A DNA stretch of 64,000 nucleotides, taken from the NCBI GenBank assembly GCA_037442105.1, contig JBBIQV010000012.1, positions 1 through 64,000 of the forward strand. Reading direction: 5' to 3'. Under the pieces are notes generated by a model, which was not told the DNA's origin, searched no databases, and saw only the letters and a program-made list of their open reading frames with translations. Numbering within the stretch: the first letter of the stretch is position 1; each line of letters starts with the position of its first letter. The stretch comes from Nitrospiraceae bacterium (GTDB taxonomy: Bacteria; Nitrospirota; Nitrospiria; Nitrospirales; Nitrospiraceae). Below, in pieces: positions 1-64,000 of this stretch. The position numbers were made by a program, and so were the translations under genes.

Positions 1-58
1 GATACACTTTGCCGACGTTGACGAGGGAGAAGATGACTTGCTTGTCGTTCGTGGCCAT
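1..58 (-). CDS. 5' fragment of a probable ABC-F protein (EttA-like), runs off the window edge
   Basis: RBS GAGGAG then ATG at 58; MATNDKQVIFSLVNVGKVY resembles the EttA N-terminus; only 19 codons visible. Confidence 0.45.
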   Translation of the reverse strand, partial: MATNDKQVIFSLVNVGKVY

Positions 59-166
59 TGGCTCCTCATTATGCGTTGCTGTGAACCGCTTTGATAATGC
101 GGGTCCTGTCACCGACCATGCCCTCTCGCCTGGCTTCTCCGCAATTTTGTTACGAACCGTCATGAA

Positions 167-889
167 TCACTGCGCTGGAGAAAGCTCCCTTCGTTTGCCA
201 TCCACAACCGCGTACATCTTGCCCGGCCATACGTACATACGTTGATGAGGCCCGTGGATTTGGATGCCCGTCACGATCGCGTGATGGCTGGCGCCCCTGT
301 CCACGGTGAGGTCGATCAGGCGCTCCAGGTCTTCGGTAATCATCTCGTACGCGAGCTTGGTCAGGGTCACGAGTCCGGGCACCTTGCCATAATGGAGCTT
401 GCGGATGAGGCGTTGCTTGAGGAGACTGAATTCCACGTCCTCGGGGTCGAGGTCCACTCGCAGCGAACCGCTTTCCAGTTCTTCACGAAATGCCACCAAG
501 GCGCCGCAAGCTTTTGAGATCTCTTTCTGGCCAGGACGATAGCAGAATCCAATCTCGTTTCCTGAATTCAACCCGATGTGGGGTAGGGCGAAATACACAT
601 GCCGGGTCCCCTGCTTGTCGTCCGGCGCATGGTGAAGAGAGGCACGGAACCCCGCTTTGCCCAGGAACAGCATGCCCGCCAGGCTGGCGATGTTGAAGGT
701 TTCCCCCCAGGTTTCCCGAATCCGGTCGGCCAACGGCCGGGTCAGTTCATCTCGGCAGAGTCCGACGCCGGCAAACGAGTTGACCGCGTGAAACCCACAG
801 GGGCGAAGGACATTGTAGGTCCCGGTGACGAACTCCACGTCCGTCATCGCGCCGGGGAAATATTTGGCGAGCGCTTCTTCAAAGGTCAT
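167..889 (-). CDS. LCIB/LCIC-family (theta-type carbonic anhydrase-like) protein
   Basis: Motifs LCRDE, FNIASLAG..FLGKAGF, HAP, PHIG, RPG..S.ACGAL, with candidate Cys/His/Cys metal ligands. Confidence 0.75.
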   Translation of the reverse strand: MTFEEALAKYFPGAMTDVEFVTGTYNVLRPCGFHAVNSFAGVGLCRDELTRPLADRIRETWGETFNIASLAGMLFLGKAGFRASLHHAPDDKQGTRHVYFALPHIGLNSGNEIGFCYRPGQKEISKACGALVAFREELESGSLRVDLDPEDVEFSLLKQRLIRKLHYGKVPGLVTLTKLAYEMITEDLERLIDLTVDRGASHHAIVTGIQIHGPHQRMYVWPGKMYAVVDGKRRELSPAQ

Positions 890-1032
890 GCGACCGTCCT
901 CTCGTTGGTGGCGTCTCCTTCACAATCCGGAACCCCTGACGGGTCCTCATGGTAAGCGACCGGAATCCGGATTCGCAATGGCCCCGTAAACCAACTAAGA
1001 CGGCCTTGTGTTCTCACACCTGTTTGTCTAAA

Positions 1033-1335
1033 ATGGAGCCTCTTTTCGGGCCTTGGGAGAGAAACGTGAAGGGGTTGCGGTTCGAGCGGATCGGACGGGG
1101 CCGGTACTACAACGTCGTGTTCCACATCGGGAGCACCTACGTGCCGGTGAGCGACGAAGCCGTCGAGGAATTAAAGAACCAGAGTTTGCTCCCGGCTGAA
1201 CGGTTCCTGGACTTTCTGATCGACAAGATCGGGTATTCGTCCTACCTCAAAGATCAGATCAGGGTTGAACTGAAAAGCGCCGGCGACCCCGTCACCCAGA
1301 TTACCATCCTCCAAGGCGCGATCCGCGAGCTGTAG
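1033..1335 (+). CDS. hypothetical protein
   Basis: ORF with typical codon usage; likely start MEPLFG at 1033. Confidence 0.65.
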   Translation: MEPLFGPWERNVKGLRFERIGRGRYYNVVFHIGSTYVPVSDEAVEELKNQSLLPAERFLDFLIDKIGYSSYLKDQIRVELKSAGDPVTQITILQGAIREL

Positions 1336-1460
1336 AGGCTGCTGAAAATTGCCTCCAGCGGCGTTCTCGGTCGCGTCTCTCGCTGCGGCGTAGCGCTAGG
1401 CTACGCCTCACTCGCCCCGCTCCCTGCGGCCTTGCTGGAAGGTAATTTTGAGCAGCCTCT
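1334..1460. repeat. 127-bp MITE/REP-like element with imperfect terminal inverted repeats
   Basis: AGAGGCTGCTGAAAATTGCCTCCAGC ... GCTGGAAGGTAATTTTGAGCAGCCTCT; internal palindrome GGCGTAGCGCTAGGCTACGCC. Confidence 0.75.
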
Positions 1461-1561
1461 TCGTAAAGGTACCGATTCCATTCAAATTGCTCTTGGCGAC
1501 GGGATAACGCCTTCCTCTGTGTGCGCGCTCAGCGAGCGAGGAACGAGCAGGCCATGGGCCC

Positions 1562-2599
1562 TCAGTCCCCCACCTGTCCTTCCTGGAAGAGCTGGTTCAT
1601 GATGGCGTTTTTCTTCTCGGGGTCTTTGTAGTACTTGAGTGCCTTCGTGTAGTTCTCCATCGCGCTTTCGCGTTTGCCGCACAGCGCATAGTATTCCGCC
1701 ATGCCGTGGTAGGCGCGCGCGTCCTCCGGGCTGTGCTTGAGGGCGCGGCTGAATGACTCCAGCGCATCCTGGAGCTGATTCTTGCTGAGCGCTAACCAGC
1801 CGATGGCTGTATGCGCAGGCCCGAAATCCGGGTTGGCTGCCAGCGCCTCGCGATACTCTTTCTGCGCTAGATCCATGCGGCCGCGGGTTTCATACAAACT
1901 CGCAAGCGCGAAATGAACTTCGGCATCTTTCGGATTGAGGCGCAGCGCTTCTTTGTATTCCTGCACCGCCGGCTCCATCTTCCCTTGCTCCGCGAGCGCG
2001 CAGGCCAGATTCGCGTGCGCCACGGAATCGTTCGGACTGAGCTTGATCACCTCACGGTATTGCGGGATTGCCATTTCCAGGCGGCCTTGCTCTTGATAGG
2101 CGACCCCCAGGTTGGTGTGCGCCGGCACATAGGCCGGGTCGAGCCGCACCGCTTCACGGTATTCCTTGATCGCCATTTCGAGACGATCCGCCCGCTCATG
2201 AATCTGTGCGAGAAAATAGTGCGGGTAGGCCGACTCCGGATCAAGTCGGGCGGCTTCTTTGTAGGACGTCACCGATTGTTCAGACTGGCCTACTTGCGCG
2301 AGCAGCATCCCCATCACGAGATGCGCATTCGCCCTGTCCGGATAGCGGGCTTGCAGCGCCTCGATCCACTTTCTGACCCGCGCGATGTCTTCGGCCTCCT
2401 GGAGCGACTGGGCATGGATCTTCCAAGCCTCCGCGAACCGGCCTTTGATTAGGAAGACGATGTTGATGGCGAATTGTGGGCACGGGTCTTTCGTACCCCG
2501 TTGCGCCAACGCCTGAATCCAGGCGGTCGCCTCTCGATCCAAGACCTCCCAGTCTCCGGCCAGGATGGCCATTTCGCTCTGTTGCTGATGGTCGTGCAT
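1562..2599 (-). CDS. tetratricopeptide repeat protein
   Basis: Repeated ~34-aa units such as AHxNLGxxYxxQG...A...Y..A..L.P. Confidence 0.9.
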   Translation of the reverse strand: MHDHQQQSEMAILAGDWEVLDREATAWIQALAQRGTKDPCPQFAINIVFLIKGRFAEAWKIHAQSLQEAEDIARVRKWIEALQARYPDRANAHLVMGMLLAQVGQSEQSVTSYKEAARLDPESAYPHYFLAQIHERADRLEMAIKEYREAVRLDPAYVPAHTNLGVAYQEQGRLEMAIPQYREVIKLSPNDSVAHANLACALAEQGKMEPAVQEYKEALRLNPKDAEVHFALASLYETRGRMDLAQKEYREALAANPDFGPAHTAIGWLALSKNQLQDALESFSRALKHSPEDARAYHGMAEYYALCGKRESAMENYTKALKYYKDPEKKNAIMNQLFQEGQVGD

Positions 2600-2637
2600 G
2601 ATGATGTATCAGGGACGTCGTGTGACGGACTGCGTCG

Positions 2638-4125
2638 TTATCTGGTCAGGGTATCTTCGACATCCGGCGGCGTAGCGCGAATCTGATCTCCCAGGAAGGG
2701 ATACCGTTCGGCGAGCTTCTGTTTCATGAGCCAGGCGACGGTCCTGTAAGACCAGTGCCCCTTCACACCTGTGCGCAGACGAGCGATGTACTCGGCTTCG
2801 GCGTAGTCCATTTTGAAGAGGCAGCGAACCTTGAAGCCGAAGGGAATGGCGTACAGCGCGGCTTCTTGATGGCCGGTGCGCAGGCGTTCAATGTCAGCCT
2901 TCACCAGCTCCATCGCCTCCCGATAGTCGCGCTCTACCCCGGCCCCCGCCAGCGCCGGGGGCACGTCGAAGCCGTGGACGGTCGTAAAATTCTGCTGAAC
3001 CTGCTGGCAACGGCGGTGGCGGTGCATGTCGCGCCAGCCGCCGATGTCCATCAGCACGTCGAATACCATCGCGTAGCCGCTGCGAAACTCCTTGATCAGG
3101 TCATCATGCCGGCCGCGCTTCCGGAGCGCGATTTCGATGGCGTCCTGCTTCTGTTTCTCACTCCAGTCGCGAACGACGGCCAGGATCGCCCGATAGGGCG
3201 CCTGGGCGACCCGATAGAGCAGCGTCGCGACCACTTCGTCCATGGGGTGATGCGATTCGATGAGATCGACCGTCTCACCCGCGCCCCAGGAATGTGGCTG
3301 GTCCAAGCCGGTTCCCTTGAACACTTCCTTCGCATGCCGGGACAGGTCGGTGTAGACCTCTGCCTGATATCCACTGGGTTTCGCATGACGAGCCAGGGTG
3401 GGCGCGAGCGGCTCGCCGAGACCGGCCGACTGGCCCGACAGTTCTCCCCAGAGATTCATCGGAGCGCGCTGACAGGCTTCTTTCAGCTCCTCTCCGATCG
3501 CCCGCAACTCCGGCAATTGTGATGAGAGCAGCCGCGTGATCTGTTTTTCGAGCGTGCGGATGCTGACGACCTGCCCGACGTTGGTGCAGGCGGCCAGCGG
3601 CAAAAGATAGCGGGTGACGTCGAAGGCACGGGCGGCGATGGTCCGGTCATACGCCGCTTGGGGCATGTTGTCGGGACGCGGCTCGCGCTCGGAGAGATAT
3701 GAGGTCAATGGCTCATGGAGTGCGTGGTACACCGTTGAGAGGCTCCGGAGAATTCCTTGATACGTCCCTTCCGTTTCCGTCCCCCGGATCGACTCCGGCA
3801 CAAACCAGCTACTGGAGGCGAAGTTCTGATACCGGCTCGACTTGGCCTGGCCGTCCCAGAGCGGCTCGTCCTCCAACCGGATGGCGGCCAGTTCCGAAAT
3901 GCGTTCGAAGCAGATGATCACATGTCCGAGATCGGCGATGGAGCCATGTCCATAGTCAAAGTAGAACTGCTCCCAGAATTTTTCGGAGGAGTGGCTATGG
4001 ACCCAGCGGATACTATCTTCGATCGAGTCCGGCGATCGGCTGTAGCGCGCGAGTGCGTAAGCCGACTTCTCCGGCGGCATCGGCGCCACGGCGATGACAC
4101 GGCGGCCCGGCCTATCTTGCGGCAC
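2638..4125 (-). CDS. thyX: FAD-dependent thymidylate synthase, long duplicated-domain ThyX type
   Basis: ARYSRS, YGHGSIAD, KSSRY and RDMHRHR motifs; GTG start at 4125 after GGAAGGAGG. Confidence 0.8.
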   Translation of the reverse strand: MPQDRPGRRVIAVAPMPPEKSAYALARYSRSPDSIEDSIRWVHSHSSEKFWEQFYFDYGHGSIADLGHVIICFERISELAAIRLEDEPLWDGQAKSSRYQNFASSSWFVPESIRGTETEGTYQGILRSLSTVYHALHEPLTSYLSEREPRPDNMPQAAYDRTIAARAFDVTRYLLPLAACTNVGQVVSIRTLEKQITRLLSSQLPELRAIGEELKEACQRAPMNLWGELSGQSAGLGEPLAPTLARHAKPSGYQAEVYTDLSRHAKEVFKGTGLDQPHSWGAGETVDLIESHHPMDEVVATLLYRVAQAPYRAILAVVRDWSEKQKQDAIEIALRKRGRHDDLIKEFRSGYAMVFDVLMDIGGWRDMHRHRRCQQVQQNFTTVHGFDVPPALAGAGVERDYREAMELVKADIERLRTGHQEAALYAIPFGFKVRCLFKMDYAEAEYIARLRTGVKGHWSYRTVAWLMKQKLAERYPFLGDQIRATPPDVEDTLTR

Positions 4126-4175
4126 GGATGCCTCCTTCCCTTCCCGGCAAGGGACCCACCTCCCGTCTCTCCGCA

Positions 4176-4403
4176 CGTCACTCGTCATCCGTCAACCGTG
4201 ACTCGGACGGAGACCGATCCGCATCTTCTCACGAATGACGCTTGACCATTGACGACTTACGCACTCTCGGGATGCGCCGCACTATACCGCCACCTGCATG
4301 CCCGTGCAAGAAGGCGTCAAACGTCATTCGACAACAGCCGGCGGAGCTGATTCCGCGATCATCCTCTTTCTGCGACTGACGGTTGATCACTGACGCTTGA
4401 CGC
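4176..4403. repeat. two heptamer-periodic inverted repeat hairpins (CGTCAnn / nnTGACG)
   Basis: CGTCA at 4176, 4183, 4190 versus TGACG-like at 4236, 4243, 4250; second set CGTCA at 4315, 4322 versus TGACG-like at 4377-4398. Confidence 0.7.
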
Positions 4404-4505
4404 TCCCCCTGCGCGTTGACTTGATCGCAACCCCACCGATATAGTGCGCGACGCGCGCAGGCAATAGGCAAGAGGCTGTTGGCAATCCGTTCTCAAGGAA
4501 CGGCC

Positions 4506-5786
4506 GTGATCAAAGGAATCAAAGGGGTCAAAGACATTCTGCCGGAGGAAACTCCCCGATGGCGTGTGATCGAAGAGACGGCGCGCCGGTGGGCGGTACG
4601 CTATGGCTTCGACGAGATTCGCATTCCCGTCTTTGAGGTGACGGAACTGTTCGCGAGGAGTATCGGCGCGACCACCGATATCGTCGAGAAGGAAATGTAC
4701 ACCTTCCAGGACCGTGACGGGACGTCGCTGACGCTCAGGCCTGAGGGAACGGCCGGCGTGGTCCGTGCGTTCATTGAACATAATCGCGCGGCTCAGCCTG
4801 TGGCGCAGAAATTTTATTATTTCGGTCCGATGTTCCGGCATGAACGGCCGCAAGCGGGGCGCCTTCGCCAATTCCATCAGTTCGGTGTGGAGTCTTTTGG
4901 GATTACGGATCCTCGTGCGGATGTCGAAGTCATCGCGCTCTTGTGGCGGTTTCTGTCCGACCTGCGGCTCCCCGCGCTTACCCTGGAGATCAACAGTCTG
5001 GGATTCACCGGGGATCGGCCTGTCTATAAGAGCCTCCTCTTGGACTTTCTCCGCCAGCACGAGAGCCGGCTCTGCGGGAACTGCCGACGACGGATGGACG
5101 GGAACCCCCTGCGCGCCCTCGACTGCAAGGTGCCTGACTGTCGATCGGCCACGGAAGGCGCGCCCCGTCTTTCGGATCACTTGTCCCCATCGGCAAGCGA
5201 ACACTTCGATCGCGTGCTCGGTGGCTTGACGTCCCTTGGCATCCCGTATCAGCTCAATTCCCGCCTCGTGCGCGGTCTGGACTACTACTGCCTGACGACG
5301 TTCGAGGTAACCTCTACGCACCTCGGCGCTCAGAACGCGGTCGGTGCCGGGGGGCGGTATGATGGCCTTGTTGAGGCATTGGGAGGGCCCAAGGTTCCGG
5401 GTGTCGGCTTTGCGGTCGGTCTCGAACGAGTCTCGCTCATGCTGCCTGACGAAGTCGTCGCTTCTGCGACCGAAAAAGTCTATGTGGCTGCGTTTGGGGA
5501 CCAGGGAACTGCTGTTGGCCTCTCATTGCTCGATGCGCTCCGCTGCCGCGGGATTCTTGCATACACTGACTTCCGTGCTACTTCACTCAAAGCTCACCTC
5601 CGCCAGGCCGACCGGCTTGGCTGTGTCTATAGTGTCATTGTGGGGGACGATGAAGTGGCCCGAGGAGTCGTGATCCTCCGCGATATGTTTGCAAAAAGCC
5701 AGGAAGAGGTCTCCGCATCACAGGCAGGGCCAGTCCTTCTTGAACGTCTCCGGCGCCGGCACCCGGAGGCCTTTTTTTCTAGTTGA
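4506..5786 (+). CDS. hisS: histidine--tRNA ligase
   Basis: KGVKDILP, LRPEGTA, FRHERPQAGRLRQFHQ, RGLDYY, GGRYDGL motifs. Confidence 0.97.
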   Translation: MIKGIKGVKDILPEETPRWRVIEETARRWAVRYGFDEIRIPVFEVTELFARSIGATTDIVEKEMYTFQDRDGTSLTLRPEGTAGVVRAFIEHNRAAQPVAQKFYYFGPMFRHERPQAGRLRQFHQFGVESFGITDPRADVEVIALLWRFLSDLRLPALTLEINSLGFTGDRPVYKSLLLDFLRQHESRLCGNCRRRMDGNPLRALDCKVPDCRSATEGAPRLSDHLSPSASEHFDRVLGGLTSLGIPYQLNSRLVRGLDYYCLTTFEVTSTHLGAQNAVGAGGRYDGLVEALGGPKVPGVGFAVGLERVSLMLPDEVVASATEKVYVAAFGDQGTAVGLSLLDALRCRGILAYTDFRATSLKAHLRQADRLGCVYSVIVGDDEVARGVVILRDMFAKSQEEVSASQAGPVLLERLRRRHPEAFFSS

Positions 5787-5882
5787 CTTTCCCCGCTGAA
5801 CTCCTTACTCTCCAATTGTATAAATGCTCCTTAAGTCGTTGATTCTCAAGTTATCTTTACCGCTGCACCCTTGTGGATTTCC

Positions 5883-6203
5883 ATGGAAAAGAAGAAGCTT
5901 GGCCTGTTGTTATCCACACCACCATCGCACCCGAGCGCGAATACAGTGTCAGCCCTCTGTACAGAGGCGATTTGTGGCGGTTATGATGTGTATCTTTACT
6001 TAATCGACGAAGGTGTTGCGAACGTTCATGATCCTCGTTTTTTAAAGCTCCCTGAGGACGGCGTGAAGATGTTTGTTTGTGCTTATGGGTGTCAGCAGCA
6101 TGGTGTTTCGACGAATGGGTTTGATCCCCGCGTGTCTCTCTGTGGTCTCGTTGTGCTTTCCAATATGATCAGTGGGTGTGATCGCTTTTTGGCGTTTAAT
6201 TAA
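5883..6203 (+). CDS. DsrE/TusD-family sulfur relay protein
   Basis: LLLSTPP, YLIDEGV, VCAYGCQQHG, C-terminal DRFLAF. Confidence 0.75.
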   Translation: MEKKKLGLLLSTPPSHPSANTVSALCTEAICGGYDVYLYLIDEGVANVHDPRFLKLPEDGVKMFVCAYGCQQHGVSTNGFDPRVSLCGLVVLSNMISGCDRFLAFN

Positions 6204-6232
6204 GTGCGTGCTCCGTTCCCGCATGGTCTTTG

Positions 6233-6580
6233 ATGTCGAAGTCAATAACTGTTCTCATCCGGCAGGACCCTCGAGTTACACATAGACCGGTTGAGGCACT
6301 CCGGATCGCTCTCGGCTTGAGCGCGGGCGACCATACCGTATCGGTCGTCTTGCTCGATGGAGCACCACTGCTACTGAGCGGAAATATCGACGACGTTGTC
6401 ATAGACGGGGAGATTTTGGAAAAATATCTGCCCTCCCTTAAGCAAAGTGGAATTCGTTTTTTTGTTCCTGTAACAGTCTCGGTACCGTCTCTGCTCGACG
6501 AGGAGTTCTCTGTTGCCTCAGTGTCGGCTCCTGCGCTGCAACGACTTCTTGCAGAGTCCGACTCCGTACTTGCATTCTAG
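6233..6580 (+). CDS. DsrF/TusC-like protein
   Basis: EALRIALGL, VVLLDG, C-terminal SDSVLAF; second gene of the trio. Confidence 0.65.
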   Translation: MSKSITVLIRQDPRVTHRPVEALRIALGLSAGDHTVSVVLLDGAPLLLSGNIDDVVIDGEILEKYLPSLKQSGIRFFVPVTVSVPSLLDEEFSVASVSAPALQRLLAESDSVLAF

Positions 6581-6611
6581 AAACTGAACGTTCGTGCCGC
6601 CGTCACCTTCA

Positions 6612-6878
6612 ATGGCAACAGTTCTTTATATGGCACGTAGGCCGCTTGAAGAGCTTGAAGAGGGTATTCTTCCTGACTTTCGAGAGCATGGGAAATATCA
6701 GGATTTGTCTCTGCTTCTTCTTGAAGAGGGGGTTACTTCTCACTACCTCCCAAACGTGCAGACATTTGCTGTGCGCGACGATGTGTTGAAGTATGGAGTG
6801 ACTACGACAGTTCCGCTTCTCACGTATGAGGAAGTAGTCAAACTTCTCTTCGAGGTGGACCGCGTGGTTGTTCTTTGA
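6612..6878 (+). CDS. DsrH/TusB-like protein
   Basis: LLLLEEGV, DDVLKYGV, LTYEEVVKLLFEVDRVVV; third gene of the trio. Confidence 0.6.
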   Translation: MATVLYMARRPLEELEEGILPDFREHGKYQDLSLLLLEEGVTSHYLPNVQTFAVRDDVLKYGVTTTVPLLTYEEVVKLLFEVDRVVVL

Positions 6879-6879
6879 A

Positions 6880-7259
6880 GGTTCCAATGTTTTTCTCTTA
6901 CTCCGAGCTTTTACCGGGATAGGAGGAACATTCAGGAGGAGAAGATGTAGGAGTAAGCTCTGTGAATTTGTGTATTATGAGTTAAGGTGTTGGTGAGAAA
7001 GAGAAAGTTGGTCCTTATCCCTGTGTGGAAGTGTCTGAAGTTGTTGGGGGGATTTCGGTGAGATGGTGGGAGTCTTTGTGAAGGGTAGAGGCCCAATCGA
7101 AACCCGTTGTTCTGAAATTAACAGGTATCAAGGGCATATCTCCTCTTCCTCAAATCAAAGAAAAAGATGTTAAGGAAACAGAATATCTCGTCCTGGCGGG
7201 CTTAATTGGCTTATCCACAGGTGTGAATAACATTGTGAATACCGTTACTTGAGTGGCAT
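6880..7259. promoter_or_regulatory. probable oriC / dnaA promoter region with DnaA boxes
   Basis: Low-GC non-coding region upstream of dnaA; TTATCCACA 7211-7219, TGTGAATAA 7222-7230, TGTGAATAC 7234-7242. Confidence 0.75.
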
Positions 7260-8609
7260 ATGACTGTTCAGAGTGTGTGGCAGGAGACGTTGGCCTACAT
7301 CGAGGCGAAGGTTCCTAAGCAGGTGTTTGACACCTGGTTTACGCCGATCCACCTTGAGCGAATAGACGACACAACCGCGCACGTCGGGGTACCAAATAAG
7401 TTCTTTGGGGACTGGCTGAGCCAGCATTACGGAGAGCTTCTTGCTGAAGCTGTCGCGAGCGCGCGAGGTGGTGGCCGTACTGATATTGCATTTGTTATAG
7501 GAGGGGCTAAAGGGTCAGCCCGCCCTGGGGAAACAACGGGATCGACATCAGTTGCTTCTCGGGGGGTCCCGGGGAGCCGATCGAAGCGGGGGGTTCAGCT
7601 CAACCCGAAGTACACGTTCAGGAACTTCGTCGTGGGTGCTGGCAACCAGTTTGCCCATGCGGCCTGTATGGCAGTAGCGGAGCAGCCCGCCAAGGCGTAC
7701 AACCCTCTCTTCATCTACGGAGGAGTAGGGCTGGGAAAGACGCACCTCCTCAATGCGATCGGCAACCATGTGGCCGAGCGGAGCGACCTCCGAATCGCCT
7801 ATTTGACGACGGAGCAATTCACGAATGAGGTCATCAACTCCATCCGGTACGACAAAATGATCGATCTCCGGAAACGTTACCGGAACATCGACATGCTCAT
7901 GATCGACGACATCCAGTTCCTTGCCGGGAAGGAACGAACCCAGGAAGAGTTCTTTCACACATTTAACTCGCTTTATGAAGCCAGGAAACAGATCGTCCTC
8001 TCGAGCGACCGCTTTCCCAAGGACATGCCGGACATCGAAGAGCGTCTCCGGTCACGGTTCGAGTGGGGATTGATTGCGGACCTTCAGCCTCCAGACGTCG
8101 AAACACGCATCGCCATCCTGAGGAAAAAGTCCGAGGACGAGGGGGTGAAACTGCCGGAAGACGTCATCCATTTCCTGGCCAACACGATGAAGAGCAATAT
8201 CCGGGAGCTGGAAGGTTCCTTGGTCCGCTTGGGAGCCTACTCGTCGCTCACAGGCCAGGTCATCACGCTCGACATGGCCAAAAATGTGCTACGCGATCTT
8301 ATTGGAGACAAGAAGAAGATCATCTCCATGGACGATATCCAAGAAGCCGTTGGAGCGCGATTTCACGTGAAGATCAGCGACCTCAAGTCACGGCGGCGGA
8401 GCAAGACGCTGGTCCATCCTCGACAGATCGCCATGTACCTCTGCCGGGAGCTGACGGATGCGTCCTTCCCGGAAATCGGACGACAGTTCGGGGGCAAGGA
8501 CCACACGACCATCATCCATGCATGCCGGCAGATCAGTAAAGCCCGCGAAACGGACAGTACGTTGAGCGCCACCATCGAGAGCTTGAAAGAGCAGATCATG
8601 AGGGGGTAG
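7260..8609 (+). CDS. dnaA: chromosomal replication initiator DnaA
   Basis: YNPLFIYGGVGLGKTHL, IDDIQF, FGGKDHTT motifs. Confidence 0.99.
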   Translation: MTVQSVWQETLAYIEAKVPKQVFDTWFTPIHLERIDDTTAHVGVPNKFFGDWLSQHYGELLAEAVASARGGGRTDIAFVIGGAKGSARPGETTGSTSVASRGVPGSRSKRGVQLNPKYTFRNFVVGAGNQFAHAACMAVAEQPAKAYNPLFIYGGVGLGKTHLLNAIGNHVAERSDLRIAYLTTEQFTNEVINSIRYDKMIDLRKRYRNIDMLMIDDIQFLAGKERTQEEFFHTFNSLYEARKQIVLSSDRFPKDMPDIEERLRSRFEWGLIADLQPPDVETRIAILRKKSEDEGVKLPEDVIHFLANTMKSNIRELEGSLVRLGAYSSLTGQVITLDMAKNVLRDLIGDKKKIISMDDIQEAVGARFHVKISDLKSRRRSKTLVHPRQIAMYLCRELTDASFPEIGRQFGGKDHTTIIHACRQISKARETDSTLSATIESLKEQIMRG

Positions 8610-8633
8610 AAACCCTCCCGGAGAGGTCACATC

Positions 8634-9761
8634 ATGAAAGTACGTATCGGTCGAGACGAGTTGTTGACGGGCCTGCAGCGTGTCCAGGGCGTCGTAGAGA
8701 AGCGCAACACGATGCCCATCCTCTCCAACATTCTGCTTGAAGCGAAGAAGGAGGGGGCCGAAATCGTTGCCACCGATTTGGAGATAGGGATGCGGGGCCT
8801 CTACAAGGCCACAGTGTTGGAAGCCGGCGGCGTGACCATCTCGGCGCGAAAGCTCTACGAGATCATCAAGGAGCTGCCCGATGGCGATGTCGAGCTGACG
8901 TCGGGGGATAACAACTGGACCACGATTCAGGCCGGCAAGAGCCAGTTCAAGATCGTCGGCCAACCCAGCGCGGACTTCCCCGCCCTCCCTTCCGTCGAGC
9001 GAGAAGGGTTGACGCCGCTGGCGGGCGCCGGGCTGCTGGAGCTTATCAGAAAGACGCTCTTCGCTGCGGGCGACAATGACGCGCGGTACATTCTGAACGG
9101 ACTGCTCGTCACGCTCACGACCACGGAGAAGAAGACGCTGCTCCGCTTGGTCGGAACCGACGGCCACCGGCTCGCGGTGGCTGAACATGAGGTCGGCAAG
9201 TCCGGAAGCAAGGAATCGCCGCGCGAGATCAAAGCCATCATTCCGAAAAAAGCGGCCCAGGAGATGCGCCGGTTGTTGGAAGAGGGAGAGGACAGCGAAC
9301 CGCTGATCGGATTCACGAAGAATCAGATGATCTTCCGAAAAAGCGGCCTCTTACTGACCTCGCGACTCATGGAAGGCAACTATCCCAACTACCAGCAGGT
9401 CATTCCCAAAGAGAGCAACAAGAAGGTCACGGTCAAACGGACCGAGCTCGAGAGCGCGCTGCGCCGCGTCTCCGTGCTGTCTCGCGACAAAGCCAACGCC
9501 GTCAAGGTCTCGTTTGCGCCCGGGCACATGACGCTCTTTTCCAGCAACCCGGATTACGGCGAAGCGACGGAAGAACTGTCGGCCCAGTACGAAGGCGACC
9601 CGCTGAGCACCGGGTTTAACGCCCGCTATCTGCTGGACGTGTTCGGTGTGATCCACAGCGAAACCATCACCCTGCAAATGGACAACCCGTTGAGCCCCTG
9701 CCTCATCCAGGAACCGGAGAGTCCGGGGTTCAAGTGCGTGGTGATGCCGATTAAGATATAG
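8634..9761 (+). CDS. dnaN: DNA polymerase III beta clamp
   Basis: TMPILSNILL, ATDLE, TDGHRL, GFNARYL, VMPIKI. Confidence 0.98.
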   Translation: MKVRIGRDELLTGLQRVQGVVEKRNTMPILSNILLEAKKEGAEIVATDLEIGMRGLYKATVLEAGGVTISARKLYEIIKELPDGDVELTSGDNNWTTIQAGKSQFKIVGQPSADFPALPSVEREGLTPLAGAGLLELIRKTLFAAGDNDARYILNGLLVTLTTTEKKTLLRLVGTDGHRLAVAEHEVGKSGSKESPREIKAIIPKKAAQEMRRLLEEGEDSEPLIGFTKNQMIFRKSGLLLTSRLMEGNYPNYQQVIPKESNKKVTVKRTELESALRRVSVLSRDKANAVKVSFAPGHMTLFSSNPDYGEATEELSAQYEGDPLSTGFNARYLLDVFGVIHSETITLQMDNPLSPCLIQEPESPGFKCVVMPIKI

Positions 9762-9787
9762 GCACGGGGCGAGGGGCACGAGGCTAG

Positions 9788-12319
<2,532 letters not shown>

Positions 12320-12394
12320 CGAGTAGCCAATAGCGAGCAGCCGGCAGTTCCGAGCTATTGGCTATCAGCTATTTGCTGCTAGCTAGGGAGACCT

Positions 12395-14860
12395 ATGCCG
12401 TTAGATGAACGCTTAAGCCAGATCGCCATCGAAGATGAGATGCGTTCGTCCTACCTCGATTACGCCATGAGCGTGATCGTGGGCCGCGCGTTGCCGGACG
12501 TGCGCGACGGCCTGAAGCCGGTCCATCGCCGCATTCTCTACGGCATGAACGAGATGGGGCTGGTCCACAATCGGGCCTACCGCAAGTCGGCCAAGATTGT
12601 CGGCGAGATCATGGGCAACTACCACCCCCACGGCGATGCGGCGATCTACGATACGCTGGTGCGGATGGCGCAAGATTTCAACATGCGCTATCTGCTCGTG
12701 GACGGCCAGGGGAACTACGGGTCGGTCGACGGCGATCCGCCGGCGGCCATGCGCTACACCGAGGCGCGCATGACCAAGCTGGCGGAAGAGATGCTGGCCG
12801 ACATCGACAAGGAGACGGTGGATTTCGGCCCGAACTACGACGAATCGCGAGTGGAGCCGCTGGTCCTGCCCGCCAAGGTCCCCAACCTCCTGATCAACGG
12901 CGCCGGTGGCATCGCAGTCGGCTACGCCACGAACATTCCCACGCACAATATCGGCGAGGTCATCGAAGGGCTGCTGCTCATGATCGAGGATCAGGATGTG
13001 ACCCTGGCGCAGCTCATGAAGAAAATACCGGGACCGGATTTTCCCACGGCCGGCTTCATCTATGGAACGAGCGGCATCAAGGAGGCGTACGAGACGGGAC
13101 GCGGCCTGCTGACCTTGCGGGCCAAAGTGGCGATCGAAACGGATGAACGCACCGACCGCGAGCGGCTCATCGTTACGGAGATTCCCTACCAGGTCAACAA
13201 GGCCAAGCTGATCGAGAAGATCGCCGAGCTGATCTCGGACAAGCGGATGGAAGGCATTTCTGATCTTCGGGACGAATCCGACCGCGAGGGAGTCCGGATC
13301 GTGATCGAGCTGAAACGGGGCGAGATTCCTCTGGTGGTGCTCAACAACCTCTACAAGCATACGCAACTCCAGACGACCTTCGGCGTCATCATGCTGGCCT
13401 TGGTGAACAATCGTCCGGAGGTGCTTCCCCTCAAGCGGATTCTGTCGGCCTTTATCGAGCACCGGCGAGAAGTGGTCGTGCGCCGCACGGCCTATGAACT
13501 CCGCAAGGCTGAAGAGCGGGCGCACATCCTCGAAGGGCTCAAGATCGCGCTGGATAACCTCGATGCTGTGATCACGCTGATCCGCCGCTCCCAGTCGCCG
13601 GATGAAGCTCGCGGCGGCCTGATGCGGCAGTTCCGCCTGAGTGAGATCCAGGCCAACGCAATCCTGGACATGCGGCTGCAGCGGTTGACGCAACTCGAAC
13701 GCAACAAGCTGATCGAGGAGTACCGGGAGACGCTCAAACAGATCGAATACCTCAAATCCGTGCTTGGGAGCGAGGCCCTGGTGCGGAACATCATCAAGGA
13801 CGAACTGATCGAAGTGAGGGATGCGTACAAAGACGAGCGGCGCACCCAGATTGTGAAGGAAGAGGCAGAACTGTCCATTGAAGATCTCATCGCGGAGGAA
13901 GAAGTCGTCGTCACGATCTCGCACGCCGGTTACATCAAGCGCAACCCGGCATCCCTCTATCGGGCGCAGCGACGCGGCGGTAAGGGCAAGATCGGAATGG
14001 GGATCAAGGAAGAGGACTTCGTCGAAACGCTCTTCACGGCCTCGACACATGATTATCTCCTGTTCTTCACGGACGCAGGTAAGGTCTACTGGCTCAAAGT
14101 CCACGAGATTCCGGAAGCCGGCCGCGCCGCCAAAGGCAAGGCGCTCGTCAATCTGCTGGCGCTCTCGAGCGACGAGAAGGTCACGGCGACCATGCCGGTC
14201 AAAGAGTTTCGTGAAGACCGGTTCGTCGTCATGGCCACCAAGCAAGGCGTGGTCAAGAAGACGGAACTATCGGCTTACGGCAATCCACGTCAGGGCGGCA
14301 TCATCGCGTTGTCGTTGGATCAGGGAGACAAGTTGATCGGGGTGCAGGTCACCGACGGACAGCGCGAAATCCTGTTGGGCACGAAAGAGGGCATCACGAT
14401 CCGCTTCAAGGAAGACGATGTCCGCCCAATCGGGCGCACGGCGCACGGCGTCCGAGGGATCACGCTGGAGGAGGGCAACGAAGTGATCGGCATGGAAACC
14501 ATCACGCCGGACTCCACCACCCAAATCCTGACGGTCACCGAGGGCGGCTACGGCAAGCGCACGCCGGTGACCGAATATCGGGTGCAGGGACGTGGCGGCA
14601 AAGGCATCATCAGCGTCAAGACTACCGAGCGCAACGGTCTTGCAGTCGGCTTCCTCCAGGTGCGCGACGGAGACGAGATTATGCTGATGGCCGCTCAAGG
14701 CAAGGTGCTCCGCTGCAAGGTAGACGACATCCGCGAGATCGGCCGCAACACCCAAGGAGTGAGACTCCTCGATCTCGAAGGCGAGGGTGACCGAGTGGTG
14801 GCCGTCGCTCGCCTGGCGGAAAGTGCCGACGCTGCGCCCGAGGAAAGCGAAGGGAACTAG
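12395..14860 (+). CDS. gyrA: DNA gyrase subunit A
   Basis: YHPHGD, AAMRYTE, GyrA-box QRRGGKG. Confidence 0.99.
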   Translation: MPLDERLSQIAIEDEMRSSYLDYAMSVIVGRALPDVRDGLKPVHRRILYGMNEMGLVHNRAYRKSAKIVGEIMGNYHPHGDAAIYDTLVRMAQDFNMRYLLVDGQGNYGSVDGDPPAAMRYTEARMTKLAEEMLADIDKETVDFGPNYDESRVEPLVLPAKVPNLLINGAGGIAVGYATNIPTHNIGEVIEGLLLMIEDQDVTLAQLMKKIPGPDFPTAGFIYGTSGIKEAYETGRGLLTLRAKVAIETDERTDRERLIVTEIPYQVNKAKLIEKIAELISDKRMEGISDLRDESDREGVRIVIELKRGEIPLVVLNNLYKHTQLQTTFGVIMLALVNNRPEVLPLKRILSAFIEHRREVVVRRTAYELRKAEERAHILEGLKIALDNLDAVITLIRRSQSPDEARGGLMRQFRLSEIQANAILDMRLQRLTQLERNKLIEEYRETLKQIEYLKSVLGSEALVRNIIKDELIEVRDAYKDERRTQIVKEEAELSIEDLIAEEEVVVTISHAGYIKRNPASLYRAQRRGGKGKIGMGIKEEDFVETLFTASTHDYLLFFTDAGKVYWLKVHEIPEAGRAAKGKALVNLLALSSDEKVTATMPVKEFREDRFVVMATKQGVVKKTELSAYGNPRQGGIIALSLDQGDKLIGVQVTDGQREILLGTKEGITIRFKEDDVRPIGRTAHGVRGITLEEGNEVIGMETITPDSTTQILTVTEGGYGKRTPVTEYRVQGRGGKGIISVKTTERNGLAVGFLQVRDGDEIMLMAAQGKVLRCKVDDIREIGRNTQGVRLLDLEGEGDRVVAVARLAESADAAPEESEGN

Positions 14861-14895
14861 CCCGCCGATCCTCCGCGATTCCCCGTCTCTGAACC

Positions 14896-15507
14896 ATGGA
14901 ACCCCAGTTGCATCAGCCATCGCAACCGGCAGTTGGTCGGCCCAAACCTCCGCTCGACACGGTCGTGAAGCTCGCTCTGGGGGTTTTGTTCGGTTCGTTC
15001 GCTTTGATCTGGGGCGGCATGTTCCTCAGCCGGCCGGACCGGACCATCCCCCCTTACAGCATCGGCTCACAAGAGGGCTCATCTGTAGCCGTGCATGTGC
15101 CGGGCTGGACGAGCGATACGGAGATCGAAACCTTGATCGAGCGGTTCAGGAAGGTGGGGCGGGAGACAAAGAACTTCGGCTCGATGAAGATTCAGCCGAC
15201 CACACCGGGCGATCCGGCGGGCCGCTACGGCCGCATCACCATCTATATCTTCACGCACGACGCCTGGACTGAACCTGACATTCTTCATAAGTATCTGACC
15301 GGCGAGGACCAGGCCGTTCGCGAAGGATTCGAAAAGGCGCTCAGAGGTTTCTACCGGTTGGACGGATCGGAAGAAGAAGGCCGCATCGGGCCTCTCGTGA
15401 AGGGACCGGATACGCTCGGCACGGCAGCCTATTCGCGCGAACTCTTCAAGGGTCGAGTCTCGCCAAACGCTGCCCAGGCGCCATCTGATCCAGCGCGGCT
15501 GCCATGA
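14896..15507 (+). CDS. hypothetical single-TM membrane protein
   Basis: N-terminal hydrophobic helix followed by a soluble domain. Confidence 0.7.
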   Translation: MEPQLHQPSQPAVGRPKPPLDTVVKLALGVLFGSFALIWGGMFLSRPDRTIPPYSIGSQEGSSVAVHVPGWTSDTEIETLIERFRKVGRETKNFGSMKIQPTTPGDPAGRYGRITIYIFTHDAWTEPDILHKYLTGEDQAVREGFEKALRGFYRLDGSEEEGRIGPLVKGPDTLGTAAYSRELFKGRVSPNAAQAPSDPARLP

Positions 15508-15949
15508 CGGTGGTGAGGCGTGCACGAAGCTCAGGATCCTGCACGGCATGGGCATGCGCCTTGGCCTCCAGGATCGCCTGGGCCGTCGGTTGAGGATGGG
15601 ACTCAGCGGAGGCCGATGGAAGTTCCCCCGCCTGTACCTCGTTGACGAACTCCCCGATCCGCATCACGATCTCCGTCACCACCGGCTGGCCCGCCACTTC
15701 ATTGACTTTCTGGAGCAACTGAGGCTTAAGAAACGTAAGCTGCTGAAGCCAGACGGAGTTGTGCACGGAGAGGTATAGTTTCTTGAAGCGAATCTGATCG
15801 GGCCTGGTATGCGCGGCGATCTGCGCACCGACAATCTCCGGCCACTGGCGGCGCAGGCGGCATTCCAGCATTTTCGCTTCCAGACCGAAGCGGTGGGCGA
15901 TGCCGGAGAGAATCGAGCCGATGGAATCGAGGGGGCCCTGCCTGTGCAT
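15446..15949 (-). CDS. DUF721/DciA-family protein
   Basis: WPEIVGAQIAAHTRP...LYLSVHNSVWLQQLTFLK motif. Confidence 0.8.
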   Translation of the reverse strand: MHRQGPLDSIGSILSGIAHRFGLEAKMLECRLRRQWPEIVGAQIAAHTRPDQIRFKKLYLSVHNSVWLQQLTFLKPQLLQKVNEVAGQPVVTEIVMRIGEFVNEVQAGELPSASAESHPQPTAQAILEAKAHAHAVQDPELRARLTTVMAAALDQMAPGQRLARLDP

Positions 15950-16066
15950 GTTGGCATCTTAGCAAAAAAGCCTTCAGCTATCAGCAATCAGGTTCAGGCG
16001 CCTCGAAGAACATCAACTCCTCACCGCGGTGCGGTAGCTGATGGCTGAAAGCCGATCGCTGACACC

Positions 16067-16549
16067 ATGATGAAAAACAAAGACGAACAGCACAAAGTGG
16101 TGGCCACCAACCGGAAAGCCTTCCATGACTATTTCATCGAAGAAAGGCTCGAGGCTGGGATCGTCCTCAGGGGCACCGAGGTCAAGTCGCTGCGCGAGGG
16201 CCGCGTGAACCTGCAAGATAGCTATGCTTCTGTCGATGACGGCGAGGTCTATCTGCATCACTGCCACATCAGTCCTTACAGCCACGGCAACATCATGAAC
16301 CACGATCCGCTCCGGACACGCAAGCTGCTGCTGCACCGCAAGGAGATCAACAAGCTCATCGGCCGCACGCAGCAGCAAGGCTTCACCCTCGTGCCGCTCC
16401 GCATCTACTTCAGCGCGCGCGGTCAGGCAAAAGTCGAGCTGGCCCTCGCCAAGGGCAAGAAACAATACGACCGCCGCGAGGCGATCAAAGAACGGGAAGC
16501 GGGACGAGAAGTAGAGCGGGCAATGAAAGGCGGACGGCGCGGGGGATGA
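16067..16549 (+). CDS. smpB: SsrA-binding protein SmpB
   Basis: [36 protein letters not shown]. Confidence 0.98.
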
Positions 16550-16568
16550 CAGGAGAAAGTGAAAAGAA

Positions 16569-17116
16569 GTGAAGAAGAAATCGACACGCCGGACACGAAG
16601 TCGGGAAGGTAATAAGAAAAAAGACAGACGTTCAAGAGTGGGAAGCAGGAGGCCGCGTTTTGGGATTCACACGACTCAACGGAATACATCGACTTCTCGA
16701 AGAGCCGGCGCATGGTGTTCCCCCACCTGAAACCGTCGACCGAGACCATCTCACTTCGCTTGCCGCAATCTCTGCTGGATCAACTCAAAACCTTGGCAAA
16801 CAAACGGGACGTTCCGTATCAGACGCTCCTGAAACTCTTCGTCCTTGAGCGCGTCCAGGCGGAGCTCCACCGCAAGACCGCCAAAGCCTCGAATGTTCCT
16901 TCAAACTATGCGGCTGATGTTCCGGATTTGCCGGGCTGCATCACCGCCGGTGCAACCGTGGCGGAAACTGAATCCCTCATCCGCGAGGCCATCAAGTTTC
17001 ATCTCGAAGGTCTCAAGGCAGACGGCCTTCCAATCCCTCCACCAAGTAGCCAAGGCGAATACGTCGACGTCTCCGCACTAACCGGCTCAAGAATTTGCCC
17101 CTTGACTTGGTTCTAA
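16569..17116 (+). pseudogene. chimeric antitoxin remnant: CopG/BrnA-like RHH antitoxin fused to a HicB-like fragment
   Basis: EAAFWDSHDSTEY..FPHLKPSTETISLRLP...KRDVPYQTL in frame with YAADVPDLPGCITAGATVAE..IREAI; in-frame TAA at 16613 cuts off the native start. Confidence 0.65.
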
Positions 17117-17132
17117 CTAGAACTATTATACT
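17102..17132 (+). promoter_or_regulatory. sigma70-like promoter with overlapping palindromic operator
   Basis: TTGACT 17102-17107; TATTAT/TATACT 17124-17132; inverted repeat GTTCTA-AC-TAGAAC 17110-17123. Confidence 0.55.
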
Positions 17133-17218
17133 GTGGTGAGTTGAGGTATCGTTTCATTGCAGGCCGCAGGAGAAATCCCGGCCCTGCAGTGGGTCGGTTA
17201 ATCACAAGGGGGTGCCGT

Positions 17219-17662
17219 ATGAAATCATTCTTTGCGACAGATGATAATTGGGCAGGTCTGATTCTGCGGCTTACGCTGGGATTCGTCATGTTTCCGCATG
17301 GAGCGCAGAAGCTCCTGGGCTGGTATGGAGGCTTTGGATTCAGCGGAACTATGGGCTTCTTCACGGAGACGATGCACCTCCCTTGGCTGATCGCGTTTCT
17401 GATCATCATCGGGGAGGTCTTCGGCAGCCTCGGGTTATTGGTTGGATTTCTGACTCGGTTCTCAGCGGCCAGTATCGGCGTCATCATGATGGGCGCCATC
17501 ACGATGGTGCACCTCCCCAACGGTTTCTTCATGAATTGGTTCGGGAAGCAGGCCGGTGAAGGGTATGAGTACCATCTCCTGGTGATCGGGATCGCGGTTG
17601 CGCTCTTGATCACTGGCGCCGGCCGGTGGTCGGTGGATCAAGTCATTGCCGAGAAGATGTGA
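17219..17662 (+). CDS. DoxX family membrane protein
   Basis: [38 protein letters not shown]. Confidence 0.9.
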
Positions 17663-17689
17663 GGATAATCGTACAAAGGAGAAGCCATC

Positions 17690-18331
17690 ATGTTTGTTGT
17701 GGTAGGAGCAACGGGGAACACGGGGTCTGTGGTAGCAGACACCCTACTGAGCAACAAGCAGCCGGTGCGAGTGGTTGTGCGCTCGGCTGGCAAGGGCGAG
17801 CAATGGAAAACGAAGGGAGCGGAGGTGGCGGTCGCCACCTACCAAGACATCAAGGCGATGACGAAAGCCTTCGAAGGTGCGAAGGGTGTCTATCTCCTCG
17901 TACCCCCGAACTATCACGCTCACGCCTGGCTCGCGGAACAGCAACGCACGATGGATCAGGCGGCGGAAGCGGTGAGGGCCAGCGGCATCGCGCACGTCGT
18001 TTTCCTATCATCCATCGGCGGTCAGATTCCGGAGGGGACCGGTCCCATCCGCGCCGTCCGGTACGGCGAACAGAAGTTGGGCACGGTGACGAAGAACCTG
18101 ACGATCCTTCGCCCCTGCTACTTCATGGACAACTGGGCTCCGGTGCTCGGCGCAGCGAAGGGCCAGGGTGTGCTGCCGACGTTCAAATCCTTCGGGTTCT
18201 CGGATGAAGCCGCGAAGCTGTTTGAAGAAATGTACACGTCATTCTCGAAAGGCGCGATCGGCTATGAACAGCCCGACAAGCTCGTGCGAGGCACGGTCAC
18301 CCTTTCGGAAGCGTTGCGTGGGATGGCGTAA
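17690..18331 (+). CDS. NmrA-like NAD(P)H-binding protein, apparently internally deleted
   Basis: GATGNTG Rossmann motif and LRPCYFMDNW; only 213 aa. Confidence 0.75.
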   Translation: MFVVVGATGNTGSVVADTLLSNKQPVRVVVRSAGKGEQWKTKGAEVAVATYQDIKAMTKAFEGAKGVYLLVPPNYHAHAWLAEQQRTMDQAAEAVRASGIAHVVFLSSIGGQIPEGTGPIRAVRYGEQKLGTVTKNLTILRPCYFMDNWAPVLGAAKGQGVLPTFKSFGFSDEAAKLFEEMYTSFSKGAIGYEQPDKLVRGTVTLSEALRGMA

Positions 18332-18345
18332 GAAAGGAGGCCAGC

Positions 18346-19230
18346 ATGGCGACAGACACAGCGATCACCAAAGAGGTGCTCGGCGTCTATCAGCCCGGAT
18401 CGACTCATATGGTCGGCGACGGATTTCCCGTACGGAACCTCTTTCCGAGCAACGAGCTGGACCGTGAAGTCGATCCCTTTCTCATGCTTGACTATGCGGG
18501 GCCGCAGTACTTCTCGCCGACCGACCATCCTCGTGGCGTGGGAGAGCATCCTCATCGCGGGTTCGAGACGGTCACGATTGTCTACGAAGGTGTTGTCGCA
18601 CACCGGGACTCGGCTGGAAATGCCGGCGTGATCGGTCCCGGCGACGTGCAGTGGATGACGGCGGCATCGGGGATCGTCCACGAGGAATTGCATGAAAAGG
18701 AGTTTGCAAAGAAGGGCGGCACCCTCCACGCCATTCAGTTGTGGGTGAATCTCCCGAAGGCATCGAAGATGTCGGTGCCCGGGTACCAGGCGATTCTAAA
18801 CGCAGATATCCCCGCTCTCGATCTCGGTGGCGGAGCCGGCCGCTTGCGCGTGATCGCCGGCACATTTCTCGGGCGCAAGGGACCCGCGCGCACCTGTACG
18901 CCGATCGAGCTGTACGACCTGCAACTTGCTGCCGGGCGCCGTCTTGAGCTGAGTTTGCCTGATGGACACAACACGTCGATCTTCGTGTTACAGGGTCAAG
19001 CTTCGGTGAACGGATCGCGCGAGGCGGGAGAAGCAGAACTGATCGTGTGCAAGCGAAACGGCACGCAGGTCGCGGTCGAAGCGCGGGAAGATAGCCGGCT
19101 CTTGGTCATGAGCGGCGAGCCGATCGAGGAACCGATCGCCCGCTATGGGCCGTTTGTTATGAATACGAAAGATGAACTGATCCAGGCGGTACAAGACTAT
19201 CAGGCCGGGCGGATGGGGCATCTGTCATGA
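18346..19230 (+). CDS. pirin family protein
   Basis: DPFLMLD, HPHRGFETVT, QWMTAASGIVHEE, YGPFVMN. Confidence 0.95.
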   Translation: MATDTAITKEVLGVYQPGSTHMVGDGFPVRNLFPSNELDREVDPFLMLDYAGPQYFSPTDHPRGVGEHPHRGFETVTIVYEGVVAHRDSAGNAGVIGPGDVQWMTAASGIVHEELHEKEFAKKGGTLHAIQLWVNLPKASKMSVPGYQAILNADIPALDLGGGAGRLRVIAGTFLGRKGPARTCTPIELYDLQLAAGRRLELSLPDGHNTSIFVLQGQASVNGSREAGEAELIVCKRNGTQVAVEAREDSRLLVMSGEPIEEPIARYGPFVMNTKDELIQAVQDYQAGRMGHLS

Positions 19231-19281
19231 ACGTTTACCGACAAGAAGTCACGACTCACTCAGCAAAAAAGGAGAGATGGC

Positions 19282-19650
19282 ATGAGCACACCCAACCTAC
19301 AGCAGCGGCTTCAGGATCTTCTGAACCATATCCGGCAGGGCAAGATCATTGAGGCCATGAACGAGTTCTACGACAAGGACACGACGATGCAGGAGAATGC
19401 GAATCCGCCGACCGTCGGACTGGCTGCCAATATTGAACGGGAAAAGCAGTGGCTCAGCGGCGTCAAGGAGGTAAAGGGATTTGATGTGAAAGCCACAGGC
19501 GTGGGCGACAACGCGACGTTTTATGAATGCACATTGGACTTCATTGCCACGAACGGAACACCAGTCCATCTGGAGCAAGTGTCGGTTGCCAAGTGGAAGA
19601 ACGGCAAGATTGTCCACGAGCGGTTCTACTACGACACCGGGAACAGGTAA
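19282..19650 (+). CDS. SnoaL-like / NTF2-family protein
   Basis: EQVSVAKWKNGKIVHERFYY C-terminal motif. Confidence 0.85.
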   Translation: MSTPNLQQRLQDLLNHIRQGKIIEAMNEFYDKDTTMQENANPPTVGLAANIEREKQWLSGVKEVKGFDVKATGVGDNATFYECTLDFIATNGTPVHLEQVSVAKWKNGKIVHERFYYDTGNR

Positions 19651-19675
19651 GGGGTGAGGGGTTGGGAGTTCAACC

Positions 19676-20122
19676 ATGAAAGCTCATTATCTCGGCCACG
19701 TCGTGTTCTATGTGAAAGATCTGGAGCGATCGCTGGCCTTCTATCGGGACCTGTTGGGATTCCAGGAGATCGGACGCATCTTCAACGGTGCGGCTGCTGC
19801 GCTGACGTCCGGGCGTACGCATCACGAGCTGTTGTTGATCCAAGTCGGCGATGCGCCGGGACCGCCGACCGGCAGACGACGCGGCCTCTATCACGTCGGC
19901 ATCAAGGTCGGCGACAGTCTCAATGAACTGCGTGCAGCCAAGAAGGAATTGGAAACCGCCGGCATCTCGATCGACGGCATGAGCGACCACACCGTCAGCC
20001 AAAGCCTCTACCTTCGCGATCCCGACGGCAACGAAGTGGAACTGTACGTCGATGCCGATGCATCGTTGTGGAAAGACAATCCCGCGGCTGTCCTCTCGCC
20101 CATCAAACCGCTGCATGTGTGA
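19676..20122 (+). CDS. VOC/glyoxalase family protein
   Basis: LGHVV..VKDLERSLAFYRDLLG, GLYHV, LYLRDPDGNEVELY. Confidence 0.9.
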   Translation: MKAHYLGHVVFYVKDLERSLAFYRDLLGFQEIGRIFNGAAAALTSGRTHHELLLIQVGDAPGPPTGRRRGLYHVGIKVGDSLNELRAAKKELETAGISIDGMSDHTVSQSLYLRDPDGNEVELYVDADASLWKDNPAAVLSPIKPLHV

Positions 20123-20223
20123 CGAGCACAGAGCCCCGGCCGGCCTGCCGCGAGTGCAATAGGTGCTTGTCTACGGTACACTGAGTACCGCGTCGTGCCC
20201 CCTCGCGTGACAAGAGGTCATCG

Positions 20224-21420
20224 GTGAAGACCTATCGGTACATTGGTCGATTCTTCCTCATGATGTGTGCGGGCGCCATCGTGGCCGGCTGGCTGGGTTG
20301 CAAACAGGAGGCCGGCTCAGCCCCCGCTCCTTCCGTTCCCGAGGTCGAGGTCCTCACCGTGACGGCTCAGACTGTACCCGACGAACCGGAGTTCATCGGG
20401 CAGGCGGAATCCTCGCGTCCCGTCGAGATCCGATCACAGGTCACCGGCATCATCAAGGAGCGTTTCTTCCGCGAAGGCCGGGACGTCAAGAAAGGCGATC
20501 GTCTGTATCAGATCGATCCGGTCCCCTTCCGGGCAGCCGTGCTCAGCGCCAAGGCGAAAGTCGCTCAAGCTGAGGCCCGGCTCGTCCAGGCCAAGCAGAA
20601 TCTTGCTCGTGTGAAACCGTTGCTCGCGGAGCAGGCGGTCAGCCAGAAGGATGTGGACGATGCCGTGGCGGAAGAACTCGCTGCCAAGGCGGCGCTCGAA
20701 GGCGCGAAGGGAGAGCTCGTCAAAGCCAAGTTCGATCTCGACAATACCCTGATCACCGCGCCCATTGACGGAATGATCGAACGAACCCGCGTCTACGAAG
20801 GGCGATTGGTCTCCGTGCAAAGCGACCTCCTCACAGTCATTCAGCAAGTGGACCCCATGTACGTGACCGTCAGCGCGCCGGAGACCTTCCTTCTCAAGCG
20901 GCGGCGGGATATTGCGGCCAAGAAGATTCAGCATCCGGGGGTCTATCAGTTACGCGGGATCATCAAGTTCGTGGACGGCACCACGTACGAGCATGAAGGA
21001 GTCCTGGACTTGCTGGATGTCGGCCTCCGCACGGAGACCGGCTCTCGGCAGGCGCGCGTCACCTTCCCGAACCCCGACCGGCTGCTGATTCCGGGACAGT
21101 TCGTCACAGTCCGGTTCAAAGGCACCGTGAAAACGGGCGCGATCCTGGTTCCACAGCGAGCGGTCCAGCAAGGACCGAAGGGACCGATTCTGTTTGTCGT
21201 CGGCGATGGTGACCAGGTGGAGATCCGCCCGGTTCAGGCTACCAGTTGGCAGGGCAACCAGTGGGTGATCGAGGAAGGGTTGCGCGCCGGCGAGCGGGTG
21301 ATCGTGGAGGGTCTTCATAAGATCGCGCCGGGGGCTCCCGTCAAACCGGTCCCCATGAAAGAAGCCGGTACGGTCTCCGCCCCTCAGCCGGCTGATGCCG
21401 GCAGAGAGCAGGCCAAGTGA
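20224..21420 (+). CDS. RND efflux periplasmic adaptor (AcrA-like lipoprotein)
   Basis: Lipobox WLGC, VEIRSQVTG, LYQIDP, ITAPIDG, VPQRAV. Confidence 0.93.
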   Translation: MKTYRYIGRFFLMMCAGAIVAGWLGCKQEAGSAPAPSVPEVEVLTVTAQTVPDEPEFIGQAESSRPVEIRSQVTGIIKERFFREGRDVKKGDRLYQIDPVPFRAAVLSAKAKVAQAEARLVQAKQNLARVKPLLAEQAVSQKDVDDAVAEELAAKAALEGAKGELVKAKFDLDNTLITAPIDGMIERTRVYEGRLVSVQSDLLTVIQQVDPMYVTVSAPETFLLKRRRDIAAKKIQHPGVYQLRGIIKFVDGTTYEHEGVLDLLDVGLRTETGSRQARVTFPNPDRLLIPGQFVTVRFKGTVKTGAILVPQRAVQQGPKGPILFVVGDGDQVEIRPVQATSWQGNQWVIEEGLRAGERVIVEGLHKIAPGAPVKPVPMKEAGTVSAPQPADAGREQAK

Positions 21421-24400
21421 TCTCGCACTTTTTCATCGATCGTCCGATCTTCGCCTCGGTCCTGTCCATCATCATCGTGGTGGTGGGTCTGGTCGCCTTG
21501 CGGGCTCTCCCGATTGCCCAGTTCCCGGAAATCACTCCGCCGGTCGTGCAGATCGACGCGGACTATCCCGGCGCGAGCGCGGAGGTCGTCGCGGATTCGG
21601 TCGCGCGTCCCATCGAGGTGCAGCTCCCCGGCATCGACAACCTCCTCTACTACGACTCCACAAGCACGAACGATGGTCACATGACCATCAAGCTGACGTT
21701 CGAAATCGGGACGAACATCGACATCGCGCAGGTCCAAACTCAAAACCGCCAGAAGTTGGCCGAACCGCAGCTCCCGCCCGAAGTCGTCCGGCAAGGCATC
21801 AGCGTGAAGAAAGTGTCACCGGACTTGCTGGCCGTGGTCGCGCTCAGTTCCAGCGATCCCACGCATGACACGGTCTTTCTCTCCAACTATGCGGTGCTGC
21901 GCGTGATCGATAATCTCAAACGGCTTCGCGGGGTCGGCGACGCCGTGGTCTTTGGGCAGCAGAATTACTCGATGCGTCTGATTCTGGACCCGATTCGGAT
22001 GGCGCAGCTCAGCCTCACGCCGACCGACATCGCAAACGTCGTGCGCGAACAGAATCGGGACTTCCCCGCCGGCACGATCGGTCGTGAACCGGCGCCCAAA
22101 GGAACCGAACTGACGATTCCGGTGATCACCCAAGGTCGGCTGACCGAGGTGAAGGATTTTGAGGACATGATCGTCCGAGCCCTGCCGAACGGGTCCATGG
22201 TGCGGCTCAAGGATGTAGCCAGGGTCGAGCTGGGCGCGCAATCTTATGGCCTCGAAGGACGGTGGAACGGGAAACCGAACGTGTTTCTCTTGACCTTCCT
22301 GTCGCCGGGCGCCAACGCGCTCGACACGGTCAAACGAGTCCGCGGTGAGATGATCCGCCTGGCCAACAGTTTTCCGCCCGGTGTCTCGTACGATGTGCCG
22401 TACGACACGACCCGGTTCATCGAGGTCTCCATCCAAGAAGTGGTGAAGACCTTGGGCGAGGCGATGATCCTCGTCATTCTTGTGGTCTATCTGTTTCTCC
22501 AGAGCTGGCGCGCGACGCTGATTCCAGGAGTGGCAGTGCCGGTCTCTCTCATCGGCACCTTTGCCGGCATGCAGGCATTGGGATTCTCCATCAACACCCT
22601 CACCTTGTTCGGCATGGTCCTGGCGATCGGGATCGTGGTGGACGACGCGATCGTCGTCGTGGAGAACGTCGAACGCCATATGGCGGGCGGACGCTCACCC
22701 AAGGAGGCCGCCAGGAAGGCGATGGAGGAGGTCACCGGACCGGTGATCGCCATCGTGCTCGTCCTCTGTGCGGTGTTCGTGCCGGTGGGCTTCTTGGGCG
22801 GCATCACGGGCGAACTCTACAAACAGTTCGCGATGACGATCGCCATGTCCGTGATCATCTCCGGATTCGTGGCGCTCACGCTCAGTCCGGCGCTGTGCGC
22901 CCTCGTGCTGACTCCTAGTCACGGACCGCGCAAGGGCTTCTTTGGCATCTTCAATACGTTCTTCGATTGGCTGAGGACCCGCTCTGCGCAGACGGTGGCG
23001 ACCGTCCTTACCCGCTCGGCCTTGTCCGTCGTGATCTTCGCGGGCATCCTGTTGCTGGCGGCAGGTCTGTTCAAAACGATTCCGTCGAGCTTCTTGCCGG
23101 AGGAAGACCAGGGCTACTTCATTACCATCGTGCAGCTTCCCGATGGGGCGTCGAAGCAGCGGACGGAAGCGGTGCTGAGCAAAATCGAACAGTACTTCCT
23201 GTCCATTCCCGCCGTCCACTCCACTGATGCCTTGGCCGGCCAGAATTTTGTGTTCAACACGCGGGGGCCGAATGCCGCGACGATGTTCCTCCCGCTGCGG
23301 CACTGGGACGAGCGGCAAGAGCCGCAGAACCATGTCAAGGCCCTGATCGGTGCGGCGTACGGAGAGTTCGCCAAAATTCCCGATGCCTTAATCCTTGCCT
23401 TCAATGCGCCGTCGATTCGAGGGCTGGGCGCGACCGGCGGGTTTTCCCTCCAACTGCAAGATCCCAGCGGGGGAGATTTCAACAAGTTTGCCGCGGTCGC
23501 CCAGGAATTCGTGAACAAAGCGCGGCAACACCCGGCCATCGGAGCCATCGGCACCAGCTTTCGCGTCAGTGCACCACGGCTCTTCGCCCGAGTGAACCGG
23601 GAGCGAGCCAAGGCGCTCGGTGTGCCGATCTCCGAAGTGTTCGACACGCTCCAAGCCTATTTCGGCAACCTCTACGTGAATGACTTCCTGAAATTCGGCC
23701 GCGTCTATCGGGTGCAGACGGAGGCTGAAGCGCAGTACCGATCGACGCCGGAGGACATCGCCAGGATTTACGTCCGCGCGGTGAGCGGCCAGGGCCCGGC
23801 CATGATTCCGCTCGACACCATAGTGACGACGGAGTTCACCAGCGGGCCTGATCCGGTGACGCACTTCAACGGATACAACACCGCTCTCGTGCTGGGCGCG
23901 GCGGCACCCGGCTACAGTTCCGGCCAGGTGCTCGATGCGCTGGAGCAGGTCGCGCAGGAGGTGTTGGTTCCCCAAGGGTACGGGATTGACTGGAGCGGGA
24001 TTTCCTACCAGGAACGGATGGTCGGGCGACAATCGCTCTTTGCCTTCGCGTTCGGCCTGCTGATGGTCTTTCTCGTGCTCGCGGCTCAGTACGAAAGTTG
24101 GGCTGTTCCGTTCGCTGTGATCTTGGCCGTGCCGTTCGGCATGTTCGGAGCCCTGAGCGCCGTGTGGGTCCGCGGGCTGACGAACGACATCTACTTCCAG
24201 ATCGGGTTGGTGACGCTCATCGGGTTGGCCGCCAAGAACGCGATCCTGATCGTCGAGTTCGCCAACAAGCGGTATGCAGCCGGGCAGCCCCTGGCCGATG
24301 CCGCGATGGAAGCCGCCCGGCTGCGATTCCGGCCGATCATCATGACATCGATGGCCTTCATTCTGGGAGTCGTGCCGCTGGTCGTCGCGACCGGCGCGGG

Positions 24401-24596
24401 CGCTGCCAGCCGCCATTCCATCGGGACCGGCGTGTTCGGGGGGATGCTCGCCGCGACGTTCCTCGCGATCCTTTTCGTGCCGCTGTTCTTCGTGCTGGTC
24501 AGGAACATCAGCCGCCGCATCATCGGACGACCCATTGCACGGCGGAGAGAGCTGCTACAAGAATCCGAGCAGGAAGAGGAATACGAGCATGTGTAG
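21417..24596 (+). CDS. RND efflux permease (AcrB/HAE1 family)
   Basis: FFIDRPIFA, AIGIVVDDAIVVVENVER, AKNAILIVEFA, RFRPIIMTS. Confidence 0.97.
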   Translation: MISHFFIDRPIFASVLSIIIVVVGLVALRALPIAQFPEITPPVVQIDADYPGASAEVVADSVARPIEVQLPGIDNLLYYDSTSTNDGHMTIKLTFEIGTNIDIAQVQTQNRQKLAEPQLPPEVVRQGISVKKVSPDLLAVVALSSSDPTHDTVFLSNYAVLRVIDNLKRLRGVGDAVVFGQQNYSMRLILDPIRMAQLSLTPTDIANVVREQNRDFPAGTIGREPAPKGTELTIPVITQGRLTEVKDFEDMIVRALPNGSMVRLKDVARVELGAQSYGLEGRWNGKPNVFLLTFLSPGANALDTVKRVRGEMIRLANSFPPGVSYDVPYDTTRFIEVSIQEVVKTLGEAMILVILVVYLFLQSWRATLIPGVAVPVSLIGTFAGMQALGFSINTLTLFGMVLAIGIVVDDAIVVVENVERHMAGGRSPKEAARKAMEEVTGPVIAIVLVLCAVFVPVGFLGGITGELYKQFAMTIAMSVIISGFVALTLSPALCALVLTPSHGPRKGFFGIFNTFFDWLRTRSAQTVATVLTRSALSVVIFAGILLLAAGLFKTIPSSFLPEEDQGYFITIVQLPDGASKQRTEAVLSKIEQYFLSIPAVHSTDALAGQNFVFNTRGPNAATMFLPLRHWDERQEPQNHVKALIGAAYGEFAKIPDALILAFNAPSIRGLGATGGFSLQLQDPSGGDFNKFAAVAQEFVNKARQHPAIGAIGTSFRVSAPRLFARVNRERAKALGVPISEVFDTLQAYFGNLYVNDFLKFGRVYRVQTEAEAQYRSTPEDIARIYVRAVSGQGPAMIPLDTIVTTEFTSGPDPVTHFNGYNTALVLGAAAPGYSSGQVLDALEQVAQEVLVPQGYGIDWSGISYQERMVGRQSLFAFAFGLLMVFLVLAAQYESWAVPFAVILAVPFGMFGALSAVWVRGLTNDIYFQIGLVTLIGLAAKNAILIVEFANKRYAAGQPLADAAMEAARLRFRPIIMTSMAFILGVVPLVVATGAGAASRHSIGTGVFGGMLAATFLAILFVPLFFVLVRNISRRIIGRPIARRRELLQESEQEEEYEHV

Positions 24597-25992
24597 GGTA
24601 ACGGCCTTCATCCTGTCGATGCTGTTGACCGCCTGTGCCGTGGGGCCGAATTACGAACGTCCGATGCTGACCACACCCGATGCATTCCGGATGGCGGAAC
24701 CGGGTGGAGCAGCGATGTCCATTGCCAATCTCCCCTGGTGGGAACTCTTGCGGGACGAAGAACTGAAAAAGCTGATCCAGGTGGCTCTCGAGGAGAACAA
24801 GGACCTCAAACGAGCGGTGGCCGCGGTGGAAGAATTTCAGGCGCGTCTGTTCATCGCGAGAACGGACTTTGCCCCTCAGTTGAGCACGACGGTTAACGCA
24901 CCGTCCTTCGGCCGGAAGACGAATTTCCTGTTCCCCGGATTCCCCAATCCCTTCAACTATTACCTGCAAGGCAACCTCTCCTGGGAACTCGATATTTGGG
25001 GCCGTATCCGTCGCTCAAATGAAGCGGCGCGAGGCGACTTACTGGCTCGCGAGGAGGCCCGCCGAGCCGTGGTCCTGCAACTCGTAAGCGGCGTAGCGGA
25101 AGCCTATTTCGATCTCCTCCAGTTCGATATGCAGCTCGATATTGCCAAGCGGACGCTCACGTCCTGGGAGGAGTCGGTGCGGATCGCCCAGGCCCGATTG
25201 CGCCAGGGTGTCATCTCCAAGCTGGATGCTGATCAGTTCGAGGCTGAGCGCGCGAACGCCGCTGCACGTGCGGCCGAGTTGGAGCGGCAGATGGTGCAGA
25301 AAGAGAACCAGCTCAGCATCTTGCTGGGGCGCAATCCCGGGCAAATCCCCAGGGGGCGACCGTTGACTGAACAGGTGATGCCGCCCGCGGTGCCGCCAGG
25401 GTTGCCTTCTGAACTGTTACAACGCCGTCCGGATGTCGTCCAGGCCGAACAAGACTTGGCGGCGGCGACCGCCAGGATCGGCGTGGCCAAAGCCGACCGG
25501 TTTCCGAAGCTCAGCATCACCGGCATTCTCGGCGTGGCCAGCCCGCAGTTGTCTCGCCTGGTGGCGAATGAAACGGCCTTCGGCGTTGCGGGGCCAAGCG
25601 TGGCTGCGCCGCTGCTCAACGCGCAGATTTTGGGATTCCAACAGGAAGCCGTGGAGGCCCAAGCCCGACAGGCCCTCGCCCAGTACGAGCAGGCGATCCT
25701 TGTCGCGTTCAGAGAAGTGGAAGACGCACTGGTGGCGGTCCGTACGGCCCGCGAACAGCGAGAAGCCCAGGTCCGGCAAGTGGAGGCGTTGCGATCGGCC
25801 TTGCGACTTGCCAATCTTCGATACAAGGGCGGCCTCGCCAACTATCTCGATGTGCTCATCGCCCAACGGAATCTCTTTGAGGCGGAGTTGGCGCTGACGG
25901 GGACGCACCGGCTGCACCTCGTGTCGATCGTGCAGCTTTACAAGGCCTTGGGTGGAGGGTGGTCACCGGAGGAGGCGTCGGAGAAAGGATAA
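24589..25992 (+). CDS. NodT/OprM-family outer membrane efflux lipoprotein
   Basis: Lipobox LTAC, WELDIWGR, PSELLQRRPD, LYKALGGGW. Confidence 0.95.
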   Translation: MCRVTAFILSMLLTACAVGPNYERPMLTTPDAFRMAEPGGAAMSIANLPWWELLRDEELKKLIQVALEENKDLKRAVAAVEEFQARLFIARTDFAPQLSTTVNAPSFGRKTNFLFPGFPNPFNYYLQGNLSWELDIWGRIRRSNEAARGDLLAREEARRAVVLQLVSGVAEAYFDLLQFDMQLDIAKRTLTSWEESVRIAQARLRQGVISKLDADQFEAERANAAARAAELERQMVQKENQLSILLGRNPGQIPRGRPLTEQVMPPAVPPGLPSELLQRRPDVVQAEQDLAAATARIGVAKADRFPKLSITGILGVASPQLSRLVANETAFGVAGPSVAAPLLNAQILGFQQEAVEAQARQALAQYEQAILVAFREVEDALVAVRTAREQREAQVRQVEALRSALRLANLRYKGGLANYLDVLIAQRNLFEAELALTGTHRLHLVSIVQLYKALGGGWSPEEASEKG

Positions 25993-26000
25993 GGAGCGAC

Positions 26001-26603
26001 ATGGAAAAGCCGGCAGACACGCAGTATCCCATTCATGACTTGCTGCGCCGGCGGTGGAGCCCGCGCGCGTTTGCGGAACGGATGGTCGAACCGGAGAAGT
26101 TGCGCAGTCTGTTCGAAGCGGCGCGCTGGGCGCCCTCCTGTTTCAACGCGCAGCCGTGGCGTTTCGTCATTGCAACAAGGGATGTTTCGGCTGAGCACGA
26201 ACGGTTGCTCAACTGCCTGGTTGAAGGAAACCGCGCATGGGCTCATCGCGTGCCCGTATTGATTCTGTCCGTGGCAAAACTCACCTTCGACGACGGATCG
26301 CCCAATCGCCACGCCTGGCACGACGTGGGGCTTGCGGTGGAAAATCTGATCGTTCAAGCAACCGCGTTCGGTCTGGCAGTCCACCAGATGGCCGGATTCG
26401 ACGCCGGGAAAGCCAGGACCGAGGTGAAGCTTCCGGACGGTTTCGAGCCCGTCGCCATGATCGCCGTTGGATACCCTGGCGATCCGTCGATGCTTCCTGA
26501 GAAATTACATCAGAAAGAACTCGCCTCTCGCGCGCGCAAGCCGAGTCGCGATTTCGTGTTTGCCGGAGATTGGGGGAAGCCTGCACCGTTGATAAGCCGA
26601 TGA
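26001..26603 (+). CDS. nitroreductase family protein
   Basis: RRWSPRAF, AARWAPSCFNAQPWRF, HQMAGFD. Confidence 0.92.
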   Translation: MEKPADTQYPIHDLLRRRWSPRAFAERMVEPEKLRSLFEAARWAPSCFNAQPWRFVIATRDVSAEHERLLNCLVEGNRAWAHRVPVLILSVAKLTFDDGSPNRHAWHDVGLAVENLIVQATAFGLAVHQMAGFDAGKARTEVKLPDGFEPVAMIAVGYPGDPSMLPEKLHQKELASRARKPSRDFVFAGDWGKPAPLISR

Positions 26604-26610
26604 TCAGCAA

Positions 26611-27840
26611 TCAAGAAAGAAGACTTTTCAGGGGCACCGTCGGGTCCCGGAGTTGGTCCTCTTTTCCACTCAAGTCCTTCTTGCTCTTGATCAGACGCTG
26701 CAAAGGAGGGAGGTCTTTTGCACCGGCGTTAATGGAGAAATAGGCACGGAGGACATGATTTTTCAAATACAGGAGCATAAAGGACATGGTGTCAACCTGT
26801 CCGCGAACGAGGACCTGGTCGTGCTCGCTCTCATCTCCGGCGAACTCAAGATGAAGATCGAAGATATCGGACCACACATAGGTGAGGAGATCGTAGGGCT
26901 TGTGGGCGCCGGCCATGTTCTGTGCGGCCAATTGCCCACCGTATTCAGCGTGGCCCCAATGCTCGACGCGGCGCCGCTTGCCGAAGAGCGGGTCGAAGTA
27001 GTTGGCCACGTCACCGGCGGCATACAGGTCGGGATGAGACGTTTGGAGGTATTCATTCACGGCAATGCCGTTGTCGACCACAAGTCCGGCGTCGCGGGCC
27101 AGCTCGACATTCGGCACGATGCCCACGCCGATGCACACGAAGTTGCAAGGCAGCGTGGCTCCCGATTTCAACACGACGGAGAACGCGTGATCGTGCCGAT
27201 GAATGTCGGTCACGGTCTCACTGGTGTGGAAGGTGACTCCTTTGCTCGTGCAGTAGTCCTGAATCGCTGTGGCCAATGTTGAATCTGCAAAGCGTGGCCA
27301 AATATGCGGGAGCGCCTCAATGACCGTGACCTGCACGCCTCGTTGGGTCAGCGACGCCGCGACTTCCAATCCGATGAAGCCGGCGCCGATGAGCACGGCC
27401 CACGAGCCTTTCGTCGCATGGGCTGCGATGGCAGCCGCATCATCGAGGGTACGGAGGTAATAGACGCCAGGCAGATTCGCACCGGGCATGGTGAGACGGA
27501 TTGGACGTCCGCCGGTGGCGATCAGAGCTTTCTCGAATCGAATGGCCTGACTTTTGAACAACCAGGCCTCCTTGTCCGCGAGGTTCAATCGTTGCACCTG
27601 GGTTCCGAGTCGCAGATCGATTCTTGCGTCGTGAAAGTAGGCCTCGGGGTCAAAAAAGAGCTGGTCTTTGGTTTTCTCTCCCCGGAGAAATTCCTTGGAG
27701 AGAGGAGGACGGTCGTAAGGCACATAGGGCTCTTCACTCACAAGCGTGATTGGTGACTCGGCATCGAGTTGACGCAGTTGCTTAGCGGCCTGACTGGCAG
27801 CAAGGCCGCCGCCAATGAGAAGATACCGCGTGGATTCCAT
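26611..27840 (-). CDS. FAD-dependent ferredoxin reductase-like oxidoreductase
   Basis: GGGLA, PYDRPPLSK, GAGFIGLE, YAAGD, RVEHW, WSDIFD. Confidence 0.9.
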   Translation of the reverse strand: MESTRYLLIGGGLAASQAAKQLRQLDAESPITLVSEEPYVPYDRPPLSKEFLRGEKTKDQLFFDPEAYFHDARIDLRLGTQVQRLNLADKEAWLFKSQAIRFEKALIATGGRPIRLTMPGANLPGVYYLRTLDDAAAIAAHATKGSWAVLIGAGFIGLEVAASLTQRGVQVTVIEALPHIWPRFADSTLATAIQDYCTSKGVTFHTSETVTDIHRHDHAFSVVLKSGATLPCNFVCIGVGIVPNVELARDAGLVVDNGIAVNEYLQTSHPDLYAAGDVANYFDPLFGKRRRVEHWGHAEYGGQLAAQNMAGAHKPYDLLTYVWSDIFDLHLEFAGDESEHDQVLVRGQVDTMSFMLLYLKNHVLRAYFSINAGAKDLPPLQRLIKSKKDLSGKEDQLRDPTVPLKSLLS

Positions 27841-28016
27841 AGGTAGCCTGGCTTGAGCGCTTGTGGCTGTTTAAGGATACGCCAACCGAGGAAGAATTTC
27901 ATTGCTCAGGGAAGGGGCTGTCTTGAGGAGCGATCGGCCACGCGCGCTCTGGATCTATGCCGGCTGAGGACCGGCGCTCAATGGCAACGTGACGAATCAT
28001 CGACGGAGGTGGAGCA

Positions 28017-28730
28017 ATGGGTGAATTGAACAACAAGGTGGTCGTCATCATCGGTGGAAGCTCCGGTCTCGGTTTCGCCGCCGCGCAACTGGCTCTCAAG
28101 GCCTGGGCGACGGTGGTGATCGTGGGCCGCTCGCCTGAGAAGCTGGCCACGGCCAAACACAAGCTGGGAGATGTCCGAACCGAGGTGGCGGATAGCAGCG
28201 ATGAAGCCTCGATCCATCGTCTGTTCGCCGGGCTGCCGCAGGTCGATCATATTTTTCTTTCAGGAGGCGGAGCCGTCTTCGGGAAGATCAGCGACTTATC
28301 GACGGAACGAATCCAGCAGGTTGTCCAAGAGCGGGTGTGGGCGCCGATCTACCTCGTGCGTCATGCCGTGCCGAAGATGAAAGGCGGCTCGATCACGCTG
28401 ATGTCCGGGTCCCTGGCGTCGCGTCCGGCGCCCGGCGGGGTCATCGCAGGAACCGGCAACGCCGTCTCCGAAGCATTTGTCCGGGGCCTCGCGCTGGAAA
28501 TCGCTCCGGTGCGCGTCAATGCCGTCGCGCCTGGTTGGATCGACACCCCGTTGGTCGACTCAGTGCTGGGACCAGGCCGGGACGCGGTCTTGCGAGAGGT
28601 TGCCGAGAAGTTGCCCGGAAAGAGAATCGGAAGACCAGAGGAAGTCGCCGAGGCGGTCATCACCCTCATGAGAAACGAGTACATCAACGGCGAAGTGCTG
28701 CACATCGATGGCGCCGGCCGGTATGTCTGA
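28017..28730 (+). CDS. SDR family oxidoreductase
   Basis: GGSSGLG, RVNAVAPGWIDT, GEVLHIDG. Confidence 0.9.
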   Translation: MGELNNKVVVIIGGSSGLGFAAAQLALKAWATVVIVGRSPEKLATAKHKLGDVRTEVADSSDEASIHRLFAGLPQVDHIFLSGGGAVFGKISDLSTERIQQVVQERVWAPIYLVRHAVPKMKGGSITLMSGSLASRPAPGGVIAGTGNAVSEAFVRGLALEIAPVRVNAVAPGWIDTPLVDSVLGPGRDAVLREVAEKLPGKRIGRPEEVAEAVITLMRNEYINGEVLHIDGAGRYV

Positions 28731-28783
28731 CCGGCGCAGGAACGAGAAGGCGAGCCTGATCGAGCAGCGAGGAGGGAGCTTCA

Positions 28784-30136
28784 TTACGCAAAGAACTTGA
28801 GCCAGAGATACAGGGTGCTGATGAGCAACGATCCCAGCATCACGGGGAGCCCCATCGCCAGAAACCGCCAGAAGCTGATGTGATACCCGGCGCGCCGCGC
28901 GAGGTCCACAATCACCACGTTGGCCGATGCGCCGATGAGCGTTCCATTCCCACCCAGACATGCGCCGAGTGCGAGCGCCCACCAGAGCGGCAGAATGTCG
29001 GGTTGATGGACCAAGGCCGTATAGTCCTGCACCTCCGGGTGCAGCGAGCGGGCCAAGTCCACAATCAAGGGATTCATCGCGGCGACGTACGGAATGTTGT
29101 CGATACCGGACGACAAGATGGCGGAACCCCACAGCACCGCCATCGTAGTGCCGGTGACGTTCCCGTGTGTCAACTGCACCAATTGCTGGGCGAGCGCGTG
29201 AATCGCGCCCACCTTGACCAACCCTCCCACGAGAACGAAGAGCCCGATGAAGAAAAAAATCGTCTTCCACTCCACTTCCATCAGATAGTCCATCTCCTCA
29301 TGATTGCCCGACGCCTTCGCATGGCCGTGGCCCACGAGCATGAAGAGCGATGCGCCCAGCAAGGCGACCGTGGCCGGCTCCAGGCGTAGAACACTGTGAA
29401 GACAGAAGCCGACGGTCGTCAGGCCTAGAAGCCCGAGACACTTCGCCAGCAGCTTGCGATCTTTGATCGCCTCCCTGGCCCGCAGGCGAAGGATAGCCTC
29501 TCGAAGGTGCGGAGGCACCGATAAGGACCGGCCGGCGACCAGCCAAAGTCCGCCGACGAACGCCAGCAGGATCAGCCACACCACCGGCCCGAGGACGAGC
29601 AGGAAGTCGAGATAGGTCAAGTCGGCCTTGCTGGCAATCATAATGTTCGGTGGATCGCCGACCAGGGTGCTTGTGCCGCCGATGTTCGACGCGAGCGCTT
29701 CGGTGACCAGGTAGACGACCGGGTTGAGTTCCAAGCGGCGAGTGAGTTCCAGCGTCACCGGCGCCATCAAGAGCACGGTCGTCACGTTGTCGAGGAAGGC
29801 GGAGAGGATCGCGGTCACAAGTGCCAACAGCACGAGCATGCGAAAAGGTTTGGCGTGCGAGCGCTTGGCCGTCCAGATGGCGAGGACTTGAAAGAGACCG
29901 GTCTTGCTCGTGATGTTGATGATCACCATCATCGCGATCAGCAAGAAAATCACGTTGTAGTCCACCCCATAGTCATGGGAATGAAACGCTTCTTCCTGTG
30001 TGACCACACCGAGTGAAATCATGAGCGCCGCGCCGAACAGCGCGACGATCGTCTTATGGATGCGCTCGGTGACTATGGCCAGATAGCATGCGCCGAAGAT
30101 CACGAGTGCCAACGTCAGGTCCGTCATGAGCGCCAC
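28784..30136 (-). CDS. ArsB/NhaD-family ion transporter
   Basis: SAFLDNVTT, ASNIGGTSTLVGDPPN, LGGNGTLIGASANV; multiple TM helices. Confidence 0.9.
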   Translation of the reverse strand: MALMTDLTLALVIFGACYLAIVTERIHKTIVALFGAALMISLGVVTQEEAFHSHDYGVDYNVIFLLIAMMVIINITSKTGLFQVLAIWTAKRSHAKPFRMLVLLALVTAILSAFLDNVTTVLLMAPVTLELTRRLELNPVVYLVTEALASNIGGTSTLVGDPPNIMIASKADLTYLDFLLVLGPVVWLILLAFVGGLWLVAGRSLSVPPHLREAILRLRAREAIKDRKLLAKCLGLLGLTTVGFCLHSVLRLEPATVALLGASLFMLVGHGHAKASGNHEEMDYLMEVEWKTIFFFIGLFVLVGGLVKVGAIHALAQQLVQLTHGNVTGTTMAVLWGSAILSSGIDNIPYVAAMNPLIVDLARSLHPEVQDYTALVHQPDILPLWWALALGACLGGNGTLIGASANVVIVDLARRAGYHISFWRFLAMGLPVMLGSLLISTLYLWLKFFA

Positions 30137-30414
30137 CTATATCATGGCTGCGACCAGGAGCCAAACGCTTCCGCCTCAGATTCGTGCCAAGGCAGGAGTT
30201 GCCGTGGGCGATCTCCTCGAGGCGAAGGTGAAGGGAAGACAATGACGTTGGTCCCGAACCGCGTGATTGATCGAGAATTGGCCTTTGCGCGCGCTTGGGC
30301 GCCCGCTCGGCGCCACCCGCATTTTCATGATGCAGGGTGAGCCGAAGGCTCATGATGACTGTCTTGAAGTAAGACTCTGGCCATCGAATACGCCGCATTG
30401 GCAGGGCTGATCCC

Positions 30415-31425
30415 TCAGGAGGCAGCCACGTGCCGGATCATGGCCATGACGCCGGAAGTAGCATTTTCGGGATGGAGAACAATGCCTGGATGGCGATTCG
30501 CAAAAACGCGGAACACCTCATCGGCAAATCCCTGCCCCACTGATTGCACCGCGCGAAAATCGATGACGATTTCTCGGAATTTCTCCAGGTTCGCCACGAG
30601 ACGTCGCGCCTCCGAACGCGAGACATAGTCGGGCTGCAGCAGCTTGACCAACACCTTGGTCTTCTGAAACTGAAAATCGTACTCTTTCGGAGCGAACTCG
30701 CCGAATACCTCTTCAAGCCTGTGCCGAGAACCGCGGTGGAGGGAAAAGCGCACGAAGGTTCCACGAGCGAAGCGAGGCTGCGAGACGAACACATCCTGCT
30801 TGGCCCGCTTCCATTCAATTTGAAGCCTGTGGGATTTCAGTAGAAAAGTGTCGCCGACTCGCGAAGTAAAGAAGATACCTTCCCCCGTGTGGGCCTCCGG
30901 CATGGTGGTGGTCTTGCCTTTGAGGAGTTCGATCAGCGCCGATTCCTCATCAGGAAGATGGAGCTTCGACGCAATGGAGTGAAAGACACCGATGCCATGG
31001 TCGCGAATTTCAAAGGACGCGAACGTCGGTCCGACCAGAACCTGAATAGTGCATCGGTCAGATTGCGAATGCTCGATGGCGTTGTTGAGCATTTCCGTGA
31101 ACGCGTAACGCAAGATAGCCAGCACGTTGGGCCGTAGTGCACGCTTGAGCTGCAGGCGCACTTCTATTTCATCCCAAGCACGGTCTTCGTCGCAACCGCG
31201 TGTCGCGAGAGTCCGCGTGAGCGTGACCGGTTTCGCTGCCCGGCTTGCCAGCATGTAAGTGGCTCCTCTCGTCGTTCCTGATCGGACAACCTTATGGGCT
31301 GCGAGCAGGCTCCGAAGATGCAGACTCATGGCTTGGCGGCTGAGCTTGAGGTGGGCGCGCAATTCTCCCCCGGTTGAGGATTGCCGTTTCGAAAGGAATC
31401 TGAGAATCTTCACCTTAGGATCCAT
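30415..31425 (-). CDS. HTH + HATPase + STAS-like (DUF4325) protein
   Basis: N-terminal HTH; EMLNNAIEHS, IRDHGIG, HTGEGIFF; SRSEARR...DF..V..VGQGFADEVFRVF. Confidence 0.8.
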   Translation of the reverse strand: MDPKVKILRFLSKRQSSTGGELRAHLKLSRQAMSLHLRSLLAAHKVVRSGTTRGATYMLASRAAKPVTLTRTLATRGCDEDRAWDEIEVRLQLKRALRPNVLAILRYAFTEMLNNAIEHSQSDRCTIQVLVGPTFASFEIRDHGIGVFHSIASKLHLPDEESALIELLKGKTTTMPEAHTGEGIFFTSRVGDTFLLKSHRLQIEWKRAKQDVFVSQPRFARGTFVRFSLHRGSRHRLEEVFGEFAPKEYDFQFQKTKVLVKLLQPDYVSRSEARRLVANLEKFREIVIDFRAVQSVGQGFADEVFRVFANRHPGIVLHPENATSGVMAMIRHVAAS

Positions 31426-31651
31426 GGAGCGACGGTGTCACATTGTCAATCTATTGTCAAGTAAGGTAAATTACAATTGTCAATCATTTGCCGACGCAAG
31501 TGCATTGTCCTCATCCCTGGCATCTCCTTGACCGGTGCGGTATCATAAGCCCGGGAAAAGGGCTCAGGTTGAGGTTCTGAGGTTGGCGCTGAAAGCAAGC
31601 TTCTCTCCTCTCTTGACCTAAGCCTCAGCCTTAACCTGGCTTTTGACGAAA

Positions 31652-31999
31652 GGGGGCGACCGGTATCGACGGGGATACTGAGGCCATCGGGGCATGTCGA
31701 GCTCCTGGGGACTCGTAAAACCTCCGGGAAAACAGCAACTGCCAATCAAGAACTGGCACTCGCGGCTTAAGCCGTGACGTCTCTCCGCCTGAGGCCCGCG
31801 GGGGTGGAAGAGGCGCGATGCAGCGGGCTGGTCCAAGGCTGGTGCTCAGCGGCTGAGGACGAGAACTTCCTGGGCTAGCGGCTGTTCTAAGCCAGCCGAT
31901 GGGCGTGGATGGCTGCGAAACCAAAACGATCGGCTACACATGTAGATGCGGTGAGCTGACGATCTTCGGACAGGGGTTCAACTCCCCTCGCCTCCACCA
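31652..31999 (+). ncRNA. ssrA: transfer-messenger RNA (tmRNA); tag ANQELALAA at 31741-31770
   Basis: 5' GGGGGCGA..GGTATCGAC; 3' GACAGGGGTTCAACTCCCCTCGCCTCCACCA; internal ORF GCC AAT CAA GAA CTG GCA CTC GCG GCT TAA. Confidence 0.97.
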
Positions 32000-32010
32000 C
32001 GCCCAGCTTG

Positions 32011-32048
32011 NNNNNNNNNNNNNNNNNNNNNNNNNNNNNNNNNNNNNN
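32011..32048. other. assembly gap (38 N)
   Basis: Run of N directly downstream of the tmRNA 3' end. Confidence 1.
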
Positions 32049-32555
32049 GCCGGAAAAGCGCCACAGCAAGTGCCGGGCGAAACCTCCCAAGCTTCGCTTG
32101 AGCCGGCCGCTCTTTTGTAATTTATCGTGATTGACGCGGCCGGAGAAAACCCACAAGTGCTTCGTAGCCTTCTAATCCGCGCTCCGTGCGTATTGGCGGA
32201 CCCTTCTTCAGCGCGTTCGAGCCTTCTTCGAGTCACAAGGCCCTTGATCATCGCACTCGGACCGCTTGAGCACCTGTCGGCAGACAGGGAAACAGAAGGT
32301 TGAGCCCGAGCACACCGACACGTTTCTGCGCCATAGGCTCCGTCTTTATTGGCAAGTTAATTTCATATCCCCAGCTCGCCCATCCCGGTGCATCGTCGGA
32401 CTGAGCGAACAGGTGGCCTAGCAGTTGGTCATTTGGAGTATGGAATTGGCTTCTCAGAGAAAACTGAGCATTCATAATGGCACTGAGAAAGGTCTTACAG
32501 TCGGCTAGATAATTCCGGAGTAACAGAAATATCTGTTCTCCCCAAGTGGTGAGCC

Positions 32556-32918
32556 CTATTCAGAAGCAATACGTCGATTATGACGATCATACGGGCAGAC
32601 CCGCGCGATCTTTCCCCTGCCTATCTTTTGCCAGTGAGGCAGGTAAGCGTTCATCAAGCTCTTAAAGAGCTTGCCGTGATTCGGCACCTGGAGATGCAGC
32701 AGCTCGTGGACGATCACCACTTCGCGGAAACGGAGGTCCTCCCGTATCAGATCTTTGCTGAGCCGAATCCACCCCGTCGTCGAGCATGAGGCCCATTTCC
32801 TTTTCATGGACAGAATCTGCACTCGAGTAGGCCGGACCCCGATCCTTGAAGCCCAATAATAAACTGCATCGCGGAGTGACTCTGCTTCCTTGCCGGACAG
32901 TCCATTCGCTTTTGTCAT
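32556..32918 (-). CDS. M48/YgjP (DUF45)-like metallopeptidase, short form
   Basis: MKRKWASCS, VIVHELLHL..PNHGKLF; overlaps hsdR stop. Confidence 0.85.
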   Translation of the reverse strand: MTKANGLSGKEAESLRDAVYYWASRIGVRPTRVQILSMKRKWASCSTTGWIRLSKDLIREDLRFREVVIVHELLHLQVPNHGKLFKSLMNAYLPHWQKIGRGKIARVCPYDRHNRRIASE

Positions 32919-35800
32919 GAGCGTTTGAGTCTAAGAAGTTGATCCGCCAATTCCACCATCCGCTCCTTACCCGCCATGGGAAGCAGCACTTTGTACAACT
33001 CAGCTTTCAACTGACGAAGCTCGGCAGGATTGTGAGCATGATTGGGGAACCGCCCAAACGCGGCATTCACTACCGGCGCAATCTGATCGGCCCCGACGAC
33101 CTCCGCCTGCTTTAGCACCCAATAGATTGTGAACGTATTCAGGTCAAAGCCGATCTTTTCGCGTTCCTGCTTGGCCTGCAAGTACTCACGGAGCAAACGC
33201 TCTAACTGTCTCAAGGCCTCTTGTGTGTTGGTTTGACGATCATCGTAGGCGTCAAGAATGGCTTCGGCGCGCTCACCGATAGGAATGAGATAGGGCTGCT
33301 GGTCACTTTCGCTTGTGACTGCCTGAATAAGACTCTTGCTGAGATTAATCACTTTCCCCGGATCCGAATCCGGCTTCTTCAAGGCCTCGAGAGCGCTCTC
33401 ATCAATGGTGACCAACGGCATAGTGGTGGTGAGGTGATAGGTGGCGACTCGTTCCCGCACAAGAGACTCTGTTTTTCTCGCCAAGTCGGCATACGGGACC
33501 ACATGCTTGCTGAAAGCGTTGTGCACAATCTGACAGAGAACTGAGAGCTTGCCATAGTCCTCCAGGTACTCCCGCAGAAATACATCGGGCGAAATAATCT
33601 CGTAGAGGTCCTCGAGCGGCCTGAAGAAGGCATGAAAGTGCTCCCGCTTCTCCTTGTCAGCAAACGCGTCAATGGCCCGTTCCACGGCCTTATCATCGAC
33701 GGGCCCTGTGCAAAGAGCCAGGTAAGCCGGAGCTTGCTCCCGCATGAGCATTGCAAAGTGCTGCTTCAGGACGTCCAGGTTCTGGATCACGCCGCTCACG
33801 ACATCGGAATCGAAGGCGAGGGCCTTCTCGAGTTTTTCGAAGATGCCGACAAAGTCGAGCACAAATCCTGCCGGCTTCTTGATTCCACCCTCCTCCTCGT
33901 AGGGCCGATTCACACGCGCGATAGCTTGGAGCAGCGTATGGTCACGCATGGGTTTATCGAGGTACATGCAGTAGAGGATAGGCGCATCAAAACCCGTGAG
34001 AAGCTTCTCCGTCACAATAAGGATCTTCGGCACGGCTCCGCGTTTGAGAAAGGCTTTGCGGATTCTCTTTTCGTCATCTTCGCTGAGTCGGTATTCGGCG
34101 AGCAGTTCACGATCATTGTGGGCGGACGTGTAGACGACGGCTGAGTAGTCCGGGGAAAGGTGCCTGTCGAGAGCTTTCTTGTACAGCATGCAGGCTTCCC
34201 GATCCACGCCGACAAGAAAGGCCTTATACCCTAACGGCTCAACATTCTTCTGAAAGTGATCGGCCACAAACCGCGCAACCTTGTCCACCCGGTCGGTTGC
34301 TTTAAGAAAAGCCTTCAGATTGACGGCTCGATCCAGAATCTTATTGAGTTCCTCGATGTCGCTGACGCCCTCTGCCTCCACAAGATCCAGAAACTCGCGC
34401 TCCAATTGGTCGCGAGGCACCCGGATGTCATTCGGCGCCAGCGTATAGTGCAGCTTCAGCGTGGTCCCATCTTTGATGGATTCGGCAATGGAATACTTGT
34501 CGAGGTAACCTTTCTGGTCCTCCTTGCCGAAGGTTTTGAACGTGCCTTTGCCGTAGGCGGTCCTGTCGATAGGAGTGCCCGTGAATCCGATCATAGTGGC
34601 GTTAGGCAGAGCCCCGACGAGGTAATTTCCCAGGTCGCCGCCGGTCGTTCGATGGGCCTCATCCACCAAGATGAACACATTGGACCGAGTGCAAAGATTC
34701 GCGTCGGCGCGATCGAACTTGTGGATCATGGAGACAATCAATCCCCGGTAGTCCGATGTGAGAAGGTCACGAAGGCGCTGCTTGCTGGATGCCAGTTCTG
34801 ACTTACCCTCGCCGAGCACACTCGCAATCCATCCAGCCAGTTGCCCCTCCAATTCGTTGCGATCAACCAACATAATAACAGTCGGTTTCTCAAACGATGG
34901 GTGTTCGAGGATCAATTCGGCAGCCTTAATCATGGTGAAAGTCTTGCCGGACCCCTGGGTATGCCACACCAAGCCGGTTCGCTTCTCAGGGTCGAGTGCG
35001 CGCTCAACGACCTTTTCCACGGCACGCGTCTGGTGCTGTCGCAACACGATTTTCCGAAGTTCATCATCCTTCTTGAAAAAGACGATCCATTCACCGATCA
35101 GTTTAAGGAAGCGTTCGCGGGCGAAAAACCGTTTGACCTTACGCTCGAAGTTTCCCTTCTCTTCGTCTTTCCAGTTAAAGAGGTCCTTCCGGTCCAGGTT
35201 CCACGTCACGCCGTAGTAGAAGTCGATCAGGTGGGTAATATCGAAGACTTGCGGCGCGGTCAGCAGTTCAGGAGTCTCTCGATGATACCGGCGGATTTGC
35301 GTGAGGCCCTCATCGATCGCGTTGGCGCGCTTCGCGCTTTTGGTCTCTACCAAGGCCAGCGGGACCCCGTTCACCAGGAGCAGCACGTCAGCACGATTCG
35401 TGTACTGGCCGTTCGTGTATTGCCATTCGTCCGTCACATGGAACACGTTGTGGGCCGGGTGCTCAAAATCAATCAGCGTGACATTCCGCTGCCGCTTCTC
35501 GCTTTCGACATAGATCGACCGTTCCCCACGAAGCCAGGCCAGCACTTCGGCATTGCCTTCGATGGTGGTCCGGACCCCCTCCAGCTTGGCAATGATCGAG
35601 TCCACGTTCTCGACCGTCACAATGCCCGGATTCAAGGCGATGAGCTTGTCGCGAAGGGTCTGGTAAAGGAACGTGCCGCTCTGCCCGCGACGCAGGGTCA
35701 AGGCCTGTTCCGGCGAGAGATGGGCCCAGCCGATCTCGACGGCATAGCCGACGAGCGGGTGTTGGACGGTGGCGCGTTCTGAGGCGAGGCTAGGAGGCAT
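32915..35800 (-). CDS. hsdR: type I restriction endonuclease subunit R
   Basis: RAD..L.VNGVPL..VETK nuclease motif; WHTQGSGKT, DEAHR, FTGTP, LLTGFDAP, LQAIARVNR. Confidence 0.95.
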   Translation of the reverse strand: MPPSLASERATVQHPLVGYAVEIGWAHLSPEQALTLRRGQSGTFLYQTLRDKLIALNPGIVTVENVDSIIAKLEGVRTTIEGNAEVLAWLRGERSIYVESEKRQRNVTLIDFEHPAHNVFHVTDEWQYTNGQYTNRADVLLLVNGVPLALVETKSAKRANAIDEGLTQIRRYHRETPELLTAPQVFDITHLIDFYYGVTWNLDRKDLFNWKDEEKGNFERKVKRFFARERFLKLIGEWIVFFKKDDELRKIVLRQHQTRAVEKVVERALDPEKRTGLVWHTQGSGKTFTMIKAAELILEHPSFEKPTVIMLVDRNELEGQLAGWIASVLGEGKSELASSKQRLRDLLTSDYRGLIVSMIHKFDRADANLCTRSNVFILVDEAHRTTGGDLGNYLVGALPNATMIGFTGTPIDRTAYGKGTFKTFGKEDQKGYLDKYSIAESIKDGTTLKLHYTLAPNDIRVPRDQLEREFLDLVEAEGVSDIEELNKILDRAVNLKAFLKATDRVDKVARFVADHFQKNVEPLGYKAFLVGVDREACMLYKKALDRHLSPDYSAVVYTSAHNDRELLAEYRLSEDDEKRIRKAFLKRGAVPKILIVTEKLLTGFDAPILYCMYLDKPMRDHTLLQAIARVNRPYEEEGGIKKPAGFVLDFVGIFEKLEKALAFDSDVVSGVIQNLDVLKQHFAMLMREQAPAYLALCTGPVDDKAVERAIDAFADKEKREHFHAFFRPLEDLYEIISPDVFLREYLEDYGKLSVLCQIVHNAFSKHVVPYADLARKTESLVRERVATYHLTTTMPLVTIDESALEALKKPDSDPGKVINLSKSLIQAVTSESDQQPYLIPIGERAEAILDAYDDRQTNTQEALRQLERLLREYLQAKQEREKIGFDLNTFTIYWVLKQAEVVGADQIAPVVNAAFGRFPNHAHNPAELRQLKAELYKVLLPMAGKERMVELADQLLRLKRS

Positions 35801-35859
35801 AGACCATGTCAAGAACTACCTTGACCAGAGTCTGCTATGCCCCGTATCATCGGGGCACG

Positions 35860-36087
35860 ATGAAGAGAACGAAGAACCAGCAAACATTCACCAGCAAACC
35901 CTCGGGGTGCGCGCCTCTCACTGAAGAGGCGCTCCGAAAGGATTTCGATAGCTATCGAAAACTCGTGCATGAGATCGGACAGAAATACCGAATCTTGCCC
36001 ACCTACCCAGAGATCTCCCCTGAGTCTGGAGGGATCGCTCACACATCCGAGCTAGTCTTCCTCTATCAAGTGCATGCCTCGATGTAA
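35860..36087 (+). CDS. small hypothetical ORF, antisense to the R-M operon
   Basis: 75-aa ORF fills the gap between the PIN gene and hsdR; no recognisable motif. Confidence 0.3.
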   Translation: MKRTKNQQTFTSKPSGCAPLTEEALRKDFDSYRKLVHEIGQKYRILPTYPEISPESGGIAHTSELVFLYQVHASM

Positions 36088-36153
36088 GCCGGACAGCGCC
36101 CGCAGGGCCATGTGGATCCCACCAGGGGCAAACACAGTATATGGTTGCCCCTG

Positions 36154-36681
36154 TCATGCGATAACCTGTTTCATCAGGCGACAATCAACACCTTGCTCCC
36201 AGGCTCTCGTTGCAAGGGTGCGCTCATCATCCGTCAGAATCACGCAGCCTTCTTTCCGGGCCAGCTCAATGAGCCCCGTGTCTGTGGGGCCGAAGCGGCA
36301 GATGCCTGCACGCAAATAATCTCTATCTGCCATGTCCAAGAGGCGCACAAGCGTTTCTTCCAGTTTTCGCCCACGCATGAACTCCAAGCCGGATAGCCAG
36401 AACCTCCTTAAATCGTTGCCGTTGAATTTCAGGCGACTACTTTGAAGCCCTTGGAGTTCTCCAATGACATGGGAAGTCGTCATCAGCGATTTGACGCTCT
36501 TGAACAGGTTCAGATACCTTTCCTCATAAGCCGGAATCTCCAAGACTTCCTTTGTCACAACCCTTCTTAAAATTGTCGATCGCCTGTTCGTGTCGGCCTG
36601 CGTCTCGTTCAGGAAATGCAGGGTCAGGACAGTAATGAGTGGGCCGGTGTCAACGACGGCTTTTTCGAGAAATTCACCCAT
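36154..36681 (-). CDS. PIN-domain-like protein
   Basis: VVDTGPL, HVIGE, TDTGLIELA and ILTDDE acidic motifs. Confidence 0.7.
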   Translation of the reverse strand: MGEFLEKAVVDTGPLITVLTLHFLNETQADTNRRSTILRRVVTKEVLEIPAYEERYLNLFKSVKSLMTTSHVIGELQGLQSSRLKFNGNDLRRFWLSGLEFMRGRKLEETLVRLLDMADRDYLRAGICRFGPTDTGLIELARKEGCVILTDDERTLATRAWEQGVDCRLMKQVIA

Positions 36682-36700
36682 GGGACCGATAGTAAGATGG

Positions 36701-37420
36701 TTAGCCGACCATCTCCTGAACGCTTCCAGCCGGAACCATGTACGGCACATCGTGCTCAAGTGACAGTTCCTGCCTTCGCTGCCTCAGGATCGCTGTGAGA
36801 CGCTCCACCGTTCGCAGTGCCGCCGTTCCGGCCTGGTCCACTGCGTCACGATACGGCCGAATAGAGGAATCCTCGGCAATGGCCATGAACGCGTCTCGGT
36901 GCTGATTCCAAAGCCGAGCCGGCGCGAAGTAATCGGGAAGCTCGCTGGAGTTATTGACAATGTATTGAGCGAGGACCGCGAGATGATCTGCCGGGGGGTA
37001 AGCGCCAAACAGATCGTTAACGGTGACCCCGAGCTTTCCAAGAGCCTCTGGAGAAGTCACCGCTTCGTACTTCTCGCGCAAAGCCGGATTTTCCTGAATT
37101 GTCTGCTGGAGAGTCTTACAGTTCTCTAGGAGATGAGACACTGCCGTATCATGTTCCTCGATACCCATTCCGAGATTCGGGAAGAACTCTAAACATTGAT
37201 CGAGGTTGTCCCTGGCGTCGACCTCAAGATGGACGCGCACAGGATGAATTAATTCCAGATCGGCAGGCCGAAACCGCCACGTCCAATTCCGCTCCTTCAA
37301 CAGTCTTTGCTCGGTCTCCAGGGCTCGCAGCAAAGGGTTGATGACCGTGTCAAACCAGGCCCTTACAATGCGCGGCCCGATCTTATGGCCTTTTGCAGTG
37401 GTTCGGGATTTTTTGCTCAT
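36701..37420 (-). CDS. hypothetical protein within the R-M operon
   Basis: GAGGAG RBS and ATG at 37420; helical soluble protein with no recognised family. Confidence 0.75.
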   Translation of the reverse strand: MSKKSRTTAKGHKIGPRIVRAWFDTVINPLLRALETEQRLLKERNWTWRFRPADLELIHPVRVHLEVDARDNLDQCLEFFPNLGMGIEEHDTAVSHLLENCKTLQQTIQENPALREKYEAVTSPEALGKLGVTVNDLFGAYPPADHLAVLAQYIVNNSSELPDYFAPARLWNQHRDAFMAIAEDSSIRPYRDAVDQAGTAALRTVERLTAILRQRRQELSLEHDVPYMVPAGSVQEMVG

Positions 37421-37433
37421 GGCTTCCGTCTCC

Positions 37434-37587
37434 TCACGAGGTCGCGACTTCTTCAATGGCCCCTTTCAGCATCAACTGGCTGACTCGCACCTGCCCGGTC
37501 ATCAGCAAGTGAAGCATGGTAATAAAGACCGACCCAAGGGTCCGGCGTTTGCTGCTCGCCGGTATGAAACCACCAGACTCCGACCGT
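37434..37587 (-). pseudogene. orphan 3' end of an hsdS gene
   Basis: Translates to ASSKRRTLGSVFITMLHLLMTGQVRVSQLMLKGAIEEVATS*, matching [27 protein letters not shown] of the intact HsdS. Confidence 0.75.
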
Positions 37588-37677
37588 CAGGGTGAGCAAC
37601 TTCCTCTGCGTCAACCCGCAAGTGGAGACGTTCAACCAGCCCACCCTTCCGGTCCCAAGGTAACGACCAGACCAAAC

Positions 37678-38088
37678 CTATCTCCTGTCCGAGGCAAGGA
37701 TGTGCTCGGCCCACCGAACGAACTGTTCCGCCAACGTCACGGCACGCCGGTATTCGCTTTCCGTCACAGGCTCATCCGTGCCCGGATACCGTGTCTCGAC
37801 CGCGTAGGGTGACAGGATGCCGGCCGCTTCCTTCAACGAGGCGTCCACGCCCTGACCGGACTGCTCAAGGACGGCGAGCAACTCTCCGATGTCATGGACG
37901 TACGGGTAGGGCACGCGGCGGAACAGCAGCACCGCTTTGACGGCCTTCTCGGCCGCTTGCTGCGCATCAAAACAGAGGTCTTCCCAAAACGCTTCCTCCG
38001 GCTTCGTTTGTTTCGCGCGCGCCAAGTTGCCCTTGGCTCGCCTGAGCCACTCGCGCGGACCATCGTCCCGGCCCGTGTCATGCGGCAT
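37678..38088 (-). CDS. HEPN domain protein (HEPN/MNT module)
   Basis: EWLRRAKGNL, CFDAQQAAEKAVKA, HDIGELL, YAVETRYP. Confidence 0.9.
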   Translation of the reverse strand: MPHDTGRDDGPREWLRRAKGNLARAKQTKPEEAFWEDLCFDAQQAAEKAVKAVLLFRRVPYPYVHDIGELLAVLEQSGQGVDASLKEAAGILSPYAVETRYPGTDEPVTESEYRRAVTLAEQFVRWAEHILASDRR

Positions 38089-39724
38089 AAATGACCTTTC
38101 CCTCTCTGAGAGCCGGGTAAATGACGGACCCGATCGAGTCCCGGTGTCGTTCAAGGTCGTCAGGCGTGACGACGACGATATCTTTGGGAACGCCGATCCC
38201 TGCCAGGGCTTGGTAGAGGCGTTGGGCGGTCTCACGCCGATGGCGCTGGGCCTTGACGACCAGAAGATCCACATCGCTGTCCGGCCCCATTTCCCCACGC
38301 GCGGCGGAGCCGAACAGAATGATCTTCTCCGGTTGGACCGCCTCGACGATGCGACGCACGATTTCCTGGAGAAGTTCGGCGCTCACGGTCGTCCCGAGCC
38401 GAGGTTCCTGATTCATCGCAGCCCCCTTGGGGTGAAAGGCGGCGCCGGCCCTCCCTTTCCCGTGGCCGGGAATCGGGTGCGTGACCCGCACCTCCCCGGT
38501 CATCAGCAGGTGGAGCAGGGAGGAGAAAAGGGATCTAAGTGTGGTTGCTTTTTGTTCAGTTGCTAGCAATTGTCGGTCAAGGCTGCCTAGGATTTGCACA
38601 ATCTGCTTTTGCTCAGAAAGATCTGGCAACGCCAGCTCCAATACTTCCAACTTCTCCTTGGGAAGATGAGCTATCGTTGTTTTTGTCCCCGATGGTTTGT
38701 GACTGCGAAAGATCGTGAAAGCGGCAGTGGCCCAATAAAGATAATATCGAGGAAGGATGCGATTGGCTTCTCTTGGCCTCAAGCGATGGAGAGCTTTTTG
38801 GTAACAGCATTCTGTGATCTCCCCGCCCCAAACAGATGTTCGCCCTGGCTCACCTCCCTCGCACACGAGGATGTCTCCCGGTTCTAAACGAAATCTTTCA
38901 AATTCGTCGTCGGTGAAATCCATCTCAAACACTTCGGTGAGATCAAATCTCCCCCATTGCACATTCTTGTTTCGGAGATAAGCCCGCGGGTTTATGCCCC
39001 TCCTGGATTTAGGAGAAAGCATCTTTCCTAACTCCACCTTGAACAGGTCCCCAACGCGCACCACCTCCCAGCTCTCCGGAATCTCACCGATCTCGGTCTG
39101 CTTGAGGCGCTCGCCGAGGAGGCCTTCGCGGAAGAGCTTGGCCATGGTTGCGGCCTTCAACTCCTTCAGCGCGGCAACGAGCTTGTCCTGCACCTCCACG
39201 GCCGCCTGAATCTTCTCCAGCACCGCCGCAATCGCGCGCTGCTCAGGGAGGGGAGGAACAGCAATCTCCTGCTTCAGAATGTCATTGTCTGTTACAGCGG
39301 GGTAGCTGGCTCCACGTTCCAAGTTGCCGACACGACTGAGAAAGTCCTCGGTGAGAAGCGAGTAGTAGATAAAGCGGCTATCAGCTTTTGTTGGATCTGC
39401 ACGAAGCACACAAAAAGCAGTTGAAACGATTTGCCCGTCCAGACTCGGCGGTACCATGGCAACACGCTTAAGGGTAGGTCTAACGGTTGCGAAGATAACA
39501 TCCCCCTCTTGGACCACTTTGCGCGCCCGACTCGGAGCCGTTGCACCTGCGTGCCGTGTCGTGGTCGTAATCTTCAATAATTCGTTGGAAACAGCAGAAA
39601 CATCTATATATTCGAAGAAAGCATCAGGAGTCTTGGTCGGATCGGTGAGCGTGGTTTCGAGACAAAGTGATCCAATGGGAGCGGTATCCCAAGGTATGTT
39701 CTCGTAGTCCATCCTTATGATCAT
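38078..39724 (-). CDS. hsdS: type I R-M specificity subunit HsdS fused in frame to a minimal nucleotidyltransferase (MNT)
   Basis: Two TRDs with [10 protein letters not shown] / [11 protein letters not shown] repeats; C-terminal [23 protein letters not shown]; internal RBS and ATG at 38416. Confidence 0.9.
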
Positions 39725-40224
39725 CCACGAAACCCGATCTGCTGTTTCGGCCGTTCCGTCGGCTCCATCAACTTGCGGATGGCGTCGAACACCACTTTGA
39801 ACTGCGCGTCGTATTTCTTCTCCAGAGCATCCAGCCGTCGGGCGAGGTCTTTGTAAGGCGCAATCATTTCCCGGAAGCGCACGAAGGCCCGCATGATTTC
39901 GATATTGACCTGGATGGCACGGTTGCTCTTCAGGACGCTAGAGAGCATCGCCACGCCCTGCTCGGTGAATGCGTACGGTGTGGCTCGCCGCATGCCGCCC
40001 CAACTTGAAATCACAATTTGTGATTTCAAACCGTGGAACTCTGATTTGGACAGTTGGAACATGAAGTCCGAAGGGAACCGCTCGATGTTCCTCTTGACCG
40101 CTTGCACTAGAGCGCGGGGCTCAACTTCATAAAGGCGGGCAAGGTCCGTGCTCAGCATGACCTTGTGCCCCCGCACCAGAAAGATGCGCCGTTCGATTTC
40201 CGGACTAGCCACCAGGCTTTTCAT
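39721..40224 (-). CDS. ORF6N domain DNA-binding protein
   Basis: [18 protein letters not shown]....[32 protein letters not shown]. Confidence 0.9.
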
Positions 40225-40245
40225 TCCTGCCTGCTCCTTTCCTGT

Positions 40246-40297
40246 TCAAGGTCACAAATTGTGATTTCAAGTTTGAGGTCACAGTTTGGCACCTCAA
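40246..40297. repeat. two tandem 25-bp imperfect palindromes (27-bp period) resembling a palindrome inside the ORF6N gene
   Basis: TCAAGGTCACA-AAT-TGTGATTTCAA and TTGAGGTCACA-GTT-TGGCACCTCAA versus TTGAAATCACA-ATT-TGTGATTTCAA at 40005-40029. Confidence 0.8.
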
Positions 40298-40347
40298 AGG
40301 CGAGCCTCTACCCCACCTGACCTCCCCTTACAAAGGGGAGGCAGGGG

Positions 40348-42246
40348 TCACGGCGTCCCCCACTTATAGCCAAGCCCACTGAAGATATCCTTGAGCTCTC
40401 CGTCCAACTTCTTGGCCTCCTCATCCAGTTTTGCCAGGTCATTCAAAACGGCCTGCACGTCGCGATGCTCCGTGGCCGTGGCGGTCTCGATGTAGCGGGA
40501 GGGGGACAGGTTGTAATCGTTCTTGACGATCTCCTCGCGAGCGACCACTTTGACGAAGCGCTCGACATCCTTGCCCGCGTGAAACGCTTCCGCGATTTTC
40601 TTGATGGACGCATCGGGAATGAAATTCTTGGGCCGTCCCTTCTGAAATTCGTTGCTGGCGTTGACCAGGATGATGTTGCCTTGACGGTCCTTTGGCTTCC
40701 AGCGGTTAAGCACGATGATGATGCCGGCGGCGGTGGTGTTGTAGAACAGGTTATCCGGCAGCAGGATCACGCCCTCGATCACGTCTTGGTCCACGAACCA
40801 GCGGCGAATGGCTTTTTCCTTGTTCTCCCCTTGGCTCCCGCTGCCCCGGCTGGCTGCGCCGGTATCAATGACCATCGCGGCCCGGCCCTGATCGTTCAGC
40901 GAAGCGAGCACATGCTGAAGCCAAGCCCAGTCGGCGCTAGAGGCCGGCGCAAAACCGCCGCGACCAGTGAAACGTTCATAGGGATCGTTCTCGTAGAGGG
41001 CCGGCTCGAAGTTGTCCTGGTTCCACATCGGATTCGTCACCACGATGTCGAACTGTTTGAGGCTTGAGCCGTCGAGGAACTTGGGGTTGGTCATGGTGTT
41101 GCCACGGACAATCTCGCCCTCCATGTCGTGGAGGACCATGTTCATCCGGGCGATGGCGAATGACGAGCCGGTGAGTTCCTGGCCATAGAGCCTGAGCGGG
41201 CGCGCAATGGTACGCTCGCGTTCCGCGAGAGCCAGCTCACATTTGATGAGCAGCCCACCCGACCCACCGCACGGGTCATAGACCTCTTCACCTTGCTTGG
41301 GCTGCATCAGGTAAGCGATCAGCCAACCCACTTCCTTCGGCGTGAAGAATTCACCGGCGCTCTGCCCCTGACCTTCGGCAAACTTGCGCAAGAGATATTC
41401 ATAGGCGCGGCCGAGAAAGTCCGGCTCCACATTGGTAAGGCCTAACCGATACCGGGGATTGCTCAGCAGTTCGATCAACCGCGACAGAGCGTCATCACTG
41501 ATTTCCCGCTCGCCGTTGCGGGTCTCGTTGTAGTCCACGATGTCGATCACCCCTTGGAGCGAGGGGTTGGCGCGGGCAATCGCCCGGACCGTGGCAGTCA
41601 GTTGTTCGCCGAGGGTTTTGGGCTTCTTTCCTTGAGGCCAGTCGAACTTCTGCCGGCCACTCACGACCGGCCAGGTAGCCTCCGGTGGGATGTAGAAGCG
41701 AACGAGGCTGTGGTCCGCTTCGAGCACGGTCATCGCCGTCTCCCTGCTTCCATAGGTTTCTGTGAGACGGGCGACTTCGTCCTCGAAGACGTCGGAGAGT
41801 CGCTTGATGAAGATCAGCGGCAGGATGTAGTCTTTGAATTTCGGCGCGTCCTTTTCGCCACGGATCGAACAGGCCGCTTTCCAGAGGAGACCCTCCATAG
41901 ACTTCGTGTCGAGCACTGCGCTACGTGAGTCATCGGATGACGGTTTTACCCCTCGGCGGGAGCGGCGTGATCGGACAGCAGGTTCACCTGTATGAACAGC
42001 CTCCCCGTGGTGACCAAAGTGGAGTTCGTAAAGATCAAGGTACTTCGAGCCCAGATCTTTGACACATTGCTCGATCGCGTGGAGAGCAAGTGCGTCGGGC
42101 TTCGTTTTCCCTTTCTCCCATCGGTTAATCGTTGGCAGGGAGACGCGAAGACGCGCAGCGAGCTTTTCCTGGCTGACACCGAGTCGGGCTCGCAACACAT
42201 TCAGCAGCCCTGGAACATCGAATTCATGCGGAGTCATCTGGTGCAC
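40348..42246 (-). CDS. hsdM: type I R-M methyltransferase HsdM with N-terminal XRE HTH
   Basis: LRARLGVSQEKLA..L.VS..TINRWEKG; GEFFTP, YDPCGGSGG, GQE, NPMW. Confidence 0.95.
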   Translation of the reverse strand: MHQMTPHEFDVPGLLNVLRARLGVSQEKLAARLRVSLPTINRWEKGKTKPDALALHAIEQCVKDLGSKYLDLYELHFGHHGEAVHTGEPAVRSRRSRRGVKPSSDDSRSAVLDTKSMEGLLWKAACSIRGEKDAPKFKDYILPLIFIKRLSDVFEDEVARLTETYGSRETAMTVLEADHSLVRFYIPPEATWPVVSGRQKFDWPQGKKPKTLGEQLTATVRAIARANPSLQGVIDIVDYNETRNGEREISDDALSRLIELLSNPRYRLGLTNVEPDFLGRAYEYLLRKFAEGQGQSAGEFFTPKEVGWLIAYLMQPKQGEEVYDPCGGSGGLLIKCELALAERERTIARPLRLYGQELTGSSFAIARMNMVLHDMEGEIVRGNTMTNPKFLDGSSLKQFDIVVTNPMWNQDNFEPALYENDPYERFTGRGGFAPASSADWAWLQHVLASLNDQGRAAMVIDTGAASRGSGSQGENKEKAIRRWFVDQDVIEGVILLPDNLFYNTTAAGIIIVLNRWKPKDRQGNIILVNASNEFQKGRPKNFIPDASIKKIAEAFHAGKDVERFVKVVAREEIVKNDYNLSPSRYIETATATEHRDVQAVLNDLAKLDEEAKKLDGELKDIFSGLGYKWGTP

Positions 42247-42449
42247 CTCGCTTGATAGGGCGATGATATAAGATCATGCATCTGATAAGTCAAATGATGA
42301 ACAGTCATGCCCATGTAAAATTCTTATAAAATAGTTTTAACTCAGCAACTTACAATGTAATTTTTTAAAATTTTGATAAGATTAAATGATTGTTGTCTAA
42401 TAGCCAAAGCTATCGGTGGGAGGAGGACTGGCTCACCAAGGGCGCAAGG

Positions 42450-42540
42450 CCTGTCTGCGTGCACCGCACAGGCAGGGAATCCGCCTAGCCATGGCGAAGG
42501 CGGATGAAGCCGCCCTACGGAGCTGTCTACCGGCAGGCGG
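42450..42540. repeat. cluster of short REP-like hairpins
   Basis: CCTGTCTGCG-TGCAC-CGCACAGGCAGG, TCCGCCTAGCCATGGCGAAGGCGGA, CTGTCTACCGGCAGGCGG; related CCTGTCGGCAGACAGG at 32273-32288. Confidence 0.55.
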
Positions 42541-42688
42541 ACCAATGCAGGGCCAGTGTGTGCGGTGGGAGTGCGACGATCAGCAATCATTTCTGCCATC
42601 CTCGGTTGCGATAGGACGATGGGATTTGTCGATGTTCGGCCGTTGCGGCCGAACGGGGCGGGCGTGGCTGAGGAAAGCCGGTAGCTCT

Positions 42689-44002
42689 TCAGCGGGAAAG
42701 ACCGACGACTTGAGTCGTACTGACCGCCTTGACGATTTTGGTCTGCCGCAACGAGTCAAGGAACCGATCGGGGGGATTCGGCGGAGGCAGCATGACCTCC
42801 ACTGGGTACCACCCGGCATTGACCGGACCCCTTCGGCCACGAACTTCCTCGACCATGTGTTGGATGCTTTCTTCCGAGGTCCCCTCGTGGAAGGAGACCC
42901 AAAATGTGAGCGGTGACCTGCTGGTCTCGCTGTGCGACTCCGCGATCTGGATCGGCGGATTCTCGGCTTTGGGTGTGCCCGCCACCGCCGGGTTGGATTC
43001 TACCGCCGGCATGGCCTTGGATACGTCTACCCCGGCGGACTTCAGCTTGTCTTTCAATTCGCGGTTCTGCGTTCCGAGATCCGCAACTTCCTTGGTCAAC
43101 ATGTCGTTGGCGATCGTCAGGCTCTGTAGCTCTGCGCGCAGTTGTTCCCGCTCCTCTTGAGCTTTGCTCAACAAAAGGCGAGTGAGGCTTTCGACCTCTC
43201 GTTGGACGCCCTTATGCCGGCTCCCCGCTTCTCGTTGAACGGTCAAGACATTCGTGTTCAACCGTTCCTGAGTTTTCGTGACGACTTCGAGGGTCCGGCG
43301 GAGGTCGGTGATCTCTTCCTGCTGGGTCCGGACGGTCTCAAGCGCAACACCCAATTGATGAACCACGTCATCGAGTTTGTTCTGCAGCCGATCGAAATCT
43401 GCCCGCGGCAGTTGAGCCTTTTGCACCATGCCGGCCGAAGTATCAGCAACCCCCTCCGTCACAGCGCCTTGCGGCTGCCACCAATCCAAACTTCGATCGG
43501 CCAACAGAAAGAGAACGGCAGCGGCCAAAACGGCGTGACTGATTGCCCAGGCCTTAGGCCAAGCGGGGCCGGCCGATCGCTCGCCGGTGGCGAGTCCTGT
43601 GAGGGCTGCCCGAACACCGAGCAAGCGTGGCAACCAGGCCGGCGCCGCCTGATACGAGACCTTCAAACTCCCTCCGTCGGCGCGATTGTGAACCGTGATC
43701 TCGATGGTCTGGCGGGACCAGGTGAACTGGCCGGTCTTGACCCCCATCTCCTGCTCTTGCGCGCACATTCCCGCCACCAATGTGCCGGTGTCCGAGCGGA
43801 TCTCCACCATCTGAACGCGACGCTCGCGACTCGCGTAGACGAGTGTCGGCCTCTTCGCGGCGCAGTCGAGGGTCCCGATGCACTCCTGGTTGACAAACAC
43901 CTGGAGGCAATCGACATCCTTCGTGCGTTCCGGGCGGAGCTGCCGCCGAAGCCTCTCAAGCAGTCGGTCGCGATAGCGGTCGAGGTGAGTGTGCTGTTCC
44001 AT
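42689..44002 (-). CDS. hypothetical single-TM protein with long coiled coil
   Basis: TM AWAISHAVLAAAVLFLLA, heptad-rich region, small C-terminal alpha/beta domain. Confidence 0.75.
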   Translation of the reverse strand: MEQHTHLDRYRDRLLERLRRQLRPERTKDVDCLQVFVNQECIGTLDCAAKRPTLVYASRERRVQMVEIRSDTGTLVAGMCAQEQEMGVKTGQFTWSRQTIEITVHNRADGGSLKVSYQAAPAWLPRLLGVRAALTGLATGERSAGPAWPKAWAISHAVLAAAVLFLLADRSLDWWQPQGAVTEGVADTSAGMVQKAQLPRADFDRLQNKLDDVVHQLGVALETVRTQQEEITDLRRTLEVVTKTQERLNTNVLTVQREAGSRHKGVQREVESLTRLLLSKAQEEREQLRAELQSLTIANDMLTKEVADLGTQNRELKDKLKSAGVDVSKAMPAVESNPAVAGTPKAENPPIQIAESHSETSRSPLTFWVSFHEGTSEESIQHMVEEVRGRRGPVNAGWYPVEVMLPPPNPPDRFLDSLRQTKIVKAVSTTQVVGLSR

Positions 44003-44891
44003 TGTGTGTTACTCCTTCTTTCGACAACAAGAAGGTCATCAATTTTCCTTTCTGTGGCGGATGCACGTGCAGGTCCACGCACAGCTTGGTCATGCCGTTG
44101 AGTACCTCACGGCGCAGATCGCACACGGTGAGCAGGCACTCGCCGCACAAGGCCAAATGCCACACCCGGTAATCGCGACCGAAATCTTCACGGAACAACT
44201 CTTCCCATTGTCGGTGTGAGAGACAGGGATAATGCTCCGGCTCGCTTTTGCGGTAATGCGCATGGAGGAGGCGGATCAACCGACTTACTTCCGTATTGAC
44301 GCGTTCAGGGTGTCGGCTCTGTCGTTCCTCAATCTCTTCCAGCTCGGTCTCCGTCAAACCTATCTCATCCATGGTCCGCTGCCAGCCGCCCTGGCGCCAC
44401 CGTTCGAAGTTCTTGTAGACCCGTTGACTCTCGGCCAGCCCGAGTCCCAATACCTTGACGACCTGCGCCTGGCTGAATCCGTAGAAGTGGTGAAACAGCG
44501 CCATCAAAGTGTCGCGACTGACCACGGAGCGAGAAACCAGCCCGTCCAGAAAACGGCCCAGCGGCGACATCAGGTCTTTGTGGTAGCACAAGGGGTCAGG
44601 CTGGCTATAGAACTTGGCGATCTGACTCTCCAGGAGGAAGAAGGGACGGCACGGAACCTCGCTCCGCCCGCACACCAAAAACCGTTCGACAAGCTCGTAC
44701 CCCCAACGAAGTGCCAACTTCTCATGGCTGATATCGTCCGCCCACTGCTCGGTCTCTCGGAGAAACCGCCGTGTCTGAGCCGTTGCCTGATCCAGCAGTT
44801 CCGGCAAACTCTCTGCCGCAAACCGGTCGAACTCCTCAACACTAGTCACGATATGGCCCGTTCGGGCCGATAAGTCGGGGGCCTCATTCAT
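43956..44891 (-). CDS. hypothetical protein with sigma70 region-4-like HTH and HxxxCxxC zinc motif
   Basis: HHFYGFSQAQVVKVLGL; C-terminal WHLALCGECL. Confidence 0.7.
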   Translation of the reverse strand: MNEAPDLSARTGHIVTSVEEFDRFAAESLPELLDQATAQTRRFLRETEQWADDISHEKLALRWGYELVERFLVCGRSEVPCRPFFLLESQIAKFYSQPDPLCYHKDLMSPLGRFLDGLVSRSVVSRDTLMALFHHFYGFSQAQVVKVLGLGLAESQRVYKNFERWRQGGWQRTMDEIGLTETELEEIEERQSRHPERVNTEVSRLIRLLHAHYRKSEPEHYPCLSHRQWEELFREDFGRDYRVWHLALCGECLLTVCDLRREVLNGMTKLCVDLHVHPPQKGKLMTFLLSKEGVTHNGTAHSPRPLSRPTA

Positions 44892-45093
44892 GCTATGTGC
44901 TCAGGATAAAAGGTTGCTCATGCGACGCAAATAATTATGGTCCTCGCCCATATCCTGATGCAACTGGACATTTTTCGACCGGAGGGAGCGAATTTGTCTA
45001 TTGGGTCAGCGAGCGGATTCTTGGTAAGGCTGACACGAAGCCCCGCATAGTGCGGCGGCAACTTTTACCTATCATAATGAGGGAGGGTTCGAT

Positions 45094-45324
45094 ATGAAAC
45101 GGCTCAGTGGGTTAATGGCATTGGCGGTGCTGTTGAGCTTTGGGACGTTGACCTACGCTGGCGACCCGGCTCCCGCTGACGGAAAAGAGAAGAAAGAATC
45201 GGTCGGGGGCAAGCTGGTTTATGCCGGTGATGAGAAGAAGGAGGAAAAGAAGGGGGACAAAGGCGGCAAGCTCATCTTCGCGGATGACGAGAAGAAGAAG
45301 GAAGAGAAGAAGGGGGGCAAGTAA
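45094..45324 (+). CDS. small secreted Lys/Glu-rich repeat protein
   Basis: GAGGGAGGG RBS, signal peptide, repeats GGKL(V/I)(Y/F)A.DEKK. Confidence 0.75.
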   Translation: MKRLSGLMALAVLLSFGTLTYAGDPAPADGKEKKESVGGKLVYAGDEKKEEKKGDKGGKLIFADDEKKKEEKKGGK

Positions 45325-45332
45325 TGGAATGT

Positions 45333-45360
45333 GGGGGCGCGGCAGAAAGCCGCGCCCCCG
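45333..45360 (+). terminator. GC-rich hairpin after the small gene, possible terminator
   Basis: GGGGGCGCGGC-AGAAA-GCCGCGCCCCC; weak U tract. Confidence 0.5.
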
Positions 45361-45387
45361 TCTTCCGCATCCCTTCCGGAGAGAGCG

Positions 45388-45711
45388 ATGAGACGATCAG
45401 TCTCAACCCTGGCGCTGACCAGCTTGCTGGCGCTTCTTACCTTCTTCTCAATTGCGAAAGCAGCCGACAGTCCGGGAGCGAACCCGCAGGTCTTGAGGGG
45501 TGAGATTCTGATGCTCACCATGGATCTGGTGGTCGTCAAGGACGCGCAAGGCAGCACCACGCTCGTTCCGCTTGGCAAAGGGGCCAAGGTCGATCAGGCC
45601 ATCAAGGTGGGCGATCATGCCGAGGTCCGAGTGACAGGAGCCGGCGAAGCGGAGGCCGTGACCAAATCGTCTGCCCAGCCAAACCGGCAATCACAGCCTA
45701 AAGCCGACTAA
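45388..45711 (+). CDS. small secreted protein, beta-rich (OB-fold-like)
   Basis: Signal peptide ending AKA; IKVGDHAEVRVT. Confidence 0.65.
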   Translation: MRRSVSTLALTSLLALLTFFSIAKAADSPGANPQVLRGEILMLTMDLVVVKDAQGSTTLVPLGKGAKVDQAIKVGDHAEVRVTGAGEAEAVTKSSAQPNRQSQPKAD

Positions 45712-45734
45712 CGCTCGGCACTTGCAACTCTGAA

Positions 45735-47520
45735 TCACAGCACGTCGCTCCAGGGCGGACTCACCGCAAAGGCAGCGTTGATCATGCCGACGTGCGAATA
45801 GGCCTGGGGAAAGTTTCCACATTGGGTGCCGGTCGCCGGGATGAAATGTTCGGACAACAGGCCCACGTGATTTCCCGCGGCCAAGACTCGAGCAAGAATG
45901 TTCTTCGCCGCCGGGATGTGGCCCAGCCGCGCGAGGGCCTGTGCGACCCAGAACGAGCAAATGACGAACGCTGACTCAGGCTTGCCGAAATCGTCTTCCC
46001 GGACGTAGCGGTAAAAGAATCCCGTGTCGACGTTCCCCGGTCGAACCGCCAGCTCGCGGGCGATCTGCAGCGTCGTCGCCTCGCAGAGTTGCCGGTTTGG
46101 GTAGCCCAGAATAGCCAGTTGGGAGAGGGCGGCGTCGTAGCTGCCGTCGGTCGGGCCGTTGCGGACAGCGCCTTCGTGGGTTGCCCGGAGCAACGCCTCC
46201 GCGGCACGGATGCGAGCACCGGCGAGGTCGAGCGAGAGCGCGGAAAGATGCCCAGCTTGCTTGATGCGTTCGAGACGCTCGAGCCCGGCCCAACACATCA
46301 AGTTGGTAAAGGAATGTTCCCGCCAGCCGTTGCGAAATTCCCAGAGCCCCGCATCGGGCTGTCCGATGCTGCGAGCGCACAAGGTCGCGAGGTGAGCGAG
46401 GAGCGTTTCCAGCTCCTTGGCCCGCAGATCATAGAAGCGCTCGTCGAAAAAAATGGGAGCAAAGGTCAGCACCATCTCGCCATAGGCATCGTTCTGCACT
46501 TGCTCTGCCGCCTGATTGTGACTTCGGACAGGCTGGCTCCCATGATACCCCTGCCAGTTGGGATGTTCGGTTTCCGGGAGAGGAAGGCTCTGGCTCAGGC
46601 TGTACACCGGGCGGAGGCGGTCTTTGGAATGTTCATGGGCAAGGGCGATATTCAGCAGGAATTTGAGGAAGGCTTCCATCTCCTCAAAGTGGCCGAGGTT
46701 ATGAAAGGCCGTGAGCGCGAAATAAGCGTCCCGCAGCCAACAATAACGGTAATCCCAGTTCCGCCGGCCGCCGGGCTGTTCGGGAAGGCTGGTCGTCAGG
46801 GCGGCGAGAATCGCGCCGGTATCTTCGAAGCAATGGAGCTTGAGCGCCAACGCGGACCGAATGACTTCCTGCTGGTGGAGCAAAGGGACGGAGCAATTCT
46901 TGACCCAGGTCCGCCAGTAGCGGGTGGTTTGGTCGAGGAACTCGTGGGTCACCTTAACCAGGTCGTCTTCGATGCCGAGTCCCCACGTGAGGCCGAAATA
47001 GAGCTTTTGGGTCAGGGCCACAGGCGTGTCTTCGCACAGGTAGGTGAGCGGCATGTTGGTCAGCAGGCGAAGCACCTCTCCACGGATGTCGTACCGGAGA
47101 TGGCTACTCCCACGGACAGGGCGGACCGGCTCTTTCTCCCAGCCGGAGACCGGGCGGCAGCTCACACGAATTGAGGGGGTGCCGGTCAACGCCTCCACGA
47201 TGCGGAACAAGGCCGCAGGGCGGTACATGCGCCCGTACTGCTCGAAGCGCGGGCAGAAATCGGTGATCTGGAACGACTCCCCGTTGTGTAAGGAGACGGT
47301 CGTGAGTAGGATGTTGGTGTTCGGCAAGTACCGTTGCGACGACATGACCGGCTCGGGGGGAGCGGAACAGGTGATGGCGAAGTGCCCCCCCTTCAGGGTC
47401 GAGCAGTCGGCCGAACACCGGCGCGCTGTCCGGGCGAGGCAGACACATCCAGTCGATGGAACCCTCGGCGCTGACGAGCGCCGACGCATGGCAATTGCCG
47501 ATCAGGCCATAGGGATACAT
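45735..47520 (-). pseudogene. glycoside hydrolase family 15 (trehalase/glucoamylase-like), frameshifted at a G7 tract
   Basis: YGLIGNC..SALV...GSIDWMC.PR.DS..VF..LLDPEGG in one frame; RNWDYRYCWLRD, GLWE, GNFPQAYSH in another; switch at 47385-47391. Confidence 0.85.
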
Positions 47521-47574
47521 ATAGCCTGACAATAGGTGATTTGATCTCCGAAGTAAACTAGCTGGCTTGGCGCG

Positions 47575-49803
47575 ATGAGACTCTCGCTCCGCTTCGTCTT
47601 GCCCCTTGTGCTGGTTCTCGCCGGCATTGCGTACGCCGTCATCCCACTGGTCGATACGTTGACCTTGAAGTGGTTTGTGCGCGATCTGGACATGCGATCC
47701 AAGCTGATTGCCAGGACGATGGAAACTCCCTTGGCCGAGCTGGTGGCCTCGGAGTCAAAAGCCAAGGTGCTTAAGTATCTGCACCGGATCATCCAGGATG
47801 AGCGGTTGTACGCGCTGGGGTTCTGTGATCCGGCCGGTCATCTGCTCTATAAGACCGAGACTTGGCCGGCGGAGATCTCGTGCGAAAAGGTCGCCATAGT
47901 CCGACCGGATTCATCAACCGTGTTGAAGGTGAGTCGCGGTCCCCTGCACGTGGCGTCGGCGTCGATTGACGCGGAGGGGCGCACCATAGGCCGCCTGCTG
48001 CTCGTGCACGACATGAGTTTCGTGCAGCAACGCAGCAGCGACACCAAGTGGTATCTCTTCTACCTGTTCGTGGCGCTGAGCGTGGTGATCTCGCTCGTGA
48101 CCGTCCTCGTGGCCCACCTCAGTTGGCGAGGCTGGGTGGCGGGGGTCCGGGCCATGCTGAAGGGTGAAGGCCTGCTGACGCCGATCGCACCGGCGCACAG
48201 ACCGGAGTTGCAGCCTGTCGCGCAGGACCTCCGCGCCTTGGTCCGTGATCTGGAAGCCGATCGCCGCATGCGGGACGAAAGCCGGATCAGTTGGACGCCT
48301 ACTGCGCTTCGCGCCATCCTCCACGACCAACTGGCCGGAGATGAAGTCTTGATCGTCGCGAATCGGCAGCCCTACATACATAACCGGCGTGGGCAGCAGA
48401 TCGACATTCAACTGCCGGCGAGCGGGGTCGTCGTCGCGCTGGAACCGATCATGCGGGCCTGTTCCGGGGTCTGGATTGCGCACGGGAGCGGGTCCGCGGA
48501 TCGCGACGTGGTGGACGCGCACGACCACATCCGTGTGCCGCTGGAGAATCCGACCTACGAGCTTCGGCGGGTCTGGATGAATCCGGAGGAAGAAGCCGGG
48601 TACTACTACGGGTTCGCCAATGAAGGGCTGTGGCCGCTGTGCCACCTGGCCCATATCCGGCCTGCGTTCCGCTCCTCTGATTGGAAACACTATGTCACGA
48701 TCAACGAACGGTTCGCCGCCGCCGTTCACCAAGAAGCGAAGACGAAAGACCCCGTCATTCTGGTGCAGGATTACCACTTCGGCTTGCTGCCGAAGATGAT
48801 TCGAGAGCGGTTGCCGAACGCCACGATCATCACCTTTTGGCATATTCCTTGGCCCAACGCGGAGCGCTACAGCATCTGTCCCTGGCGTGTAGAAATTCTC
48901 GAAGGCCTCCTGGGCAGCAACATCCTCGGATTCCACACCCGCGCCCATTGCAACAACTTCCTCGACAGCGTGGACCGGCTCCTCGAAGCCCGCATCGATC
49001 GCGGAGATTCGACGATCTCCTACGGCGGCAAATTGACGGCCGTGAACGCCTATCCGATCTCCATCGAATGGCCCCCACGGTGGGTGCGGGAGCAACGGCC
49101 TGTGGCCGAGTGCCGCGTGCGTATCAGAGCGAAGTATGGACTGCCTCCCGATCTTCTCGTGGGCATCGGCGTCGAGCGACTCGACTACACCAAAGGGGTG
49201 ATCGAACGGTTCCTCGCCGTGGAACGGCTCTTGGAGCTCGAGCCGCAATGGATCGGCAAGTTCTCCTTCGTTCAATTGGCCGCTCCCAGCCGAACGAAAA
49301 TCGAGCAGTATCACCGCTTCCATGATGAGGTGAGCGCGCTTGCCGATCAGATCAACAAACGATTCGGACGGGATGGGTATCAGCCAATCCACTTGGAGAT
49401 TCGGCACCATGAGCCTCCGGACGTGTTCGAGCACTACCGCGCGGCCGATCTGTGCGTGGTCAGCAGCCTCCATGACGGCATGAATCTGGTCGCCAAAGAA
49501 TTTGTCGCCGCGCGCGACGACGAGCAAGGCGTACTCATCCTCAGTCAATTCACCGGCGCTTCGCGGGAACTGACCGAGGCAGTGATTGTGAATCCCTACG
49601 ACATCGACGAGTGTGCTGCGGCGATCTTTCTGGGGCTCACGATGCCGTCGGCCGAACAGCGCGCCCGCATGCGCAGCATGAGGGGCCTGATCCAGGAGTT
49701 CAACGTCTACCGCTGGGCCGGGAGGATGCTGATGGATGCCGCCCGAATTCGCCAGCGCCAGCGGGTGATGCAGCAGGTGGGCCAACCGAATCTGCTCCTG
49801 TAA
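47575..49803 (+). CDS. otsA: trehalose-6-phosphate synthase with N-terminal TM-periplasmic-TM domain
   Basis: ANRQP, YYYGFANEGLWPLCH, QDYH, FWHIPWP, ERLDYTKG, DGMNLVAKE. Confidence 0.92.
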   Translation: MRLSLRFVLPLVLVLAGIAYAVIPLVDTLTLKWFVRDLDMRSKLIARTMETPLAELVASESKAKVLKYLHRIIQDERLYALGFCDPAGHLLYKTETWPAEISCEKVAIVRPDSSTVLKVSRGPLHVASASIDAEGRTIGRLLLVHDMSFVQQRSSDTKWYLFYLFVALSVVISLVTVLVAHLSWRGWVAGVRAMLKGEGLLTPIAPAHRPELQPVAQDLRALVRDLEADRRMRDESRISWTPTALRAILHDQLAGDEVLIVANRQPYIHNRRGQQIDIQLPASGVVVALEPIMRACSGVWIAHGSGSADRDVVDAHDHIRVPLENPTYELRRVWMNPEEEAGYYYGFANEGLWPLCHLAHIRPAFRSSDWKHYVTINERFAAAVHQEAKTKDPVILVQDYHFGLLPKMIRERLPNATIITFWHIPWPNAERYSICPWRVEILEGLLGSNILGFHTRAHCNNFLDSVDRLLEARIDRGDSTISYGGKLTAVNAYPISIEWPPRWVREQRPVAECRVRIRAKYGLPPDLLVGIGVERLDYTKGVIERFLAVERLLELEPQWIGKFSFVQLAAPSRTKIEQYHRFHDEVSALADQINKRFGRDGYQPIHLEIRHHEPPDVFEHYRAADLCVVSSLHDGMNLVAKEFVAARDDEQGVLILSQFTGASRELTEAVIVNPYDIDECAAAIFLGLTMPSAEQRARMRSMRGLIQEFNVYRWAGRMLMDAARIRQRQRVMQQVGQPNLLL

Positions 49804-49815
49804 GCGAGCGGGACG

Positions 49816-50604
49816 ATGCAGTATCTCTTCACGGAAGCCGGCAAGCGACGGTTGAGCGAATTGGCTCGCCCGTCCACCCTCTTCGCGTTCGACTTCGACG
49901 GCACCCTCTCGCAGATCGTGCGGCAACACCAGGAGGCGCAGCTCGCTCCGCTGATTCGGACTCAGCTCGTGGAACTGGGAAAGGTCGCGCCGACGGCGAT
50001 TCTCTCCGGCCGCTCGCTCGCCGATCTGCAGGCACGCGTGGACGGAGCGGCGGCGCACCTGGTCGGCAATCATGGGCTGGAAGGCCTTGGCGCCTCATCC
50101 GAGGCGTTGCAACGGGCTCGCGACACCTGCCTGGCATGGATGCACCAAGTGGAGGCGCGATGCATGCCCTTGTTCACGCAGATCGGGGTGACGGTCGAGG
50201 ACAAGACCTACTCCCTGGCGATCCATTACCGCACGGCCCGGTGGAAGCCTGCCGCCAAGCATGCCATCAGGCAGTTGTTACCGCTGCTCTCCCCTGCGCC
50301 GCGCGTGCTGCCGGGAAAATCGGTGTGGAATCTCCTCCCGCCTGACGCGCCGCACAAGGGCACGGCGCTGCTCGCTCTCATGACTCGGCTGGGCTGCAGG
50401 GCGGCCCTGTACATCGGCGATGACGACACGGATGAAGATGTCTTCGCGCTGCCTGACAAACGTATTGTGACAGTCCGGATCGGACTAAAGAGAGACTCCG
50501 CAGCCCAGTTCTTACTCCACCGACGTTCCGAGATCACCACATTGCTTCAGTACTTGACGAACGTCTGCGATCAGAAAGATTGGAAAGACACGAGAGCGGG
50601 CTGA
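49816..50604 (+). CDS. otsB: trehalose-6-phosphate phosphatase
   Basis: FDFDGTL, SGR, GNHGLE, HKG, IGDDDTDED. Confidence 0.92.
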   Translation: MQYLFTEAGKRRLSELARPSTLFAFDFDGTLSQIVRQHQEAQLAPLIRTQLVELGKVAPTAILSGRSLADLQARVDGAAAHLVGNHGLEGLGASSEALQRARDTCLAWMHQVEARCMPLFTQIGVTVEDKTYSLAIHYRTARWKPAAKHAIRQLLPLLSPAPRVLPGKSVWNLLPPDAPHKGTALLALMTRLGCRAALYIGDDDTDEDVFALPDKRIVTVRIGLKRDSAAQFLLHRRSEITTLLQYLTNVCDQKDWKDTRAG

Positions 50605-50709
50605 GGTGGTTCCGGAAGATCTTTGGACAGGGTTCGACTCCGGACGCCTCCTTCGCCTGGTGACGAACTGCAACGTCGGACAGGCTTCTGGAAGCCAACT
50701 CCCTCCCCA

Positions 50710-50738
50710 TTGACACGTTTTTCTAATGGGCGTAAGAA
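50710..50738 (+). promoter_or_regulatory. sigma70-type promoter of RNA unit A
   Basis: TTGACA-N17-TAAGAA. Confidence 0.7.
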
Positions 50739-50744
50739 GAATGT

Positions 50745-51170
50745 GCGGCCCAACAATTATCGAGTTGCAGGGGGACCGGACAGGCCGCGCGGCTGTCAGC
50801 TAGATCCCCTGGGATACTTGAAAAGGGAGGAGGGTAGCGATGGACGACCTGACTCCACCTGGCTTAAACGGCCCGCCGACTCGATGGCGGGTTTCTGCTC
50901 GGTCGTGCTAGCCGATTCTCCACTGGCTGTGTCCTAACGGCACCATAGACCACCTGGTTATCAGCCTGAGCACGTAGCGGAGAATCAGACGCTGGCGCGA
51001 GGAACACAAGCGCCTGGGACGAGTTTTTCCCCCGACCGGAATCCACGCTGTTCGTCATCGCGCGGGTCTTTTTGTTGGGCCGAGAAAAATGAACAGACCT
51101 TTCGGCGTCCTAAGCGCCACCCGCGGGCGGCCTCCCTCCACAGTCTAGACAGGCCGCCCGTGCAGTTTCT
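50745..51170 (+). ncRNA. putative structured RNA, copy A (family not recognised); contains a 23-codon sORF at 50840-50911
   Basis: Homologous to 51260-51690 with compensatory changes in stems; G-U pairs imply the + strand; terminal hairpin 51122-51162. Confidence 0.7.
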
Positions 51171-51224
51171 GCTTCGAGGTCCGAAAATAAGTGATGTTCT
51201 TCTCTGACGAGCCGTGCTCCCATG

Positions 51225-51253
51225 TTGACACCTTTTTTGAAGAGGAGTAAAAA
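51225..51253 (+). promoter_or_regulatory. sigma70-type promoter of RNA unit B
   Basis: TTGACA-N17-TAAAAA at the same relative position as in unit A. Confidence 0.7.
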
Positions 51254-51259
51254 GAAGTA

Positions 51260-51690
51260 TAAGGCTCGTTGCCTTACAGTACACGATGTTGGGGATCAAG
51301 CAGAGCGCGCCTGCAGAATGAAAGTGTGATCCCCGGACAACCTCCAACCAGGGAGGAGGTGGGTAATGGAAGACCTTAGTCCACCGGACTGGAACGGCCC
51401 GCCGAGTCAGAGGCGGGCTTCTCGTCGGTCATGCTAGCCGGTTCTCCACTGGCTGCGCCTCTCGGCGCAAAAGACCAACCGGATAGAAGCCTGATTGCGT
51501 GACGGGGAACTGGACGCTGGCGTGAGGAACACAAGCGCCTGGGGTGATTTTTCCCCCCGACCAGAAGCGTGATCCTTTCTTCCTCGCACGGGTCAGCGGT
51601 GAACCTCACAATACAATAAAAAATCTTGGCGCCCTAAGCGCCATCCACGGGCGGCCTCCCTCCTAGTCGATGGGCCGCCCGTGCTGTTTC
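51260..51690 (+). ncRNA. putative structured RNA, copy B; contains a 23-codon sORF at 51366-51437
   Basis: Diverged direct repeat of copy A with the same stems and invariant blocks; terminal hairpin 51646-51683. Confidence 0.7.
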
Positions 51691-51835
51691 AGAGCCAAGG
51701 GGTGCCGTTCTGCCGTGGTTGTCCGCGCGCGTAGTGGTGGCGAGTTCGTACAAACACCCCTTGCGGTTCAAGATCGATGCGGCATAAGATGGAATGCCAC
51801 TTTGCCCGCTGGCTTGCAGCACGGAGGGAGTGATT

Positions 51836-53116
51836 GTGTTCTGGGAAACGCGGCAACCGTCGAATACGCCCAACCGATCCTGTTCGTTTTGCGGAAAACG
51901 CCAAGGCGTGGTCCGTAACCTGATCCAGAGCCCCACGCCTTACAAGTGCGATTCCTGCCGGAGCGGATCCACGCTGCTGATCTGCGAGGAGTGCATTCAG
52001 CGCTGTTCCACTTTCGTGGATAAGGAACAAAACGGGGCGAAGGGCTCGTCCTGCTCCAAGCCGTTGGTGGTTCCCAAGCCGGCGGAGATCAAAGCGACGC
52101 TCGATGACTACGTGATCGGGCAGGATCGCGCCAAGAAAGTCCTCTCGGTTGCAGTGCACAACCACTATAAACGGATTTTGAACCGTGACCGGCTCACCCA
52201 CGTCGATCTGCAGAAGGGTAATATCATGATGATTGGGTCGACGGGGACCGGCAAGACGCTCCTGTCCCAGACCCTGGCGAAGATTCTCCACGTCCCTTTC
52301 GCCATCGCCGATGCCACCACCCTGACGGAGGCCGGCTACGTGGGAGAGGACGTCGAGAACGTGGTGCTCAAGCTCCTGCAGAACTGTGACTACGACGTGA
52401 AGCGGGCCGAAACGGGAATCATTTACATCGATGAGATCGACAAGATCAGCCGGAAGTCCGAGAGCGCCTCGCTGACGCGAGATGTGTCTGGCGAAGGTGT
52501 TCAGCAGGCGCTGCTGAAACTGGTGGAGGGGACCATCTGCAACGTGCCGCCGAAGGGCGGACGCAAACATCCGGAGCAGGACTACATCCGCGTGGATACT
52601 ACGAACATCTTATTTATCTGCGGCGGGGCCTTCGTGGGACTGGACCAGATCATCGCTCAGCGTACGACGTACAAGCGAGTAGGATTCGATGCGAGCGACC
52701 CGACGACTGAGATTGACGGCCACACCGACGCGCTCAGCCGCCTGCGCTCTGAGGACTTGCTGAAGTTCGGACTCATTCCGGAGTTTGTGGGCCGATTTCC
52801 CGTTCTGACGACCCTGTCAGACCTGGACGTTCCCGCCCTAATCCGCATCCTGACGGAACCCCGCCATGCGCTGGTCAAGCAGTATGAGGCGCTCTTCGAG
52901 CTCGAGGGGGTCCGGCTTCAGTTTACCGACGCGGCAGTGAAAGCCGTCGCGCGTCGTGCTGCATTGATGAAAACCGGCGCGCGGGCGCTCCGCACGATCC
53001 TGGAAGATGTCATGCTGGATCTCATGTACGATGTACCGACGATGGGCGGTGTGAAATCCGTGGTCATCACGGAAGAGGTCATCGCCGGGATCGGGCAGCC
53101 GCAGATCATCAACTAA
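51836..53116 (+). CDS. clpX: ATP-dependent Clp protease ATP-binding subunit ClpX, stand-alone copy
   Basis: CSFCGK...ICEEC zinc domain, [41 protein letters not shown] loop; start codon uncertain (51830 or 51836). Confidence 0.95.
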
Positions 53117-53445
53117 ATGCAGCCCTGAAACCTCTGAAGACAATAAGGCAACAGCAGACCCCGAGCAACCAGTAGTTTCCGGGCTACCCGCTGTTCGTTG
53201 CTTGCGACTTGCCGCCAATTAGGCCGCCTGCCTGATCCGCCTTCCGCCCGTAGGGGCATCAGCGGAAAGATTCCCTTCGCCTAACATCGCAATCCGCCTG
53301 TGCTCGGCGTCGCTCTCTGTGCCCATTGCCCACGCCAGCAGCCATACGAGCGCACCCATCGTTCCGAGACCGATGATCTCGACCATATGCCACCTGCCTT
53401 TCCATCGAATCGCGCAGTCCTACGCACTCGTCGCCCGCGACAACC

Positions 53446-53655
53446 CTACGCGGCGTACCGACCGCTGGGTGGTGCCTCTCCGGCCGACTCAACCGGCTCG
53501 TCAGTCCTGTCGCCAGGGGCGCGAAGCGATCCCTTCACGTTGGAGTACAACAACTCCATGGATACGAAGAAGATCGCTACGAGCGCCACAAGGCCTGCCA
53601 CGATTCCCCAGTATCCCCATGACATAAGCAACTCACTCGCTTCCGACCACAACAT
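53446..53655 (-). CDS. small single-TM hypothetical protein
   Basis: GGGAGGG RBS, ATG at 53655, hydrophobic helix. Confidence 0.6.
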   Translation of the reverse strand: MLWSEASELLMSWGYWGIVAGLVALVAIFFVSMELLYSNVKGSLRAPGDRTDEPVESAGEAPPSGRYAA

Positions 53656-53695
53656 CCGTTCCCTCCCACAGAAGACCCGCTTTCGATCTCTTTGC

Positions 53696-54655
53696 TCAGG
53701 CAGTCTTCCGGTAGACGAGTTCGGCCTCCTCAGATTTCGCTTCTCTGACCGCCTCTTCTTCCGCCCCGGCCGAAGCGAGCGAAAGTCCGCCGCAGAAGAC
53801 ACTCACTAAGCCCAGGACTGCTGCGAAGAGGTAGCCGAGCGGGATCTCAGGCCAGGACGCCGGTTCTGTGGAGGCCACCGGTGCTGCCCCGGCTTTTGGT
53901 TCCGCCGCAGCGAGCTGGGCCAATCGGTCCGCCAGACTTTCCGTACGAACGGCGGCGACAACCGAACTAGCAAGTTGCTGCTGGTTTGCGGCAAGGGCTT
54001 CTTCTGAGGACGTTTGGGCTTGCGCCACATGCAGAATGGCATTGCCGATCCGTTCCTGGATCGAGCTGGCCAACCAGGCTTGTTCCTGGGCGGCTTCCAC
54101 GATCGCGCGTCCGAGATTCGCCTGCCGCATGGACAAGAAATTCTGATCAAGACGCTGCCCCATTACTTCCGTCAGCCGGATCAGACGGTCGTTGTACTCG
54201 GAGATATACCAGTCGTCCACCGGCATTCCTGTCCCGATCCCACGACGGGTGAAGTTTACGATGGCCCGTCCCATCACGGTCTGGACATGAGCCGCGTGAT
54301 CGCTAGGGCCGGTCGCCGCGCGACGGATCACGAGTTCCAGCGGGCCACCGGATGTGGCTTGCAGGACGTGATGAGCCATCGTGGCGCGGTTCAACTCCGA
54401 TACCGCGTCGGCGATGGTCCGAGAAGCGTGGCGTTCGAGGAGATATGTATCGACTAGAGCCTGGCCGAGGGCGGGCTGCAACCAAGTCATTCCGGCCAGA
54501 ATGCCGGAAGGTTGCTCGACCTCGACAGGGACCGGAGGCAACGTGGCTGCCTGCAAGGTTCCGTTGGCGGCTTCAAAGAGCAGGTACCCTCCGAAGATGA
54601 TGACGCACAACCCGACGGCGACGATCAGGTCAACTGGTTCATACTTGCGCATCAT
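53696..54655 (-). CDS. hypothetical protein with N- and C-terminal TM helices
   Basis: AAAGGAGG RBS; two hydrophobic segments flanking a helical domain. Confidence 0.75.
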   Translation of the reverse strand: MMRKYEPVDLIVAVGLCVIIFGGYLLFEAANGTLQAATLPPVPVEVEQPSGILAGMTWLQPALGQALVDTYLLERHASRTIADAVSELNRATMAHHVLQATSGGPLELVIRRAATGPSDHAAHVQTVMGRAIVNFTRRGIGTGMPVDDWYISEYNDRLIRLTEVMGQRLDQNFLSMRQANLGRAIVEAAQEQAWLASSIQERIGNAILHVAQAQTSSEEALAANQQQLASSVVAAVRTESLADRLAQLAAAEPKAGAAPVASTEPASWPEIPLGYLFAAVLGLVSVFCGGLSLASAGAEEEAVREAKSEEAELVYRKTA

Positions 54656-55156
54656 GGGAGCCTCCTTTCGAGTTCGGGCAAGTCTTCGCGCGGCAACCGC
54701 GCCGTGCGCCGGCTTGACCGAGATGCTGTGTCAGTTGATCCTGCAGATTTCAAGCAGGATGTCGTGTTGCGGATGTCAGCGACGTGGTCGGCGTTCAGAC
54801 GGGCTTCGGATAACTCGGGGTTGGCGCGGCAAGCAGGGACGAGATTGCGTAGAGGGGCTAAGCTAAAATGATTCCCTGGAAATAGGGGACTGATTGGGGC
54901 GAGGTCTGACCTGGCTCGCCAGGACCAGCGCGTCTGTTTACTACAGAAGATCATGCTACCACCTACCGATGAGACAGGCGGCCAGCGGAGAGAATGTTAG
55001 TCTATGCTTCGGTGAGCTGCTCGTCAAGTGGGCGCCTGGCGGCTGTTTGATATCCCGTATTTGTACTTAAGAATGCATTAATAACTTCCTGATTTTCCTT
55101 CGGTTTCATATTGTCATTAACGGTCGCACATGTTCCCTTTCCTGCCGCTGCCTGTT

Positions 55157-56143
55157 TTAGTTCTTGTGCAGCGGTTGGCGCTGGCTGGATGGTCCTCCGT
55201 CAGGGTTGGGCACCCTAGCTTGCGTTGCGCGCAAGGCTGCAAGCGCCTCCGACAACCTCGTTTCCAAAACCTGTGAGGCATCAAACTTCTTCAACTGCAA
55301 GCGGTCCTGAGTCACCTGGAACATCGCCTTTTGCGGAACCAGACCGATCACCTCGCTTTCTAGTACCCGTATGCCGCGCGCAGCCGCTTCCTGTTTCACC
55401 GCGTCGAACGCGGTCTGGATCGAGGTCTGCTCGAAGTCCGTGAGGTTCATGGAGACTTGCACCAGGTCGCGGCTTGCCAACTTCACCCCGATGGCCTTCA
55501 CGCAGGGCAACCCTCCACTTGAAAACCGGACCTTCTTCGCAATGGCCTTCGCAATGTTCAGGTCACTCGTCATCAAGTTGACATTGAACGCGATAAGCGG
55601 TTTCCTCGCTCCCACCACCGTCACGCCGGCCGTTTGGTGCGGCGCCACAGGGCCGTAGTCAGGATGCCACGCTGGGTCCGTCCTCATGCGGTGTGTCAGC
55701 GAGACGAGTCCCCCTTTGCGGATCGCCGCCAGGCTCGTCCGCTGAGCGCGACTGGCAGCTTGTTGGTAGAGGAATACGGGGATCTCAAGTTCGGACCCGA
55801 TACGACGACCAAGGCTGTGCGCCAGGGCGATGCAGTCTTCCATCGTGACTCCCCGAATCGGGATCAACGGCACTACATCCGTCGAGCCAACTCGGGGATG
55901 CTCCCCTTGGTGCTCCCTGAGGTCGATCAGGTTCTTGGCCGTCTTCACGGCTCGAAAGGCTGCTTCAGCCACCGCCTCCGGCCTGCCGGCGAAAGTCAGC
56001 ACCGCCCGGTTGTGATCCATGTCCATCGTCTGATCCAGCAGGCACACGTCTGGCACTGCGCGCACGGTTGCCGCGAGTGCCTGAATAACCTCCCGGCTCC
56101 GCCCTTCACTGAAATTGGGCACGCATTCGACGATACGGTCCAC
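55157..56143 (-). CDS. glutamate formiminotransferase (FTCD N-terminal domains only)
   Basis: VECVPNFSEGR, DHNRAV, HQGEHPRVG..DVVP, GARKPLIAFNVNL, QVSMNL. Confidence 0.92.
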   Translation of the reverse strand: MDRIVECVPNFSEGRSREVIQALAATVRAVPDVCLLDQTMDMDHNRAVLTFAGRPEAVAEAAFRAVKTAKNLIDLREHQGEHPRVGSTDVVPLIPIRGVTMEDCIALAHSLGRRIGSELEIPVFLYQQAASRAQRTSLAAIRKGGLVSLTHRMRTDPAWHPDYGPVAPHQTAGVTVVGARKPLIAFNVNLMTSDLNIAKAIAKKVRFSSGGLPCVKAIGVKLASRDLVQVSMNLTDFEQTSIQTAFDAVKQEAAARGIRVLESEVIGLVPQKAMFQVTQDRLQLKKFDASQVLETRLSEALAALRATQARVPNPDGGPSSQRQPLHKN

Positions 56144-56265
56144 GCCCTTCCCTCACCAAGTTAGGAGCCTGCGACGAACATGGCGAAAAGAAAAGCCGGA
56201 GGCATGATCTCCACGCCTCCGGCTCCATTCACGGCTTAATGCGTCGTCTGGAAAAGCCCCGCCGC

Positions 56266-56511
56266 CTATTTGGTCTTCCTCACGAAGGCCTTGTACACTC
56301 GTTTTGTCTGACTCTGCTCTTCTTCCAGTCCCAGCATCAGGTGGCCGGTTTGCTGGCACCAGGCCGGCATATCCTTCTTGATACCCTCGTCGTCGGATAC
56401 CACCTCAAGCACCTGGCCCAGGGAAAGTTCCTTGATCTTCTTCGACGTCATGATGATCGGCATAGGACAGAAGTAGCCGAGCGCATCAAGTTTCACATCG
56501 GATTGCAGCAT
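56266..56511 (-). CDS. TusA-family sulfur carrier
   Basis: LDALGYFCPMP, LEVVSDD. Confidence 0.9.
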   Translation of the reverse strand: MLQSDVKLDALGYFCPMPIIMTSKKIKELSLGQVLEVVSDDEGIKKDMPAWCQQTGHLMLGLEEEQSQTKRVYKAFVRKTK

Positions 56512-56597
56512 AAAAATCCTCTTCGCGAACAGAGAATCAAGAACAGCTCAGATCTGGTCTACGCTGCTACAAGCTGTCAGCTATTCGCTACTAGCTT

Positions 56598-57128
56598 CTA
56601 AATGAACAGATTGACGCTTCCCTGTTTTGCTTCGGCCAGATACGTCGTGACCCCCGCGAACTGATCGATACCCTCGATCAACGTATCTTTGGTGATCCCC
56701 ATTAGCCCCATCGTCGTGGTGCAGGCGATGAATCGGACCCCCAGGTCCATCGCCGTCTGCATCAGTTCAGGCACGCCCGGCATGCGATTCTGCCGCATGA
56801 CGACCTGCATCATCCTGGTCCCCAATCCCCAGAAATGGAATCGCGACAAGGGCAGAATCTCGGCCCCGCCTTTGTTCAACCACCCGAACATCCGTCGGAG
56901 CCAATCTGACGCAGCGCTCGTGGCTCCTTTCCGGCGAATGGCGTTCAATCCCCAGAAGGTAAAAAACATCGTCACCTGCATCCCCATTGCGGCAGCACCG
57001 GTGGCGATAATGAAAGCCGCCATAGCGCGGTCCAAATCCCCGCTCAGGAGGACGATCGTCACTTTATCCGGTTTGCTTTCTTGAAGCTCAGCCAACGCGG
57101 CGGCTGGCTCGATCTGAGTGGTATTCAT
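56598..57128 (-). CDS. DsrE2-like (DsrE/DsrF/DrsH family) protein
   Basis: SGDLDRA.AAFIIA.GAAAMG..VTMFFTFWGL, ACTTTM. Confidence 0.9.
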   Translation of the reverse strand: MNTTQIEPAAALAELQESKPDKVTIVLLSGDLDRAMAAFIIATGAAAMGMQVTMFFTFWGLNAIRRKGATSAASDWLRRMFGWLNKGGAEILPLSRFHFWGLGTRMMQVVMRQNRMPGVPELMQTAMDLGVRFIACTTTMGLMGITKDTLIEGIDQFAGVTTYLAEAKQGSVNLFI

Positions 57129-57345
57129 GGCTTCACCTCATTATGCGCTGGTGATCTCCGCGCGATCCACACACCGAAACAGCATAGTATGTGGTTCTTT
57201 TTCTTGTCAAGGAACGGGGGAACAGGGCGGCAGGATAGACAGGTGTGGCTCACTGGCTTGACGTTCGGTCACCTAGTCGTTATAGTCGCGCCCGGACTGT
57301 TTCGGTAGTCTTGGCCGGTCCTCTCACGCACTTCCTTCCTCATAC

Positions 57346-58437
57346 ATGAACGCTGACATCATCACCGACGTCACTCCCCTGAAAGGCGGCCCTCTGTTCG
57401 GCTTCTGGTATCCGGCCCTGCCGAGCAGCAAGTTGCGGTCTGGGACGATGCAGCCGCTCCTCATGCTCGGATTGCCGATTCTCCTGTGCCGCGATCGACA
57501 GGGCAACGTGGCCGCGATGCGGGATCTCTGCCCGCATCGCGGCATGCCGCTGTCGTTCGGAAGGTTTGACGGCGAACGTGTGGAATGCCCTTTCCATGGC
57601 TGGCAATTCGACCTGACGGGCCGCTGCCGGCACATCCCCGCCCTGGTAGGTAATGGGACGGCGCTCCAAGCCGACAAAATCGGCATCATGTCCTATCCCT
57701 GCGAAGAACAAGACCACTATATCTGGATCTACATTCCTGACAGTAAGGGAACATCCATCACCCTGCCGGAGGTGCCGAGGCTCCCACTCCTTTCAAAACC
57801 GTATCAGTTTTTTGATTTGTCTCTTACCTATCGTTGTACGGCTGATGAAGGGGTAGTGGGACTCATCGACCCGGCCCATGTCCCGTTTGTTCACCAAAAT
57901 TTCTGGTGGCGGAGACAGGCCAAAATGCACGAGAAGACGAAGGCCTTCGAGCCCATTCCCAACGGCTTTCGCATGGTCGCTCACGCCCCATCGAAAATGA
58001 GCGGCCCCTACAAACTCCTCACCATGTTCTACGGCGGCCCCTTGACCACGACGATCGATTTCGTGCTCCCGAACCTGCGGTACGAACTTATTCAATGCGG
58101 GTCTTTGTGGGTCTCGACACGCCTGTCGGCCACGCCAACTTCGGACCAAGAATGTCGGGCCGATTATTGTGCCGCTTGGAATTGTTTCCCCTGGCTTCCC
58201 TTTGGGAGGTTTATCTTTCGCTTGTTCACAGGGATGTTTCTGTCTCAGGACAAGATCGCATTCAGACGACAAGAGATCGGGTTTCGCTACAAGCCATCGT
58301 TGATGTTAGTCGGTGACGCCGACACGCCTGCCAAGTGGTATTACAAACTCAAAGCCGCACATCTTGCAGCGGCACAGACCGGCCAGCCCCTCGACCATCC
58401 TTTGAAGGGACCCGTAACGCTCCGCTGGCGGACTTAA
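57346..58437 (+). CDS. Rieske non-heme iron oxygenase alpha subunit
   Basis: CPHRG...CPFHGW Rieske motif; DPAHVPFVH iron motif. Confidence 0.9.
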   Translation: MNADIITDVTPLKGGPLFGFWYPALPSSKLRSGTMQPLLMLGLPILLCRDRQGNVAAMRDLCPHRGMPLSFGRFDGERVECPFHGWQFDLTGRCRHIPALVGNGTALQADKIGIMSYPCEEQDHYIWIYIPDSKGTSITLPEVPRLPLLSKPYQFFDLSLTYRCTADEGVVGLIDPAHVPFVHQNFWWRRQAKMHEKTKAFEPIPNGFRMVAHAPSKMSGPYKLLTMFYGGPLTTTIDFVLPNLRYELIQCGSLWVSTRLSATPTSDQECRADYCAAWNCFPWLPFGRFIFRLFTGMFLSQDKIAFRRQEIGFRYKPSLMLVGDADTPAKWYYKLKAAHLAAAQTGQPLDHPLKGPVTLRWRT

Positions 58438-58547
58438 CCCGGAGACGCTGTTCCAACTGGCGTGCTCGCCACTCAGTCGGCCAACATCCTGTTCAAGGAT
58501 GCCGCCTTCTTCGTGGCGGCGCTGGATCGGACCTGGATCGAGAGGAG

Positions 58548-60557
58548 TTACTCGCCGCCTGGTATGTCCGCGAGCAGTCCGATCGCGCGTCGGATCTGTG
58601 TGCGCGATCCGAGCAACACCACGACATCGCCGGCATCGAGTTTCACTTTCTCCGGGGGGTTGGATTGCGTCACGCCTTGGCGGGTCCAGGCAATCACCGA
58701 TGCGCCCGTCATCGGCCGGATCGAAAGATCTGCGAGTGTTTTGCCCACCGCCGGCGAGTCGTCCTCGATCCGGCAGGTCTCGACCTCCACATCCGTCAAG
58801 GTGCCACCGCGCAAATAATGGGCGAGTTCCGGTAACTCACTTCGCCGGAGCAGGGCATAGCCTTCCCGCCTGATCTGCTCCGCCTTCTTCGACACAAACT
58901 CAGGCGGCAACCCATATGTGCGCAGGACGAGCGCGAAGATTTCGATGGACGTCTCGAATTCTTCCGGCACCACATCATCGGCGCCGAGTTCGTGCAATTC
59001 TTCCAGTTCGCGCAGATATCGAGTGCGGACGACGATGTGAATCTTGGGATTCAGCCCCCGCACGACCTGCACGGTCCGCCTCGCGGAGAACGGATCGGAG
59101 ATCGCTATGACTAGGACCCGCGCATCCTCGATTCGAACATGCCGGAGCACGTTCTGATTCGTCGCATCTCCATAATAGATCGGCACGCCGTGCTGGGCTT
59201 CCCGCCGGACCGTGTCTCCATCGAGATCAAGCGCCACGTAGGGGATTTCCGTCTCGCTCAGCACGCGAGCAAGATTGCGGCCGTTCAGCCCGTACCCGGC
59301 GATGATCACGTGGTCTTTGATCTTCAAAAACCGACCTTCGACTTCGGCGGCATGGGACATGGTCCGCCCCGGAAGCCACCGGTGCAGCCGCTGTAAGGCC
59401 TCTGTCCGCCTCGCGAGGTGCGGCGACCACTGGATAAAGAAGGGCGTGATCATCATGGTGAGCACCGACACGGCAAGGAACAGTTGATACAGATCGCCCC
59501 TGAGCAGGCCGGCTTCCTGGCCTCCTTGCGCCAGGATAAAGCTGAACTCACCGACTTGCGCCAGCGCCACACCGGCCATGACGGCAGAGCGCGGGGGGGT
59601 GCCCATAGCCAGCACAGCACCCGCACCTGTAACAAATTTCCCAACGAGGACCGACACCAGCAGAGCCAGGATAAGGAAGGGATGGTCCACGACTACTCGC
59701 CAGTCCATCAAGATGCCGATCGACACGAAGAAGAGGCTGTTGAAACTATCGCGGAATGGGAGCACCTCAGCCATCGCCTGATGGCTATACTCGGACTCGG
59801 AAATCACGAGCCCCGCAATGAAAGCTCCGAGCGCCAGCGAGAGTCCGCCGAGCGAGGTCAGCCAGGCGATACCGAGGCACAGGACGATAATGGTCAAGAG
59901 GAACAGCTCACGGCTGCGGCTGCGGACGATAACCTCCAGCAGCATCGGTACCAGATACCATGTAGCCGCGACGATGAACCCCACGACCATGACAGACGTC
60001 CCAAGGGTAAGCAGAACGGTCATCAACGAATCCTCGTTGGAGGATGCGAGAATCGGGGTCAGCAGCATCATGGGCACGACGGCCAGATCCTGGAAGATCA
60101 AGATACCGATTGTTGCCCGCCCGTGAATCGTGTCGCTATCGCCGCGCTCCCCCAACGCTTTCAGCACGATCGCGGTGCTGCTCAGTGAAAGCAGAAACCC
60201 CCAGAAGATGCCTTGTCGCACTGAGAGTCCTCCGACAACCGCGCAGAGTGTGGCAAGAACCAACACGCCCCCGACCTGGATCGGCGCCGCAATCATCAGA
60301 AGCCGCCGCGAGGCGGCAAGGCTGGTTAAGGAAAACTCGATGCCGATGGTGAAGAGCAGCAACACGACGCCGATCTCGGCCAGGATCTGCACCTGGTCCA
60401 TATTCGATACCAGATGCAGCCCGTGCGGACCGATCAGGGCCCCTGCGACGAGAAACCCGGTGATAGAGGGCAGACGAAACTGGTGGAACAGGAACACCAC
60501 CGCGATCGACACGGTGAAGATGACGAGGAGATCGCCAAGGACGTTATAATCAGTCAT
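58548..60557 (-). CDS. CPA2 cation:proton antiporter with TrkA-N and TrkA-C domains
   Basis: AEIGVVLLLF.IG.E, SLSSTAIV, ILIFQD, QVGEFSF, GYGLNG, YGDAT. Confidence 0.93.
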   Translation of the reverse strand: MTDYNVLGDLLVIFTVSIAVVFLFHQFRLPSITGFLVAGALIGPHGLHLVSNMDQVQILAEIGVVLLLFTIGIEFSLTSLAASRRLLMIAAPIQVGGVLVLATLCAVVGGLSVRQGIFWGFLLSLSSTAIVLKALGERGDSDTIHGRATIGILIFQDLAVVPMMLLTPILASSNEDSLMTVLLTLGTSVMVVGFIVAATWYLVPMLLEVIVRSRSRELFLLTIIVLCLGIAWLTSLGGLSLALGAFIAGLVISESEYSHQAMAEVLPFRDSFNSLFFVSIGILMDWRVVVDHPFLILALLVSVLVGKFVTGAGAVLAMGTPPRSAVMAGVALAQVGEFSFILAQGGQEAGLLRGDLYQLFLAVSVLTMMITPFFIQWSPHLARRTEALQRLHRWLPGRTMSHAAEVEGRFLKIKDHVIIAGYGLNGRNLARVLSETEIPYVALDLDGDTVRREAQHGVPIYYGDATNQNVLRHVRIEDARVLVIAISDPFSARRTVQVVRGLNPKIHIVVRTRYLRELEELHELGADDVVPEEFETSIEIFALVLRTYGLPPEFVSKKAEQIRREGYALLRRSELPELAHYLRGGTLTDVEVETCRIEDDSPAVGKTLADLSIRPMTGASVIAWTRQGVTQSNPPEKVKLDAGDVVVLLGSRTQIRRAIGLLADIPGGE

Positions 60558-60699
60558 GGAAGCGCCGGATTATCACATGCCAAAGAGGGGTTAAGCGATG
60601 CACGAGCGGAGAATACCTGAGCGACACGAAACGGACAAGTCGAAGGTGCTTGTTCGGTAACGGACAGTCGGCCACAGTGAAGCCCGGCTACACGACACC

Positions 60700-61407
60700 A
60701 TGACAGAAAGCTACCGGTTCCGAGCCATCATTTTCGATTTCAACGGCGTCATCGCCGATGACGAGACTCCTCATTTAGTATCCTTCCAACAGGCACTGGC
60801 CGACCATGGCCTCTCCCTCACGAAAGACGAGTACTACGGCACCTACCTCGGCATGGATGAGCGGACCTGTGCGGCAGCCCTGCTCACCCGTCGGTATGGA
60901 TCAAGTGACCCGACGACGCTCCAGGCGATCATACAGCGCAAGGCGGCGTTGTTCCAGGAGTACACTGCAACGAACAAGCCGCAGTTGTTCCCGGGTGTCG
61001 TTGAATTTGTGAACCAGGCAGGACGGCGCTACCGGCTGGCCATCGCGTCGGGCGGCAGGCGGGAACAAATCGACTACGCGCTCAGCGGCACCCCTATCGA
61101 GAAGGATTTTGCGGTGATCGTCTCGGCAGACGACATCGCCGTCGGTAAACCGGATCCGGCGATCTATGAATTCACGTTGAAGCTCATCAACGGGACCAGG
61201 CCCATGCCGCCGCTCATCACGGCAGCGCAATGTCTGGTTATCGAAGACTCGCGGGCCGGTATCCGCTCAGCGTTGTCGGCAGGTATGAAGGTGCTGGCCC
61301 TCGCGACAACGTACCCTTCCCACGATCTCACCGAGGCGCATCTTGTCCTGCCGAATCTGGAACGTTGCACGCCGGAGGACATTGACCGAAAACTCGCCCC
61401 CCTCTAA
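60700..61407 (+). CDS. HAD family phosphatase
   Basis: FDFNGVIAD, GKPDP, VIEDS..GI. Confidence 0.9.
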   Translation: MTESYRFRAIIFDFNGVIADDETPHLVSFQQALADHGLSLTKDEYYGTYLGMDERTCAAALLTRRYGSSDPTTLQAIIQRKAALFQEYTATNKPQLFPGVVEFVNQAGRRYRLAIASGGRREQIDYALSGTPIEKDFAVIVSADDIAVGKPDPAIYEFTLKLINGTRPMPPLITAAQCLVIEDSRAGIRSALSAGMKVLALATTYPSHDLTEAHLVLPNLERCTPEDIDRKLAPL

Positions 61408-61527
61408 AGAACAATGGAATCTGAGCATCTTTACGCTGTAGCTTGTCATCACGACCGCGCCATAAAATCTTTATAAGATGCCAAGAAGTCTCCCTGTTGT
61501 CGGTCACACTCGCGCTGGAGGTGCTCC

Positions 61528-62118
61528 ATGAAACCGATTCGCCTGTTCCTCTGTGTCCTTGCCGTACTGCTGGCCACCTCTGCTCCCGTCCTCTCCGATG
61601 CCCCTGCGATTGCCGATATTCCTGAGACGTGGGAGTGCCCTCAAGCGGATGGCATCCTGTTATACACCGACCGCGAACGGCCGGGCTGTCATGTCAAGGT
61701 GCTCAAGCCGCTCTCCAGCGTGCCTCCCTTCGTCGCTGGACCCTTCGAGCCACGGGTGCTCGGAACCGCCGGCCCGCGCTATGACGTGGTGCCTCAGGGA
61801 GATTGGTATGGAAGCAACGCAGTGCCCGGGTTCGGACAGAATGAAGTGAAGAATGTCCCCGCTTGGGCGCAGGATTGGCATGCGGACAATACGTCCTCCG
61901 GCTCCGTGCAGGGAGAAATTTGCTCAATGTACCTCGAATGGATCCGACTCAACGAGAAAACCCGAGGCGGGTTCTTTTTTGGAGCCGACCCCTCTTATGG
62001 AGGCGACCTTTCCGGACGGAACCTCCGCTCCCCAAGCTATTCGTTCTACGACAATGCCCGATGGCTCACATTGTCGAGAATCTTCGGGGCCGGGTTCGTT
62101 CCCATCGGCTGCCCATGA
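61528..62118 (+). CDS. secreted hypothetical protein
   Basis: GGAGG RBS, signal peptide, Cys pairs. Confidence 0.7.
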   Translation: MKPIRLFLCVLAVLLATSAPVLSDAPAIADIPETWECPQADGILLYTDRERPGCHVKVLKPLSSVPPFVAGPFEPRVLGTAGPRYDVVPQGDWYGSNAVPGFGQNEVKNVPAWAQDWHADNTSSGSVQGEICSMYLEWIRLNEKTRGGFFFGADPSYGGDLSGRNLRSPSYSFYDNARWLTLSRIFGAGFVPIGCP

Positions 62119-62127
62119 AAGTGGGCT

Positions 62128-63504
62128 TCAGCAGTTGACGACGTTGACGGCAAGCCCGCCTTTGGACGTTTCCTTGTACTTGGCCTGCATGTCCAAGCCG
62201 GTCTGCCGCATGGTCTCGATGACCCGGTCCAAAGGGACCCGGTGCGTGCCGTCACCGTAAAGCACGGCGAGGCGGGCTGCGTTGATGGCCTTGGCAGCCC
62301 CCATAGTGTTGCGTTCGATGCAGGGCACCTGCACCAGCCCACCCACCGGGTCACAGGTCAGGCCTAAGTTGTGCTCCATCCCGATCTCGGCGGCGTTCTC
62401 AATCTGTGCATTGCTGCCCCCCATGACAGCGGCCAGGCCGGCGGCGGCCATCGAGCAAGCTACACCGACCTCGCCCTGGCACCCCATCTCTGCCGCGGAC
62501 AGCGACGCGTTCCGCTTGTACAACATGCCGATCGCGGCGGCCGTCAGGAGGAAGGTGCGCACCCCCTGATCGTCGGCTCCGGGCAGGAAACGCCGATAAT
62601 AGGCGAGTACCGCCGGGATAATGCCGGCCGCACCGTTCGTTGGTGCCGTCACCACCCGGCCGCCTGCCGCATTCTCTTCGTTGACTGCCAGGGCGAATAG
62701 GCTCACCCAGTCGAGCGTGGTTAGTGGGTCTGTCGTCGCCGGTCGAGCCTGGAGGTTGCGGAAGAGAAGACCGGCCCGCCGTCGCACGTGCAGTCCGCCG
62801 GGCAGCATGCCCTCGGCTCGACAGCCTCGCTCGATACACTGCTCCATGACCCTCCAAATGTGATCCAGTCCGGCGTCGATCTCGGAAGGCGTCCGCCATA
62901 CCATCTCGTTCTGTCGCACAATGGCGGCGATCGACCATCCTGTCCGCCGCCCGATGTCGAGCAACTCGGCCGCCGAGCCGAACTCATAAGACAAGCGGCC
63001 GACCGGTTCATTCCCATCCGTGCGACCCGCCTCCGCTTCGGTGTTCAGAAAACCGCCGCCGATGGAATAATAGGTTTCGTTCGCCAGTTCTGCGCCGGCC
63101 CTGTCGAAGGCGGCCAATCGCAAGCCATTGGGGTGGCAGGGAAGGGACTCGTTATCGTGGAAGAGCAAGTCGGTGGCTTCGTGGAACGGGATAGGGAACT
63201 GTCCGGCCAACTGAAGCGCGTGCAGAGACCGCATCTGTGCTACAAGCGGGTCAACCGCGTCGGGATCAATCGTGTCGGGTCGTTTCCCGGAGAGGCCGAG
63301 CAAAACAGCTTTGTCGGTAGCGTGTCCCCGGCCGGTCAAGGCCAGCGATCCGTACAGGTCGGCGCGCACCCGCTGCACCTGTGCAAGGACGCCTCTCGCT
63401 TCGAGCGCCTGGATAAAGCGAAGAGCCGCCCGCATCGGGCCGACCGTATGCGAGCTCGACGGCCCAATGCCGATCTTGAAAAGGTCAAAGACACTCAACA
63501 CCAT
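62128..63504 (-). CDS. sdaA: L-serine ammonia-lyase (Fe-S dependent)
   Basis: [44 protein letters not shown]. Confidence 0.96.
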
Positions 63505-63765
63505 GCGATCAGGTCACCTGGGTGCCCCCTTTCTTTACTTCTATGGAAGAGCATGATTCGGGTAGCCAATGGCTGCTCAACGCAGAACCAACCTGGGAAC
63601 TGCAAGGCACGAAGCGCCGACGTCGCGAGTCAGGTCGAGCGACGTGTTATGCGTACACATTTATTGTCCTGGCATCCTGTCCACAATCATTCCTTCCTGA
63701 TTGATTGTGAATCCTATCCAACCACCGGGCGAAGGCAATGCAACCATAACAGGGGGAATCAATAC

Positions 63766-63999
63766 CTATGCAGCCCGCAATAGAAACTCAACTTTCACGG
63801 CGTCGTAAGGAAATTCTATGGCACCATCCTCCGTGCGGGAAAGCAATCCAGCACCAAGAAGCGCAACCACATCGCCGTGGACCCCTTTGACGTCCCGCTC
63901 AACCCGTCGAGCTGCTTCCCGAATTGATACGGGACCAGCACCGCAAAGGGCCTTGAGAAGTTTCCACCGCTTGGCAGTCAGAACTTTCCAAAGCAGCTC
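63766..63999 (-). CDS. 3' part of an HTH regulator or antitoxin-like protein, truncated by the window edge
   Basis: ELLWKVLTAKRWKLLKALCGAGPVSIREAARRVERDVKGVHGDV..L...G...IEFPYD...*; not in the ORF track because the start lies outside. Confidence 0.7.
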   Translation of the reverse strand, partial: ELLWKVLTAKRWKLLKALCGAGPVSIREAARRVERDVKGVHGDVVALLGAGLLSRTEDGAIEFPYDAVKVEFLLRAA

Positions 64000-64000
64000 G

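Follow-up and report, generated by a model that had tools for sequence, protein, structure and literature searches.

A tandem family of structured RNAs in Nitrospiraceae with a conserved mini-ORF and two competing pairings: a candidate switch gated by translation

What kind of gene is represented by two diverged repeats that lie in tandem, on the same strand, within one intergenic gap of a Nitrospiraceae genome? The repeats are located in the window analyzed here, that is, the whole 64-kb stretch of contig JBBIQV010000012.1 (assembly GCA_037442105.1), and all coordinates are positions in this window on the + strand. Copy A covers positions 50710-51175 and copy B positions 51225-51692, both in + orientation. 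A first-pass annotation described them as a duplicated, multi-junction, covarying non-coding RNA of no recognised family. As discussed below, this description stands, apart from the view that the RNA is simply non-coding, which is at odds with the Shine-Dalgarno (SD) sequence, start codon and eight-codon core present in both copies. In soils, waters and treatment plants, nitrite is oxidised mainly by Nitrospira, which are also the sole complete ammonia oxidisers known. A regulatory RNA of Nitrospira was not found described in the literature that we searched.

Two paralogs, their distribution and their predicted transcripts

In a pairwise alignment of 517 columns, copies A and B show 82% column identity. 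Four blocks recur with a start-to-start distance of 521-526 nt and 77-94% identity, in agreement with the period of about 515-525 bp first assigned to these direct repeats, and the invariant blocks reported to be common to both copies are all visible in the alignment. The earlier observation that no long reading frame is common to the copies is also borne out, and none of the five mechanically called ORFs overlapping the region (0/5) matches Pfam. Neither copy matches any Rfam 15 family. The covariance-model search of the window gave a tmRNA at 31652-31999, outside the element, as its sole hit, and the seven sub-threshold hits within 50550-51850 are all far under their gathering scores (the best being mir-663, 25.4 against 75 bits, and RsmY, 19.1 against 57 bits). 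ARAGORN finds no tRNA or tmRNA in 50600-51800, which, with the genome's tmRNA located elsewhere in the window, agrees with the earlier statement that the element does not match the tmRNA consensus.

BLASTN detects the element in 17 of 36 Nitrospiraceae genomes and in 0 of 24 genomes from three sister families. A covariance model of the 108-position 5′ module (R1, which covers this module only and not the whole element) has hits in 116 of the 151 genomes of the family (in 96 of the 114 of high quality) and in 26 of 39 genera; in a sample of the phylum, its hits at E ≤ 0.001 fall in 16 of the 18 family genomes and in none of the 132 genomes that represent 21 other families. Judged by these sequence comparisons, the copies belong to a conserved gene family that encodes a predicted structured RNA of ~430 nt and is specific to Nitrospiraceae in the genomes sampled. 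The search for homologs suggested earlier as a check on the structured RNA thus shows it conserved across the family, with BLASTN as well as with R1. Copies A and B are ancient paralogs with a fixed order, type A upstream and type B downstream (A-then-B in 11/11 tandem pairs), and the window's own genome has the element in two places. The analyses below refer to 79 homologs (alignment A2; 55 type A and 24 type B), to 85 copies or to 144 unique copies. The last set was enlarged by a metagenome scan that yielded 120 loci, every one on a contig of at least 1053 nt, with no transcript-sized record among them that might mark the RNA ends. The P11 hairpin sequence (see below) served as the search pattern in collecting both homologs and metagenome loci.

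Both copies open with TTGACA-N17-TAA(G/A)AA, as first annotated. In copy A, TTGACA (50710-50715) is followed by a 17-nt spacer and TAAGAA (50733-50738), and in copy B, TTGACA (51225-51230) is followed by a spacer of the same length and TAAAAA (51248-51253). TTGACA is kept in 82/85 copies, and the −10 box has TA at its positions 1-2 in 77/83 copies and T at position 6 in just 3/83. A simple promoter and terminator scan of the + strand calls nothing in the region of either copy, because the −10 box does not end in T and the terminator has a loop of more than the 8 nt allowed by the scan. The predicted transcript of copy A is ~426 nt long, begins at the 5′ GGCCCA and extends through the terminator U-tract (50747-51172), and that of copy B, placed with alignment A2 and the pairwise alignment, is ~431 nt long (51262-51692); the ends are deduced solely from the promoter and terminator positions. 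Each copy looks like an independent transcription unit, as predicted from the conserved TTGACA and the covarying terminator hairpin, and this is consistent with the suggestion that the copies are separately promoted. The assignment to the + strand agrees with the abundance of G-U pairs (68 GU at one P3b pair), the orientation of promoter and terminator, and the SD/ATG.

A covarying fold in which one strand has two partners

The fold comprises 99 pairs in a multi-junction arrangement. In the 79 homologs, 89.0% of the cells are paired compared with 83.2% after shuffling (0/500) and 43-49% when the partners are slid, and 73 of the 99 pairs have changed on both sides compared with 47.3 ± 3.4 in the shuffled sets, a null that leaves shared ancestry in. 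The covariation score is 0.275, against 0.181 for shuffled and ~0.09 for slid controls. Hence, the earlier claim that differences between the copies preserve pairing extends to a fold backed by covariation in 79 homologs, and every helix named at that stage is recovered and supported: P4b (GGGTTTCTGCTCGG/CCGACCGGAATCC; 11/14 pairs changed on both sides), P6 (GATTCTCC/GGAGAATC; 6/7), P8 (GTGTC..GGCAC; 4/5) and P1 (GGGGGA..TCCCC; 6/6). Column pairs listed with a lax covariation filter contained too much noise to be useful, and a G-test with APC was dominated by clade and paralog signal; the named structures were therefore evaluated by pair counts instead.

The 5′ hairpin P1/P1a (helices 1 and 2; GGGGGA..GACAGGCC-GCGC-GGCTGTC..TCCCCT, 50770-50810) includes a pair that is GC in 39 homologs and AU in 28, and in P1a 5/7 pairs have changed on both sides. 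The central multi-junction domain, P4-P10 (50889-51045), has helices 8-15 paired to 81.6-93.5%, except for the single-pair helix 12 (76.0%), and includes the conserved unpaired block GAGGAACACAAG at 50999-51010. A local GGCGC/GCGCC hairpin around this block was considered and rejected, with 54-90% pairing and a competing P5 that is supported. The P11 hairpin (helix 16; GGCG-TCCTAAG-CGCC at 51104-51118 in copy A and GGCGCCCTAAGCGCC at 51628-51642 in copy B) is 100% paired and barely varies, so that covariation is uninformative there. It is followed by the terminator-like hairpin P12, which in copy A (51122-51172) pairs CGCGGGCGGCCT with AGGCCGCCCGTG around a C-rich loop, CCTCCCTCC, and ends in a T-rich tail. 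The corresponding hairpin in copy B lies at 51646-51683, also with a T-rich tail, and together with P11 spans 51628-51692. P12 (helices 17-18) is 97% paired, 8/12 of its pairs have changed on both sides, and the 12 nt past the stem contain 3-10 T residues. The UCCUAAG loop of P11 and the C-rich terminator loop are candidate base-pairing seeds only.

The first-pass annotation read the RNA as one fold. The multi-junction fold holds, but not the idea of a single conformation, since two competing pairings of one strand, S1, are supported. The core of S1, GGCCCGCC, is positioned directly 3′ of the conserved codons of the mini-ORF described below and has two mutually exclusive partners, both backed by covariation. 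In copy A, S1 (GGCCCGCCGAC, 50870-50880) corresponds to ORF codons 11-14; the local partner S2 is GGCGGGT (50886-50892), giving a hairpin 50871-50877/50886-50892, and the distal partner S3 is ATCGCGCGGGTC (51057-51068), which forms P3b and is followed by TGGGCCG (51076-51082), the whole segment spanning 51057-51082. In copy B, S1 (GGCCCGCCGAG, 51396-51406) and S2 (GGCGGGC, 51412-51418) lie within 51396-51418, and S3 is CTCGCACGGGTC (51583-51594). The local S1:S2 pairing is 93.1% paired (slid controls, 41-48%) with 5/7 pairs changed on both sides and 19 cells compared with 4.4 ± 1.8 after shuffling (0/500). The long-range S1:S3 pairing (P3b, helix 5) is 94.0% paired, with 7/11 pairs changed on both sides. 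Moreover, three-way compensations in which S1, S2 and S3 change together occur among the 144 copies, as A-U-U in 12 copies and as U-A-A in four, three and one at three other positions, and such compensations are also seen in the 79-copy set.

A comparable choice exists for TGGGCCG, which pairs either with ORF codons 7-9 (P3a, helix 4; 50860-50864) or with the GGCCCA at the 5′ end (50747-50752), the latter forming a 5′-3′ clamp. P3a is 86.9% paired with 4/5 pairs changed on both sides, and the clamp is 82.8% paired with 23 cells compared with 8.8 ± 2.5; both are moderately backed. The minimum free energy fold of copy A (−177.2 kcal/mol, z = −2.22) takes the long-range form with the clamp, while that of copy B (−179.9 kcal/mol, z = −3.09) takes the local S1:S2 hairpin. 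In constrained folds, the difference between the two forms is −6.8 kcal/mol for copy A and +7.0 kcal/mol for copy B, the latter value being in favour of the local form. Over the homologs, constrained folds favour the long-range form in 50/55 type A and 16/24 type B copies (66/79 overall). The two pairings of S1 could represent an ordinary co-transcriptional intermediate and the final fold, with no regulation involved; for most copies the long-range form is the thermodynamically preferred one, and this option is weighed below.

A conserved mini-ORF and its possible role

Both copies carry an SD-ATG mini-ORF that the earlier annotation had overlooked, and there is no further instance of it in the same genome outside the two copies. 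In copy A, the SD sequence GGGAGGAGGG (50825-50834) is preceded by an anti-SD, ACTT (50816-50819), that pairs with GAGG (50827-50830), and the mini-ORF MDDLTPPGLNGPPTRWRVSARSC (50840-50911) starts with ATG at 50840 and ends with TAG (50909-50911). Its core, codons 1-8, covers 50840-50863, with Pro-Pro-Gly at 50855-50863. In copy B, the anti-SD is ACCTCC (51340-51345), the SD sequence is GGGAGGAGG (51351-51359), and the mini-ORF MEDLSPPDWNGPPSQRRASRRSC runs from the ATG at 51366 to a TAG stop (51366-51437; stop, 51435-51437). The anti-SD/SD helix (helix 3) is 85.6% paired, with 2/4 pairs changed on both sides. The distance from the end of the SD core to the start codon is 7-12 nt in 83/85 copies, the start codon is ATG in 78/79 and GTG in 1/79 homologs, and the stretch from the ATG through S2 is gap-free in 78/78 sequences.

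The conserved core reads M-[D/E]-[D/E]-x-[T/S]-P-P-[G/D]. The anchor [TS]PP[GDV] is present in 85/85 copies and in 140/144 of the enlarged set, where residues 5-8 are TPPG in 97, TPPD in 24, SPPD in 14, SPPG in three and TPPV in two of the 140. Among the four exceptions, three of which were read, two are ..TPP-stop and one is NPPD; Pro-Pro is therefore kept in 143/144 copies (140 by the anchor and three by eye), including variants that stop directly past PP or PPD. In the 79 homologs, mean column entropy over codons 2-8 is 0.38, 0.52 and 1.09 at codon positions 1, 2 and 3, respectively. This periodicity is confined to codons 1-8 and is absent from codon 11 on. Codon 3 is GAN in 77/79 homologs with all four third bases in use, and third-position variation in codons 2, 3, 5, 6 and 7 keeps D/E, T/S, P and P. 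Codons 2-3 sit in a loop, yet their third positions alone vary. The core codons vary as coding sequence does, which suggests that the mini-ORF is translated and that the element is more than simply non-coding. The conservation of CCACC has another possible source, as a start-codon hairpin can form between the CCACC of the Pro-Pro codons and the GGUGG adjacent to the SD. The 3′ strand of this hairpin never varies, so that covariation cannot judge it, and CCACC could be conserved as RNA instead of as Pro-Pro codons.

Beyond the core the mini-ORF is variable: it has 23 codons in 95 copies, 14 in 27, eight in eight, 16 in five, 19-21 in four and 40 in one, and in two more copies it has seven codons and terminates in PP-stop. 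In the 23-codon ORFs, the stop at codon 24 is TAG, TAA or TGA. The predicted peptides are acidic, proline-rich and arginine-rich, with no hydrophobic stretch.

We consider the case evenly balanced for the following model, in which we infer the transcript and its ends, translation, pausing, the link between pausing and the switch, and the output: the element would be a stand-alone RNA that changes its conformation according to ribosome pausing on the mini-ORF. It would be a four-part unit with its own TTGACA promoter, a 5′ hairpin, an SD sequence partly masked by the upstream anti-SD and a mini-ORF constrained over eight codons. PPG and PPD are strong stallers. The N-terminal acidic and proline cluster together with Pro-Pro-Gly/Asp may act as a pause or drop-off site, located on, or immediately before, two strands with two exclusive partners each: UGGCC (codons 7-9) would compete with the 5′-end GGCCCA for the distal UGGGCCG, and GGCCCGCC (codons 11-13) would pair either with the local GGCGGGC or with the distal CGCGGGUC ~190 nt downstream. 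In this scenario, the ribosome, by occupying the mini-ORF or pausing on it, would select the pairing that forms, and the switch would act as a gauge of translation capacity, such as EF-P activity, the supply of Pro/Gly/Asp-tRNA, Mg2+ or the ABC-F/energy state. The pairing adopted would open or close the long-range clamp by which the multi-junction core and the 3′ domain, with its invariant UCCUAAG loop and C-rich terminator loop, are held. The output might be an altered stability of the RNA itself or a trans-acting activity of the 3′ domain. N-terminal D/E/P clusters are described to abort or pause translation, as in E. coli, and MgtL (MEPDPT..) thereby switches mRNA conformation (10.1101/2021.02.02.429294; PMC11282234; PMC12856214). 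Counting against the proposal, E. coli reporter data (PMC8129111) give threonine before PPP as a weak pausing context.

A more specific version, which we regard as tentative, is that the element functions as an "orphan attenuator". It would be a free-standing trans-acting or self-regulating RNA whose conformation is set by pausing or drop-off on an eight-codon acidic/Pro-Pro sensor ORF, giving Nitrospira a direct measure of translation capacity (EF-P, tRNA charging, Mg2+ or energy state), and the PPG and PPD paralogs would be tuned to different thresholds.

Several other explanations have to be weighed against a pausing-gated switch. The element might be a purely non-coding structured RNA, for example one that binds or scaffolds proteins, with SD-like, AUG-like and CCACC sequences that are structural and never translated and with S1 pairings that represent a folding intermediate and the final fold. 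The strong covariation of the fold, the lack of a coding signal from codon 11 with in-frame stops at many positions, the GGUGG/CCACC pairing and the preference for the long-range form in 66/79 copies are all in keeping with this. It accounts poorly for the invariant start codon and its SD spacing, for third-position changes that preserve the residues, also where codons 2-3 are looped out, and for Pro-Pro in variants that stop right behind it; we regard it as unlikely. A cis-acting leader or attenuator, in which pausing controls read-through of P12 and the tandem A-B arrangement acts as a double attenuator before the ClpX-like gene, is in our view less probable still, even though leader peptide, alternative helices and terminator are the expected architecture. 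Some type B copies do precede same-strand genes, coding for ClpX-like proteins (loci L001, L003 and L009), MscS-type channels (L012, L014 and L036) or CBS-domain proteins (L028 and L049), which fits a cis-acting leader for type B. A same-strand gene directly downstream is limited to such type B copies, however, and the commonest downstream neighbours are convergent (amino-acid permease in 51/125 loci and GDPD in 20/125). For this reason the riboswitch-like sensor suggested earlier, taken as one that acts on a downstream gene, also fails as a general reading. Upstream, the most frequent neighbour is PPK2 on the same strand (41/125 loci). The window's own neighbours recur in 5/118 loci only, and across the 118-125 loci surveyed no general conserved neighbour emerges as a functional clue. 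Furthermore, both copies carry a conserved predicted promoter of their own, 97% pairing is seen in the terminator stem, and the 70 top-scoring covarying column pairs include no alternative pairing of the P12 strands, as would be expected of a terminator dependent on alternative helices.

The remaining alternatives are less probable again. The RNA might be an mRNA for a functional protein of ~23 amino acids, its 3′ UTR being long and structured, or else a dual-function sRNA of the classical kind with an active peptide, a reading that draws on the strong SD and ATG, the 23 codons in 95/140 copies and the use of all three stop codons at codon 24. It is quite improbable given that 45/140 ORFs have another length (44 with 8-21 codons and one with 40, in addition to the two 7-codon ORFs), that codons 11-23 show no periodicity and coincide with helices, so that eight residues alone are constrained, and that the peptide is not hydrophobic. 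The last property means that it is not a type I toxin, and the toxin mRNA entertained earlier is also contradicted by truncation to 7-16 residues in many copies. We give very little credence to a CsrB/RsmY-like sponge that titrates CsrA via several GGA motifs. GGA stretches are present (the SD, GGAGAAUC and GAGGAAC), the genome encodes one CsrA, and the weak RsmY match has an E value of 0.045; yet its score is far under the gathering score, and the presence of the RNA does not follow that of CsrA. The RNA occurs in 23 and CsrA in 15 of the 36 nearest family genomes; no CsrA match is found in 13 of the RNA-positive genomes, of which six are 99% complete, and five CsrA-positive genomes have no RNA. 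On these grounds the sponge was rejected. The copies might also be relics of a duplicated protein gene or a mobile repeat, which would be compatible with a tandem duplication within an intergenic gap, but this is hardly credible: the overlapping ORFs have no Pfam match, covariation keeps pairing and not frame, and the element has just two genomic places, is distributed over 26/39 genera and shows a fixed paralog order. The first-pass annotation had named decay of a protein gene as an outcome that would overturn its reading; these results refute it, and this candidate was likewise rejected.

To our knowledge, leader-peptide sensing is known only from cis-acting mRNA leaders. If the pausing-gated switch is correct, the same principle would be built into a stand-alone RNA gene. 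The element is among the best-conserved non-coding Nitrospira loci and belongs to no Rfam family. Should the mechanism prove wrong, it would still be open to experiment through its large covarying fold, its clear alternative pairing and its well-delimited mini-ORF.

Comparison with known regulatory RNAs

The element shares several GGA motifs and a weak RsmY score with the CsrB/RsmY RNAs, but it has a complex multi-junction fold in place of repeated GGA hairpins, and the score is far under the threshold. With the dual-function sRNAs (RNAIII/hld, SgrS/SgrT, SR1/SR1P, AzuCR and VcdRP) it shares the combination of an independent unit, here predicted, with a small ORF and a structured RNA. RNAIII, for instance, is ~500 nt long, encodes a 26-amino-acid peptide and acts with C-rich loops against SD sequences. 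In the known cases the peptide is a functional product, whereas the Nitrospira element has constraint on codons 1-8 alone, an ORF that is often truncated and no homology to these RNAs. Two reviews deal with this class (PMC12310071; PMC12612679).

The hisL and trpL attenuators are alike in that a short leader ORF overlaps the first strand of exclusive helices that are followed by an intrinsic terminator (for the principle of leader-peptide attenuation, see PMC8129111). In the Nitrospira element the exclusive helices are S1:S2 and S1:S3, which have one strand in the ORF. It differs from these attenuators in having no pairing found to compete with the terminator, no runs of codons for a single amino acid beyond Pro-Pro and no common downstream operon, and in comprising two paralogs with a predicted promoter each.

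The MgtL leader ORF of mgtA in Salmonella and E. coli is also very short, with an acidic and proline-containing start (MEPDPT.., compared with M-D-D-x-T-P-P-G/D) and then a basic tail. Pausing or drop-off within its first ~six residues is reported to change which helices form (10.1101/2021.02.02.429294; PMC11282234; PMC12856214). MgtL works in cis as a 5′ leader, governing Rho-dependent termination ahead of mgtA. In contrast, the Nitrospira element, which has no sequence or Rfam relation to it, usually has no same-strand gene behind it, carries its own predicted terminator and has a much larger structured part of ~300 nt.

Two tandem copies and a family restricted to Nitrospiraceae

Between the trehalose-phosphatase gene (49816-50604) and the gene for a ClpX-like ATPase (51794-53116, + strand; assigned by Pfam and carrying the ClpX zinc finger) lie two copies of a ~430-nt predicted structured RNA, copy A (~50710-51175) and copy B (~51225-51692), both on the + strand. 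The first-pass annotation described them as diverged direct repeats, and four repeat blocks, 77-94% identical and spaced 521-526 nt from start to start, bear this out; all the invariant blocks that it listed are visible in the pairwise alignment of the copies (517 columns, 82% identity). The starts that it reported are also read in the sequence, TTGACA-N17-TAAGAA in copy A and TTGACA-N17-TAAAAA in copy B, and at the 3' end of each copy stands a GC-rich hairpin with a T-rich tail behind it. A simple consensus scan of the + strand called neither promoter nor terminator of the copies, because the last T of the -10 is missing and the terminator hairpin has a longer loop than the scan accepts. In the 85 copies surveyed, the promoter-like site (50716-50738 and 51231-51253 in the window) has a near-invariant -35 TTGACA (82/85), an odd -10 with TA at positions 1-2 (77/83) and A or G instead of T at position 6, and a conserved GG[C/A]G block 5' of the -10. 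A departure from the usual -10 preference, or the use of an alternative sigma factor, could account for this -10 region, which resembles ECF-type CGTA motifs. The ClpX-like gene starts ~100 nt past the copy B terminator. Farther upstream, the GT20 domain of a trehalose-6-phosphate synthase homolog (47575-49803, + strand, 742 aa) covers residues 257-722 only, and Pfam gave no match in its N-terminal ~250 residues.

The copies had been said to belong to no known RNA family, and Rfam 15 at gathering thresholds agrees: the sole match in the window is the canonical tmRNA gene (31652-31999, + strand; RF00023, 181.8 bits, full-length model match). Rfam in E-value mode over the RNA region returned only noise far below threshold; an RsmY match in the 5' part of copy B (51291-51422, + strand; 19.1 bits against a gathering threshold of 57, E 0.045) was judged to be chance. 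ARAGORN found nothing there, and none of five mechanical ORFs overlapping the region matched Pfam. As far as the available portions of the literature on Nitrospira non-coding RNA and transcriptomes, sRNA, and candidate structured RNA or covariation extend, no paper describes a Nitrospira regulatory RNA, and supplementary motif tables might list the family. With no Rfam family for the region, the RNA appears to be undescribed.

In the window's own genome the element occurs at these two places only. BLASTN found relatives in 17/36 genomes of the same family vs 0/24 genomes of three sister families in the order. The exact 3'-hairpin pattern gave at least 121 loci in species-representative genomes, and all but four of the 80 locus titles listed bear the name Nitrospira, Nitrospiraceae, Nitrospirales or Nitrospirota. 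Searching with a profile recovered the element from all retrieved loci except L091, L098 and L123, the first two of which are among the four differently labelled records. R1, a covariance model built on the 5' module (108 positions), matches 116/151 Nitrospiraceae genomes (113/148 without G006, G076 and G099, which are flagged unpublished), 96/114 high-quality genomes and 26/39 genera. In a phylum sample, R1 matched 16/18 Nitrospiraceae genomes vs, at E ≤ 0.001, 0/132 genomes of 21 other families; a single match of 24.9 bits (E 0.0086) falls outside this cut-off. The RNA family is conserved and confined to a single bacterial family.

Among the 116 positive genomes, R1 matches, which are not copy numbers, are one in 49, two in 51 and three in 16, and in some the second match is distant from the first. 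Some complete genomes carry further copies megabases apart (G002:C1:1562159 and 3820706; G064:C1:988722 and 3162962; G165:C1:3541529 and 1172643). Tandem pairing is thus not universal in the family. In 11/11 tandem pairs the upstream copy (type A) has CCU-GGC (Pro-Gly) and a distal GGGCCG, and the downstream copy (type B) uses CCG for codon 7, in most cases with GAC/GAU (Asp) next, and lacks GGGCCG. Moreover, the upstream copies group in one large clade, and the duplication is therefore old with its order kept.

Competing pairings around a short putative coding segment

Of 85 unique full-length copies, 79 with <95% identity form alignment A2, for which a 99-pair structure was derived with RNAalifold and then curated. 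The claimed covariation is upheld: the pairs are standard in 89.0% of cells vs 83.2% in column shuffles (0/500 reach the observed value; this control leaves shared ancestry in, and the fold derives from the sequences scored) and 43-49% with 3' partners slid by 1-3 columns. Both sides have changed in 73/99 pairs vs 47.3 ± 3.4 in shuffles, and the covariation score is 0.275 vs 0.181 shuffled and ~0.09 slid. The helices named earlier (P1, P4b, P6 and P8) are all among those supported. Folded as single sequences, the copies show a moderate gain in stability over shuffles (z -2.22 for copy A, -3.09 for copy B).

The structured RNA stands, but probably not as a purely non-coding one, since a Shine-Dalgarno sequence, ATG and mini-ORF in each copy had been overlooked. 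A strong Shine-Dalgarno sequence (GGGAGGAGG) lies 5-6 nt upstream of the ATG at 50840 and 51366, with predicted peptides MDDLTPPGLNGPPTRWRVSARSC and MEDLSPPDWNGPPSQRRASRRSC, respectively. Of the 79 aligned copies, 78 open the ORF with ATG and one with GTG, and mean column entropy over codons 2-8 is 0.38/0.52/1.09 for codon positions 1/2/3. Codon 3 is GAN in 77/79 with all four third bases used, which preserves D or E; periodicity is absent from codon 11 onward (0.63/0.84/0.69). A metagenome scan enlarged the set to 144 unique copies, of which 140 have a start, three codons and [T/S]-P-P-[G/D/V] (TPPG 97, TPPD 24, SPPD 14, SPPG 3, TPPV 2); of the other four, three were read, two as ..T-P-P-stop and one as N-P-P-D. 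ORF length varies, with 8 codons in 8 copies, 14 in 27, 16 in 5, 19-21 in 4, 23 in 95 and 40 in one. Hence only M-[D/E]-[D/E]-x-[T/S]-P-P-[G/D] varies as coding sequence does, the remainder being constrained as RNA. The 8-codon ORFs stop immediately after PPD, as in a type B subgroup with the stop at codon 9 (L052:2655-3093, L063:2654-3084, L084:1943-2375, L100:2646-3074); the metagenomic copies L176 and L238 stop at codon 8, right after Pro-Pro. The minimal ORF would thus be 7-8 codons ending at the putative pause motif. Spacing is fixed from the ATG to the end of the next hairpin, where 78/78 sequences align without gaps.

Strand S1 (GGCCCGCCGA; 50870-50880, + strand), which spans codons 11-14 of the copy A mini-ORF, has two partners on the same strand, the local S2 (GGCGGGU; 50886-50892) and the distal S3 (AUCGCGCGGGUC; 51057-51068). 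The local hairpin is 93.1% paired, and both sides have changed in 5/7 of its pairs (19 cells vs 4.4 ± 1.8 shuffled); the long-range helix is 94.0% paired, with 7/11 pairs so changed. In the 144 copies, changes in S1 are matched by both partners, A-U-U 12 times at one position and U-A-A four, three and one times at three others. Both pairings are supported. Less firmly supported is the competition for the distal UGGGCCG, which pairs with ORF codons 7-9 (P3a, 86.9% paired) or, as a 5'-3' clamp, with GGCCCA at the predicted 5' end (82.8%; 23 cells vs 8.8 ± 2.5). The minimum-free-energy fold of copy A is the long-range form with the clamp, and that of copy B the local hairpin. Constrained folds favour the long-range form in 50/55 type A and 16/24 type B copies (medians -6.1 and -2.6 kcal/mol).

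Neighbouring genes and other readings

The neighbour genes of the window are not conserved, none being present at 113/118 loci from other genomes. With neighbour classes defined as protein clusters (Pfam on one representative each), the commonest layout has PPK2 upstream on the same strand (41/125 loci) and a convergent amino-acid permease (51/125) or convergent GDPD (20/125) downstream. The convergence of the commonest downstream genes argues against a general cis-acting leader, and thereby disfavours the riboswitch-like sensor suggested earlier. A same-strand downstream gene is commoner behind type B copies, encoding a ClpX-like protein (L001, L003, L009), an MscS-type channel (L012, L014, L036) or a CBS-domain protein (L028, L049), and this paralog may have a cis role. 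An osmotic or ionic theme is seen near the RNA, especially 3' of type B (mechanosensitive channel, CBS-domain protein, trehalose synthesis by otsA/otsB at 47575-50604 in the window, amino-acid permease); in so small a sample the theme may be coincidence.

A toxin mRNA had also been suggested, but the peptide is not hydrophobic and the ORF is often truncated, which rules out a type I toxin; the truncation, together with the lack of constraint past codon 8, also speaks against a functional 23-aa peptide. A CsrA sponge was rejected: among the 36 nearest relatives (G006 included) the RNA is present in 23 and CsrA in 15; CsrA has no match in 13 RNA-positive genomes, and the RNA is missing from five CsrA-positive ones. 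A protein-gene remnant or mobile repeat was likewise rejected, given the missing Pfam signal, the covariation that keeps pairing and the occurrence at just two genomic places.

A putative ribosome-governed switch

Pro-Pro motifs are classical EF-P-dependent pause sites, PPG and PPD being strong stallers, and the leading edge of a ribosome reaches ~+11 to +13 nt. If a ribosome paused with Pro7 in its P site, codons 7-9 would lie beneath it, and its leading edge would fall exactly at the base of S1 (50870/50871). On this ground we propose that ribosome occupancy may select among the competing pairings. Occupancy at the mini-ORF would pick the pairing, and the clamp that encloses the multi-junction core and 3' domain would open or close in response; we infer the transcript ends, the translation, the pausing and its coupling to the switch. 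Candidate outputs are RNA stability via the 5'-3' clamp, or trans-action via the invariant UCCUAAG loop and the C-rich terminator loop.

Threonine ahead of PPP is a weak pausing context in the reporter of PMC8129111, and D/E/P clusters at the N-terminus destabilise or pause the translating ribosome (10.1101/2021.02.02.429294, PMC11282234, PMC12856214). In the latter three sources, MgtL (MEPDPT..) uses such an N-terminal cluster to switch the conformation of its own mRNA.
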